Origin: Leucoraja erinacea
Lineage: Eukaryota
Direction of reading: 5' to 3'
DNA: 64,000 nt
Assembly (NCBI RefSeq): GCF_028641065.1
Contig: NC_073377.1
Span: forward strand, 57,660,001-57,724,000
The notes beneath the pieces were generated by a model, which worked only from the letters and a program-made list of their open reading frames with translations, searched no databases and was not told the DNA's origin. The first letter of the stretch is position 1. Every line of letters starts with the position of its first letter. The translations under genes were made by a program, and so were the position numbers. Positions 1 to 64,000 of the stretch are shown here, piece by piece.

Positions 1-654
1 TCTAGGCAATAATGATCACAACATTAAAACATTTAATAGGAGTGTGGGGCAAATATAAAGCAACAACCAGTGTAGTATATTGGAAAAAAGTTGATTTTCA
101 GGGATTTAACAGAAAACAAGAGAAAGCAAACTGGGAAAAAAATACAAACAAATAAATTAATAGAATAGCAGCATGAAAAATATAAAAGTGTGATCAATAG
201 AGACCGGGAGAAATATATCCAACTAAAAAGCAACAACAAATCAGTCAGTACCAATCCATGATGAAGTGAGTAATAAAATCAATAATAAAACTGAACACAA
301 CAGCAAAAACATAGGCTTGGAAATTCCTTGGTGCCTGGAAGGATGCATTAAATCAACTGTCCATGACAGAACAACAATTATTTTGAGGGGCCACCATTAT
401 AACATTCTATAACACAGAAGATAGAAGATATCATTCTGTGAAAGCTGATCCCTTTGCCTGATCTGCCATTGCAAATCACAGCGAAATTGCAATGAGAAAA
501 CAGATGATTTGTGGGGCTATTTCATGGAGGGAATGAGAGGAAGATTGGGAGAGGAGCATTCACAGGAGGAGACACAGTTAAAATGCCAGTCTGGAAGATT
601 TAGTAACCCCATCCCCCCCAAGCTGTGACGTATTCAGATCCTGGGAAGTAATGT

Positions 655-775
655 TGGACTGAAGATGCTGGTTTACAAAAAAAGACACAAAGTGTTGGAA
701 TAACTCAGCAGGTCAGGTAGTATCTCTGGAGAAGATGGATAGATGGCATTTTGGGTCAGGACACTTCCTCAGATC
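655..775 (-). mobile_element. Penelope-derived pLTR fragment
   Basis: gatgctggtttac..gacacaaagtgttggaataactcagcaggtcagg matches the terminal repeat of the Penelope copies at 13360 and 57437. Confidence 0.65.
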
Positions 776-982
776 TTGATAGTGTAATGAGATAAAGGTG
801 ACCATACATGCTGGATGAAGGTCCCAGAGGTGTAACAGGGTGAATCCAGATACTGTACAATGCACATGGACAAATGTCCTGGGCAACTTTCCTCCTCATA
901 GTGCTGACATGTTAGCTGTATAGTGGAAATGGATGGAAAATCAAAAACTTCATTTTCTGTTTGCACAGCATGTAAAAATTAT

Positions 983-1120
983 ATGTGTAGGAAGGAACTG
1001 CAGATGCTGTTTTACATCAAAAATAGACACAAAATGCTGGAGTAACTCAACGGGTCAGGCAGCATTTCTGAAGGAAAGGAATAGGTGACGTATCGGGTCG
1101 AGACCTCTTTTCAGACTGAG
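983..1120 (-). mobile_element. Penelope-derived pLTR fragment with degenerate hammerhead core
   Basis: gtaggaaggaactgcagatgctg...gagtaactcaacgggtcaggcagc. The minus strand reads CTGAAAAgaggtctcgacccGATACgtca. Confidence 0.7.
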
Positions 1121-1974
1121 CAAAATGTTATGTTGGATGATTGAAAATAACCAAAATGGACTACTCTTAAGATTACGAAATAAATATTTTAAAAATGTAG
1201 ACAGTAAGGTAAAGTAAACTTGTGAATTTGAATTATAAAGGAATATTAAAATAATAAAATATTGTGTCGACATAAAAATATCAAACAAAAATTCATAGGC
1301 AGGGCTTCAAGCAATAAAGGATATGCACAATAATGACACCAGGAGGACAGAAATACTATGTAGTTAATATGCCTCTGTACATATTATTATAGTGGACATG
1401 ACATTGCAAGAAGTGATCAAAACGTTAGAGAACATTCAATGTAAAAACGGGAAATTAACTGGGAAACTAATCATATGCAGCCAATCAAAAATGTGATTTA
1501 TAAATTACTATCTTCAGGGCAGCTAGAAATGGAAGATCAATGCTGACCTTGCCAGTAATTTCCACAGCCTACTTTTACAGTGCATTATGTTTTTTAAACG
1601 CCACAGGAGAGATAGCACATTAGATATTTATAAAAATATTATTAGTAAAAGCAATAGTGTCAGAAGACTGACAGACAGCTAATGTGAGTCAGATATATAA
1701 AAAAGGAAGATAGAACAATTCCAGGATCTCAAACCTATCAGCGTAATGTCAATGATAGAAATGAAAATGGAATTCTTACTCAAAGATGGAATCAAAAAAC
1801 ATATAGAAGCTGAAAGCATAATGAAGAACAGTCAGTCAGCAGAGATGCAAAATGAAAGGGCAAACTTGACCAAACATAACAATTAGATAAGAGTAATGCA
1901 GTTAGCACAGTAGCGATTGCTGTCCAAAGAGCTATTGCTTAAGATACCACATGGTAAATGCATGAAAAAGGAAG

Positions 1975-2165
1975 AACATTTGCTGTTCATCTAAATGCAT
2001 GTGCATCTTATCCCTCAGAATACTCTTTAATAACTTTCCGACCACAGATGTAGGACTCAATGTCTTATAGTTTTCAGGCTTTTCCCCGCAGCCCCTCTTA
2101 AATAGTGGCACAATGTTTGCCATCCTCCAGTCTTCCAGGCACTCACACATATTTAATAATGACTC
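1975..2165 (-). mobile_element. CR1 RT fragment
   Basis: ORF 1932-2150 gives EDWRMANIVPLFKRG..NYKTLSPTSVVGKLL. Confidence 0.8.
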
Positions 2166-2184
2166 ATAATTGGAGTCATTGTCA

Positions 2185-3325
2185 TAGAGTCATAGTTATA
2201 GAGTAATACAGTGTGGAAACAGGCCCTTCAGCCCAACTCGCCCACACCGGCCAACAATGTCCCATCTACAATACAATACAATACAATGCCATTTATTTGT
2301 CATTTGAACCTCACATGAGGTTCAAACGAAATTTGGTTTCTGCAACCATATAAATAAAAGAACCAAGACACACCAACACAGTTTGCACAAACATCCATCA
2401 CAGTGAATCTCCTCCTCACTGTGATGGAAGGCAAAGTCTTGTCTCTTCCCTGCTCTCCATTCTTCTCCCGATGCCAAAGTCAAAGCCCCCGGCGGGCGCT
2501 AGCAAGTTCGCGGCCATTTAAAGCCATGCCGGGCGATGTAAGGCCCTGCTCCGGGTCTTGATGTTGGAGCCCCCAGCGGGCGCTAGCAAGTCCTGGCGAT
2601 GTAAGGCCCCGCTCCAGGTCACTCTCAACCCCGCAATTCGAGCGGGAGAAGTCGCCATTGCCAGTGTCCCGCAAAGCGGTCTCCCAGCAGGGACCCGCGG
2701 GCTCCCGGTGTCACCATCCACCGGAGTCGGGTTGCAGCCGCGCGCCACCGCAGCTCTCCATGCTCCGAAACCGGCCAGCTCCACGATGGTAAGTCCACAG
2801 CTCCGCAGGCTCCGTGACTTGAGCCTCCAGGTCGTTCTGGTTGGAGGCCGCTCCACGGTGCTAAGCCCCAACGACAACGGAGACCCGACAGGGAAAAGGT
2901 CAGGTCCCCATGCAGGGAAGATATTTAAAAGTTTCCCCCACCCCCCACACATACACATTTAAAAGCCCACTCCAAATTATACCCTCAACGGGACAAAAAA
3001 CCCCAAAAAAACACAGACAGACTGCGGAGGCCGCTGCGACATCAGTCGCGCCAACACTAGTCCCACTTGCCTACGCTTGGTCCATAACCCTCCAAACCTG
3101 TCCTATCCAGGTACCTGTCCAACTGTTTCTTAAACGATGGGATAGTCCCACCCTCAACTATCTCCTCTGGCAGCTTGTTCCATACACACACCATCCTCTG
3201 TGTGAAAAAGTTACCTTTCGGATTCCTATTAAACCTTTTCCCCTTCACCTTGATCCTATGTCCTCTGGTCATCGATTTCCCTTCTCTGCATAAAAGAGTC
3301 TGTGCATCTACCCAATCTATTCCAC
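2185..3325 (-). mobile_element. CR1 3' end, split by the insertion at 2270-3053
   Basis: TRGHRIKVKGKRFNRN..FFTQRMVCVWNKLPEE..LDRYLD, plus a CR1-type 3'UTR and catagagt tail repeats at about 2183-2205. Confidence 0.8.
2270..3053 (-). mobile_element. CpG-rich non-coding retroposon with Rex1-like 3' tail
   Basis: (ATACA)n tail and atttatttgtcatt at the left end. Perfect 12-bp stem CCATCACAGTGA/TCACTGTGATGG at 2395-2427. GC-rich body; related copy at 52279-53127. Confidence 0.6.
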
Positions 3326-3451
3326 TTACATTTGCAGGCACCTGTACCGAGAACAAAGAGGGACCCAGTGTGGGGAGATCCACCAGGAGAACAAAGGGGG
3401 GATCCAGCATCCAAGGGGGGGGGGGGGGGGGGGTGCGGGGGTTACAGTTTT

Positions 3452-4925
3452 CAGGCACCTGTACCTTCTTCCCAAAGGCAGGAATGAAATTAATGTGATG
3501 CCAGGATGGTATGGATCTCTGATGATGCTGGCTGCCTTTTTTGAGGCAGCGACTCCTAGACATCCCTTCGATGATGGGGAGGTCCGTACCCATGATGGAC
3601 TGGGGAACCAAACCTAGCCATGATACAAACAGTCAATATGCTCTCCATAGTGCATCAGTAGAAGTTCAAGAGAGTATTTGTTGACATACCGAATCTCCTC
3701 CGTCTTCTAAGGAAGTAGAGGCTTTGATGGACTTTCTTTACGATTGCATCTTTAGGACAGATGTTCAGAGATACGCACACCCAGGGATTTGAACTTCTTG
3801 ACTCTCTCTACCACCGTCCCATTGATGAAGCCAGGTTTGTGGGTGCTCAGCTTTCCTCTACCAAAGTCAACAATCAGTCCCTTGTTTTTACTGACATTGA
3901 GAGCAAGGTGTTGGCCAGAGGAACATTGGTATTCTCCCTCCTATACTGTGACTCATCAATATCTGTAATGTGTCCAACAATAGTGGCGTCATTAGCATAC
4001 TTGAAGATGTAGTTGGAACTGTGTTGGGCCACACAGTCATGGGTACAGAGTGAATTGAGCAGGGGGCTAAGTACGCAGCCTTCGGATGCTCGTGCAATGA
4101 ATGTTATCGAGGAGGAAGTATTGTTGCCAATTCATACAAATGTTGAGTAAGTCGAGCATCCATTTGCAAAGGGATGCTCAGAGACCCAATTCTATAAGCT
4201 TGGTAAACAATTTGGAGGTGATGATGGTGTTGAACGCTGGGCTGTAATCCATGAACAACAGGCAGACACATGCATTTTCATTGTCTAAGTGTTCCAGTAC
4301 AGAGTGGAGAGCCAGCAAGATTGTATCTTCTGCTGATCTGTTGTGGTGGTCAGCAAATTGCAGCTGTTCCAGATTTTTGAGGTAGGAGTTGATATATGCC
4401 ATAACAAACGTCTCAAAGCACTTCATCACCACAGACGTTAATGCCACTGGTCAGTAGTCATTGAGGCATGTCACCTTCTTGGGCACCGGTATTATTGATA
4501 CCCCGTTAAACCAGGTGAGAACCTTGTTCTTCAGTATGAGAGGTTGAAGATGTCCACAAAAATTCTAACCAGTTGGTCTAGTTTTAAGAACACGGCCAGG
4601 TATATCATCAGGCCAAGATGCTTTCTGATGGTTCACCCTCCTGAAGGGTCTTCTGATATCACCTTCATGGACTGAGATTGTAATACCATCTGGGACTATG
4701 GGGGCCGGGGAAGGCATATCTGTGTTCTCCCTATCAAAGAGTGTATAGAATGCAATGAGGTCATCAGGGAGTGATGTTTCGCTGTCGCTTGAGCTGCTCC
4801 CTGATTTCACCTCGTTGGAAGTGATGGCTTGCAAGCTCTGCCACAGCTGCCGAAAGTCCAGCTCATCCTCCAGTTGTGAGCGAGAGTCACTTTTAAACTT
4901 TTTAATGGCCTTATCGAGGTCGAGA
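3452..4925 (-). mobile_element. Rex1/Babar-type LINE, degenerate RT
   Basis: Minus-strand ORFs give KASWPDDIPGRVLK, ALTSVVMKCFE, LQFADHHNRSAED, LLFMDYSPAFNTI and IEGMSRSRCLKKG, collinear with the intact Rex1 copy at 45963-47311. Confidence 0.85.
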
Positions 4926-5269
4926 AATGCAATATCCAAATTGCAGATTACATCATTGCAGAATGAGAGCTAACGAAGAAGAGGTTAGCAACAAAATAGA
5001 AAGGGACTTCATAATCTTGAAACTAGCATATGTGTTTCAGTGTAGCTTTGCAAGAGATGGAATAAAGAGTCCACCATCCTGCTCTGTATTGCATTCTCCA
5101 TATAGTTCAATGTATTGTGTAAGTTCTGAGCGCCGTGTTGTAGGAAAGATGTTGTCAAGCAGGAAAGGTACAGAGAAGATTTACGAGGATTTTTAGTTTA
5201 GAGATACAGCGGGGAAACAGGCCCTTCGGCCCACCGGGTTCACGCCGATCAGCAATCCCCGCACATTAC

Positions 5270-5680
5270 ATGAACTTACTTAACGCGCGGGTCATCGCCA
5301 ATTTCCCCGTCTCCGCAAGGACGGTCGCCAACTACACGAGCACAGACCCCATTTTGTCGAAGGTACGACATGTTGTCACTCAGGGGTGGCCGAACAGTCC
5401 TAAGCTGGACAAGGAATTCCGCTCATTCCCGAATGCGCAAACGGAAATCTCCTCAAAGGATGGCATTCTGCTCCGCGATTGTCGAGTGATCATTCCGACG
5501 GAACTGCAATAGCAAATTCTGAAACTGTTGCACAAGACACACGTTGGAATTGTGCGAATGAAGGCGCTCGCCCGCATGCATGTGTGATGGTCGAATATCA
5601 AGACCGATATAGCCGACCACTGCAAGGACTGCACATCATGTGCTGAAACAGCCAAGAAAAAGAACACAAAATAAACTGAG
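5270..5680 (+). mobile_element. Gypsy/Ty3 LTR-retrotransposon pol fragment (linker plus integrase HHCC zinc finger), with stops
   Basis: TSTDPILSKVRHVVTQGWP..ISSKDGILLRDCRVIIPTELQ*QILKLLHKTHVGIVRMKALARMHV*WSNIKTDIADHCKDCTSC, i.e. H-x2-H...C-x2-C. Confidence 0.85.
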
Positions 5681-7306
5681 CTAAGATCAACAAAAATCAC
5701 AGACATTGTGTCTCACCCTGCTAGACTTTAAATATTGGTTGCAATTTATTTTCAAATATATTGAACATATGGTGCACAAGAAAACTTAACCTTTCATGAT
5801 CCAATTTCTCAGAAACAATGCATTGTTGAGAGTTTGTTTAATTGATAACTAGCTGTATCGTTGAGATCCAATATGACAGCCTTGGTACCAATTCAGCATT
5901 GCCCGCATGATTTGCCGACTCCACAAATTAGATTAAAAAGAGATTAAACACTGATGAATTTTGTGGTATAAGTGTCTATATAGGATGGAAAGGGAGACGT
6001 ATCTTGCAATACAGATCCCCTTTCACCCGCCCCCCAATGTGAAAATGTCAAAAAATATTGCCCGTGCTTAGCAATATGCCCCATTACCACTAGTCCCACC
6101 TGCCTGCATTTGGCCCACATCCTTCTAACCTTATCCATATACCTGTCCAAATACCTGTTCTTTTGTCTCCTGCTCTGTGATTTGATTGTTGTTTCTGTGC
6201 AAGAGATCATGCAATATGAATTGATGAAGCCCCTTGACATGTCTCCTTTCATTTGTTTGTATATTCCTCACAAGTAAAAGCTAAGCTGCTCCATGGGGTC
6301 CTGGGTTGCCAAGAAGGTTAAACTGGGGCAACAGGAGTTGATCTAAAAAATCCGGGCTCCCTGGTAGTTCAAATGTCTTATGTCACAGCGTTACTTTTGT
6401 CACAAATCAGCTGTGACTGTGGAGGCCAAGTCAATGGATATTTTAAAGCAGAGATAGAGAGATTCTTGATTAATATACGGGTGTCAGTGGTTATGCGGAG
6501 AAGGCAGGAGAATTGGGGCTAGGAGGGAGAGATAGATCAGCGATGATTGAATGGCGGAGTAGACTTGATGGGCCAAATGACCTAATTCTGCTCCTATCAC
6601 ATGACCTTATAAATGTAATTTAACAAAAAAAATCATTTGTGCAAGAACTCAGCAGGTGAGCCGCCAAAATTATTGCCGTGGAATGTGCAAGGTCTGTTTA
6701 TTCCTAGTGCAGCTGCACTGTATAGGACTGTATTGGACATCGTTTGCTCGAAAGGAGTTTGCATTCTGATTTATTTGATTTAAAGCTCATCATTAATGAA
6801 CGTCCTATTCATTCATCCCCTTCTCTTGGCCCATTAGTATTTGCAGAGTTTGTGAAATTTTGTGCACAGATTTCAGATCATGTGTTACAGTTTAAAATGC
6901 ACTGAATGAGGGGCGGGGACAGTTAACCCTCAGGTCTATGTGGATTGGGGGCATTGAATACTAGATCTTTAGATCATTTCCAGCTTCAATTCATTCATTC
7001 CCCGATTTAACATTTGGATGCAAGCAAATAACCTTCTTTGCCGCAAATTAATTAAGGCAGTGAGGCTGTAATTAACATTCCATGGAGGAATTAATGAGGT
7101 CTCTTTAAATTGAATCACAGTGACCTTTAAAATTAATGCTTTCAGCAGGAGTTTCCAGGGGCAATGGAAGCGAACCAATAAATAGAAAGTAAGTGTCCTA
7201 TGGAGGTCGATCAAATTTAGATAGCACAAACTGAGTAAACGTTTAGTTCTAACAAGTGGTTTGTCAGTTTACACTGACTAATATATAATCAGGATACATC
7301 TGCACA

Positions 7307-8097
7307 GGGTGGCACAGAGGTGGAATTTCTGCCTTGCAGCACCAGGGACTGGGGTTCAATCCTGACTACGGATAAGATACGATAGAACCTTATTTATTCC
7401 AGGAGTGAAATTGATCTGCCAACAGTCATAAAAACACAAAATACATGAAACATGAAATTAAAGTAACGAGTGGAAAGGATTTGGGATGTGCAATGATGGA
7501 GGGGGGAAGGGAGTCAGTCTACCCCATGACAGAAGGAGGGGGAGTTGTACAGTTTGATCGCCACAGGGAGAAAGGATCTCCTGTGGCATTTTGTCCTGCA
7601 TCTTGGTGGAACCAGTTTGTTGCTGATGGCATTCCTCAGGTTGACCACTGTGTCATGGAGAGGGTGAGCTGTATTGTCCAGGATGTTCTGCAGATTGAGA
7701 AGTATCCTCCCCTCCAAGACCACCTCCCATTAGTCCAACTACGCCCCCAGGACAGAGCCAGCCTTCTTGATCTTATTGGCGTCTGCAGCCTTCACCCTGC
7801 TACCTCAGCGCATGGCAGAGAAGAAGATTGCACTGGCTACCACCGAATGGTAGAATATCTGGATGCTGTCTGTATGGAGTTTGTATATTCTCCCAGTGAC
7901 CGCAGGGAGATTCGGTTGATCTGGATAATCCGGTTTCCTCCCACATTCCAAAGATGTGCAGGTTTGTAGGTTAATTGGCTTGGGTAAAATTGATCCTAAT
8001 GTGTATGATAGAATTAGAGTACAGGTGATCATTAGTCGACACAGACTAGGTGGGCCGAAGGGCCCGTTTCCACGCTGTATTTCTAATCAAAACTAAT
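7307..8097 (+). mobile_element. tRNA-derived V-SINE (HE1-like), split by a Rex1 fragment at about 7372-7860
   Basis: B-box ggttcaatcc at about 7353. V-domain tgtatggagtttgtatattctccc..ggtttcctcccacattccaaagatg, then CR1-like tail gggccgaagggcc. Confidence 0.85.
7372..7860 (-). mobile_element. Rex1/Babar LINE 3' fragment
   Basis: FYHSVVASAIF, ILDNTAHPLHD..PRCRTKCHRRSFLPVAIKLYN. Short GGAT duplication at the borders. Confidence 0.8.
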
Positions 8098-8218
8098 GTC
8101 AGCCATGTATGGCAATTGCTCTGCTCTTGGCTGCCTGAATCTACAGAGCGTGGTGTACACAGCTTAGTCCATCACAAGCCTGTCACTCACTTCCATCCAC
8201 TCCAATCTTCATGGTGCA

Positions 8219-9254
8219 TTGGGTCTACTCCTCTAATGCAAAATTCCACCACTCACCCATTCCCCCAGTGCAAGCCGTTCCCCTGACGCAATATTGCACC
8301 ACTCATGCATAGCCCCCAACTGTGCAGGCGCGGCTCATTTCTCCTCATCCCCCAGCACTCCCCACAGGGAGGGGGGGCACAGAGGGAGGGGGATCAGTGA
8401 GGGAGGGGGTCAGAGAGGGAAGTGAGTGAGATGGGGTAGAGAGGGAGAGGGAGGGAGGGGAGAGGGAGGGTAGAGGAGGGGGTAGAGAGGGAGAGGGGCA
8501 GAGAGGGATGGGGGTTGAGGGAGAGAGAGGGGGTAGAGTGGGAGGGGATAGAGAGGGAGGGGGTAGAGAGGAAGTAGGGTAGAGAGGGAGGGGTCCTCCT
8601 CATTTCCCTCATCCTCCTCTCCTCACTCCCATTCCCTGCCCCAGGACCTACACGGGTTGTAGAGCAGCACCAGGGCCTGGAACTCGGCCTGGTTCTCGTA
8701 ATCGGCCCGGTCCTGGTTGTAGACTCCAGCCATCAGCTCAGCCGCTGCCTGGGTTATAGTGCAGGCTACCACTTCATCTCCGGGCTCGTCCAGGACCACA
8801 GACCCAGGATCATCCTTGGTTTCAGCGGCGACTTCATTATCGGCGCCGGTCACGGCCCCATTCCAAGTCCCAGGCTCGGCCCTCACTCCAACTCCAGTAC
8901 CACCCTCCTCACTGGACATAGGGCACCGGCAGCAGCTGCCACACGAGTGTGCTGGAATGCTCCTCCCTCCCGGAGTGTCCGTCCTGTCTTGCGAGTCTGT
9001 TGTGACGTCACTCGGGATTTTTCCCGAAATGGGTGAGTTTTCTGGCTTTTAACTTAAAGCAATCAAAACGTCCAAAAACATAGGTAGGAATGTGATGGGA
9101 AGATGTTTATCACCTCGATGGGAAAAATGTGAGTAGGATGTGTGAAAATAGGAAGGCAGTGGCCTAGCGTTTGGAAGAAAATAGGAAAATTAACCAGATT
9201 GACATACACACACACAGCCACAAACAAGACAAAGAGTTTTAGTATTATAAGAGA
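8219..9254 (-). mobile_element. Non-autonomous Helitron-like element carrying a captured gene-like fragment
   Basis: The minus strand begins A|TCTCTTATAATACTAAAACTC (5'-TC at an AT site). 8255-8360 is near-identical to 12680-12790 of a copy that ends in a hairpin plus CTAG. GA-rich low-complexity spacer at 8365-8600. Confidence 0.6.
8646..8919 (-). pseudogene. Captured exon-like fragment; the 3' part resembles the SAC3/GANP domain of SAC3D1
   Basis: ORF ends ..YNQDRADYENQAEFQALVLLYNP and is followed by a GTAGGT donor (8651-8646). Recalled SAC3D1 motif is Y...(Q/E)xxFQ(A/G)LxLLYNLG. Not verified by search. Confidence 0.55.
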
Positions 9255-9766
9255 TGACGGCAGATATAGACCATTCAGCCCATCAAGTTTACTCTGCCAT
9301 TCAATCATGGCTGATCTACTGGATCTTTCCCTTTCAACTCCGGAGAATTCCCGTCTTTTCCCCCTGACACCCATACAAGAATCTGTCAATCTGCACCTTT
9401 AAAATACCCAATGACGGTCTCCACAGCCATCTACTTTTTGCACAGCTTGAATTGTGCGCTACAGTCTTGCACCATTCTGCTGCTTTGCACTCATTTTGAA
9501 TCATAGTCATAGAAGTATTGTCAAGGATACCTGCCACCCTGGCCATTCCGTTTTCTGCCTTCCATCTCCTGGGCGAACTTATCCTGTCCATGTACCTGTC
9601 TAAATGCTTCTTAAATGTTGCATTAGTACCTGCCTCAACTATTTCCTCTGGCAGCTTGGTTCCACACACCCACCACCCTTGTGTAATAAAATGACCCCTC
9701 AGGTTCCTATTAAATCTTTCCAATCTATGTACTATTCTCTGACCTTCATATGAACAAATTTATTTA

Positions 9767-10320
9767 CATAGAAACAGAAAATAGCTGCAGGAGTAGGCCA
9801 TTTGGCCCTTCGAGCCAGCACTGCCATTCAATATGATCTTGGCTGATCATCTCCATATTCCTTAATTCTGTTAGCCCTAAGAGCTTCTTCTTGCGTATGG
9901 CATGTACAGCCTAAAGTTGTAAGACAACTTGTTCTGTTTGATCTTCAGTCTGTGCACGCCAGGTTGATTGCATTTGTCAAAACAGGGTGGACCGCGTGAA
10001 GGTTGCAATCTCCCACCCCCCTAAGAGCTGAATCTAACTGTCTCATGAAAACATGCAGTGAATTGGCCTCCACTGCCTTCTGTGGCAGAGAATTCCACAG
10101 ATTCACAACTCTCTGGGTGAAGAAGTTTTTCCTCATATCAGTCCTAAATGGCCTACATCTTATTCTTAAACTATGTCCCTGGATCTGGACCCCCAACATC
10201 AGGAACATTTCTCCTGCATCGAGTCTGCCAAATCCCTTAAGAATTGTATATGTTTCCATATGTTTTTAAATGTTTCTATAAGGTCCCATCTCATCCTTCA
10301 AAATTCCAGTAAATACATAC
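9767..10320 (-). mobile_element. CR1/HER1 3' end with an internal short insertion
   Basis: catagaaac tail; ETYTILKG..LDAG..FFTQRVVNLWNSLPQKAVEA. Confidence 0.85.
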
Positions 10321-10349
10321 CCTGGTCTACATGACAATAAAGTAATCTA

Positions 10350-12590
10350 ATCTAACAGCCTTGAGTCCTGGTCAATGTACGGAATCTTTGTGAGGAAACT
10401 TTGTTAGCTGCCAAGGAGTCATCGGTAGAGCTGTGTTGCCTAAAGATTCCATGCTGGGATCACCTTGTCTGCTGGACAATGTGACAAAGGGAAAATCCGC
10501 AGTGGACGGGTGTGTACGGGATAGAAGTGTGCTGAAGATAAAAATTGAGGTTCGCTGTTGGTGAAATACTCAAAAAGTAGGTGCAGAAAAAAGATTTGAA
10601 AGAAGGAAACGTGCTGAAGAGGTGTACAAGTTTTTGTAGGGTGTTCTTGTACGACCTTGAAAGACCGGTGAACATAAATACAATATTGCACAAAGATAAG
10701 GCAAAATTATAATAATTTTGGAATGACATTTATCTTCCATTTTGATTACAATATGCAGACTGAAACATTTGAATGACAAGGAACCATTAGAATTAGTTTA
10801 AGATATGTCCTGGAATTCAGTATGAATACTCTCTTGAACTTCTACATGTGTATGGTAGAGAGCACGTTGACTAATTGCATCACAGCCTAGTTCAGAAATT
10901 TGAACATACTGAAAATGTACCCAACAACTCACTTCCACCATTCAAATCTTTTATTCAGAAATGCAGCATGGAAAGAACCCTTCAGCCCACCAACTCATGG
11001 AGACCATCGATCACCCGTCCACATTAGTTCTATGTAATTCCACTTCCTTATCAATTCCCTACACAATGAGTCTTCAGGGGTGAGGGCAATTTACAGAGGC
11101 AATTAACCTACAAACCTGCACGTCTTTAGGATGTGGGGAGAAACCGGAGCACCAGGAGGAAACCCATGTGGTTACAGGGAGAATGTACAAACTACATATG
11201 ATTGTAATTGAAATTGGGTCTCTGGTGAGGCAGCAGCTCTACCTGTTGTGTCATTGTGCTGCCCTTGACGTAATGCTCAATAATATTACCTTGTAGTCCA
11301 GAATTTCCCAAACATGCCTATCTAAGCATGCTTTCAGTATTTGTGCAAAACCTATCCTTACTGCACTCTAAATGCCTCTTGATCTTTCTAAACTATATTT
11401 CCTGAGTAATTATGAGTTAGGTATTCCATTGTTCTCTTGTCAGTAACTGATGCACAGTTCTACCTTTTTTTTAATAGCAGATTTAGATATTCTCATGCAG
11501 CAAGATAAAATAAAATGCGAGACTGTTGGGAGACATTTGAGACATGATGATTTTAACCAAGGAAATGGATCATTTCCAGATTTCTTGGTTGATATTCTCT
11601 CAATAGAAAACAGAGTGCTTCTAAACGACAGGCAACAAATTCTATTGTCGCCAAAGGCAATGTCATTCTATACATCTGCAAAAATAAAAAAAATGTGCCC
11701 TCGCTCTGTAATTTAAATTTCATAACATATCTCGAATTATATATGAACAGTTAAGCTGCATATTGTAGACAGATGTTAATTGTAAAAGGCATGATATACT
11801 CATTTTGAATGTGGTTTAAATCTATCGGTAATTTCCATCTCAGATTCAATACCCAGATTGCCTGACCACTTGCAAACAAGACTGCTGCCTGAAAACATGG
11901 CATCAGTATACAGAAGCTGCAATTAGTTGAGTGACAAAGAAAGTTCAAATAAATGGAGCCTTCATCCAGACAGTAAAAGCACACTTAAATGGGCATTGTC
12001 AAGAATTTCTGGACTGCACCGCAATAGTTCCTGCACATTAACTCAGATCATTTCAAAACTGTTGAAAATGGAGACAACCAACTTACTGTGAGTGTACAAA
12101 ATAAGTACGTTTTTCAGCTAGGAGCAACCAAATTGATTTGGCTTTGAAGGCAACTAGTTAATATTTGAACTGTAGCATATAGAGAAAATAGATTACTAGA
12201 AACATCATACACTGTATGATAGCAATTGAGAGTTGTAACTGAGCCAGATTTCAGTGCATTTTGAAGTGTGAAAACAATTGCCTGGTGAAATTTGGAGAAA
12301 TGTCATTTTGACAGATTTCTATTTCAGCTCAGCTACACCTTCCACAATTACACTGACATCACTCACCTCCACCTCACTATCACCTGGATTTGCCAGCCCT
12401 GCAAATTGATCTGTTATGCTACCTGCCCAATGTCCAGGACAGAGTGAACAGAATTTTTTCGAAAAATTATATGTTACAAAGACCAAAGACACTAGATGTG
12501 GCTGATTGTGCTGTGATCGAGATACAAACACCACAAACAGAGGAAGAAAGGAAGTTTGATCAAGAATGTGTCAATAATTTACTGACAAAC
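10350..12590 (+). mobile_element. Very old Gypsy pol fossil (RT thumb to integrase), interrupted by SINE and Rex pieces
   Basis: Read across frameshifts and stops: MLG-HLVSAG (about 10450), CTSFCRVFLYDLERPVNINTILHKDKAKL..FWND (about 10620-10730), QQDKIKCETVG..LSIENRVLLNDRQQILL (11495-11650), RF..IA*PLANKTAA (about 11840-11890), LHPDS..TLKWALS (about 11960-12000). The order matches Gypsy pol. Confidence 0.55.
10960..11266 (-). mobile_element. V-SINE (HE1-like)
   Basis: aattaacctacaaacctgcacgtcttt..ggagaaaccggagcacc..gggagaatgtacaaact is the reverse V-domain. Confidence 0.8.
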
Positions 12591-13280
12591 TAGACTAACA
12601 GGGACCTGTTGGGTCTACTTCACACTGGAGGCCTGATCTGCCAATGCAACCCATTCCTCCAACGCAATATTTAATCACTTACCCATTCCCCCAATGCAAC
12701 CCATTCCCACAACGCAATATTGCACCACTCATGCATAGCCCCCAACTGCGCATGCACGGCTCAGTTCATTTCATCCCCAGCACTCCCTCCCCTCCTCTTC
12801 TCCATTCCCTCTTCTTTCCCCTCTCCTCCTCCCCTCCCCAATCCCTCCCTCATCTCTCCCTATCCCTCCTTTCCCCTACCCTTAGTCACAGTCCCTTCCC
12901 CCTACCTCCATAACTCCTCTCCCTTCCCTACCCCCCTCCTATCCCTCTATCCCCCACCCCTCACCTCCACCTATCCTCCCCACTATCCCTCCTGACCTCC
13001 CCCACTGTTCTCCTCTCACTCCATTCCCCACTCCTTACCTCCCACACTCCCTCCATCCTCTCCCTCTATTCCCCCTCCTCCCCCCCACTCGCCTCACCTC
13101 CCCTACTTTCCCATTCTCCCTCCCTGCCCCTTTCTCTCCCTCAATCCCCCCACTCTCCCTCCTCACCTTCCCGGGATATTTCCCTCCTCCTCCTCCCCTC
13201 CCACAATCCCTCCCTCACCTCTCCCTCCCTTTCCTTTCCCCTACTCTCAGTCACTCCCTCCCTCCTTCCCTCCATCCATA
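12590..13280 (-). mobile_element. Non-autonomous Helitron-like element, 3' terminus
   Basis: Plus strand reads A|CTAGactaacaGGGACCtgttGGGTCT, so the minus strand has a GC hairpin about 11 nt from a CTAG|T end. Shares sequence with 8255-8360; C/T low-complexity tract at 12790-13280. Confidence 0.6.
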
Positions 13281-13359
13281 AAAAGCAGCATCTGCAGATC
13301 CTTCCTCCACAGATCATTCATTGTTAGCTGTGGTTTAGATCCCATTGACTTGACGATTG

Positions 13360-13929
13360 GTAGACAAAAGTGCTGGAGAAACTCAGCGGGTGCGGCAGCT
13401 ACTATGGAGCGAAGGAAATATGCAACGTTTTGGGCTGAAACCCTTCTGCAGACTGATGTAGGGTGGGGGGCAGTGGAAGCCGGGAGAAGAAAGGAGAAAG
13501 GAAGAGGAGGAGCCAGAAGGCTGAGGGAGAGCTGAGAAGGGGAGGAGACAGCAAGGGCTACCGGAAATTGGAAAAGTTAATGTTCATGCTGCCAGGTTGC
13601 AAGCTGCCCGAGCGGAATATGAGGTGCTGCTCCTAATATCCTCGGAAGGCAGACGGGGGGGGGGGGGGGGGGGGGGGGGGAGATGTGTCGAGTGGTGGGG
13701 TCACGCTGGCAGTGGCAAAAATGACGGAGGACTATTTGTTGTATGTGACGGCTAGTGGGGTGAAAGGTGAGGACTAGGGGGACTCTGCCCTTATTATGAC
13801 TGGGGGGATGGGGAGGGAGAGCAGTGTTACGGGGTATTGAAGAGACCCTGATGAGAGCCTCATCTATAGTAGGGGAGGGGAACCCCTGTTCCCTGAAGAA
13901 TGAGGACATTTCCGATGCATTGGTGTGGA
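13360..13929 (-). mobile_element. Penelope-like element, inverted 3' segment with pLTR
   Basis: HTNASEMSSFFREQGFPSPTIDEAL..NKGRVPLVLTFHP is the reverse-complement counterpart of 18845-19826; pLTR at 13360-13460. Confidence 0.9.
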
Positions 13930-14079
13930 GAACAGAATGCCCGGAGATGACGGAAAATGTGTGAAGTGTCTTGAACATAGGTAGGGAGGGATTTACCTGG
14001 CCTACCTGGGGGCAGCGACAGCGGCCGGGCCTCTGGCACAAAGACCGGTCCTGTTGCTCAGAAGGGTAAGGAAAAGAAG

Positions 14080-14863
14080 AGGAGGGCAATTGTAATAGGG
14101 GACTCTATAGTCAGGGTGTCGGATAGGCGATTCTGTGAATGCAGACAGGAGACTCGGATGGTAGTTTGCCTCCCTGGTGCCAGGGTCAGGGATGTGTCTG
14201 AGCGTGTCCAAGACATCCTGAAATGGGAGGGAGAGGAGCCTGAGGTTGGGGTACATATAGGTACCAACGACATAGGTAAAAAAAGAGAAGAGATCCTGAA
14301 AGAAGAATTTAGGGAGTTAGGTAGAGAGTTAACTTGAAGTAGAGAGTTTTTTCACACAGAGAGTGGTGAATCTCTGGAACTCTCTGGCACAGAGGGTAGT
14401 CGAGGCCAGTTCATTGGCTATATTTAAGAGGGAGTTAGATGTGGCCCTTGTGGCTAAGGGGATCAGAGGGTATGGAGAGAAGGCAGGTACGGGATACTCA
14501 GTTGGATGATCAGCCATGATCATATTGAATGGCGGTGCAGGCTCGAAGCGCCGAATGGCCTACTCCTGCACCTAATTTCTATGTTTCTATGTTTCTATGT
14601 TAAGGAGAAGGACTGCAAAGGTAACAATCTCAGGATTACAGCCTGTGCCACGCGACAGTGAGAGTAGGAATGGAGCGAGGTGGAGGATAAATGAGTGGAT
14701 GAGGGACTGGTGCAGTGGGTGTGGATTCAAGTTTCTGGATCATTGGGACCTCTTTTGGGGAAGATGCGACCTGCACAGAAAGGACGGGTTGCACTTGAAC
14801 TTGAGGAGGACCAATATCCTGATGGGGAGATTTGCAAAGGCTACTGGGGAGACTTTAAACTAG
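14080..14863 (+). pseudogene. CR1 ORF1 SGNH/GDSL-esterase domain, interrupted
   Basis: ORFs 14116-14337 and 14597-14863 rejoin (RELGREL|RRRTAKV) once the nested insert is removed. Confidence 0.9.
14334..14598 (+). mobile_element. HER1/CR1 3' tail nested in ORF1
   Basis: FTQRVVNLWNSL-coding end and (TTCTATGT)n tail; GTTAA on both sides. Confidence 0.9.
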
Positions 14864-17800
14864 TATGGTTGGGGGGAGGGACTCAAATAGGGAAAGCTAG
14901 TAGTCAGTGTGTGAGGCAGGAGGCAGAGAATGGTAGCACTCTGACCCAAAATGTAGGGGAGAGAGAAGAAAAGGACAATAAACAGAGAATAAGAGAGGGT
15001 GGGTTTCTTAAATGTTCATATTTTAATGCTAGGAGCATTGTAAGAAAGGTGGATGAACTTAGAGCCTGGATTGACACCTGGAAGTATGATGTTGTGGCAA
15101 TCAGTGAAACATGGTTGCAGGAGGGCTGTGATTGGAAACTAATAATTCCAGGATTTCGTTGCTTCAGGTGTGATAGAATTGGAAGGGCAAGAGGTGGAGG
15201 TGTTGCATTGCTTATCAGGGAAGATATTACAGCAGTGCTTTGGCAGGATATATTAGAGGGTTCATCTAGGGAGGCTATTTGGGTGTAACTGAGAAATGGG
15301 AAAGGGGTAGCAACACTTATAGGGCTGTATTATAGACCACCAAATGGGGAGCGAGAATTGGAAGAGCAAATATGTAAGGAGATTGCAGATATTAGTAGTA
15401 AGCACAAGGTAGTGATTGTGGGAGATTTCAATTTTCCACACATAGACTGGGAAACACATTCTGTAAATGGGCTGGATGGGTTGGAGTTTGTAAAATGTGT
15501 GCAGGATAGTTTTTTGCAGCAATACATAGAAATACCTACTAGAGAAGGGGCGGTGCTGGACCTCCTGTTAGGAAATGAGACAGGTCAGGTGGCAGAGGTA
15601 TGCGTTGGGGAACAGTTCGGGACCAGTGATCACAATACCATTAGTTTCAATATAATTATGGAGAGGGTCAGAACTGGACCTAGGGTTGTGATTTTTGATT
15701 GGAGAAAGGCTAACTTTGAGGAGATGCAAAATGATTTAAAAGGAGTAAATTGGGACAGTTTGTTTTATAGGAAAGATGTGGAAGAGAAATGGAGGACATT
15801 TAAAGGTGAAATTTAAAGAGTACAGAATCTTCATGTCCCTGTTCGGTTGAAAGGAAATAGTAATAATTGGAAAGAGCCATGGTTTTCAAGGGAAATTGGA
15901 CACTTGGTTCGGGAAAAGAGAGAGATCTACAATAATTATAGGTAGCATGGAGTAAATGAGGTGCATGAGGAGTATAAAGAATGTAAAAAGAATCTTAAGA
16001 AAGAAATTAGAAAAGCTAAAAGAAGATATGAGGTTGCTTTGGCAAGTAAGGTGAAAGTAAATCCAAAGGGTTTCTACAGCTATATTAATAGCAAAAGGAT
16101 AACGAGGGATAAAATTGGTCCATTAGAGAGTCAGAGTGGACAGCTATCTGCAGAGCCAAAAGAGATGGGGGAGATATTGAACAATTTATTTTCTTCGGTA
16201 TTCACCAAGGAGAAGGATATTAAATTATGTGAGGTAAGGGAAACAAGTAGAGAAACTATTAGATTCAAAGAAGAGGAAGTACTGACACTTTTGAGAAATA
16301 TAAAAGTGGATAAGTCTCCAGGTCCGGACAGGATATTCCCTAGGACATTGAGGGAAGTTAGTGTAGAAATAGCAGGGGCTATGACAGAAATATTTGCAAA
16401 TGTCATTAGAAACGGGAATAGTGCCGGAGGATTGGCGTACTGCGCATGTTGTTCCATTGTTTAAAAAGGGGTTTAAGAGTAAACCTAGCAATTATAGACC
16501 TGTTAGTTTGATGTCAGTGGTGGGCAAATTAATGGAAAGGGTACTTAGAGATAATATATATAAGCATCTGGATAAACAGGGTCTGATTAGGAACAGTCAA
16601 CATGGATTTGTGCCTGGAAGGTCATGTTTGAATAATCTTCTTGAATTTTTTGAAGAGGTTACTCGGGAAATTGATGAGGGTAAAGCAGTGGATGTTGTAT
16701 ATATGGACTTCAGTAAGGCCTTTGACAAGGTTCCTCATGGAAGGTTGCTTAAGAAGATTCAATTGTTGGGTATTAATAGTGGAGTAGCAAGATGGATTCA
16801 ACAGTGGCTGAATGGGAGATGCCAGAGAGTAATGGTGGATGTTTTTTTGTCAGGTTGGAGGCCAGTGACTAGTGGGGTGCCACAAGGATCTGTGTTGGGT
16901 CCACTGTTGTTTGTCATGTACATCAATGATCTGGAAGATGGGGTGGTAAATTGGATTAGTAAGTATGCAGATGATACTAAGATAGGTGAGGTTGTGGGTA
17001 ATGAAGTAGATTTTCAAAGTCTACAGAGAGATTTATGCTAGTTGGAAGAGTGGGCTGAAAGATGGCAGATGGAGTTTAATGCTAATAAGTGCGAAGTGCT
17101 GCATCTTGGCAGGACAAATCAAAATAGGACATACAGGGTAAACGGTAGGGAATTGAAGAATGCAGTTGAACAGAGGGATCTGGGAATAACTGTGCACAGT
17201 TCCCTGAAAGTGGAATCTCATGTAGATAGGGTGGTAAAGAAAGCTTTTGGTGGGCTGGCCTTTTTAAATCAGAGCATTGAGTATAGAAGTTGGGATGTAA
17301 TGTTAAAATTGTACAAGGCATTGGTGAGGCCAATTCTGCAGTATGGTGTACAATTTTGGTTGCCTAATTATAGGAAGGATGTCAACAAAATAGAGAGAGT
17401 ACAGAGGAGATTTACTAGAATGTTGCCTGGGTTTCAGCAACTAAGTTACAGAGAAAGGTTGAACAAGTTAGGGCTTTATTCTTTGGAGCGCAGAAGGTTA
17501 GGGGGGGACTTGATAGAGATCTTTAAAATGATGAGAGGGGTACACAGAGTTGATGTGGATAAGCTTTTCCCACTGAGAGTAGGGAAGATTCAAACAAGGG
17601 GACATGACTTGAGAATTAAGGAACAGAAGTTTAGGGGTAACATGAGGGGAACTTCTTTACTCAGAGAGTGGTGGCTGTGTGGAATGAGCTTCCAGTGAAT
17701 GTGGTGGAGGCAGGTTCGATTTTATCATTTAAAAATAAATTGGATAGTTATATGGACGGGAAAGGAATGGAGGGTTATGGTCTGAGCGTAGGTATATGGG

Positions 17801-17892
17801 ACTAGGGGAGAATACGTGTTCGGCACGGACTAGAAGGGTCGAGATGGCCTGTTTCCGTGCTGTAATTTTTATATGGTTATATGGTTATATGG

Positions 17893-18185
17893 ATGGAGTC
17901 GAGGTATGTGGAAATAAGTTTGGTGGGGCATGAACAGGCAGAGACAATGGGTCCGCCAGAGCAGTCAGGTTTGTGGATTTTGGGGAGAAGATAAAATCAG
18001 TCCGTGCTGGGTTGGGGAACGATGAGGTTGGAGGCTTGAGGGGGCAGGGAGCCGGTGTGGATGGTCAGTGATGGTGTTAGAGATACTAGCCTGCTGCTCG
18101 TCTGTGGGGTCATGGTCCAGGGATAAGTAGGAGGAGATGTCCGAGAGTTGGTGTGTGGCCTCGGCTTTATAGAGATCAACTCGCC
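17893..18185 (-). mobile_element. Penelope RT N-terminal segment, inverted
   Basis: DLYKAEATHQLSDISSY..LDHDPT, then PKIHKPDCSGGPIVSACSCPTKLISTYLDSI. Confidence 0.88.
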
Positions 18186-19826
18186 TCAGACACTCTGCAT
18201 CGACTCCGGGCATTCCGTTCTCTATTCCCCCATCCCGTCATCTTCACCATGGATGTCCAGTCACTCTATACCTCCATCCCCCCACTAGGAGGGTCTCAAA
18301 GCCCTCCGTTTCTTCCTCGACCGGAGTATCAACGAATCGTTGTCTACAGATACGCTACTTCGCCTAGCAGAGTTGGTCCTTTCCCTTAATAACTTTTTAT
18401 TTGACTCCTCCCATTGCTTCCAAATACAAGGCATAGCTATGGGCACGCACATGGGCCCCAGCTATGCCTGCCTCTTTGTAGGGTACATCGAAAAATCCTT
18501 GTTTGAGACGTACCAGGGCCCCATCCCCGACCTCTACCTCCGCTACATCAACGATTGCATTGGTGCCATCTCCTGCAACCACACACAACTCACTGACTGC
18601 ATCCGCTTCACAACTAACTTTCATCTGGCACTCAAATACACCTGGACCATTTCTGACACTTCCCTACCATTTCTTGACCTCACTATCTCCATCGCAGGTG
18701 ATAGACATCTGACCGACATCCACTATAAACCCACTGACTCCCATGGCTATCTAGACTACACTTCCCATCCTGCTTCCTGTAAGGACTCCATCCCCTACTC
18801 CCGATTCCTCCGTCTACGCCGCATCTGCTCCCAGGATGAGGTGTTCCACACCAGGGCATCGGAAATGTCCTCATTCTTCAGGGAACGGGGGTTCCCCTCC
18901 CCTACTATAGATGAGGTTCTCACCAGGGTCTCTTCCATACCCCGTAACACTGCTCTCTCTCCCCATCCCCCCACTCGTAACAAGGGCAGAGCACCTTACT
19001 CCTCACCTTTCACCCCACTAGCCGTCACATACAATAAATAATCCTCTGTCATTTTCGCCACCTCCAACGTGACCCCACCACTCGCCACATCTTCCCATCT
19101 CCCCCCCACCCCGTCTGCTTTCTGCAAAGACCACTCCTCCGTAACTCCCTGGTTAATTCTTCCCTTCCCTCCTGCACCACCAAAGGGCATTTTCCCTTGC
19201 GACCGCAAGAGATGCTACACTTGTCGCTGTACCTCCCCCCCTCGATCCATTCAAGGACCCAAGCAGTCGTTCCGGGTGCGACAGAGGTTCACATGCACCT
19301 CCTCCAACTTCATCTATTGCATCCGCTGCTCTAGATGTCAGCTGATCTACATCGGTGAGACCAAGCGTAGGCTTGGCGATCGTTTTGCCGAACACCTCCG
19401 CTCGGTTCGCATTAACCAACCTGATCTCTCTGTGGCTCAGCACCTCAACGCCCCCTCCCATTCCGAATCCAACCTTTCTGTCCTGGGCCTCCTCCTTTTT
19501 CAAGGAGCACCACCGGAAATTGGAGGAGCAGCACCTCATATTCCGCTTGGGCAGTTTGCACCCTAGCAGCATAAACATTGACTTCTCCAATTTCCGGTAA
19601 CCCTTGCTGTCTCCTCCCCTTCTCACCTCTCCCTCAGCCATTTTGCTCATCATCCTCTTCCTTTCTCCTTTCTTCTCCCTGCCCCCCCCCCCACATCAGT
19701 CTGAAGAAGGGTTTTGGCCCGAATGTTGCCTATTTCATTTGCTCCATTGATGCTGCCTCACCCGCTGAGTTTCTCTAGCACTTTTGTCTACCTTCATTTT
19801 CCAGCATCTGCAGTTCCTTCTTAAAC
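18186..19826 (+). mobile_element. Penelope-like element: RT core, GIY-YIG endonuclease and pLTR
   Basis: FTMDVQSLYTSIP, GIAMGTHMGPSYA, LRYINDC, LPFLDL, YKPTDSH and IYCIRC..YIGETKRRLGDRFAEH. pLTR with CTGAAGA at 19701. Confidence 0.95.
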
Positions 19827-19832
19827 GACTTG

Positions 19833-20027
19833 NNNNNNNNNNNNNNNNNNNNNNNNNNNNNNNNNNNNNNNNNNNNNNNNNNNNNNNNNNNNNNNNNNNN
19901 NNNNNNNNNNNNNNNNNNNNNNNNNNNNNNNNNNNNNNNNNNNNNNNNNNNNNNNNNNNNNNNNNNNNNNNNNNNNNNNNNNNNNNNNNNNNNNNNNNNN
20001 NNNNNNNNNNNNNNNNNNNNNNNNNNN
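19833..20027. other. Assembly gap (N run)
   Basis: Run of N characters. Confidence 1.
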
Positions 20028-20804
20028 ACTACTCGGCCACCTTGCAACCCAACTCTCCCTCCCTCCCTCTGCCCACTCTGGCTCAGCTGCCTGTTGGCCC
20101 ATCCCCGTCCAGTCCGACCGCCCGCTGCTGCCGCTTGGCCCCTCACTATCCTGCCTGCCCGTTGCTGCTGCTCGCCCCGTCCCCACGCTGTCCATCCGCC
20201 TACCTGCCTGCTTGCTCGCTGCCGCACCATGAGTTTTGATGAGAATGCCATGAGGGTGAATTACTACAACAGCAGCAGCGGAGGAGACAGACCCAGGGGG
20301 GACTGGTAGAAAGGACTGACATTGCCACAGAGGGTGGGCAGGGGAGAGGTGTGAGTAATGAGGGAGATAGAGACAGGACCAGGACGTCCACTGGGCCTCC
20401 ACAGAACACCCCCAGCAGCCCAGCGGGGGGGAAGGGGGGGTGACGATAGACTACTTATTATGAGGAGGGTAGAGAGGAGTTTGTGAGTGAGGTGGGACAG
20501 GCTGCTGCTGGTGGGGCAGGAAGGGGCATTGCCATCCAGGCTGTGGCATTGACTGACAGGAGAAGAGACCAATCTGCGTGGCGCTGACTGAAGGAATCTG
20601 CACACTCGCGGTTTTTAAGATTTTTAAACTTCGATAAGTTTTGCAATAAACCACCAATCGGAACGATCCTTGTTGCACTCGCAGCACAGAGAATGGTGAG
20701 TAACCTGGCAAAAAATTGTTGCGCTATCGTGGATCATTTTTGCACAAATAGAAAAACCCCGCAAACCAGAAGAGCACAAGATCAGAGATTTAGTTACGTA
20801 GAGA
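20028..20804 (-). mobile_element. Probable Helitron-like non-autonomous element, 5' part (second family)
   Basis: The minus strand begins A|TCTCTACGTAACTAAATCTC, similar to the 9254 terminus, next to a GATA-like microsatellite. GC-rich interior runs into the gap. Confidence 0.45.
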
Positions 20805-20884
20805 TAGAAGAAAGAAGATAGATGCATAGAAAGATAGATGTTTTGGGGATTGAAGGATGTAGATAGCAGACTTTGCAACCAGAG

Positions 20885-21594
20885 TTGGGTGTCCTTGTAC
20901 ACCAGTCACTGATAGTAAGCATGCAGATATAGCAGGCAATGAAGAAATCAAATGGCATTTTGATCTTCATAGCAAGAGGATTTGAGTAGAGGAGGAAGGA
21001 GGTCCTACTGCAGTTGTACAAGGCCCTGGTGTGACAGCACCTGGAGTATTGTGTGCAGTTTTGATTTCCTAATTTGAGGAAGGACATTCTTTCTATTGAG
21101 AGAGTGCACCATAGGTTCACCAGGTTAATTCCCGGGATGACGGGACTGACATATGATGAAAAAATGGATCGACTGGGCTTATATTCACTGGAATTTAGAA
21201 GGATGAGAGGATATCTTATAGCATCATATCAAATTCTTAAGGGATTGGTCAAGCTAGATGAAGGAAAAATGTTCTCGATGTTGGAGGATTGCAGAACCAG
21301 GGGTTACAGTTTAAGAATAAGGCGTAGGCCATTTAGAACTGAGATGAGGAAAAACGTTTTCTACCCAGAGAGTTGTGAATCTGTGGAATTATCTGCCATA
21401 GAAGGCACTGGAGGCCAATTCACTGGAATTATTCAAGAGAGATTTAGCTCTCAGCACTGACGACGGAATCAAGGGATAAGGGGGAAAAGCAGGAACAGGG
21501 TACTGATTCTGAATAATCAGTCGTGATCTTACTGAATGGTGATGCTGGCTTGAAGGACCGAATGACCTACTCCTGCACCTACTTTCTATGTTTC
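20885..21594 (+). mobile_element. CR1/HER1 3' fragment
   Basis: RKDILSIERVHHRFTRLIPGM..RLGLYSLEFRRMRG; tttctatgtttct tail. Confidence 0.9.
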
Positions 21595-21649
21595 TAAACA
21601 CAGTATAAAATAAAAATGATAACATTAAACAAAACCGAGCCTTGCAGGT

Positions 21650-23868
21650 TTCCAAAGATGGGCAAACCAGTCATATTGTAACCCAGCTCCATGGGTTGGA
21701 GAGGGGAGGCTGATTAAGCTTCTCTAGTTCCTTGTGGATGTAATCAACCGTGTTGGAAATGTGTTTGGAGTTGGTTAGTTAGTTTAGTTTAATGTCACGT
21801 GGACTGAGGTACAGTGAAAAGCCAAGGGCAACATTCCACCCAATCAAGGCACCAGCAGGAAGAAGTGTAGGGCCATGCGATAGGGCATTACAATCCCCAA
21901 ATAGCAGGATGTTGTCCAAGAATAGGGTAGCCAGGGATAAGCCCTTTGGCCTCAGATGAAATAAGTACCAGATGAATGATTTTATGCTGAAGGAGAACCA
22001 AGTGACATTAATAGGTCTCCCAATGGTGCAGTGATAAAACCCTGTGCAGTAACTATATAGACTACCCTCTGAGATGTTGAAATAGCGGGAGCCTGGGCTG
22101 TTCCGCACGTGGTGGCCTCCTTTTTCCAGCAGTTCTTTGGACCACAGGTTGATCATCTGTGGGTCGGCAGGTCTGTACTACCACAGGAAACCGTGTTGTG
22201 TTGCCACATTGCTCTTGCCTCCCCTGGTTGTTTTTTCAGACAAGTCTTTCTCGCTTTTGATTCAAGGGGTCTAATGTTGTGAAGGGGTGTCATCTTCATC
22301 CAAGTTGTTACTACTGGAAGATTCGTCAGATCCAAGCTCTATTTTCTGATTTAATGCAGGGCTTTCAGATTGAGGTACAAATGTGGCAGCCCATATTTAG
22401 CCCCATTTTTAATTTTTTTATTTTCAGGTTCTAGTTTTTCGCTTCAGCTTCTAGTGTTTCATATTTCAGCTTTTCATTTTGCAACTGCTCAGGTATTGCC
22501 ACTAACTGTTCCTTAGCACATTTCACTTCCTGGTCATGTTGACAACTTTCCATAATGGTGCTCCTTTGCCAAACTTGCCCCCTTTTTGTTAAGGAACGGC
22601 TGACTTGCTCTTTGTCTTTTGGATGTGTTGTCTTTCCCCAGATTCTTTTAATATCTTCCAAAAAGCATTGTCCTTTAGGGGCATTGTCCTTTAGAGGGCA
22701 TCATACTTTACCTCAAACTCCGCACAAGCTTATTTTTCTAGTTTGAATTGGTAGTCTGTAAAATTTTATAATTTGACAAGAATCTTATATCTTCAGTAAT
22801 ATCAAGCAGGAACCTTTACTGTTGTTGGTGATTGTTTGTCAGCCATGAACAGCTAAGGGGTCCCGAGCCAGGTAGGTATTAGCCAGGTTGGTTAATTGTT
22901 ACAATTACTGCTGATGACTTCAGACCAGTCAAATTTAGGAAGCCTTGAGCCAACTACCAAACCAGAGAATGTTTGGTTTGTCTGGAGAAAATATACACAA
23001 CCAACAATGAACCTGGACGTTTAATGAAGAGGAGTCCTTACCTCTAAGGGCATTTGTGAGGGTTCAATTTGTTACAAATACCTATGAGAGAAAAGCGAGT
23101 GTTACCAAGCTTCTGAATTCACTGGGGTGGAACCTTCTTCAAGACAGACGTATAGCTCACCATTTGACATGTTTTTACAAAATGTTAAATGGTCAGTTCG
23201 ACATAGATTACCCAACCTACACCAAAAGCCAAACCTATTAGGAGCAGATGAGGGCATTCGATCCAATTTGAGATACCAGCAACCAAGACAGATGTGGTCA
23301 GCAATTAATTCTTCCCCACACAATTAAAGCATGGAATAATCTTCAACCTACCATAGTTACTCAACTAGACGCAACTAAATTTAAGGTAGTTCTTCTCCTC
23401 CAAGAATCCTTTTTTGCTTAAGTCCGCCCTCCGCCACCTCCAGTTTCAATTCCATTTGGAATATTTTGAAGGACCAAGAATGTCCGGGTTTTCCTTCCAG
23501 ACAGATCCTGCTGACTACTATTGGAAGATAACTTTTACTCATGTTCAGTCCAGTCGTAAGTTTCAAGGCTTCTTTATTCACAGCTTACAGTCGTTACATA
23601 TCCAGAAAAGAGGAGCTGAATCCACTAGGACAAACTAAAAATCTACCAAGAACTGCAACACGTGTTTGCTTATCTATACAAAATAATTAGGCTATCAATC
23701 TCTGCATCATTTCTCACTGGCTCAAAACCAATCACCCAGGTTGTGTCCTTTGCTTATTGGTCCTGATCCCTGGGGGGCGGTTGGCATTACCTCATTACCT
23801 TTGTTCTATTAAGGGGTTGTTGTTCACAGTTCTGCCTTAGTTTTTAATCAGTTCTAACCTTGAGTTCA
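21650..23868 (-). mobile_element. Putative endogenous retrovirus 5' LTR plus degenerate gag (ERV-L/class III-like)
   Basis: The minus strand starts TGT at 23868, with TATA-like and AATAAA (plus-strand tttatt at about 23573) signals. Downstream peptides include a coiled coil (KEQLVAIPEQLQNEKLKYETLE) and PVVTT..IRPL..LKKQPGEARAMW, similar to the ERV-L gag QxPGExxxxW motif. Confidence 0.45.
23040..23400 (+). mobile_element. LINE 3' fragment (CR1/L2 group) inserted in the putative LTR
   Basis: FVTNTYERKASVTKLLNSLGWNLLQDRR..FYKMLNG, then FFPHTIKAWNNL. Confidence 0.8.
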
Positions 23869-24019
23869 CAAGCTGTTCTTTTCAAGGTTCAAGGAGTCAG
23901 CAGTTTCTAACAAACTTACTCCAGCAATTCTCTGCAAATCCCTACATTGAGCAAATCGTTCATACACTAGTCCTTTTCTGAAGGTCTCATGTAAGAGTTT
24001 ACTTTGGATTTCAGAGTTT

Positions 24020-24403
24020 AGAGATAGGTGTGGAAACAGGCCCTTCGGCCCACCGAGTCCATGCTGATCATTGATCACCCATACACAAGTTCTATATTAT
24101 CCCACTTTTGCATCCTACATACTAGGGGCAATCTACAGAAACCAATAACATTATAAATCTGCAGTTCTTTGGAATGTGGAAGGAAACTAGAGCACCTGGA
24201 GAAAACCCACAGGGTCACAAACAAGTTTTCTAGTTTAGATCAGTTTCGTTTTTTGTCACGTGTACCAAGGTCGTGTGAAAAGCTTTTTGTTGTGTGCTAA
24301 CCAGTCAGCAGAAACATACAATCTCTACACCGATAGCAGGATCGAAGCTGGGTTTCTGGCGCTATAAAGCTGCAACTCTATTGCTGCGTTAATGTGTCGC
24401 CGT
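24020..24403 (-). mobile_element. V-SINE (HE1-like), degenerate
   Basis: ggaaacaggcccttcggcccaccgagtcc tail and reverse V-domain. Confidence 0.75.
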
Positions 24404-24943
24404 AAGGGTGTGTGTGTAAATACTCATTGTCTGGCTTGTCACAAAGCCTGTAAGAATGATGTACGTGGTGAGGTAGTCTTATTCCAGCCCTTCACAGGTC
24501 TTTGGGTGGAGCCTTGAGTTAGTTCTTGTCACCTGGTAAGTGGCTCACAGAATCACGTCGGCAGGGATAAAACATGTGGCAGGTCAGGGAACATCCATTG
24601 GGGGAGGAGGAGAGTTAATGTTTCATGCCGATGATCTTTCATCTGAAGATAGATAGATATTTCATTTGATGATAGACAAAAGATAAATCTGAACTGGGAT
24701 GAAACGCTCCTTGGAGAGCTGGAAGATGGGACCACTGCTTGTTATTGACTTTTGGATGGTTGATTCTCCTGGCAAGAACCTATTGCCTTTAGCTTCGGAA
24801 CTAATAAGTTGCACGTTTTTTGAATACTTTCCTGTTCTCTGTAGTTATACTGTAGACCAAGTGGGACTATCCATGAAGCATCTTTGCAAAAAACTAAGAT
24901 AAGCTTGGGTTCAGCTGTGAGACTTAACACCAAATTTCTACTA

Positions 24944-27172
24944 CAGGTGCACAACCTTTTATCCGAAGATCCAAATAACGAAAACCTCCGAATAGCGGAC
25001 ATTTTTTTCGGTCCTTGAAGAAAGGTCCTTGAAAACGGGCACCGAGGGCGGCCCGCAGAGGTGACAGCGGAACCTCCGGTCGGTCCTCGAAGAAAGGGGA
25101 ACTAAATCCCCATTCATAAAAGAGAAGGTGAGAGTATATTGCGCGGGAGGGTTAATAATTGACAATATGCTGCTACCTGCCCGCTGAGTTAAAAAGTTCC
25201 CACAGTAGACTCACGATACACAGTGTATCGTGAGTCTTGCGTGGGAACTTTTTAACTCAGCGTGCAGGCAGCAGCAGATTGTCGCTCCCTTCAGTTTCAC
25301 TCCACCTACATCCCTCTGCTTCCCGGCCATGTGTGTGACCCCTTCCCTCCCCAGCTCCCCGCTCATTGCACCGGCGTGGGGGCTTTGCACTGTCTTCACG
25401 TCGGCGATGCTAGCAGCACAGTCCCAGTCACCGGAGACGTCAGGACCAACGGGACACCGACCCCCAGGCCCACTGCAAGCACGGAGATCCCAGAGACCCG
25501 CAGCCGGCAGCAGCCGAGCCCCGTTCCAACTCCAGAGGAAAACTGCAATCTGGCCGGAGACGTCAGGACCACCAGAAGCCGCTCCCCGAGCTGCGCCCCC
25601 TCATCGGGACACTGACCCCCAGGCCCACTGCAAGCACGGAGATCCCAGATCAGCAACTCCAGCCCAGCCCCATTCCAACTCCAGAGGAACACGCTCCCCG
25701 TATGGGCAGAAGCTGATGGTGTGCAAGGGACGTCTTGTTCTTGGGGTCGCGCAGCTCGGGCTGTGGGCGAACTGCCACTTGTCGCCGTAGCGGCCCATCG
25801 GGGAGCGGATTCCTCTGGAGTTGGAGGGGGAGGGGGGTATTGTGCTGTTTGATCGCCCCCTACTATCCCAGGGACAGGGAGACAGGACGTTCACCGAGGG
25901 CGGCCCGCAGAGGTGACAGCGGAACCTCCGGTCGGTCCTTGAAGAAAGGGGAACTAAATCCCCATTCATAAAAGAGAAGGCGAGAGTATATTGCACGGGA
26001 GGGTTAATAATTGACAATATGCTGCTACCTGCCCGCTGAGTTAAAAAGTTCCCACGGTAGACACGGTACACAGTGTAGGCAGCAGCAGATTGTCGCTCCC
26101 TTCAGTTTCACCCCACCTACACCCCTCTGGTTCCCGGCCATGTGTGTGACCCCTTCCCTCCCCTCTCCAGCACCGGCTCATTGCACCGGCGCGGGGGCTT
26201 TGCACTGTCTTCATGTTGGCGATGGCAGCAGGTCAGTACAGTCACCGGAGACGTCAGGACCAATTGGACGTCGACCACCAGGCCCGCCGCAAGCACGGAG
26301 ATCCCAGAGACCCACAGCCGGCAGCAGCCCAGCCCCGCTCCAACTACAGAGGAACCTGGGTTGCGGATGACGGAGCGCAGCTCGGGGCGTCATAGGGGCC
26401 AATCGGGGAGCGGGTTCCTGTTGGTCCTGACGTCTCTGGCCACCTGCTATCCTCCGGGAACTGTACCGCCCTTGCAGGAGAGTGGGGTTGTTTGCAGTTG
26501 CAGAGGGAGGGGGCAAGGGCGGTACAGTTCCCAGTCTCAGCTCCTGTCCAGGTGAGTGGCTGGAGACGTCAGGACCTACGGGACACCGACCCCCAGGCCC
26601 ACTGAAAGCACGGAGATCCCAGAGACCCACAGCCAGCAGCAACTCCAGCCCAGCCCCGCTCCAACTCCAGAGGAACACGTAGGGGCAGAAGCGGATGGTG
26701 TGCAAGGTATGTCTCGTTCTTGGGGTGGCGCAGCTCGGGCTGTGGGCAAACTGCCACTTGTCGCCGTAGCGGCCCATCGGGGAGAGGATTCCTCTGGAGT
26801 TGGAGGGGGGTATTGTGCTGTTTGATCGCCCTCTGCTATCCCTGGGACAGGGAGACACAGCGGCTTTTTAAGACTGGTGGGCAATCATTTCCAAAGTTCT
26901 GCCCACACAGTCAGTACACCTCTCCTACACTGCATTTCATACAAACATTTATTCTGCAAAAAAAACCCTACATTGGAGACTCAAACTCGCGACCGAGTAA
27001 CTGCCGAGATCAAGGCGCAAACTCGCGACCTTGCGGATATGAGGCCGAGCACTCTACCACTGAGCCAGCCATTAAAACCTACGCTAAAAAATTTCCATTC
27101 CGAAGACCGACAAATTCTGAATTACGATAAGTGTCTGGTCCCAAGGCTTTCGGATAAAAGGTTGTGCACCTG
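24944..27172. mobile_element. Non-autonomous Tc1/mariner-pogo (Tigger-like) DNA transposon
   Basis: Perfect 24-bp TIRs CAGGTGCACAACCTTTTATCCGAA / TTCGGATAAAAGGTTGTGCACCTG with TA on both sides (24942-24943, 27173-27174). Internal duplication of about 850-950 bp; no transposase. Confidence 0.92.
27008..27070 (-). other. tRNA-Met-like (CAT) pseudo-sequence inside the TIR element
   Basis: GGCTGGCTCAGTGGTAGAGTGCTCGGCCT-CAT-ATCCGCAAGGTCGCGAGTTTGCGCC. A-box is good; the B-box/T-arm and stems are degenerate. Confidence 0.55.
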
Positions 27173-27855
27173 TAGCACTCATCTGTCCACTGGGATGCAT
27201 TGAGGTCTGCTTCATTTGTTTCCCTCACAAAAATGCAGGGCACTGATTATCTCATGAAGTATCACGACTGCAATGAAGTCCTGCTATTGAGACCTGCTTT
27301 CTAGGGTCTGGTCCACATGGTATTAACTGTATTTCTGTGACAGCTCCAGGACAAGATTCCAGTTGAGTGCTTCATGAAGCTTGAAATCAGTACGAACTAG
27401 GGATACACAGAAAGTAAAACTGTGATTAAACAAAATATATACCCTTTGCCCACATGCACTATTAGCAGTCGCATTTTCTCCTAAAATTAATTATACAGAA
27501 TCCAAAATAATGTTTCAAGTGGTTTCCACAACTGTTCTAACCACTGGAGCTTCAGTGAAGTTTGCAGATTGGGAAGTAACTGATGGAACAGTGCAAGATA
27601 AAGGGCTCTATTTCATGCAACACTGGCACCAGCACTGGGACAATAAATCAGAAAATAAATCAGGCTCCATCTGAACTATCAGAAATAGTAAACATGGCCA
27701 ATATCAGAACACTAACCTCCAATTAGGATGATATAGTACTTAGGTGGGATAAAGTTAATGGAAATACCAATGTTAAATAAATAGAAAGAATGATGGTCAG
27801 AAACTGTGCTTTAAACACTCACAGTAAAGGGGAAACTAAAGGATATAAATCAGGA

Positions 27856-28130
27856 GACCGTGTGCAGCTGGTAGAGTGAAAACCTGGGTTCAGTCCTGAC
27901 CTCAGATATTGTCTGTGTGGAGTTTGCACTTTCATCCACAAGACTACTTGCATTTCCTTGCACATCCCAAAGACATGCTGATTTGTAGGTCAATTGTTTG
28001 CTGTAAATTGCCCTAAGTGCGCAGGGAATAGATGAGAAAGTGGGACACATAGAACTAGTGTGGACGGGTGATCAATGGTCGGCGTGGACTCGGTGGGATG
28101 AACGGCCTGTTTCCATTCTGTATCTCAAAA
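27856..28130 (+). mobile_element. V-SINE (HE1-like)
   Basis: gggttcagtcctgacc..tgtgtggagtttgcac..caaagacatg..tail. Confidence 0.8.
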
Positions 28131-28187
28131 CAATATAAGGAGTTAAAGATTGATACAAAGTGCTAGAGTAGCACAACAAATCAGGCA

Positions 28188-28545
28188 GCATAGAAACATA
28201 GAAACATAGAAAATAGGTGCAGGAGTAGGCCATTCGGCCCTTGGAGCCTGCACTGCCATTCAATATGATCATGGCTGATCATCCAACTCAGTATCCCATC
28301 CCTGCCTTCTCTCCATACCCCCTGATCCCTTTAGCCACAAGGGCCACATCTAACTCCCTCTTAAATATAGCCAATGAACTGGCCTCAACTACCTTCTGTG
28401 GCAGAGAATTCCACAGATTCACCTCGGTCCTAAAAGACTTCCCTCTTATCCTTAAACTGCGATCCCTAGTTCTGGACTTCCCCAACATCGGGAATAATCT
28501 TCCTGCATCTAGCCTGTCCAACCCCTTAAGAATTGTGTAAGTTCT
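28188..28545 (-). mobile_element. HER1/CR1 3' end nested in a Penelope mini-element (about 28150-28710)
   Basis: (CATAGAAA)n tail; YTILKGLDRLDAGRLFPMLG. Flanked by inverted pLTR halves, with CTGAAGA at about 28583. Confidence 0.85.
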
Positions 28546-29694
28546 CTGTAAGCATCTCTGGACAACAGGGAACTGACACAGTCTGAAGAAGGGTCCTGAC
28601 CCCGAATCCCACCTATCCATAGTCTCAGAGATGCTGCCTGACTCACTGAATTATTCCAACACTTTGCGTCCTTTTTTTGTAAACCAGCATTGCAGTTCCT
28701 TGTTTCTACAAGGAGTAAACGGTTATTGCACAAGAAGCAGTGTTTTTTTTTTTGCTTAGCACAATTCTTTTGGGCACCACACAATGGAATTTAACTTTAA
28801 ACCAAATTATTGAATGCACTTGAGTCCTTTGTGACCTGGTGGCAGAGAGCAGCATTTTATTCCACTTGTTATGCAAGTTTGACTCGGAGGCCCCTGGACA
28901 GAGGTAGTGAAATCAGATGGCCATCATTTCATGTTTTAACGCTATTTGCCAAAAATTAATTTGTGCACCCGAAGCTTGGGAAAAGTACCAATCTCTTGCA
29001 CTGAAGTGAGGCTTAACAAAAGGTATGCGCCTATATTCCTTAAAGTGACCATCTTAGCTTATCAACTACGAGTGAGTCTGAGATGTCCATCTTCTGTCAG
29101 TCAGCTTGCCTTTAAAGAGTTTAGCAATTTTAAAGATTTTCTTCATAGTATTCTCTCACAACCTCCTCCAACGTCACTGCCAATGTCACTGGGGTATTTC
29201 AAACATGTCTCCAATATGGGCCCCAGCCTGATCAAATCACCAGCTCTAATGTACCATCTCCTGGATTTCCATCCCACAATACCCATCATCTGTCCCAATC
29301 TTCATAAGCTTGATCTTTGATTTGTGATCATATGTTTGCGAGAGAAACAACTTTCACTTGCTGTTGAATCTGGATCTAGGGATAAAATTAGAGGCAAGTC
29401 CAATACTACAAAGGAATGTGAAGATTTCCAATTGACATCTCATCGTAAACTTGAGTAAGATATTTATGTATTGACAGATTTGCGATTAAGGCAATTATAT
29501 GTTGCTGGATCGTGAATCAGCCATCAATTCAATATATGGCAGAACAGCTCAAAGAATACAATGGTCTGCTTCTTTTCTTATGCTCCTATGTTCCTGCAAA
29601 AATTCTGTTTTTCTGCCACCAATTATTTTCCTCTCATGTCTGAGGTTGAACTTAACTATATGTAAACATGCCATCCCACTTGACCCAGAGGGGA

Positions 29695-29982
29695 TAGCAT
29701 GGTAGCACAGCGGTAGAGTTGCTGCCTTACAGCGGCAGAGACCCAGGTTCGATCCTGTCTATGGGTGCGGTCTGTACGGAGTTTGTACATTCTCCCAATG
29801 AGGATGTGGATTTTCTGGTCCCTGGTGCTCTGGTTTCCTCCCACATTCCAAAGACGTGCAGGTATGAAGATAAATTGATTTAGACAAAATTGTAAATTGT
29901 CCCTAGTGTATTGCTTGTGTCGGCGTGGACTCGGTGGGCCGAAGGGTCTGTTTCTGCTCTGTATCTCCAAACTAAACTAAGT
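29695..29982 (+). mobile_element. V-SINE (HE1-like), well preserved
   Basis: A-box tagcacagcgg, B-box ggttcgatcc, V-domain and (aacta)n tail. Confidence 0.9.
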
Positions 29983-30284
29983 TGAGGTTTTGGCACCAAA
30001 TCCTCTCTGTCTCCAAGGTTGCCTGTTTTCATGCCAGCTTATGTCCTGCTAAAGTCTCCAATCACGCCCTTTGTTAGCCTGACCATTATCATGCTCTTTG
30101 GCTGAGTATGAGCCCATTCCTGAACTCTACTTCTTGCATCCTTACTCATATCAAGTTTTATTTGCTCAACACCCTGAGTTTACCAGCTCCTACTGGCAAT
30201 GCTGTTATTTCATTTCCTCTATTGATACAATCTGTGGACTCACCTTTCCCATTCTCTGTAACATCCTCAGCCTGCATACCAGTC

Positions 30285-32235
30285 CATAGAAACATAGAAA
30301 ATAGGTGCAGCAGTAGGTCATTCAACCGTTTTGAGCCAGCACCGCCATTCAATATGATCATGGCTGATCATCCAAAATCAATACCCCTTTCCGGCTTTTT
30401 CCCCGTATCCCTTGATTCCCTTAGCCCAAAAAGAGCCAACTCTAACTCTCTCTTGAAAACATGAAGTAGTGAATTGGTCTCCACTGCCTTCTGTGGCAGA
30501 GAATTCCACAGATTCACTACTCTCTGGGTGAAGAAGTTTTTCCTCATCTAAGTCCTAAAGAGCCTTCCCCTTATTCTTAAACTGTGACCTCTGGTTCATG
30601 ACTCAACAACATCGGGAACATTTTTCCTGCCTCTAGCCTCATCAATCCCTGAAGAATTTTATATGTATCAGAAAGATCCCATCCTTCTAAATTCCAGCGA
30701 ATACAAACCCAGTCAACCCATTCTTTCATCATATGTCTGTCCCAGCATCACGGGAATTAACCTGGTGAACCTACGTTGCAATCGCTCAATATTAAGAATG
30801 TTCTTCCTCAAATTAGGAGAACAAAATTGCACACAAAACTCCAGGTGCGATCTCACCAGGGCCCTGTACAACTGCAGTAGGATCTCCTTACTCCTAAACT
30901 CAAATCTTCTCACAATGAAGGCATACTTCAAGTGACCTATGTACAAGCACACACAGGTCTCGTTGCACCTACCCTTCTCCTAATTTGACACCATTCCCTC
31001 GATAATAATCCGCCTTCCTGTTCTTGCCACCAAAGTGGATAACCTCACATTTATCCACATTGTACTGCATCTGCCATGCTTCTGCCCACTCACCTAACCT
31101 ATCCAAGTGACTCTGCCGCCTCATAGCATCCTCCTCACAGCTCATACTGCCACCCAGCTTTGTGCCATCTGCAAATTTCGAGATGTTACATTTAATATCC
31201 GCCCCTGTCTAAATTGTTAACCTAAATTTAAACAACTGGGGACCCAGCTTCGCCCCTTGCTAACCTATCCCAGTATTTACTGCCTCATGCGGCACACACA
31301 CTGCCACTAGCTTTTATCTGCCTTGCGATGTTACATTTAATTCCCCTGTCTAAATTGTTAATATAAATTGTAAACAACTGGGGACCCAGCAGCGAGCCTT
31401 GCGGCACCCCACTAGTTACTGCCTTGCGGCACCCCACTAGTTACTGCCTGCCATTCTGAAAAAGTACCCGTTAATTCCTACCCTTTGTTTCTTGTCTGCC
31501 AACCAATTCTCTATCCATGTCAATACCCTACCCCCAATACCAAGGACCTGCCCTTGTTCTTTTTCTTACCCACATCATTTGTGCCTCCATGCACAACTAC
31601 TCCCGGCTGCTCCCCTTCCCTCCAGAGGATGTTCTGAATTTGGTCTGAGACGTCTTGGACCCTGCACCAGGGATGCAACTTACCATCTTCGAGTCTCGCT
31701 TGTCACCACAGAATCTCTAGTCGCCCACCACTATGGCTCTACCTCATGTCGGTCTCGTCAGTCTCGCCTCAGCACCAGGATTTGAGTAACAGACCTGTCC
31801 TCCACTCGGAGTGGACGCCCCGTCTGCCCCGACAGCTCCCAAGAGGGTGTAGCTGTTCACAAGAGGTACTTGCACCGAGGTCTTCCACACTCGCTTCATC
31901 CCCTTTCTTTCTGTCTCTACCCATCACACCTCCTGCACTATTGGAGTGATGACATGACTGTAGGTCCTGTCCAGTAATCTTTAATCTTCTTGAATAGACC
32001 GCAGGTCATCCAGCTGCTGCTTCAGTTCCCTAGCTCGATCCCTGAGGAGCTGCATCTGGACACATTTCCCACAGGTGTAGTGGTCAGTGACACCAGCAGT
32101 GCCCCTGACTTCCCACATCCTGCAACAAACACACTGTAATAACATTCCTGCCATCGCAAGTTTAAATATTTAAATTAAATTAAACTCACAACCGTAGCCC
32201 CCTTGCCTCAGCCTCTTCACCGAAGACTCTCGAGC
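30285..32235 (-). mobile_element. CR1 LINE, internally deleted (RT 3' half plus ORF1/5' remnants)
   Basis: RSKEILLQLYRALVRSHLEFCVQF; plus-strand cggcaccccactagttactgcc encodes AVTSGVPQG; ORF1-like remnants at 31650-32160. Confidence 0.85.
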
Positions 32236-32240
32236 CAAAA

Positions 32241-32579
32241 GGGCCTGTCCCACATATGCAACTTTTTTGGCGACTGCTGGCATCCGTCATAGGTCATTGC
32301 AGGTCGGTGAAAATTTTCAACATGTTGAAAATTCAGCGGCGACCAGAAAGACGCTACAATTCTTTGGATGACTGAGCAGACGACTCACAACCATACGGGC
32401 GACACCCCGGTGACATGTCGCGGGGTGAAGCCTGTATGGTCGTGAGTAGTCGCCCAAAGAGTCGTACCTTGTTCTGGTCGCTGCTGGATTTTCAACATGT
32501 TGAAAATTTTTGGCGACCTGTAACAACCTATGACGGGTGCCGGCAGTCGCCGAAAAAGTTGCGTAAGTGGGACAGGCCC
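32241..32579. mobile_element. Palindromic MITE, PIF/Harbinger-like
   Basis: TIRs GGGCCTGTCCCAC / GTGGGACAGGCCC with arms that pair imperfectly for about 150 bp; flanks AAA and TAA. Confidence 0.85.
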
Positions 32580-33129
32580 TAAATACTCGCACTTTACCAA
32601 AAGTCCCATGCACGTTCCTGCCTACATTTACCAAGTTCTGGGGCTCAAAGACACAAAGGTGGGAAATGCTTTCCATTTACTCACAACACCTTTGCCCCTA
32701 TCTCCTTTCAAGTTGCTCATTAAAACTTTTCTCTCTTTGCCCAAAGTTTTGAGTTTTGATCATCTGTCCTAATGTTTCTTTACGTTTCTAGAGTACTGAT
32801 GTTTGTCTGAAAACACTTCTGTGAAGTGCCCTGGGCAGTTTTACTCCATTAAAGGTACAAAAGGAATACAACTTGTTTCTGTTTCCAAGCATCAGCGGGG
32901 AGTGACCGCTGTGGGTCAAAGAGGTCATTCGCATATTTTGCTGTGTACTAATGCTGACAGATGAGACCAATTTAAAACCACTCTTGCTGCTGATGCCACC
33001 AGATGTCCTGGTCATATTACCATCTGGAGCCTTGCTGTCATGGAATTACTTGCAACAGCTTTACAAAAAACCCAGCAATGTGACTAAAACACAGTTCAGA
33101 AGTGAGTAAAATGCATTATTTTGGACTCT

Positions 33130-33585
33130 AGATAGACACAGAATGCTGGAGTAACTCAGCGGGTCAGGCAGCATCTCTGGAGAAAATGAATGGGTGACAT
33201 AAAGTGACGTACCTTTAGAAAGAAGATGAGAAGAAATGTCTTTAGTTAGAGGATTATGAATCTCATTGCCACAGATGGCTGTGGGGGCCAAGTCAATGGA
33301 TATCTCTAAGGTGGAGATTGATAGATTTTTGATTCGTAAGGGTGACAGAGGTTATGGTGCAAAGGCAGGAAAATGAAGTTGAAAGGGAAAGATAGATCAG
33401 CCATGATTGAATGACGGGATAGACTTGATGGCCTTATTCTTCTCCTTGAACTTACAAACTTCAGAGTTCAACCCAAAATGTCACCTATTCCTTTTCTCTA
33501 GAGATGCTGCCTGACCTGCTGATTTACTCCAGCATGTTGTGCCTATCATTAGTGTGAACCAGCACCTGCAGTTCCTTCCTACATG
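33130..33585. mobile_element. Penelope inverted-pLTR mini-element with nested CR1 tail pieces
   Basis: Inverted pLTR halves; ACTCTAG on both flanks. Confidence 0.65.
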
Positions 33586-34132
33586 CTTTGATACTCTAGT
33601 CAATTTTCTCATCTTTGACTTTCTAGGTCACTGGAAGGTAATTTCCAATATCTTCACAGATACTTACAGCAGACTGGTAACATGGCAAAATGGTATTTTT
33701 CATGCGACTTCATTCCCTTCAGCACTGATCCCAAGCAGCATTTCAGTAGTTGGCTATCTGGAACAAAATCAAAGGATGCACCTTTCAACACACTAACCCA
33801 TTGTTCCTAAAGGGACCTTGCCAGCTACTTGATGTCTTGGTCTGTACCTCTACACTATTCGATTTCGGTACATTGGCAGATTAGTTGTTATCCCACTGGT
33901 TGGCTACTGCATGTTGGTAATAAGGGAGGAAGAGTAAGGTAAGCCAAGGTAGAGGGAGGAGTGGATTATCAAAGTGTTACAAACTGTTTGGCATAGCCAG
34001 GAGAATCTTAAGATAAAAATGGTGGTCATCGTGGAATGTGCAGAAACCAGGATTTCCCATTACAAATTATTTCTCATTGAAATTGCATCATAGAGGGAAT
34101 GGAATCCAATTTCTAAACATTTTAGTTTTATT

Positions 34133-34423
34133 GGTTTTAGAGATGCAGTGCAGAAACAGACCCTTCGGCCCACTGAGTCCGTGTCAACGAGCAATCCCCG
34201 TACTATACTATACACTAGGGACAATTTACAATTTTACCAAAGCCAATTAACCTACAAACCTGCATGTCTATGGAGTGTGGGAGGAAACCAGAGCACCCAG
34301 AGAAAACCAACACAGGTCACGAGGAGAATATACAAACTCAGTACAGACAGCACCCATGGTCGGGTTCGAACCCAGGTCTCTAGCACTGTAGGGCAGCAGC
34401 TCTATGCTGCGCCACCATGCCGT
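34133..34423 (-). mobile_element. V-SINE (HE1-like)
   Basis: Minus-strand head ggcatggtggcgcagc..gggttcgaacc, V-domain and tail. Confidence 0.88.
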
Positions 34424-34893
34424 CCATGTTCCCCTTCATCACTGATCAACTACAACAAAATAATATATAAATTATAACAATATTCCAATCATCATTGCTT
34501 CTAATTAACTTCAAAGCAAATTAAAGTTTAAAACATGTGCTTTTCTTAATTCATTAATTCCTTCAGTGCCTTTTCCTTTTTTTTAATATTCCATAATTTG
34601 AAACATCATATGGCAGTGGAATTCATTGTTCAAATAATCTGTGATTAATGTTTTTCCACACCTTCACATCATCTCACACATCTAAATGCATTACATTAAA
34701 ACCTATCAGCTTTCGTCTCGAGATTTTCTCTGATATGTCCTAACAGATGTTTCGTGGGATCCAGCAGAGCACATCATTGCAGCTTAAAAAGATGAATGTG
34801 CCATGTAAAATCCACTCTGAAACTGCCGAGCTAATCCTGACATAATGAACAAAAATGTCTTTGTTTTTCATTAACAGTTTAGTTTGTTATGAT

Positions 34894-35167
34894 AGACAAA
34901 AGTGCTGGAGAAGTTCAGCGGGTGAGGCCGCATCTATGGAGCAAAGGAAATAGGCAACGTTTCGGGTTGAAACCCTTCTTCAGAAGAAGTGTTTCGACCC
35001 GAAATGTTGCCTATTTCCTTTGCTGTATAGGTGCTGCCTGAAGGGATTCGACCCGAAACATTGCTTATTTACTTCGCTCCATTGATGCTGCCTCACCCGC
35101 TGAGTTTCCCCAGCATTTTTGTGTACCTTCGATTTTCCAGCATCTACAGTTCCTTCTTAAACATAAA
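34894..35167. mobile_element. Fold-back Penelope pLTR mini-element with 14-bp TSD
   Basis: TAGTTTGTTATGAT at 34880-34893 and 35168-35181. Palindrome centred near 34980; hammerhead-like cores on both strands. Confidence 0.85.
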
Positions 35168-35328
35168 TAGTTTGTTATGATGTTGTCAAGTAATGTATAG
35201 ATTTTATTTGTACACTAAGAACAATTTTTATTATATGCTGTCAATTTTTCAACTAATTATGCAGCAACCATTTTATACTTACAGAATGATCCTTCCCATT
35301 GAGAATAAAGAGACTTTTATTACAAACG

Positions 35329-35580
35329 ATAGACACAAAATGCTAGAGTAACGCAGCATGTCAGGCAACATCTCTGCAGAAAATGGATAGATTATGTTTC
35401 ATGACGAGACCACCCTTCTTCAGGCTGGAGGGGAAAAACAGGAAACTTGCTGCACCCTACTACAATCAGTCCCAAAACGAAGCATCACCTATCCATTTTC
35501 TGCAGAGATGCTGCCTGACCTGCTGAGTTACTCTAGCATTTTGAGTCTTTGGTATAAACCAGCATCTGCAGTTCCTTTTT
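35329..35580. mobile_element. Penelope inverted-pLTR mini-element, degenerate
   Basis: agacacaaaatgctagagtaac... pairs with ...gttactctagcattttgagtct. Confidence 0.75.
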
Positions 35581-35609
35581 ATTAGATTTCCATTATCATT
35601 TTATCTTGC

Positions 35610-36045
35610 AGGTAAGCCATTCCCAAATCCATATTTGGAACCGTTTAAATATTTGGAGTACGTTTGATGTGGATGAACAGGGATGTTGACTCCACTGAAG
35701 ATGGTCTAATCCAAGGCAAATTTGGACAAAAGAAACATTCCCTGATGGAGCCATAATTACCTGTGATATTTTTCGATTTGTGCTTTAAGACTCCTAAGAA
35801 TTGGAAATAGGCCATTCTAGGCAATTTGGTGATAAACTAACAGGAATGCCCAAGGATGCAAGGGAGAGGTCCACAACGTGTGCTAAGGTGTAATAGAAAT
35901 TGGCCCAGTAATCACCTGCATCCTCCTCAGAGTTGGCCATGAAGTATCTCAAATAGTAATTGTCTGTGCCCTGTTTTAAAGGTGTTGGAGTACAGCACTC
36001 CTGAAAAAAACTGGTATCATATACTTCAAAATCCATTTTCAACCT
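35610..36045 (-). mobile_element. Probable ancient L1/Tx1 ORF2 C-terminal fossil
   Basis: Shifting frames give GVLYSNTFKTGHRQLLFEILHGQL, DYWANFYYTLAHVV..IPVSLSPNCL and RFQIWIWEWL, resembling the L1 FKILH / FW..L..IP.SP..CL / F.KIW.PW motifs. Confidence 0.4.
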
Positions 36046-38162
36046 TTAAAGAGGTATAATAAGAGTATTTGCAAAGTGCCTGATCTAGAGAATCACTATT
36101 TAATCTGTTAATTTGTCATATGAAATGGCGTCATGCAATGAAGCATATAAGGAATGAATTTAATTTGCACTTCACTGTGTGATCATTATTGTACAGACCT
36201 GTTTCCTCTGTCATTTTCTTTTATATTAATAAACTTAGTCACATATTACTCCAAAGTTTGCATTGCATTGGAAGTAACACTTTTCACATCTGCTTAATGA
36301 TTATTAACTTCTAGCTAACAGCACCAAGCTATATCTCCTATGGTGTAAAGCTCAGCAAAGCCAAAACTGAACAAATGTACTGATCTGTGGGCAAAGGCTT
36401 TTTGAGAGCTGCATTCCTGTCTGATCTCAGATGGCCTGAAGTCAAGCCTCCTCTCATTCAGGCAGGAGACTGAGAGATGCCAGCCATCAAGATAATATTT
36501 CAATGCTTCATGTGAGAGCAGATTAAGAATATAATGAGTTCTCTTGTTGAACACTTGGGGTTTAATGGCATGCAGTTGGCCATTAATAACAACTTTCTCA
36601 ACTCCTGCCAGTTTGATGGAGCAGGCAGCTGTCACGGGAATGGCATTTTGTAAAATATGGAAAATTTTAAGCAAACATTTTTGCACTCCGATGTCACCCA
36701 ACATAAATGGGTGTCATGTTATGAAGTCAATTCCTTTTACCAGACGCTATAATGTTTGAGGATATTTATGAAGACCATAACGATAGCAACAGATTTACTC
36801 AAAAATGGCATCTTGTGAATTGTTCAGAACTGAGAAATAAAAATAAATTAATTTACCAGGCGTTGGATTAATATTAGGGTGGCATGGTGGATTCAAGGAG
36901 CTTGTTTTAGAGCAGCTGCCTCAGTTCAAATATTGCTCAGATTGCTCTAAGGAACATTAAATTCTGCAAAGTTACTGCAAAGAAACAGCACATTTGACCC
37001 AATAGTGTAGTGCACACCAATGTTTTGTTTTCCGCAAGCCAAATAATATTATTCAATTCTCCAGTTTGGTTCATGACCCTTCAAGAATCAGGTTTTCCAA
37101 ATTTTAAAAATAATTTGTAGACAATTCAATGATGTGTGACAAACACAATCTACATTCTCTGTGAAACCACTCTCTGTGAAACCTTTCCTTTCATTTTTTT
37201 TCGGAATTGGCATCTTTATACTTTCTCTTTCAAGACCGATGAAAATGATCCCTTGATAATAAAAAGAGAAAAATGCTGGAAATACTCAGAAGGTCAAGAG
37301 TGAATCCAAAAGAACATTTCAGGTTTTCTAGCTCTGATCAAAAGATATCAAGCTGAAATATTAAAGCTTGGAAAGTGGATCATAAAATATCTATTTGTTA
37401 AGCAATAACAAACTTGCATTTTCCACAGAATAAATCAGACAATTGTTAATTGCTAGGTGAAGTTGTACCATTTACTAAACTAAACTGGACACTTCTATGC
37501 ATGATTGATGTTCCCATGTCAGGCCATTTCCCAGGAGAGGTGCACTGGCCTCTAGTCACACACTGCGTGCTTCTGACAGCAATGACTTATGGAGACTTGA
37601 ATTCCAATTTACGATCTTTCCAGAACAGCCTCAATTACAATCAAAGTGCATTATGCTAGTTTATAACTTTTCCTGGTATTTAAATACAAACATCAATGAC
37701 ACTGGTCAGTGCAGTAGGCCGAATGGTATAGCTTCACAATTGACTACGGTCTATTTATACAGATTCCAAGCTTCACAACTTCACAGGTGTGCGTAAACCA
37801 GTAGTGGGTGCCCTTTCTAGAGCATTTTACAGCTGCAGTACTCACAATTTGTGTATCTGAGTAGGGACACTGTTGGCAGCAGGCCATTAGTGGAGTAATC
37901 AATATATTCATGGCTGTAGTGTGTGAATGAGGTGGGTGGTACAGATCATCAGGTCAGAGCCAACCCTCACTGGGTCTTCAATTCCTATCTGTAATTCTCT
38001 AAATTACAATGAGCTCTGGATTACAATGTTTTCATCATGGAGATATGACAATCTGCAGAAAGTCCTTTGTTTAGGCTCTTTTGCCTACACACATACTCTT
38101 TATGGTCATCAAGATCACATTAATCTAACTTCCTCACCACTGGAGATTTCTAAGTGGCCACA

Positions 38163-38425
38163 GGGGCGTCAGTGGCGTGCGGTAAAGTTGCTATCTTACA
38201 ACACCAGAGATCCTGCCTGCGGGTGCTGTCTGCATGGTGTTTGTATGTTCTCCCTGTGACTGCATGGGTTTTCTTCGAGTGCTTTGGTTTCCTCCCACAA
38301 TCCAAAGACGTGCAGGTTTGTAGGTTTGTAGGCTTCCATACATTGTCCATAGTGTGCAGGTTGGTGTGGACTCAATGGGCCGAAGGGACTGTTTCCACTC
38401 TGTATCTTTAAACTAAATTAAACAA
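38163..38425 (+). mobile_element. V-SINE (HE1-like)
   Basis: V-domain gtttgtatgttctccctgtgactgcatgggtt..ggtttcctcccac; tail gggccgaaggg. Confidence 0.85.
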
Positions 38426-38715
38426 AATACAACCAATTTCTGTAACATCTTATGAAGAAGTGATTTCACCTATTCTGCATTTGGTGAGAAACTGGTGCCA
38501 TCTTAGACACAAGGATTTATCATTGTTAAAGGCTTTGCACAAGAGAAACTCAGACTTTTCCATCAACAAGTTAGATTCTACTCCCTCCATGTGCAGCTTG
38601 CCATGCACCATGTGAAGAATATGGTGAATATCAGGAAGAACACATGACTCCATCATCCCAAGCGAGGTAGACAGCCATATATTTTCAGTGTCTTATGTTA
38701 CCCTGAGATGACATG

Positions 38716-40260
38716 CAGCAATGTTACAGAACTTAACTTCAGCGGCGCTGCAGTTCTGTCACTGGCCGTGTGTGCAACTTTGGCGCCTTTGAGGGGGGTG
38801 GGGGGCGGGATTAAAATGCAGTTTTCTCCTGCCTGTTGGAGGCGGATTTCCTCGGGCTGCTAACTGCTGAATCGATCCGACTTCCGTTCCCCATTTTTTT
38901 TTTTTTAATCGCGAGACAATTTAATAATTTGATTAAAATAAAAAGTGACTTCTAACGCCCTCAACACCTGCAACGTGACGGATCTCAAGAACGGGACAAA
39001 ACAAAGGGTAAGTCGTGTATTTTACATATAAACTTGCTTCTTGGGATGGCTTTACTATAATTTTACGTTGTGAAAATGTGATTTGGGCTCCATATAAACT
39101 GGCAGTGTTTTTCCTGCTGTGGGCTTCAAATTCACCGCAAATGCAACGTTCCAATCAATCGCGTTCCAGAAAAACCATTCGCATGATAATTTAAATGCTC
39201 TTTTTTTTGGACAATCATGTCATAAGAACATCTAAATCGTCTATATTTTGTGTTATTGTCTACCCATAGTCAATATTTTTAAACTAAATATCAGTTTTAG
39301 TCCCATGTATTGTGCAAAAAAATTAAAATGTCGATTATATTGAGTGGATGTTTCTAGATTAATTTATGGGAATTAAACATTAAACATTCCTTCCATCTGG
39401 CTTGTAAATTCATGACAGTGAGATTTAAAAATCATGTTATATTGTGAATTCTTGTGTGAATGGGATTAGTTTGTTATTTGGATACTTAGGCTATTTTTAA
39501 ATAAAAATCCTTCTTAAGAAATGGTAACTACAGGACATTCTTAATGAGAAAGTAGTGGCAGAAAGGCATGTCATGTAAGGTTTGAAGAGCAAAATGTTGT
39601 AGTTTATAATGCCAACATTAAAAAGTTGAGGAAAAACAAGGTGTACAGAGTTGCTTATTGGTTAGAATCTGAGGAGTATGATGATGCTACTGATTATGAT
39701 ATGCCAATGTACCAGCTAGCAACTGACCTTCTCCATAAAGACTTTGTCTATTGCTAGAATGTATTTACCTATCTGTTACAGACTTACAGCATATAATACA
39801 ATAATATTAAAGTCCTGATCTTGAGAATATCACATTTTTGAATTTTCAAGGCAGTCTGGGTGTTTATTACTATTTCCGTCAAAACGGTCAATTTTGTAAT
39901 TAACTACAATTAGGTAATTAACTAATTATATGCTTTAATTTCAGGTCATCCAGGAAAGATGTTTTATATTTGTTTCAGAATGCTTCAATCTACAACAATT
40001 GAAAATTTCATCCATTCTCTTAATTTTTAAGAAAGTTATGGGCTTTTGACTGTCCTCGATCACAGCTTTTGTGTTAAGTCAATGCAAAGACAATAGGGAA
40101 CATGATGCTAATTTCCGAGTATGAAAATTGCCATAACTGTTTTAATACTGAAGATATGAAAGTGAATTAGGTGTCAAATTAAAGTTCTTTTCATGTTTTA
40201 TCTGATGGGATAAATTGCAGACTTGATTTTTAAAATCTCAATAATGTTGTAACATTGCTA
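38716..40260. mobile_element. Non-autonomous TIR DNA transposon, superfamily uncertain
   Basis: Ends CAGCAATGTTACA / TGTAACATTGCTA; flanks TGACATG and AGACATG (7 bp, 1 mismatch). Confidence 0.7.
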
Positions 40261-40329
40261 AGACATGAAGGCAGAAGAGAATATTCCTGCTCAACCTCCA
40301 TATAATTATGTCCCAGCTGAACAGAAGGG

Positions 40330-41000
40330 AGGAAATATAAACATCAAGGGAACCTGATGGAGAGATGCTTGTCCTTAAGGAGCTTATAAAATAATAATTC
40401 CAGTATAATGTGCTGGAAAGCAGGCAAGGATAACCAGTTAATATTTTCAGCTCTTTTCACACCTGCACTAAATGAATACTACCCAGCTCCAATTACTTAA
40501 ATGGCCATGCTGTGATACTCCCAGTCAGAGGAACCTCAGTTAAATAAATCATCCATCGGTATAAAGTTTCACTTTCCTGTGCGGATCTTCACCCTGCAGG
40601 TGTAAGCATACCTACGAGGTCATACAACTTCTTTCTGCATTGATCTATTGTGCTGAGATTTTTATAGCCATCTTCTGTCAGGGTTTTCTTTGGGATGATG
40701 GGTCTCGTGGCACCGCCTGGTACAAAGGACTTTCCTCTTCCCATTTATGTGTAATTAAACAGGACTTTGTATGTCCTTTTACGTTGTTAGAGACTCCTCG
40801 CCCCACTTCCCAGAAGCCCATTATAGGCATAATGTGTGTTCCTTTTGCATGACTTTCATGAAATGTGCCATTAAGGGGCTGCCATTCTTTTCTGAATATT
40901 GTGCAGCAAAGTGGCAGGAACTGTGCAACATTGAGGGAGGTTCTGGCAGGTATTGCATATCCCATTTTAAGAAGCCACAGTGCTTTTTAATCACCCCAAC
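40330..41000 (-). mobile_element. Possible ancient Gypsy integrase fossil
   Basis: WEVGRGVSNNVKGHTKSCL..P..KP*QKMAI resembles WWPGMxxDVxxxVxxCxxC..PWQKVAID. Confidence 0.4.
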
Positions 41001-41214
41001 TCTGTTTCACACAGACTCTGGGACAATACTGAATGTTTTAGCTGGGGACCTGATTTGACATCAGAACTAAATACAGTAATGTTTCAACCCATCAAAACTA
41101 GACACAATCCAGTTTCTAGGCATAATTCCGTATATCTATAGATCCTACTTTACCAGAATCATGAGGATTTTCTGCATATTTTTCAGATTTTTGACATCTA
41201 TGTCTTTGTTTCAA

Positions 41215-43510
41215 CAGACAATAGACAATAGGTGCAGGAGTAGGCCATTCGGCCCTTCGAGCCAGCACCGCCATTCAATGTGACCATGGCTGATCATCCC
41301 CAATCAGTACCCAGTTCCTGCCTTCTCCCCATATCCCCTGACTCCACTATTTTAAAGAGCCCTATCCAGCTCTCTCTTGAAAGTATCCAGAGAACCAGCC
41401 TCCACTGCCCTCTGAGGCAGAGAATTCCACAGACTCAAAACTCTCTGTGAGAAAAAGTGTTTCCTCGTCTCCGTTCTAAATGGCTTACTCCTTATTCTTA
41501 AACTGTGGCCCCTGGTTCTGGACTGCCCCGACGTCAGGAACATGTTTCCTGCCTTTAGCGTGGCCAAATCTTTAACAATCTTATGTTTCAATAAGATCCC
41601 CTCTCATCCTTCTAAACTCCAGAGTGTACAAGCCCAGCCACTCCATTCTCTTAGCATATGACAGGCCCGCCATCCCGGGAATTAACATTGTAAACCTATG
41701 CTGCACTCCCTCAATAGCAAGAATGTCATTCCTCAAATTAGGGGACCAAAACTGCACACAATACTCCAGGTGTGGTCACACTGGGGCTCTGTACAACTGC
41801 AGAAGGACCTCTTTGCTCCTATACTTGATTCCTCTTGCTATAAAGGCCAACATGCCATTCGCTTTCTTCACTGCCTGCTGTACCTGCATGCTTACTTTCA
41901 TATCCTGATGAACAAGGACCCCAAGATCCCGTCGTACTTCCCCTTTTCCCAACATGACACCATTTAGATAGTAATCAGCCTTCCTGTTTTTGATACCAAA
42001 GTGGATAACCTCACATTTATCCACATTAAACTTCATCTGCCATTCATCTGCCCACTCCCCCAACCTGTCCAAGTCACCCTGCATTCACATAGCATCCTCC
42101 TCACAGTTCACACTGCCACCTAGCTTTGTGTCATCTGCAAATTTGCTAATGTTACTTTGAATCCCTTCATCCCAATCATTGATGTATATTGTAAATAGCT
42201 GCAGTCCCAGCACCGAGCCTTGTGATACCCCACTAGTCACTGTCTTCCATTCGGAAAGGGACCCGTTAATCCCTACTCTTTGTTTCCTGTCTGCCAACCA
42301 CTTCTCTATCCATGTCAGCACTCTACCCCAATACCATGTGCCCTAATTTTGCCCACTAATCTCCTATGCGGGACCTTATCAAATGCTTTCTGAAAGTCCA
42401 GGTACGCTACACCCACTGGCTCTCCCTTGTCCATTTTCCTAGTTACATCTTCAAAAAATTGCAGAAGATTAGTCAGGCATGATTTCCCCTTCGTAAATCC
42501 ATGCTGACTCGGACCGATCCTGTTACTGCTATCCAAATGTTCGGCTATCTCATCTTTTATAATTGACTCCAGCTTCTTCTCCACCACCCATGTCAGTCTA
42601 CCTGGTCTATAATTCCCTGTTCTCTCTCTCCTGCCTTTCTTAAAAAGTGGGATAACATTAGCTACCCTCCAATCCACAGGAACTGATCCTGAGCCTATAG
42701 AACATTGGAAAATTATCACCAATGCACCCACGATTTCTAGAGCCACTTCCTTAAAACCATCAAGCCCTGGGGATTTATCAGCCTTCAGTCCCATCAGTCT
42801 ACCCAACACCATTTCCCGCCTAATGTGGATTTTCTTCAGTTCCTCAGTCACTCGAGATCCTCGGGCCACTACTATATCTGGAAGATTGTTTGTGACCTCC
42901 TTAGTGAAGATGGATCCAAAGTATCTGTTTAACCTATCTGGCATTTGCTTGTTCCCCGTAGTAAATTCACCTATTTCAGTCTTCAAGTGTCCAACTTTGG
43001 TCTTAACTAATTTTTTCCTCTTCACATACCTAAAGAAGCTTTTACTATCCTCCTTTGTATTCTTGGCTAGCTTTACCTTCGTACCTCATCTTTTCTCCCC
43101 GTACTGTCCCCACCCCCTCGGCCCACCTGCCTGTCTTTTCAATAGGATGTATATCCTTGAATATTCAGTTCCCAGCCCTGGCCCTCTTGCAGCCATGTCT
43201 CTGTAATTCCCACAACATGATACTTGCCAATTTCCAACTGAGCCTCAAGTTCGTCCACTTTATTTCTTATACTTTGCGCATTCATATACAGCGCTTTGAC
43301 CTCTGTATTCACGTCCTCCCTCGCACCACTTGCAATTGGCCCTGACCTTACTATTTTATCCCTTCTCGAACTTTCTTTCCCATTAATTCGAGAATCTTTT
43401 GTAATTTTTCCTGTAGTCACTTCGCCTTCGACTCCATCTTTATACTCCCGATTTGTCAATCCCTCCCCCCTACTATTTAGTTTAAACCCACACGTGTAGC
43501 CCTAGCAAAC
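41215..43510 (-). mobile_element. CR1 LINE ORF2 (APE start, internal deletion, RT), frameshifted
   Basis: ALYMNAQSIRNK..GITETWL; LDFQKAFDKVPH; GVSQGSVLG; FADDTKLGG; (AGACAAT)n tail. Confidence 0.95.
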
Positions 43511-43541
43511 CCTACTGAAGATCAACACAAAAGGCTGGAGC

Positions 43542-43570
43542 CTGAAGAATGGTCTTGACCCGAAACGTCA
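43542..43570 (+). ncRNA. Minimal hammerhead ribozyme-like core in a Penelope pLTR fragment
   Basis: CTGAAGA-atGGTCttGACCc-GAAAC-GTCA, i.e. CUGANGA / helix II / GAAAC. The native helix I upstream appears truncated. Confidence 0.55.
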
Positions 43571-43861
43571 TCCATTCCTTCTCTCCAGAGCTGCTGCCAG
43601 CTTTTTGTGTCTCAAGAGTCAAGAGAGTTTATTGTCATATGTCCCAGATAGGACAATGAAATTCTTGCTTTGCATCAGTACAACGGAATAGTAGGCAAAA
43701 ATACATAACATATCATATCAGTGAGTCCATATACTATTATATAAATATATATACACATCAATAAATAAGCATATAATGTGCAAATAAACAGATAATGTCT
43801 ATCTGCAGAAATAAGAATTTGATTGTTGGTGACAGTGCATTTGACAATTAAATACTCTTGA

Positions 43862-45040
43862 AACATAGAAACATAGAAACATAGAAATTAGGTGCAGGAG
43901 TAGGCCATTCGGCCCTTCGAGCCTGCACCGCCATTCAATATGATCATGGCTGATCATCCAACTCAGTATCCCGTACCTGCCTTCTCTCCATACCCCCTGA
44001 TCCCCTTAGCCACAAGGGCCACATCTAACTCCCTCTTAAATATAGCCAATGAACTGGCCTCAACTACCCTCTATGGCAGAGAGTTCCAGAGATTCACCAC
44101 TCTCTGTGTGAAAAAAGTTCTTCTCATCTCGGTTTTAAAGAATTTCCCCCTTATCCTTAAGCTGTGACCCCTTGTCCTGGACTTCCCCAACATCGGGAAC
44201 AATCTTCCTGCATCTAGCCTGTCCAACCCCTTAAGAATTTTGTACGTTTCTATAAGATCCCCTCTCAATCTCCTAAATTCTAGAGAGTATAAACCAAGTC
44301 TATCCAGTCTTTCTTCATAAGACAGTCCTGCCATCCCAGGAATCAGTCTGGTGAACCGTCTCTGCACTCCCTCTATGGCAATAATGTCATTCCTCAGATT
44401 TGGAGACCAAAACTGTACGCAATACTCCAGGTGTAGTCTCACCAAGACCCTGTACAACTGCAGTAGAAACTCCCTGCTCCTATACTCAAATCCTTTTGCA
44501 ATGAAAGCTAACATACCATTCGCTTTCTTTACTGCCTGCTGCACCTGCATGGCTACCTTCAATGACTGGTGTACCATGACACCCAGGTCTCGCTGCATCT
44601 CCCCCTTTCCCAATCGGCCACCATTTAGATAATAGTCTGCTTTCCCGTTTTTGCCACCAAAATGGATAACCTCACATTTATCCACATTATACTGCATCTG
44701 CCAAACATTTGCCCACTCACCCAGCCTATCCAAGTCACCTTGCAGTCTCCTAGCATCCTCCTCACAGCTAACACTGCCCCCCAGCTTAGTGTCATCCACA
44801 AACTTGGAGATATTGCCTTCAATTCCCTCATCCAGATCATTAATATATATTGTAAATAGCTGGGGTCCCAGCACTGAGCCTTGCGGTACCCCACTAGTCA
44901 CTGCCTGCCATTGTGAAAAGGACCCGTTTACTCCTACTCTTTGCTTCCTGTTTGTCAGCCAGTTCTCTATCCACATCAATACTGAACCCCCAATGCCTTG
45001 TGCTTTAAGTTTGTATACTAATCTCTTATGTGAATCCTTG
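43862..45040 (-). mobile_element. Young 5'-truncated HER1/CR1
   Basis: Stop-free RT C-half of about 320 aa (GVPQGSVLGP, FVDDTK, ..VVNLWNSLP*); (CATAGAAA)3 tail. Confidence 0.96.
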
Positions 45041-45420
45041 GTGTGAAGGATAATATGGTCATTAATATCAAAGAATATGCACAGATCAAGGAATGTGAGA
45101 AAGAATAGTGCGTCACAGCTATAGCCAGTGAGGATGTCATTGCTTTGACTGGTAGGCGAAGAAATATAATTTGAGTCTGACAACAGCTTCAATGAAACTG
45201 CTGCACATTTTTTGATAGGAAGACTTGCCTTGAAAGACTTAAATCTACAAGACAAATATGGTGCTGAATTGTCAAGTTTTCTTGGAGCATTCACTGCATG
45301 AGTGATGCCTATTATACAGTAGAGGTACATTTCCAAAGCTGGAGTGAAAGCATCTAATTGAGTCAGTGATGGAAACTGTATTCTTCGCTTGGTTCTTTCC
45401 AATCTGATCTGGGAAAGATA
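45041..45420 (-). mobile_element. Ancient L2-clade RT remnant
   Basis: QSNDILTGYSCDALFFLTFLDLCIFFDINDHIILH resembles L2 NDILxxxDxGxxxxLVLLDLSAAFDTVDHxILL. Confidence 0.55.
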
Positions 45421-45805
45421 ATGCTGTCAGTTGCCACTGCGATGGATATCTGCTCCATTTTCCAGCAGTAATATTGTTCATTCTATGCAAAGAACTGTCA
45501 AAACAAATGAATGCAAAGAATATCCAGCGATGTGAAGAACAGGAAATGATGTTTGATGAGTAACAGGTATCCAAGAGGAAAGTTTCCCCACACTAGATCA
45601 TCTTGCTTCAACTTGTAATTTTTTTGTACATTAGAAAATGTGCCTCAGATGAGTTGAGCAGATCACCTGGGCCAAAGTAACAGATGGTACAGAAAGAAGA
45701 GAAACATCCAATCATAGAAGTTTACAAAATTAAAGAAGATAATTTGCACATTGTGGTTTTGTTCATTATTCACTAGAACCATCCAAAACCAAGCCCAGAG
45801 CAAGT

Positions 45806-47313
45806 ATCAGATTCAGATTCAGATTCAGATTCAATTTTAATTGTCATTGTCAGTGTACAGTACAGAGACAACGAAATGCATTTAGCATCTCCCTGGAAGA
45901 GTGACATAGCAAATGATTTGAATAAATAATAATAAGTGTCCGGGGGGGGTGGTGATTGGCAGTCACCGAGGTACGTTGTTGAGTAGAGTGACAGCCGCCG
46001 GAAAGAAGCTGTTCCTCGACCTGCTGGTTCGGCAACGGAGAGACCTGTAGCGCCTCCCAGATGGTAGGAGGGTAAACAGTCCATGGTTGGGGTGAGAGCA
46101 GTCCTTGGCAATGCTGAGCGCCCTCCGCAGACAGCGCTTGCTTTGGACAGACTCAATGGAGGGGAGCGAGGAACCGGTGATGCGTTGGGCAATTTTCACC
46201 ACCCTCTGCAATGCCTTCCGGTCGGAGACAGAGCAGTTGCCATACCATACTGTGATGCAGTTGGTAAGGATGCTCTCGATGATGCAGCGGTAGAAGTTCA
46301 CCAGGATCTGAGGAGACAGATGGACCTTCTTCAGTCTCCTCAGGAAGAAGAGACGCTGATGAGCCTTCTTGATCAGAGTAGAGGTATTGTGGGTCCAAGA
46401 GAGGTCATCGGAGATGTTGACTCCCAGGAACCTGAAGCTAGAAACACGTTCCACCTCCGTCCCGTTAATGTGGATGGGGGTGTGCGTGCCGCCTCTGGAC
46501 TTCCTGAAGTCTACAATGAGCTCCTTGGTCTTCTTGGAGTTAAGGGCCAGGTTGTTGGCAGCGCACCATGCTGCTAAGTGCTGGACCTCCTCCCTGTAGG
46601 CCAGCTCATCGTTGTTGCTGATGAGGCCAATCACCGTTGTATCATCTGCATACTTGATGATGGTGTTAGTACCATGTACAGATGTGCAGTCATAGGTGAA
46701 GAGGGAGTAGAGGAGGGGGCTCAGCACACAGCCCTGTGGAACGCCGGTGTTCAGGGTGAGGGTTGAAGAGGTGTACTTGTCTAACCTCACAGACTGGGGT
46801 CTGTTGGTTAGAAAGTCCAGTATCCAGTTGCAGAGGGAGGGGTCGATGCCCAGGTTACCGAGTTTGGTGATCAGTTTTGATGGTATAATGGTGTTGAATG
46901 CTGAGCTGTAATCGCTGAACAGCATTCTTACGTAAGTGTCTCTGTTGTCGAGGTGGGAGAGGGCGGAGTGAAGTGCCGTTGAGATGACATCCTCCGTACT
47001 CCTGTTCTTGCAGTAGGCAAACTGATAGGGATCCAGTGTGGGGGGTAGGCAGCTTTTGAGGTGTGCCAGGACCAGTCTCTCGAAGCACTTGGTGATGATG
47101 GGGGTAAGTGCAACTGGGCGGAAGTCGTTGAGGCTTGCCGCAGTGGAGTGTTTTGGCACTGGCACGATGGAGGTGGTTTTAAGGCAAGTGGGGACAACTG
47201 CTTGGGCAAGTGACAGGTTGAAGATGTCAGTCCAGACGTCTGTCAGCTGCGCAGCACAGGCCCTGAGCACGCGCCCGGGGATGCCGTCAGGGCCAGCAGC
47301 TTTACATGCATTA
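45806..47313 (-). mobile_element. Young 5'-truncated Rex1/Babar LINE with an uninterrupted RT ORF segment of about 450 aa
   Basis: [46 protein letters not shown] ... stop at 45963; (TGAATC)n tail. Confidence 0.97.
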
Positions 47314-47441
47314 GTCGAAGTATCTTCTGTTTGTGATGTCATTAATGTTAGTAATGTCTTTAGCTGTTGACACTGGGTTTTTTTATTCAGAGTTTTTAAC
47401 GCAAATGGTGGTGGGTATATGGAATGAGCTGCCAGAGTAGG

Positions 47442-47532
47442 CCTGAAGAAGTGTCTCAACCCGAAACATCACCCATTCCTTCTCTCCAGAGATGCTGCCT
47501 GACCCGCTGAGTTATTCCAGCATTTTGTGTCT
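47442..47532 (+). mobile_element. Penelope pLTR fragment with hammerhead core, inside a CR1 3' end (about 47370-47710)
   Basis: CTGAAGAagtgtctcaacccGAAACatca; ctgccagag occurs on both sides. Confidence 0.7.
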
Positions 47533-49367
47533 GCCAGAGGAGGTAGTTGAGGCAGGTACTATCTCAACATTTTAAATACATTTGTACATGGATAGAATTC
47601 ATTAAGAGGGATATGGGGCAAATGCAGGTAAGTGGGACTAGTATAGATGGGGCATGTTGGTCGGTGTGGGCACGTTGGGCCTATGGACCTGTAGCATGCT
47701 GTATGACTCTAGTTGGTGGGTCTAAATGTAGAGGGTATAGGTTTTAAAAGCACAAAGTGCAATTAAATGGGAATCTGTGGGGAAAATCGTACACACAGAA
47801 AGCGGTGGGTATATGAACAAGCCTCTAGATCAAGCGGTAGAGATTAGCACAATTACAACGTTTAAAAGATAAGAAAGGTTTAGATGGCGATGAGCCAAAT
47901 GCAGGCAAATGGAACCAATTCAGCAAGGCTCCTTGATCAGCATGGTCATGTTGGGCTGAAGGGCCTATTTCCATGCTGCATGACTATGACTATGGAATAC
48001 ATAATGGACGTGGGACAATGACAACAAGTAAGGTTCCCTTATTAGATCATTAACCTGTAGGAAATGCAAAAAGCTTGCTTGAGTCACCTAATGGTGCTGC
48101 CAGCACATTATTAACAACTTCTTCTCTCTTAGACTCTAATGCATACATTTTCCAAATGGACACGTAGAGCCACAGGGAATCCTCCAAAGAGAATAAATTG
48201 TGATTTTCCCCTCCTTTGAACCTTGAAGGCAATCAAGCAAAATCTCTAGGTTATCAACTAGCCATTGCCATTTACATTATTCATACTGAGACATTTCCTG
48301 TAGTCTGCTCATTTTTTTATTGTTTGCACTTTGATGTCATTCCTGTGCACACAGGTGAATGAAAATGTGTACAGCGATGTAATAGATTCAGTTGCAATGT
48401 TCAAATGAAATATTTATAATTATTTCTGCTCTGTGATTATACAATTGAAACAGGTTTGTCCTCTGCCAGTTGTGCTTACTATGGGACTGAGGAATAGAAT
48501 TTGCAAAACAGGGAAAAGTGGGTAGGAAAAAGGAAGAGAGAATTAAAGAATGTAGCGGGAAGAGGGATTTATCCTCTGAGTCATGATAAGTTAACCAAGA
48601 AACAGTTTTGGATAAACATTTTGTAAAATATTAGGAGAACCTACATTTTCACATGATTTTAAATTATATGATCATATAAGCAGTTTGGTTGATTATTGAA
48701 CAACTGGATTTTCTTTGAAAATATGACCTACTTTGATCCAGTTGTTGGGATTTGGGGAGGATCCATTTCAAACACATGGGTGAAAAAAGTGGATCTGAAT
48801 CTTTCTTCTGAAAATGCATCTGAATGGGGAGAAGGCAGGAGATTGGGGTTGAGAGGGAAAGATAGTTCAGCCATGATTGAATGGCAGAGTAGACCTGATG
48901 GACCAAATGGTCTAATTCTGCTCCTAGAACTTATCTGTCTACTAGTGGGACCAGCAGCCTTGCTGGGTAATAAATTTGAGGGGTTATAATCTCCATCTGT
49001 TTACACCTGGTTCCTGTTTAAATCTAGCTGGCATTAAACATACAGTATAGCAGGTTGCAGGAAGTATACCAAAGAAGGATATCACTTTGAAGAGCCTAAT
49101 CTGTGGACTCTGGTATGACAGAAACCTGCCATGGAAAAGAGGAGCAAAAGTTCTCTCAACCTTGATTTTCTGTGCGAGTACAGAATATAAAAGTTCAGCT
49201 TCACAATTCTGTCATATTGGGCTTTAACCAGGAAAAATCAGGTGTGTTGCCACAGAGATAAGTGCCTTAGTGCAATCAAACATGGAAAATGAGGCCGTTT
49301 TTTGCGTCATCAAGCATTAGATTTTTCATCCATAGTCATTGGATTTCGTCAAGATACTTATCAACCT

Positions 49368-49555
49368 ATATGCTATATTTAAGAGGGAGTTAGATGTGGC
49401 CCTTGTGGCTAAAGGGATCAGGGGGTATGGAGAGAAGGCATGGATGGGATACTGAGTTGGATGATCAGCCATGATCATATCGAATGGCAGTGCAGGCTCG
49501 AAGGGCCGAATGGCCTACTCCTGCACCTATTTTCTATGTTTCTATGCTTCTATGT
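49368..49555 (+). mobile_element. HER1/CR1 3' tail
   Basis: Near-identical to 14415-14598. Confidence 0.9.
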
Positions 49556-50324
49556 AACCTGAAATACTTCCTTTGTTTCTGCCTCTAAGAGATGTTGTCA
49601 CCACATTTTCAGTCTTTATATCATAAATTACATTTAGAATTTGAGGAATTTCCTTGGCAAACACTGGGTGTGATAGAATAGGCCCAGTAATGAACAAGGG
49701 GTTCTAGAAATAGCTGACTTCAAAATTATTGAGCATGAAAAACACATAATTTGATAAATACTAGAACAGCCATGTTACAGTCTTCCAAGCTGAAAATATG
49801 AAACGAAGGCTGGTTGATGCTGAATCACAAGAAAGAAGAAGTCAGTGGCTGCACTGTGTGTAGTCTGTAAAATACCTGACAGATAATTCCCAGGGTACTT
49901 TGTAAACACTTCCTAACACTACTACCACCAAGAAAGAAAAGGGTTGCAGATGCATTGGAATACCACCACCTGCAGGTTCCCTTCCACGTTGTACACCATT
50001 TTGACTTGCTAATATATCACAGGCCCTTGAGGTGTATAAAATCATGAGATTAATAAATCGGGTGAATGCAGATGTTTTTTTCCCCAGTGTTGAAGCATCA
50101 AGAAAGATTTTATAGGAACCTGAGGGGTAATTTTTTGACATTGAATAATGTGGATAGATAATGTTTCGGGTCTTAAGAAGGGTCCCAACCCAAAACATCA
50201 CCGATCCTTGTTCTCCAGAGATGCTGCCTGATCTGCTGAGTTACTCCAGCATTGTGTGTCTTCTTTTGCCAGAGGAAGTAGTTAAGGCAGGTGCAATAAC
50301 ATAAAAAAACATTTGGACAGTTTT

Positions 50325-50633
50325 TGTGCCACAGTGGTGCAGTGGTACAGTTGCTGTATTACAACGCCAGAGACCCAGGTTCGATCCTGACTATGGAGTT
50401 TGTCTGTATGGAGTTTGTATGTTCTCCCTGTGATCCACGTGGGTTTTCTCTGGGTGCTCCCGTTTCCTCCCACATTCCAAAGACATGCAGGTTTGTAGGT
50501 TAATTGGCTTCTGTAAATTGTGCCTAGTGTGTAGAATGCAAAACTGGGATAACATAGAACCAGCGTAAGCGTGATCGCTGGTCGGAACTCGATTGGCTGA
50601 AGGACCTGTTTCCACACTGTATTTCTAAATTAA
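50325..50633 (+). mobile_element. V-SINE (HE1-like) nested in a CR1 3' end
   Basis: A-box gtggtgcagtgg, B-box ggttcgatcc and V-domain. Confidence 0.88.
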
Positions 50634-52029
50634 CGTACTTGGATTGGAAATATTTAAAGGGATATGGGCCAAATGCAGGTAAATGAGTTGCTTAGATGAG
50701 GTATATTGTTCAGCATGGATAAGTAGGTAGAAGAGCTGGTGTCTGTGCTGTTTGACTTCATGTGTTGGTCCAAATCCTGGAATTCTATTCCCAACTTCAT
50801 TGAGAGAGTACCTTCATCAGAAGGACTGGAACAATCCACAAAGCAATTCATCGGGAAGTTCCCTGGGACAATTAGGGATGGACAATAAATGCTGTCCAGA
50901 TCACTAAAGTGATTTATAAAGAATAACTTGGAGAGACAACTGAAACAAGTTCATGGATTTAATTTGGCTTGTTAGCTGCCCCATAAATATACTGCACTAA
51001 ACTGCACGGATGTTACTCCACATACTTTACACTCAGAAGCCAATGCAACCGTTATTCGCAGCTGCCCCCAACGAAAAGGTTTGCCCATTTAGTTTCAAGA
51101 AAGGCTAAGCTACTTTAGTGGATGCCCTGCAACAAAAGGAAACAATTCAGCTGAAAGATGATTGTTTTGTTATTTGCAGTTTTCCCTCTTCTTATTGTCC
51201 CAAGTGAAAGCTTAGGTGAACAAACAAGGTACAAGTACAAGTGGTCAGTGTGTATTTTTGTTTGCTTCAGTGTTCAGCCTGGTGTCCATTTGCAGATTAC
51301 CTCAAGACCATACAGGTACAGTATAAAACCTTCATGTCGAATTCATGGACAAATGTTCACATATTTGACAAAGTTCACTCGAGCATCAATATAATGCAGT
51401 ATTTTGCTGACACCATCAATGCTGAAATTGTGCTTTTCCAAAAAAAAAGCCTGAGTCAACTGTAATCACTGAATGATGAAAAGTTAGCTAACAGCTCTCT
51501 TTTGTGATTTAGTATGAACTCGGTAAAGCTTTTGTGAAATAGCTTTGTTTTGCATGGCAGCATTAGAGCCTTTATCATAAGCTTCTTAAAATTCCACAAG
51601 ACATATTGCTGTCGACTATGAAGCAGCAGGTAAAATTAATTTCTTCAGTCTTCATTATAAACTGATGGCTTCTTTACAGCAATTAATCCATCCATCATAT
51701 TCTAGGTAATTGTTGGCCTGTTTTCCATTGATAAAAAATATATTTGTCCATAACCTTACAACTGAGGCACAGGGAGCTTCCTCAGAAGGAAGTGGAGGCC
51801 AATTATCTGGATACTTTCAAGAGAGAGTTAGATAGAGCTCTTAAGATAGCGGAGTCAAGGGATTTGAGGAGAAGACAGGAATGGGGTATTGATTGTGGAT
51901 GATCAGCCATGATCACAGTGAATGGCAGTGCTGGCTCGAAGGGCCTACTCCTGCACCTATTGTCTATTGTCCATTGTGAGGGGTTGGTTGGACTGTCGGC
52001 TGGCCCCACATATCTCCTTTAAAAACGTT

Positions 52030-53950
52030 CTCTGTCTGGCCTTAAAGTTATGCCCTCTATGACACTTCCACCCAGGGAAAATGGTTCTGATTGTTGACCT
52101 TCTCTATGCCTCTCATAATTCAACCCCTGACACTCCAGAGAAAACAACCCAAGTTTGTCCAACCTCTCGTTGTAGCTAATAACCTCTAATCCAGACAGCA
52201 TTCTGGTATGACATCTGACCTTTACACTGAATGTCTGGACCAATGAAGGCAAGAATACCATTTGGCTTCTTTACTGTCTATAAAGTATAAAGCATATAAA
52301 GTATAAAGTATCCTTTATTGTCATTCAGACTTTTCAGTCTGAACAAAATTGCATACCTTGCAGTCATGACATAAAATAAAATAACAGAACATGCAATGAT
52401 CACAGATTTAACATCTACCACAGTGAGTCTACCAGGCACCTCCTCACTGTGATGGAAGTCAAAAGTCTTAAAGTCCTTGTCTCTTCCCTCCTTGTCTCCC
52501 CTTGAGTTGAGGCGACCCAGGCTTTCGATGTTGGGCCCCCTGACGGACGATGACAAGTCCTGCGGGGAATCCAAGTTCCACGAAGGGGCCGGTTCAAACT
52601 CTGCGGCCCAGGGCGGTCGAAGCTGCCGAAGCTGCCACTCTCCAGTGCAGCGGACGAAGCAGTTGTTGCGGGAGCTCCCGAGAACCAGTCACCAACCTGG
52701 AACCTGCGAGCTCCCGGCGTTGTCATCCACTGGGCTCACGGCCGAGTCCACTCAGCCCGCGGCCGAGCCTCCGAGGCTCCGAAGTCTGGTCGCCGGTCGC
52801 CGCCGCCGCAACGCCACCACAGCCCCGAAGTTGGCCAGCCCCGCATTGGTAAGTCCTGGCTCTGCCTCCGGAGCCTCGAGGCCGGTACCAGTTGGAGGCC
52901 GCCAGCTCCGCGATAGGCCTCAGTGCAGACGGAGACGGAGACAGGGGATATGACAAGAAAAGGTTGCATCCTCCCCGAAGGAAGAGACTAAAAACAAGTT
53001 TCTCCCACCCTCACACATACACAATTAAAATAAACTAAATAAACTAAAATAACAGGACAAAAGAAAACAAAAAAAAAGACAGGCGGACTGCAGGCGAGCC
53101 GCAGCTGCAGGGCTGCGCCGCCACTTCACTATCACCTTGAATTGTAACTTTCATGGACCTATGGACTTGCACGCAAAGATGCCTTTGTACTTCAAGCTGT
53201 ACACTGTATATTTTCCCCTTACATTCAATCTCCCAAAGTGTAACACCTCACACTTGCTTTAATTAAACAGCATCAGCCATTTCTCCACCCATATCTGCAA
53301 CTGATCTATAATCCCACTGTATTCTTTTGGAACCTCCACAACTCTCCAAAACTCAACCAATTTTAGTGTAATCTGCAAATTTACTTACCAACCCATCTAC
53401 ATTTATGCTCATTTTTTTCCAACAAGCAACTCAGCACAGATCCCTGCAGAGCAGCACTGGTCACAGACCTCCAACTATAAAAACATATCCACCACTATCC
53501 TCCGAGACAGTTTAAATCCAAACGTCCAAATCCCTGCGGATCAGATAGATCATAATCTTCTGGATCAGCCTATCATAGGAACTTTATCAAATGCCTATAC
53601 AACATCCACTGTCCTGCCCTCTTCAATCACTTCCGCAAAAATCTCAGTTGGTAGGATAGTAAGACATGAGCTGCCATGTACAAAATCAGGCTGACTGCCC
53701 CTAATTATCCCAATCTCTTCCAAATATCCTATCCTGAAGAATCATCTCCAACCACCCCAATGTCCACAATCATTGACACCATGCTCAATCGCCTATAATT
53801 TAGTGGATTACAAAGATCTTCATCAAGGCCCCAGCAATCTCCTTTCATGCTCCTCTCAACAACCCGAGAAAGATCTCATGAGGGCTTGGGAATTTATTCA
53901 ATTTAATAGTTCAAGAGACCCAACTCCATCTCCTTCCTTATCTCAAATTC
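52030..53950 (-). mobile_element. Old CR1 RT remnant, split by the insertion at 52279-53127
   Basis: SYNERLDKLGLFSLE; plus-strand tctgcaaatt encodes KFAD; ctttatcaaatgcc encodes AFDKV. Confidence 0.75.
52279..53127 (-). mobile_element. CpG-rich non-coding retroposon with Rex1-like tail
   Basis: (TATAAAG)n tail plus tttattgtcatt; stem cacagtgag..ctcactgtg; TSD ACTGTC/ACTATC. Confidence 0.7.
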
Positions 53951-54619
53951 CTCTAGATGTCAAGGTGTAGGTTAAAATGCAGATTATTACACACCATGCA
54001 TGAAGTTTTCAGTTACAAGCTGAACTAGAAAAGTTTGAATGATCTAGCAAAATTTGCTTCACCCACTGCAGAGACACTAATCAATACAGGGTTAACCAAG
54101 AATGTCATTAAACTATATATGTCTTGATTCCTCAAGGTACACAGGGATAACAAAAATATGGCAGAGACCTTGGATGTCCTTCGGATAGTCTGGTATTTCA
54201 ATTACTGCAAGAGTTACTGGATGTTCAGGCTGCTCTAGAGCACAAATTCTTCTTAAACCCCTTTCTTCTTCGTAAAGCCTACTATGATCTGTGTGCTGAA
54301 GCAAAGCAAGAATTTCATTGTCCTATCAGGGACACATGACAATAAACTCACTTGAACTTGAAACTAAATAAAAGATGCTCTGTATCCGTGAAAATTCTGG
54401 TGATTCACATCGAGAGTCAAGTCAAGAGTGTTTCATTGCTACATGCACTGGGAATGGAATGACAAAATTTTTATTTGCTGCAGTATTTACAGACACATTA
54501 ACACAACAAAAGAATATACAATAACAATGGTATAATTAATTATCAGTCATATTGGGTAACTGGACCATAATAGTGCAAGTTGAAGTATGTTGTCCTAATA
54601 CAAAGTCCAAAGTAGATTG

Positions 54620-54950
54620 TTGCTGAGATAGTGTTGTGGTTACATATGGTTTAAGATGGTTGATGGGAAGCAGCTGCTTTTGAACCCAGAGCTAATGGTT
54701 CTTAGGCTCCTGTAGTTTACTTTTAATGGCAGCAGCCAGATGAGAGCATGCTGGGATGGTGTGAATCTTTGATGACCTTAGCTGACGTCTTAAGCCAGGG
54801 CTTCCTGTAGATCCTTAGATGGTGGGAAGGTCATTAACATGATGGACTAAGCATTGTCCACCGCTTTGTGCAACCTCTTAGGTGATTGTGCATTTGAGTT
54901 ACTGAATCAAGCCATGACATGAGTAATCAGTATGCTCTCTACCATGCACC
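54620..54950 (-). mobile_element. Old Rex1/Babar 3' remnant
   Basis: Similar to 3460-3660 (ggatggtgtgaatctttgatg, cagtatgctctctacc). Confidence 0.65.
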
Positions 54951-55639
54951 TACTTCTGTCAAACTATTACAGGCCAGGCTTTACCTGCCTCTCCGCTTTC
55001 AGCTTTCTTTCTCCCCAACAATCAGTCTGAAGAAGGGTCTCAAAACAAAACATCATCTATCAATGTTCTCTAGATTTGCAGCCTTACCCGTTCAGTTCCT
55101 CTAGCACTTTGTGTATTTTTTAGATTAACAGCAGATGCAGTCCTGCTGGCTCGCTATTCTGCACCGAGCCACAAACAATAACAATATATACATCAGGTTG
55201 TTGTTCATCAGCTGTAGCTCATTTCAACACAATTATCCACTGCAAAATTATCAGCAAGCTCAGGGAACAGGGTCTCTGTTCATCCCAATGCAATTAGGTC
55301 TTCAACGGCTGACCTCAATCAGTACGGATTGGCAACAATACTTCCTCCTCACTGCCATCAGTACAATAGTAACTCAATGGGTCAGGCAGCATCTCTGGAG
55401 AACATGGATAGGTGTCAAGTTTGCTTGTGTGTGGCTGTACCCATCGGGTAAGTATTGAGTATTGCATCAACCTGAGAAGTTGGAGCTGGTTTTAAGAGAC
55501 ACCCTTCAGTGAAAAGTAGAGACCTTTCACCTATATCATTGAAATAAAATGCAGATGCTGGAATTCAGAAACAAGTAAAATGCTGGAAGAAATTGGCTGA
55601 TTAGGCAGCTTCTGTCCCCAATCCTATTTTTGCTGCCAC

Positions 55640-55945
55640 AAGGTAGTTACAGCCAGGATTCAATAATAAGGCAGATCTATGCTGATTTAAAAACTCTAAA
55701 ACATTGCAACACTGTTGTAAAATCTGATGGGCCTCAGCTGTGTGTAGATGGATCAATACTCATCACCAAAAAGAAACAGGTCTTAGAGAGATGGGCTGAG
55801 CATTTCAATTCTGTCCTAAATAGACCAGCTAGATGATGAAGCAATAGATTGCACTCCACAACTTCCAACAAACCTTGCTCTAGCTCAATCCCCAGCCGTG
55901 GCGAAGGTTCAAAGGCAGTATCATGATTATCATGTGAAAAAGCTC
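55640..55945 (+). mobile_element. RTE LINE fragment
   Basis: YADLK..DGSILITKKKQVLERWAEHFNSVLNRP. Confidence 0.8.
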
Positions 55946-56619
55946 GATTAGAACAGGTGTCAAGGATTATGGGGAGAAGGCAGGAAAATGGGATTAGGAG
56001 GCAGGTATCATCCATGATTGAATGGTGGAGTGGACTCGATGGACCAAATGGCCAAATTCTACTCCTATAACGTGAATTGGTGAAGCTTCCAGAGCAGATG
56101 CAATGTTGAAAGTCAGTATGTCCTTGTTGAAGATGGCCTTTACCTGTCATTTATCTTCTCTAACTCATGTCATTATTTTTTTCCTACAGTACCAATTCTG
56201 GATATTTTTAAAAGATTTATGATGCTTCTTTTCACAAATTCACTTCTAAATTGAAGGCTACATTTTCGATTTGCAGACAGCTACCAAACAATCTTGCTTA
56301 TTGAAAACTCATATCAGGGTTTTCAACCCAGAAGATTTTTGCCAGGTGATTGATGTCAATGGACCAAGTGAGTGAACATTAATTTCCCATTTGAATACAG
56401 AAAACATCATATGTAAGCCCAATTGGCAGAGCTTAAATTCAGTCATAGCCAGATATTATCATTGTTGTGTTTCTGATCATAATTAAGGGATAATTATTGG
56501 CCAAACTCTGGGGATATCTCTGCTATATTTCAAAACAATGTTGTGTCAATTTTACTCACAACTGAAATAGTAGTCTAAACCTCTCTCCACAGCTTACCTG
56601 ACGTCCCACCATGTAATGG

Positions 56620-56965
56620 GAAGGTACAGTGGTGCTGCTAGTAAGTCTGCTGCCTCACAACGCCAGACAAACAAGTTTAATCCTGGCACTGGATCCTGTC
56701 TGTGTGGAGTTTGCACATTCTTCCTGTGTGTATGTAGGTTTCTTCTGGGTGCTCTGGTTTCCTCCTGCATTCCAAAGACATGCGAGTTAGTTGGTTAATT
56801 AGCAGCTGCAGAACTGTCCGATATTTTGTTGCCGATTGGTAGAATCTGGACAGGATTGATAAAATTAGAGTAGGATTAGTTAAATACAATAGGTGGATGA
56901 TGGTCAGCAAGGATTTGGTGGGGCGAATGTCCCGGTTCCATGCTGCATCTCTCTATGATTTATGA
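56620..56965 (+). mobile_element. V-SINE (older)
   Basis: tgtgtggagtttgcacattcttcc..ggtttcctcc..caaagacatg. Confidence 0.8.
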
Positions 56966-57436
56966 TCTGTCATTACTGTACTGATGAGCCAGACTAAATC
57001 TTGGGTTCATGTGCCTGAAGAGGAATTTGAAACCATAAATTGATTTTCTACCACTGGTCCCCTGCTGGTATCTTAGACAAACAAGAAATATGGTAACTAT
57101 GATCAAAACAAAGCAAGTAAATTCCTCACACAGATTTTCATACCATTGATGTCTACATTTCAGTCAACTGAAAGGAAATAGCTTAAAAAATACACAAGCT
57201 CGCAAAATGGTGTCAGAAAATTAGAAGTTTGATTTTTGTGCGCGCGCACATGTTTCCTTAGAGCTATTATATATTCACCTTTTAAGAAACATGTCTGCTT
57301 CTGGTGCACCTTTGTCATTCTCTAGATATTCCAAATTGCTTTCGACCAATTGAAGAATTTTCCAAGCATGGGCACCATAGGAAAGAATGAGCTATGATAA
57401 ATCGAATCAGAAATAGAAAGTTTCCATCTTCTACTG

Positions 57437-58460
57437 AAGATAGACAAAAATGCTGGAGTAACTCAGCGGGACAGGCAGCATCTCTGGATAGAAGGAATGG
57501 GTGATATTTCGGGTTGCGACCCTTCTTCATTCTGAGTGTTTGGGAAGAGGGAGACACAGAGGTAAGGAAGGGTAAGGTGTGAAAATGAGATAACAAAAGA
57601 GTCGAGATCAAGGAAAATGTAGAATAGATCATTGTTAGCTAGGAGAAAGTAACAACAAAACAAACAGAGATAAAATGCAATTGGGGACAGTTGGACTGGT
57701 TGATAAACTGGGAAGGTGAAGGGATAGAGAGAGAGGGAAAGCAAGGGTTACTTGAAGTTAAAGAAGTCAATACACATACTGCTGGGGTGTAAGCAGCCCA
57801 AGCGAAATATAAAGTGCTGTTCCTCCAATTTGCGATGGGCCTCACTCCGACAATGGAGGAGGCCCAGGACAGAAAGGTTGGTGTTGGAATGGGAGAGGGA
57901 GTTAAGGTGTTTAGCAGCTGGCAGATCATGTAGGTTTGGGCGAACTGAGCAGGGGTGTTCAGCAAAATGATCGCCGAGCCTGCACTTGGTCTTGACGATA
58001 GATAGTAGTCTACACCTGGAACAGCGGGTACAGTAGATGAGGTTGATGGAGGTGGAAGTGAACCTGTGACTCACCTGAAAAGACTGTTGGGTCCTTGGAT
58101 GGAGTCGATGGAGGAGGCATAGGGACAGGTGTTGCATCTCCTGTGGTTGCAGGGGAAAGTACCTGGGGAGAGGGTGGTTTGGGTGAGAGGGGACGAGTTA
58201 GCCAGGGAGTTGCGGAGGGAATGACCTGTGCGGAAAGTGGTGGAGATGGGAAGATGTAGCTAGTGGTGGGATCCTGTCGTAGGTGGCGAAAATGTCGAGG
58301 ATTATGTGCTGTATGCGACGGCTGATTGGGTGAAAGGTGAGGGCTAGAGGGACTCGGTCCCTGTTGCGACTGAGGGAGGGGGAGCAAGTGCTGGGCTGCG
58401 GTATATCACGGAGACCCTAGTGAGGGCCTCATCTATTATGGAAGAGGGAAAGCCCTACTC
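57437..58460 (-). mobile_element. Penelope-like element 3' part (GIY-YIG plus pLTR)
   Basis: NLIYCTRCSRCRLLSIVKTKCRLGDHFAEH..RKLEEQHFIFRLG; pLTR with minus-strand ATGAAGA..GAAAT. Confidence 0.92.
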
Positions 58461-58639
58461 TCTTGATACAAGTATAGCATGGAATTAGGTGAAACAAACC
58501 CAAGCACCAAGAGCAAGAGTAGACAATACTGTACTTTGAGCCTGCTTTGCATTCAATAACATCACAGCCGATCTCACCTCGACCTCAACTCCACTTTCCT
58601 GCGGGTACTATGTGATTAAACTGCAGTGGAACTGAAATC

Positions 58640-59265
58640 ACTGTTGTTGTTGTTGTTCGTCCTTCATAGTCGAAGAAGACCATGACTTCAGTGTTTTTGT
58701 TTGTGAGTCCGGCGATGACTGGTGAGACCGATCCGGGTCCGGAAGGCTTGCCCGCATATGGGACACAGTTGGGTGGGTGCTGCAGTAGAAGTTGAAGTGG
58801 CTAGCGCCATGCGCTGAGCTCCTGCGGTGCACTTCTTCTCAGCCGCACCTGCTCCCGTGGTGATCTTGCTTCGCCAAGTTGGGCGGTCCAGAGCAAGCGA
58901 CTCCCAAGTATTGAGATTGATGTTAAGGTCTTTGGGTGACTCTTTGAGGCACTCTTTGAAGCGTCTCTTCTGCTCCCCAACTGAACGCTTGCCCTGACAC
59001 AGTTCTCTGTACAACAGCTGTTTTGTCAGCCGACAGTTTGGCATTCGGATGACATGGCCAGCCCATCTGGCTTGGGCTTTCTGAAGGAGGGTGTAGACGC
59101 TGGGGATGCGGGCCCGTTGGGGATCCGTGTCCAGGATTTTGTCCAGCCACCTAATGCGGAGGAGTCTGCAGAGACAGTGAAAGTGGAAGTGGTTGAGCTG
59201 TTCGGCATGTCTACTGTGGACAGTCCAGGTCTCACATGCATACAGGAGGGTGGTGAGAACTACTG
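58640..59265 (-). mobile_element. RTE (BovB-like) LINE 3' end
   Basis: MPNCRLTKQLLYREL..GKRSVG..RFKECLK..WESLALDRPTWR..CPICGQAFRTRIGLTSHRRTH (C2H2-like); (CAA)n tail. Confidence 0.92.
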
Positions 59266-59869
59266 TACATATGTTTCAAATAACATGCTGACATATAATA
59301 GTGTCAATTAACCAGATATCGCCAAATATCAATATAAATAGAAGCTCCGTTCCTGCTGGTAATGTAATAGAATTTCTCAACCTTATTTTCTTCGGATCGC
59401 ATGAGAATTACCTCAAAGCTCTCCTGCTTCACTGCTGGAACTCCACTAAATCCTTTTGTTGGTGGATCGGTTTCCTCTGAGCTTGCTCATAATTGGATTT
59501 GAGAAAAGGGAGGAATATATCTCTCCATGTGTTCAACAGAGAATAGCTAAAATAAAATAGATACCATGAGGTGTCAGATCTACCCAGGTTTGATCTCATT
59601 AAACAGAACCTAAGAATTTGCGTAATGCCTAAAAAGGTGTAATCTTGTCAGGAGCAATCGTCTCCTGTTCATTTTTTTTAAAGGAATATATTATTAGGTT
59701 TATATTCTTTTCAAATCTAATAAATGACAGTCAGGCAAATTAATCTGCCAGTACTTTCTAATTGTCATCATTATTTTAACCCAATTTATTGTTAAGGGTA
59801 CACAGCAGCAATGCTATCTCATAAAGGTGAATGAAAATGTTGAAAGATGAGGTCAGACAATAATGACCC

Positions 59870-62610
59870 AGCCACATCAGATCAAAACTCTCCAGTTCAA
59901 CTTCATCTAGTCGCAGGCTGCTAACTGGAAGACGGGACTCCAAGAACGCCCCCATCCCCACCACGGTTATTGTCCATGTAGGTGCAAAGGGTAAAGCAGG
60001 GCACTTGGACCATTTACATTGAGAATTGCAAAACTATTGATCCATTTTGACTTGCTCCTAAGATCTTCACCATCACGAAAACCAGTCACCAGCCAATTTG
60101 TTTCACTTCACATGATATCAACAAACAGCCGACACACTGGGCTTCAGGACCTGGACAACATCCCAGCTCTGCAACTGAAGACTTACCTTCCTTTGGCCAA
60201 GCTGTTTTAATACAATTACAACACCAGCATGGATCTGACAATCTAGAAAATTGTTCAGGCATGTTATATTCACAAAAAGCAGGTTAAATTGAATATAGCT
60301 CGTTACTGCCCAATTAGTTTACCCTCAATCATCTGCAAAGTGGTGAAAGATGTCACGGACAATATTGGCAGTCAAGTGACATTTATTCTGCAAGAAGCAA
60401 TCTCCAATGAAGACACCAGAAACTGTAAATGCTGGAATCTAGAGAAAAACACAAAGTGCTGGAGGAACTAGGCAGGCCAGGCAGCATCTGGGGAGGGAAT
60501 AGACAGCCTTGGGACATGGATCAATTGGGTAAACGTAACCTCTCCCTGCTCCATTCTGAGGGTTGACCTGCTATAAGATGACCATTATCACCCCAGTACC
60601 AAAGAAACGCCAGGTAACCTGCCTTATTGGATATCATCCAGTGGCTCTCACATCAACCAAGATAAAGTGCTTCAAGATCATGGTCACGGCGCATATTCAA
60701 AGCCATCTCTCAGACAACCTTTATCCATTGCTCACATTATCTGGCATCTCCTAGATAGCCTCTGTCCAGTGCAATTTACTTACTGTTACAATAGCTCCAC
60801 TGCATACACCCTCTCCATTGATCTTCACTCATTCCTGGCATATCTGGCTCACAAGTATATCTACCTTACTCCCGTTTACTGACCATAACTGTGCTTTCGC
60901 CACAGTAATCCAAATCAAATTAATCTCCAAATTCCTAGACCTTAAAGTCAGCACTCCACTGCAATTGGATTAATTGCTTCCTGATCCATAGATCACAATC
61001 AGTGAGGATAGGCGGCAAAACATCTTCCACAATCATTCTCAATGCCAGCGCCCCATGAGGATGCGTTCTCAGACCCTTATTAGAGTTCCTATATACTCAC
61101 AAGTGTACAGCAAAATTCTGCTCTAACCCTGTTTACAACTTTGCAGATGATACTACTGTAGGGGACTACTCTCAAACAATGATGAGCTGGAGTGCAGGAA
61201 ATAAATTAAGAGCTTAGTAGCATGGTGTCAAAAAAGCACCCTCTCCCTCAATGTCAGCAAGATGAAGCAGTGAATCATTGACTTCAGAAAAAGTGGTGTA
61301 CACGCTCCAGTCGGCATCAATGATGCTGAAGCAGAGATGGCTGAGAGCTTCAAGTTTCCGGGCAAAAATATCACCAATAATTTGATTTAGTTCAATCACA
61401 TAGACCCTACAGCTAAAAAAGCTCATTAAGGTCTCTTCTTCCTCAGAAGGCAAAGGAAATTTGTCTGAGAGATGGCTTTTAATATGCGCCATGACAAGCC
61501 TCATGAAGCACTTCATAATAGTCATGTCTCCATTGACTCTTACCAATTTCTATAGGTGCACTGTAGAAAGCATCTTATCAGAATGCATCATAACCTGGTT
61601 CAGCAACTGCCCTCCCCAGGATCAGAGGAACTGCAGAGAATTGTGGATGAGGCCCAGTCCATCACACAAACCTGCCTCCCCTCCATTTGTGCTGCAAAAG
61701 TGCCAGGCTATGAAATCTCCAACAAGTTAGAATCTAACCATCTACCTTTTAGGTGGTTAGAGTGGTCAATCTGTGGAATTCATCGCCAGCTGAGAAGGTC
61801 ACGTCATTGGGTATTTTTAAAGTGGAAATTGATAGGTTCTTGATTAGAAATTATGTCAAAGGTTGTGGGGAGGAGGCAGGAGTATGGGGCTAAGAAGGTA
61901 AAATAGATCAGCCGTAATCAAATGGCGGAGCAGACTCGATGGGCAGAATGTTCTAATCCTGCTCCGATGTATTATGATCAAAGATTTGGTTATTTAATAG
62001 CATTTCCATCACCGAGTCATTCATCATCAATACCCTGAGGATCACCATTGACCAGGAACTCAAATGGACCAGATCAATCCCATGCGTACAACAGCAGGAG
62101 TCCGTATTCTGTGATGACTGATCACCTCCTTCAAGGCCTTTCGTCCATTTACACAATCAGGAGCAAGATGAAATGTTCTCAGTTGCCTGGATGAGATCAG
62201 TGCCAAGAACACTCAAATAGTTCAACACCATCCTGGACAAAGCCATTCACTTGCCTCGCACCTCATCCACCATCCTAACTATTCAATCCCTCGACCATTA
62301 TCACTAAGTGGCTGCAATCCAAAATACATAAAATGCATTGTAGTAACTTGGCCAGGCTCCCAAAGTCACTTCTGCCAAGAAGAATAAGAATGATAAGCAT
62401 GTGGAAACTCCACCACCCAATTAATCCCCTCCAAATCATGCAACATCCTAACTTGAAACTATGTCGCAAGCTCGTCACCATCCCTAGTTCTAAGCTTGAA
62501 ACCCTGCTCAACAGCTTATTAACATTCCTCTCATCAGAGAGACTAAAACAGTTCAACCAGAAATGTTACCATTGCTTCCTCAAAGGCAATTATGAACGGG
62601 CAATTTAATT
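59870..62610 (+). mobile_element. Ancient CR1-group LINE fragments (59870-60390 and 61990-62610) flanking younger inserts
   Basis: GLQDLDNIPALQLK / GPDNIP-like, NIARYCPISLPSIICKV, and a 3' segment with WMRS.P.TL..FNTILDKA. Confidence 0.55.
60560..61690 (+). mobile_element. Old Rex1/Babar RT remnant with a small internal inversion (about 61460-61520)
   Basis: IITPVPKK..YHPVALTS; ttgcagatgatac encodes FADDT; NFYRCTVESILS. Confidence 0.85.
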
Positions 62611-63805
62611 AAAAAAATGTTTATACCTACAATTCAGATGCAAAATGTAATATGTTATTCTGCCTGGCATTGTTAATAGATCAATTTAAACCTAATTTTC
62701 TCTAAGTCACGTTTCGCTACAGCATTCACTCCTTGAAGTCAGCTCTGTGGCACGAGTTTCTTATAATGACTTTCCATGGTTTTCTCTATCTCATAACTTC
62801 AGTTTCTTGCAGAGATTAGTTGTGATTCATTGAGATGCTTATTTCTTACAGAGAGTCATTATGCTTTTCCCCAGTAATCTTGTTTCTCATTACAATTTGG
62901 CGGGTTGCTCATATTTCTCTATTCTGTTATAGAGTTTCAACTTGATACTCAATTTTCTGCAGACCTTCATGCAATCATGACTTAATTTTCTCTTGCACAG
63001 GGATTCATCAAAAAGATGTACCATTATCATCCCTTTCCTCCTCCTTGGAACACATTTCTTGTGATACATTGATGTGCATTGCCTTTAAAAGGGATGTCTG
63101 CAAGGTTCTTATTCATCCCACTGATAGGCCACAAAGCCTCTTGTGTGTTGTTGTGATCCATCATCATGTTTATGAGGCTCTCAGGTATTGCATGTCATGA
63201 TATGTTGCTCTGTGATTTGCTGCACTGCAATTATTGAGGTTTTCTGAGGTACTCTCACAGCACAAAATAATTGTTTGACGTTCTCATTCCTCGCACAATG
63301 TTCGCATGAAGCCCTCATTTCTCACAATAATTTAAATGCAACACTTATTCTTTTCAACTTAGTTAAGCACCACAAAGTTGGCCTTTTAAACCTAGTTGAT
63401 TTCATTTCACTAACCTAGTTCAATCTCAAATTCTCTTGGCATATAGGTTATGATGTCCACCAACTATACATGGCAAATACCATCACCTTAACTTTAAAAT
63501 CATCCGAGTTTCACATTCTGGAATGGAGCTTCCTTTGCAAACTATGAAACTTTATGGCCAAAACAGCAGCTGCAAATGTGAGGTAAAAAAGTCAGAAGAC
63601 TCTTCTTATCATTGAATCCAACTTTGTATACATGGAATTAGGTTTATATCCTTCCAACATCCAATGCCCTTGGTGTACTAAATACTAGGCTTTTTTTCAT
63701 GAATATATTTAAAAAACTGCAGTTGCTGAAAATCTAAAATAAAAACCAACAATCCTGGAAATACTCAGCAGGTCAGGCTACACCTGTGTGAACAGAAAGA
63801 GTTAT

Positions 63806-63965
63806 GGGCCTGTCCCACTAAGGCGACTTTTTAGGCAAGTGCAGTTTCCTCGCCACCTGGTTGCCACATGATCACTACATGTTCTCTGGTGGTTTCTGGT
63901 GAGTCTCCTTCATGGTCGCGAGGAGTTCCCGCATTCTGGGAACTAGTCACTGCCTCAGTATAGTT
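63806..63965 (+). mobile_element. Harbinger-like MITE, left end only
   Basis: GGGCCTGTCCCAC TIR identical to that at 32241. Confidence 0.65.
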
Positions 63966-63973
63966 GCTGCCAA

Positions 63974-64000
63974 AGCAGCAGCAGCAGCAGCAGCAGCAGC
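63974..64000 (+). repeat. (AGC)n trinucleotide repeat, cut by the window end
   Basis: agcagcagcagc... continues to the last base. Confidence 0.95.

Follow-up and report, generated by a model that had tools for sequence, protein, structure and literature searches.

The window, a 64,000-nucleotide stretch of Leucoraja erinacea DNA, most probably holds an old copy of a non-autonomous Helitron-like element that is truncated at its 3' end and that carries the captured end of a SAC3-domain coding exon together with its splice donor. The element would have spread in trans, and its copies are now decaying. It is about 1 kb in size, and its parts, all read on the minus strand, are collected in Table 1. 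The surroundings are rich in repeats: 29-30% of the window is masked by self-comparison, and the Pfam matches of its open reading frames (ORFs) are dominated by LINE domains and otherwise consist of weak, scattered matches. Elsewhere in the window, an assembly gap (a run of N at about 19820-20026) lies between LINE fragments, and 24942-27174 is a non-autonomous element whose inverted ends match over 26 nt, starting with TA, and whose interior contains GC-rich duplicated blocks. This second element looks like a terminal inverted repeat transposon with cargo, and none of its four ORFs has a Pfam match.

Table 1. Parts of the Helitron-like element and of its sibling copy, in window positions
Feature	Positions	Strand	Basis
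5' terminus, Helitron-type start A|TCTC.. followed by TATAATACTAAAA	9237..9254	-	sequence
AT-rich 5' module, common to more abundant sister subfamilies	about 9077..9236 (to 9244)	-	contig depth
GC/CpG-rich promoter-like segment with palindromic CRE and short inverted repeat	8920..9040	-	CpG o/e, GC
ATG with the upstream ORF part, acidic and rich in Gly/Ala	8758..8919	-	open frame
Captured coding-exon end, SAC3/GANP-like; clearest at 8721-8652, decayed or rearranged at 8757-8722	8652..8757	-	
Splice-donor-like GTAGGT, phase 1, weakened in the window's copy	8646..8651	-	sequence, rough score
Low-complexity tract: purine-rich at 8646-8600, then pyrimidine-rich at 8599-8366	8366..8645	-	
3' subterminal part ending after the left arm of the hairpin, without CTAG	8219..8362	-	likeness to sibling
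Cassette-free sibling with an intact hairpin and, at 12593-12589, a CTAG|T end	12589..12787	-	

Other copies of the element were sought by comparing public sequencing runs with 8600-9275 at 80% likeness, which gave three organisms matched in DNA (X1, X6, and X19) and one RNA run (X24). Contigs that match the stretch number 2,624 in X1, the best-matching organism, 2,890 in X6, the second, and 154 in X19, the third.

The clearest trace of a gene is the end of an open frame. The ATG at 8919-8917 opens 89 codons that run to 8653 and end in YNQDRADYENQAEFQALVLLYNP, followed by one extra base at 8652 and by GTAGGT from 8651, and the neighboring frame reads QRLS*WLES; on re-reading, both agreed with the original prediction. 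In the last 23 codons (8721-8653), G or C occupies 16 of the 23 first positions, 5 of the second, and 22 of the third. Of 126,798 other stretches of 69 nt in the window (a length chosen after inspection) and 1,000 shuffled versions of the ORF, not one reached this contrast between second and third positions, so the piece is more than chance. The signal fades at the GT, that is, a codon-position signature ends at a splice donor inside a repeat, and 8721-8652 almost certainly stems from a real coding exon that ended there. AlphaFold2 renders 45 residues as one long helix. The upstream part of the ORF (8758-8919) has GC contents by codon position of 0.72/0.54/0.56, and the depth at 8862-8891 is similar to that of the SAC3-like part. 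A tandem duplication of the SAC3-like piece as the origin of the acidic part was considered and found unsupported, with 56 of 300 shuffles scoring equally.

The donor of the window's copy has a rough score of only 0.76 bits, and its weakness is due to the -1 base, a T in place of the G found in 96% of the X1 depth (79 contigs). In the 40 of 240 rows listed, 98% of the X1 depth at 8654 and 96% at 8652 agree on letters that, translated by hand, restore a Leu-Gly end and G|GT. Most other copies read ...LLYDLG|GT where the window's copy reads P|GT, which makes a better phase-1 donor and comes nearer the motif named in the original prediction. At 8658 the majority letter (86% of X1 depth) encodes Asp rather than the Asn of that motif.

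Upstream of the ATG is a palindromic CRE (GTGACGTCAC, 9011-9002) at a measured distance of 83 nt, close to the 85 bp or so first claimed. It occurs once in the window, and 43 of 100 shuffles of the 64 kb also hold one, so it is not rare on that scale. An inverted repeat with 6-bp arms and a 4-nt loop (9012-9027) adjoins the palindrome. The segment 8920-9040 has a CpG o/e of 0.77 and a GC content of 0.59, compared to 0.38 and 0.44 for the window, and its role as a promoter is putative.

With an ATG, an open frame, and a donor following such a segment, one could consider the cassette an active mobile promoter/ATG/donor unit, some copies of which supply first exons to host genes. All of the parts are present and in order, G|GT is kept in most copies, and the accessible text of PMC4778049 describes HelibatN3 doing so in cells and in Myotis. 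This is possible but unlikely. The RNA run X24 (oligo-dT, 12.9 million records, about 5% of the run) yielded 116 matching reads on both strands, of which none had at least 95% identity; there were no joints and no pile-ups of starts or ends, and none of the loose ends listed, a list that leaves out 683 rows, falls at the donor at 8651. With 5 reads over 8652 and about 5% of the run covered, this is weak evidence. It speaks against strong expression of the window's copy in the sample concerned and has little to tell about the family as a whole. None of the runs listed as containing the stretch is recorded as RNA, a fact with no bearing on expression. Of eight candidate host exons picked in the window by a rough splice score, none was convincing, and the protein searches run, a weak test here, found no annotated protein beginning with the 89-residue peptide. 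The same low probability attaches to the fullest version of the idea, in which a Helitron-assembled chimeric cassette, made of a CRE promoter, an ATG, an acidic leader, the end of a SAC3D1 exon, and a phase-1 donor, would sit at hundreds of sites in related species, and host genes would gain from some copies a new 5' UTR or an N-terminus of 89 residues.

The identity of the source gene was approached with profiles. Among 24,736 Pfam families, SAC3_GANP (PF03399) was the sole match for five of five nested fragments of 24-45 residues, at E values of 0.089-0.14 and over about positions 150-176 of the 289 in the profile. The fragments, being nested, are not independent, and the family had been named beforehand in the original prediction from the same resemblance. 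The predicted SAC3/GANP source thus drew the only family found, at 11.9-12.6 bits against a gathering threshold of 27, which falls short of a significant match; the fragment is so short that reaching the threshold is not to be expected. The upstream 53 residues and the QRLS frame gave no Pfam family, and the full 90- and 141-residue queries gave no Pfam match. The control set comprised 246 ORFs of the window (239 of the 274 unmasked ones and 7 others, with the 35 within obvious LINE ORFs left out). At E<=0.1, 19 of the 246 matched some family, 5 of them LINE domains; the weak matches of the other 14, from 241 non-LINE ORFs, were scattered, and SAC3_GANP appeared in none of the 246. Since 14 of 241 controls reach this E value and the SAC3_GANP match is below the threshold, the resemblance is confirmed rather than proven.

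Sister copies add to this picture. At 8722, twenty X6 contigs depart from the stretch and continue with 30 letters, whose minus-strand translation by hand is EAQVRECFGR, with G or C at 10 of 10 third positions. SAC3 proteins carry a helix with the pattern Q-x3-C-x3-L-x3-Y, which the decapeptide appears to fit. A deletion variant would be expected to shift the frame, and the 30 letters are indeed not in frame with the remainder, suggesting that sister copies may keep more of the source exon. By the same token, the LS(W)xLESY that had been restored from the neighboring frame is doubtful in detail, since that frame has no Pfam match and the 20 contigs hold another coding stretch in its place. The source probably belongs to the SAC3 family. 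Within the family it is likely to be SAC3D1 rather than GANP or LENG8. The fragment spans about 25-35 residues of a 289-position domain and is therefore unable to form a SAC3 domain.

Broader searches contributed little. The 89-residue ORF had no match among longer proteins (640 and 4 candidates) or proteins of similar length, no match among PDB sequences, and no usable match in the ESM Atlas. Among 1.84 billion representative proteins it had 10 matches, all with 3-13 matched stretches, and the 3 of the 10 that were inspected are unrelated repeat proteins. A 24-nt pattern was found at no locus in viral sequences and at five loci in metagenomes, all of them fortuitous, 24-28 nt long, and located in high-GC sequence with no relation to the element.

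These results bear on whether the whole unit (CRE region, ATG, 89 codons, and donor) could instead be the captured promoter and first exon of some other host gene, its SAC3 likeness being due to chance. The frame is open from ATG to donor below a CpG-rich segment, and at 8850-8790 the same frame has high GC at first and low GC at second codon positions, with several of the listed majority letters restoring G or C at third positions (by hand). Parts from the 5' end of genes are the most frequent captures in bats, as stated in the portions consulted of PMC4224331, and 14 of 241 controls attain an E value of about 0.09. However, GC at third positions of the upstream part is only 0.56, a different coding stretch precedes the fragment in the 20 contigs, the 1.84 billion representatives returned repeat-protein matches only, and the single Pfam match is to the very family named in advance. 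On balance, a captured first exon of another gene is unlikely.

The captured exon end lies within an element whose two ends are unequally preserved. At the 5' end, the window's copy has TC (9254) preceded by A (9255), as in Helitrons. Loose ends behind 9249 in 37 X1 and 38 X6 contigs share GAGAT on the plus strand, after which the flanks diverge (agreement past the boundary of 0.45 and 0.47, respectively), and a second group of 14 contigs with loose ends at 9244 likewise begins with A|TC. Together with the contig counts, the loose ends at 9244 and 9249 mark dispersed copies with independent flanks, another feature of Helitrons. Exits at 9076 (55, 48, and 10 contigs in the three organisms) lead into one common sequence and represent a sister subfamily that is more abundant, has the 5' module in common, and carries other cargo. 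In X1, the summed depth is 64,000-71,000 at 9129-9174 versus 1,000-18,000 in the ORF. Because the 5' module is common to more abundant subfamilies that leave at 9076, not all A|TC ends come from carriers of the cassette, and the 5'-end contigs may largely be from sister subfamilies without it. No RepHel coding sequence was recognized by Pfam in six ORFs over the element or in four queries.

At the 3' end, 8362-8230 is 84% identical, over 134 nt, to 12787-12655 of the sibling copy. The sibling's hairpin folds at -6.4 kcal/mol (z -3.59), and none of 200 shuffles folds as well; the window's copy of the element keeps only the left arm, and 5 of 200 shuffles fold as well as it does. An 11-mer is common to 8229 and 12619, the likeness ends at 8219, past the left arm, and the nearest CTAG downstream of the break, at 8049, is within another repeat. 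A strict pattern search for a hairpin with CTAG found no match in the whole window, the sibling's end having been recognized by reading and folding. Of the TC...hairpin-CTAG termini to which the cassette had been tied, then, the A|TC start is present, while the hairpin-CTAG end (a CTRR|T terminus) is absent from the cassette copy and complete only in the sibling, which has no cassette. With this end absent, the cassette copy is classed as Helitron-like and 3'-truncated, not as a proven Helitron, and its association of cassette and 3' part is seen in the window's single copy.

The sibling as a whole spans 12589-13290 and has a purine-rich body, with no cassette and no TC-type 5' end found in it. 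Its tract is purine-rich on the same strand as that of the cassette copy, and the switch from purine- to pyrimidine-rich sequence at about 8599 is probably an internal inversion in the latter. The junction near 8599 is able to fold back and draws sub-threshold Rfam microRNA matches; all 30 Rfam matches were under the gathering score, with 28 on the low-complexity tract and 2 at 8332-8403. Decayed C-terminal remnants of LINE reverse transcriptases (8096-8203 on the plus strand and 7544-7771 on the minus strand) are found downstream of the broken end.

The state of this end raises the question of whether the parts belong to one Helitron at all. A mosaic of neighboring repeats, or spread by an element of another class, would fit a copy that has no CTAG end, is directly followed by a LINE remnant, contains an apparently inverted tract, and has no listed record that spans all of its parts. 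It is nonetheless improbable, given that a common A|TC boundary is followed by varied flanks, that pieces of other copies connect the CRE region with the 5' module and the donor with the ORF, and that the sibling which the 3' part resembles terminates in hairpin-CTAG|T.

The comparison of contigs also shows how widely the cassette is spread and how far it has decayed. Of the X1 contigs, 147, 371, 1,027, and 1,079 have identities of 99% or more, 95-99%, 90-95%, and under 90%, respectively, so that 2,106 of 2,624 are under 95%. At the listed places within 8652-8717, 79-103 X1 contigs carry another letter, and a record identical to the window's copy (8733-8932, no differences) has a depth of 8.67. 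Summed depth in X1 is about 5,000-9,600 at 8652-8717, 5,100-7,200 at 8862-8891, and 800-1,900 at 8754-8836; summed depth is not copy number, but hundreds of copies can be fairly inferred. Transitions account for 104 of 143 variable places in X1, an excess as in a neutrally decaying family, and the window's copy is an outlier at many positions. Diverged, overlapping pieces cover 8600-8942 and 8979-9244, bridging, for example, 8979-9165, 9000-9165, 8749-8942, and 8663-8829. In X1 and again in X6, a single contig connects 8721 with 9117, a link in other copies between the fragment and the 5' module, and none of the contigs listed covers 8600-9275 entirely. Parts of the stretch were found in 20 runs from seven organisms, three of which are those compared. 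The predicted multi-copy cassette associated with an A|TC start is thus borne out by thousands of diverged contigs, a common boundary, and varied flanks. In X19, one contig leaves the stretch at 8884, and another, with a depth of 112 (listed pieces have 3-20), swaps 8688-8773 for 39 other letters (region 8687-8884) and is possibly a young or expressed variant. That the unit is a real first exon of a single-copy host gene, as its ATG, open frame, donor, and CpG-rich upstream segment might suggest, is scarcely tenable and largely refuted by the thousands of diverged contigs in several organisms, the outlying letters of the window's copy, the lack of RNA reads with at least 95% identity among the 116, and the lack of a partner exon in the window.

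The history that best accounts for these observations would begin with an ancestral element taking up genomic DNA, namely the 3' part of a GC-rich coding exon with its donor junction; the likeliest source is a SAC3-domain gene, probably SAC3D1. Capture would have occurred at the DNA level, with intron sequence included, and probably by rolling-circle read-through past the terminator, as proposed for Helraiser. Replication in trans would then have carried the element to numerous sites, no later than the divergence of at least three related organisms, and its copies would now be in neutral decay. The fragment would be a passenger, and any aid to spread more likely came from the promoter-like segment. 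The sub-threshold Pfam match, the Asp in place of Asn at 8658, the missing hairpin-CTAG, and the lack of a spanning contig count against this explanation. If a many-copy capture in several species is true, it extends the phenomenon to cartilaginous fishes and gives a datable marker. It would also be a caution to annotators, who could meet hundreds of false first-exon or SAC3D1-like matches. It would mean more than that only if copies were shown to start or splice transcripts; host first exons, if true, would amount to bat-style innovation in a second vertebrate lineage.

In the literature consulted, in part as excerpts, Helitron gene capture in vertebrates is best documented in vesper bats. 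Helraiser inserts between A and T, has TC and CTAG ends, and captures flanking DNA by read-through when the hairpin is missing (PMC4778049, accessible text). Of 645 Helitrons in Myotis, 110 contain fragments of a total of 54 host genes, and 5' gene parts amplify most (PMC4224331, portions consulted). For cartilaginous fishes, the available text of one paper names Helitrons among the repeats of the whale shark (PMC8455134), that of a 2017 review (PMC5381603) names mostly LINEs and SINEs in the elephant shark, and no account of Helitron cargo was found in a search of open-access papers, Repbase and Dfam being outside its scope. The proteins of the presumed source family, SAC3D1, GANP, and LENG8 (PF03399), resemble the captured piece over about 25 residues, in a weak profile match; as far as the excerpts consulted describe them, SAC3/GANP proteins have a PCID2-SEM1-binding domain, which the fragment cannot form (PMC13391367, PMC13105079). 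No SAC3D1 motif turned up in the article texts searched for one.

The closest precedent, by analogy, is HelibatN3, which carries the NUBPL promoter, six codons, and a donor able to trap exons (PMC4224331, PMC4778049, parts consulted). Both elements are non-autonomous and of Helitron type, with a promoter-like segment, codons, and a donor in many copies. They differ in that HelibatN3 has six codons of the NUBPL first exon and, in the same sources, demonstrated chimeric transcripts, whereas the present element is known from its sequence, belongs to a cartilaginous fish, and has as its recognizable piece a mid-domain segment (PF03399 about 150-176 of 289) that follows some 55 other codons. Other Helibat exemplars with sequential captures are alike in their chimeric cargo and in having 5' regulatory parts as the most amplified; their source genes were aligned to host orthologues, whereas the present source is a candidate from a profile match and a motif (PMC4224331, same portions, for the bat elements). 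Seen against these systems, the element would be an instance of gene capture of a kind known from bats: a gene fragment, probably derived from SAC3D1, carried in many copies by a Helitron-like family, of which the window holds a broken copy.
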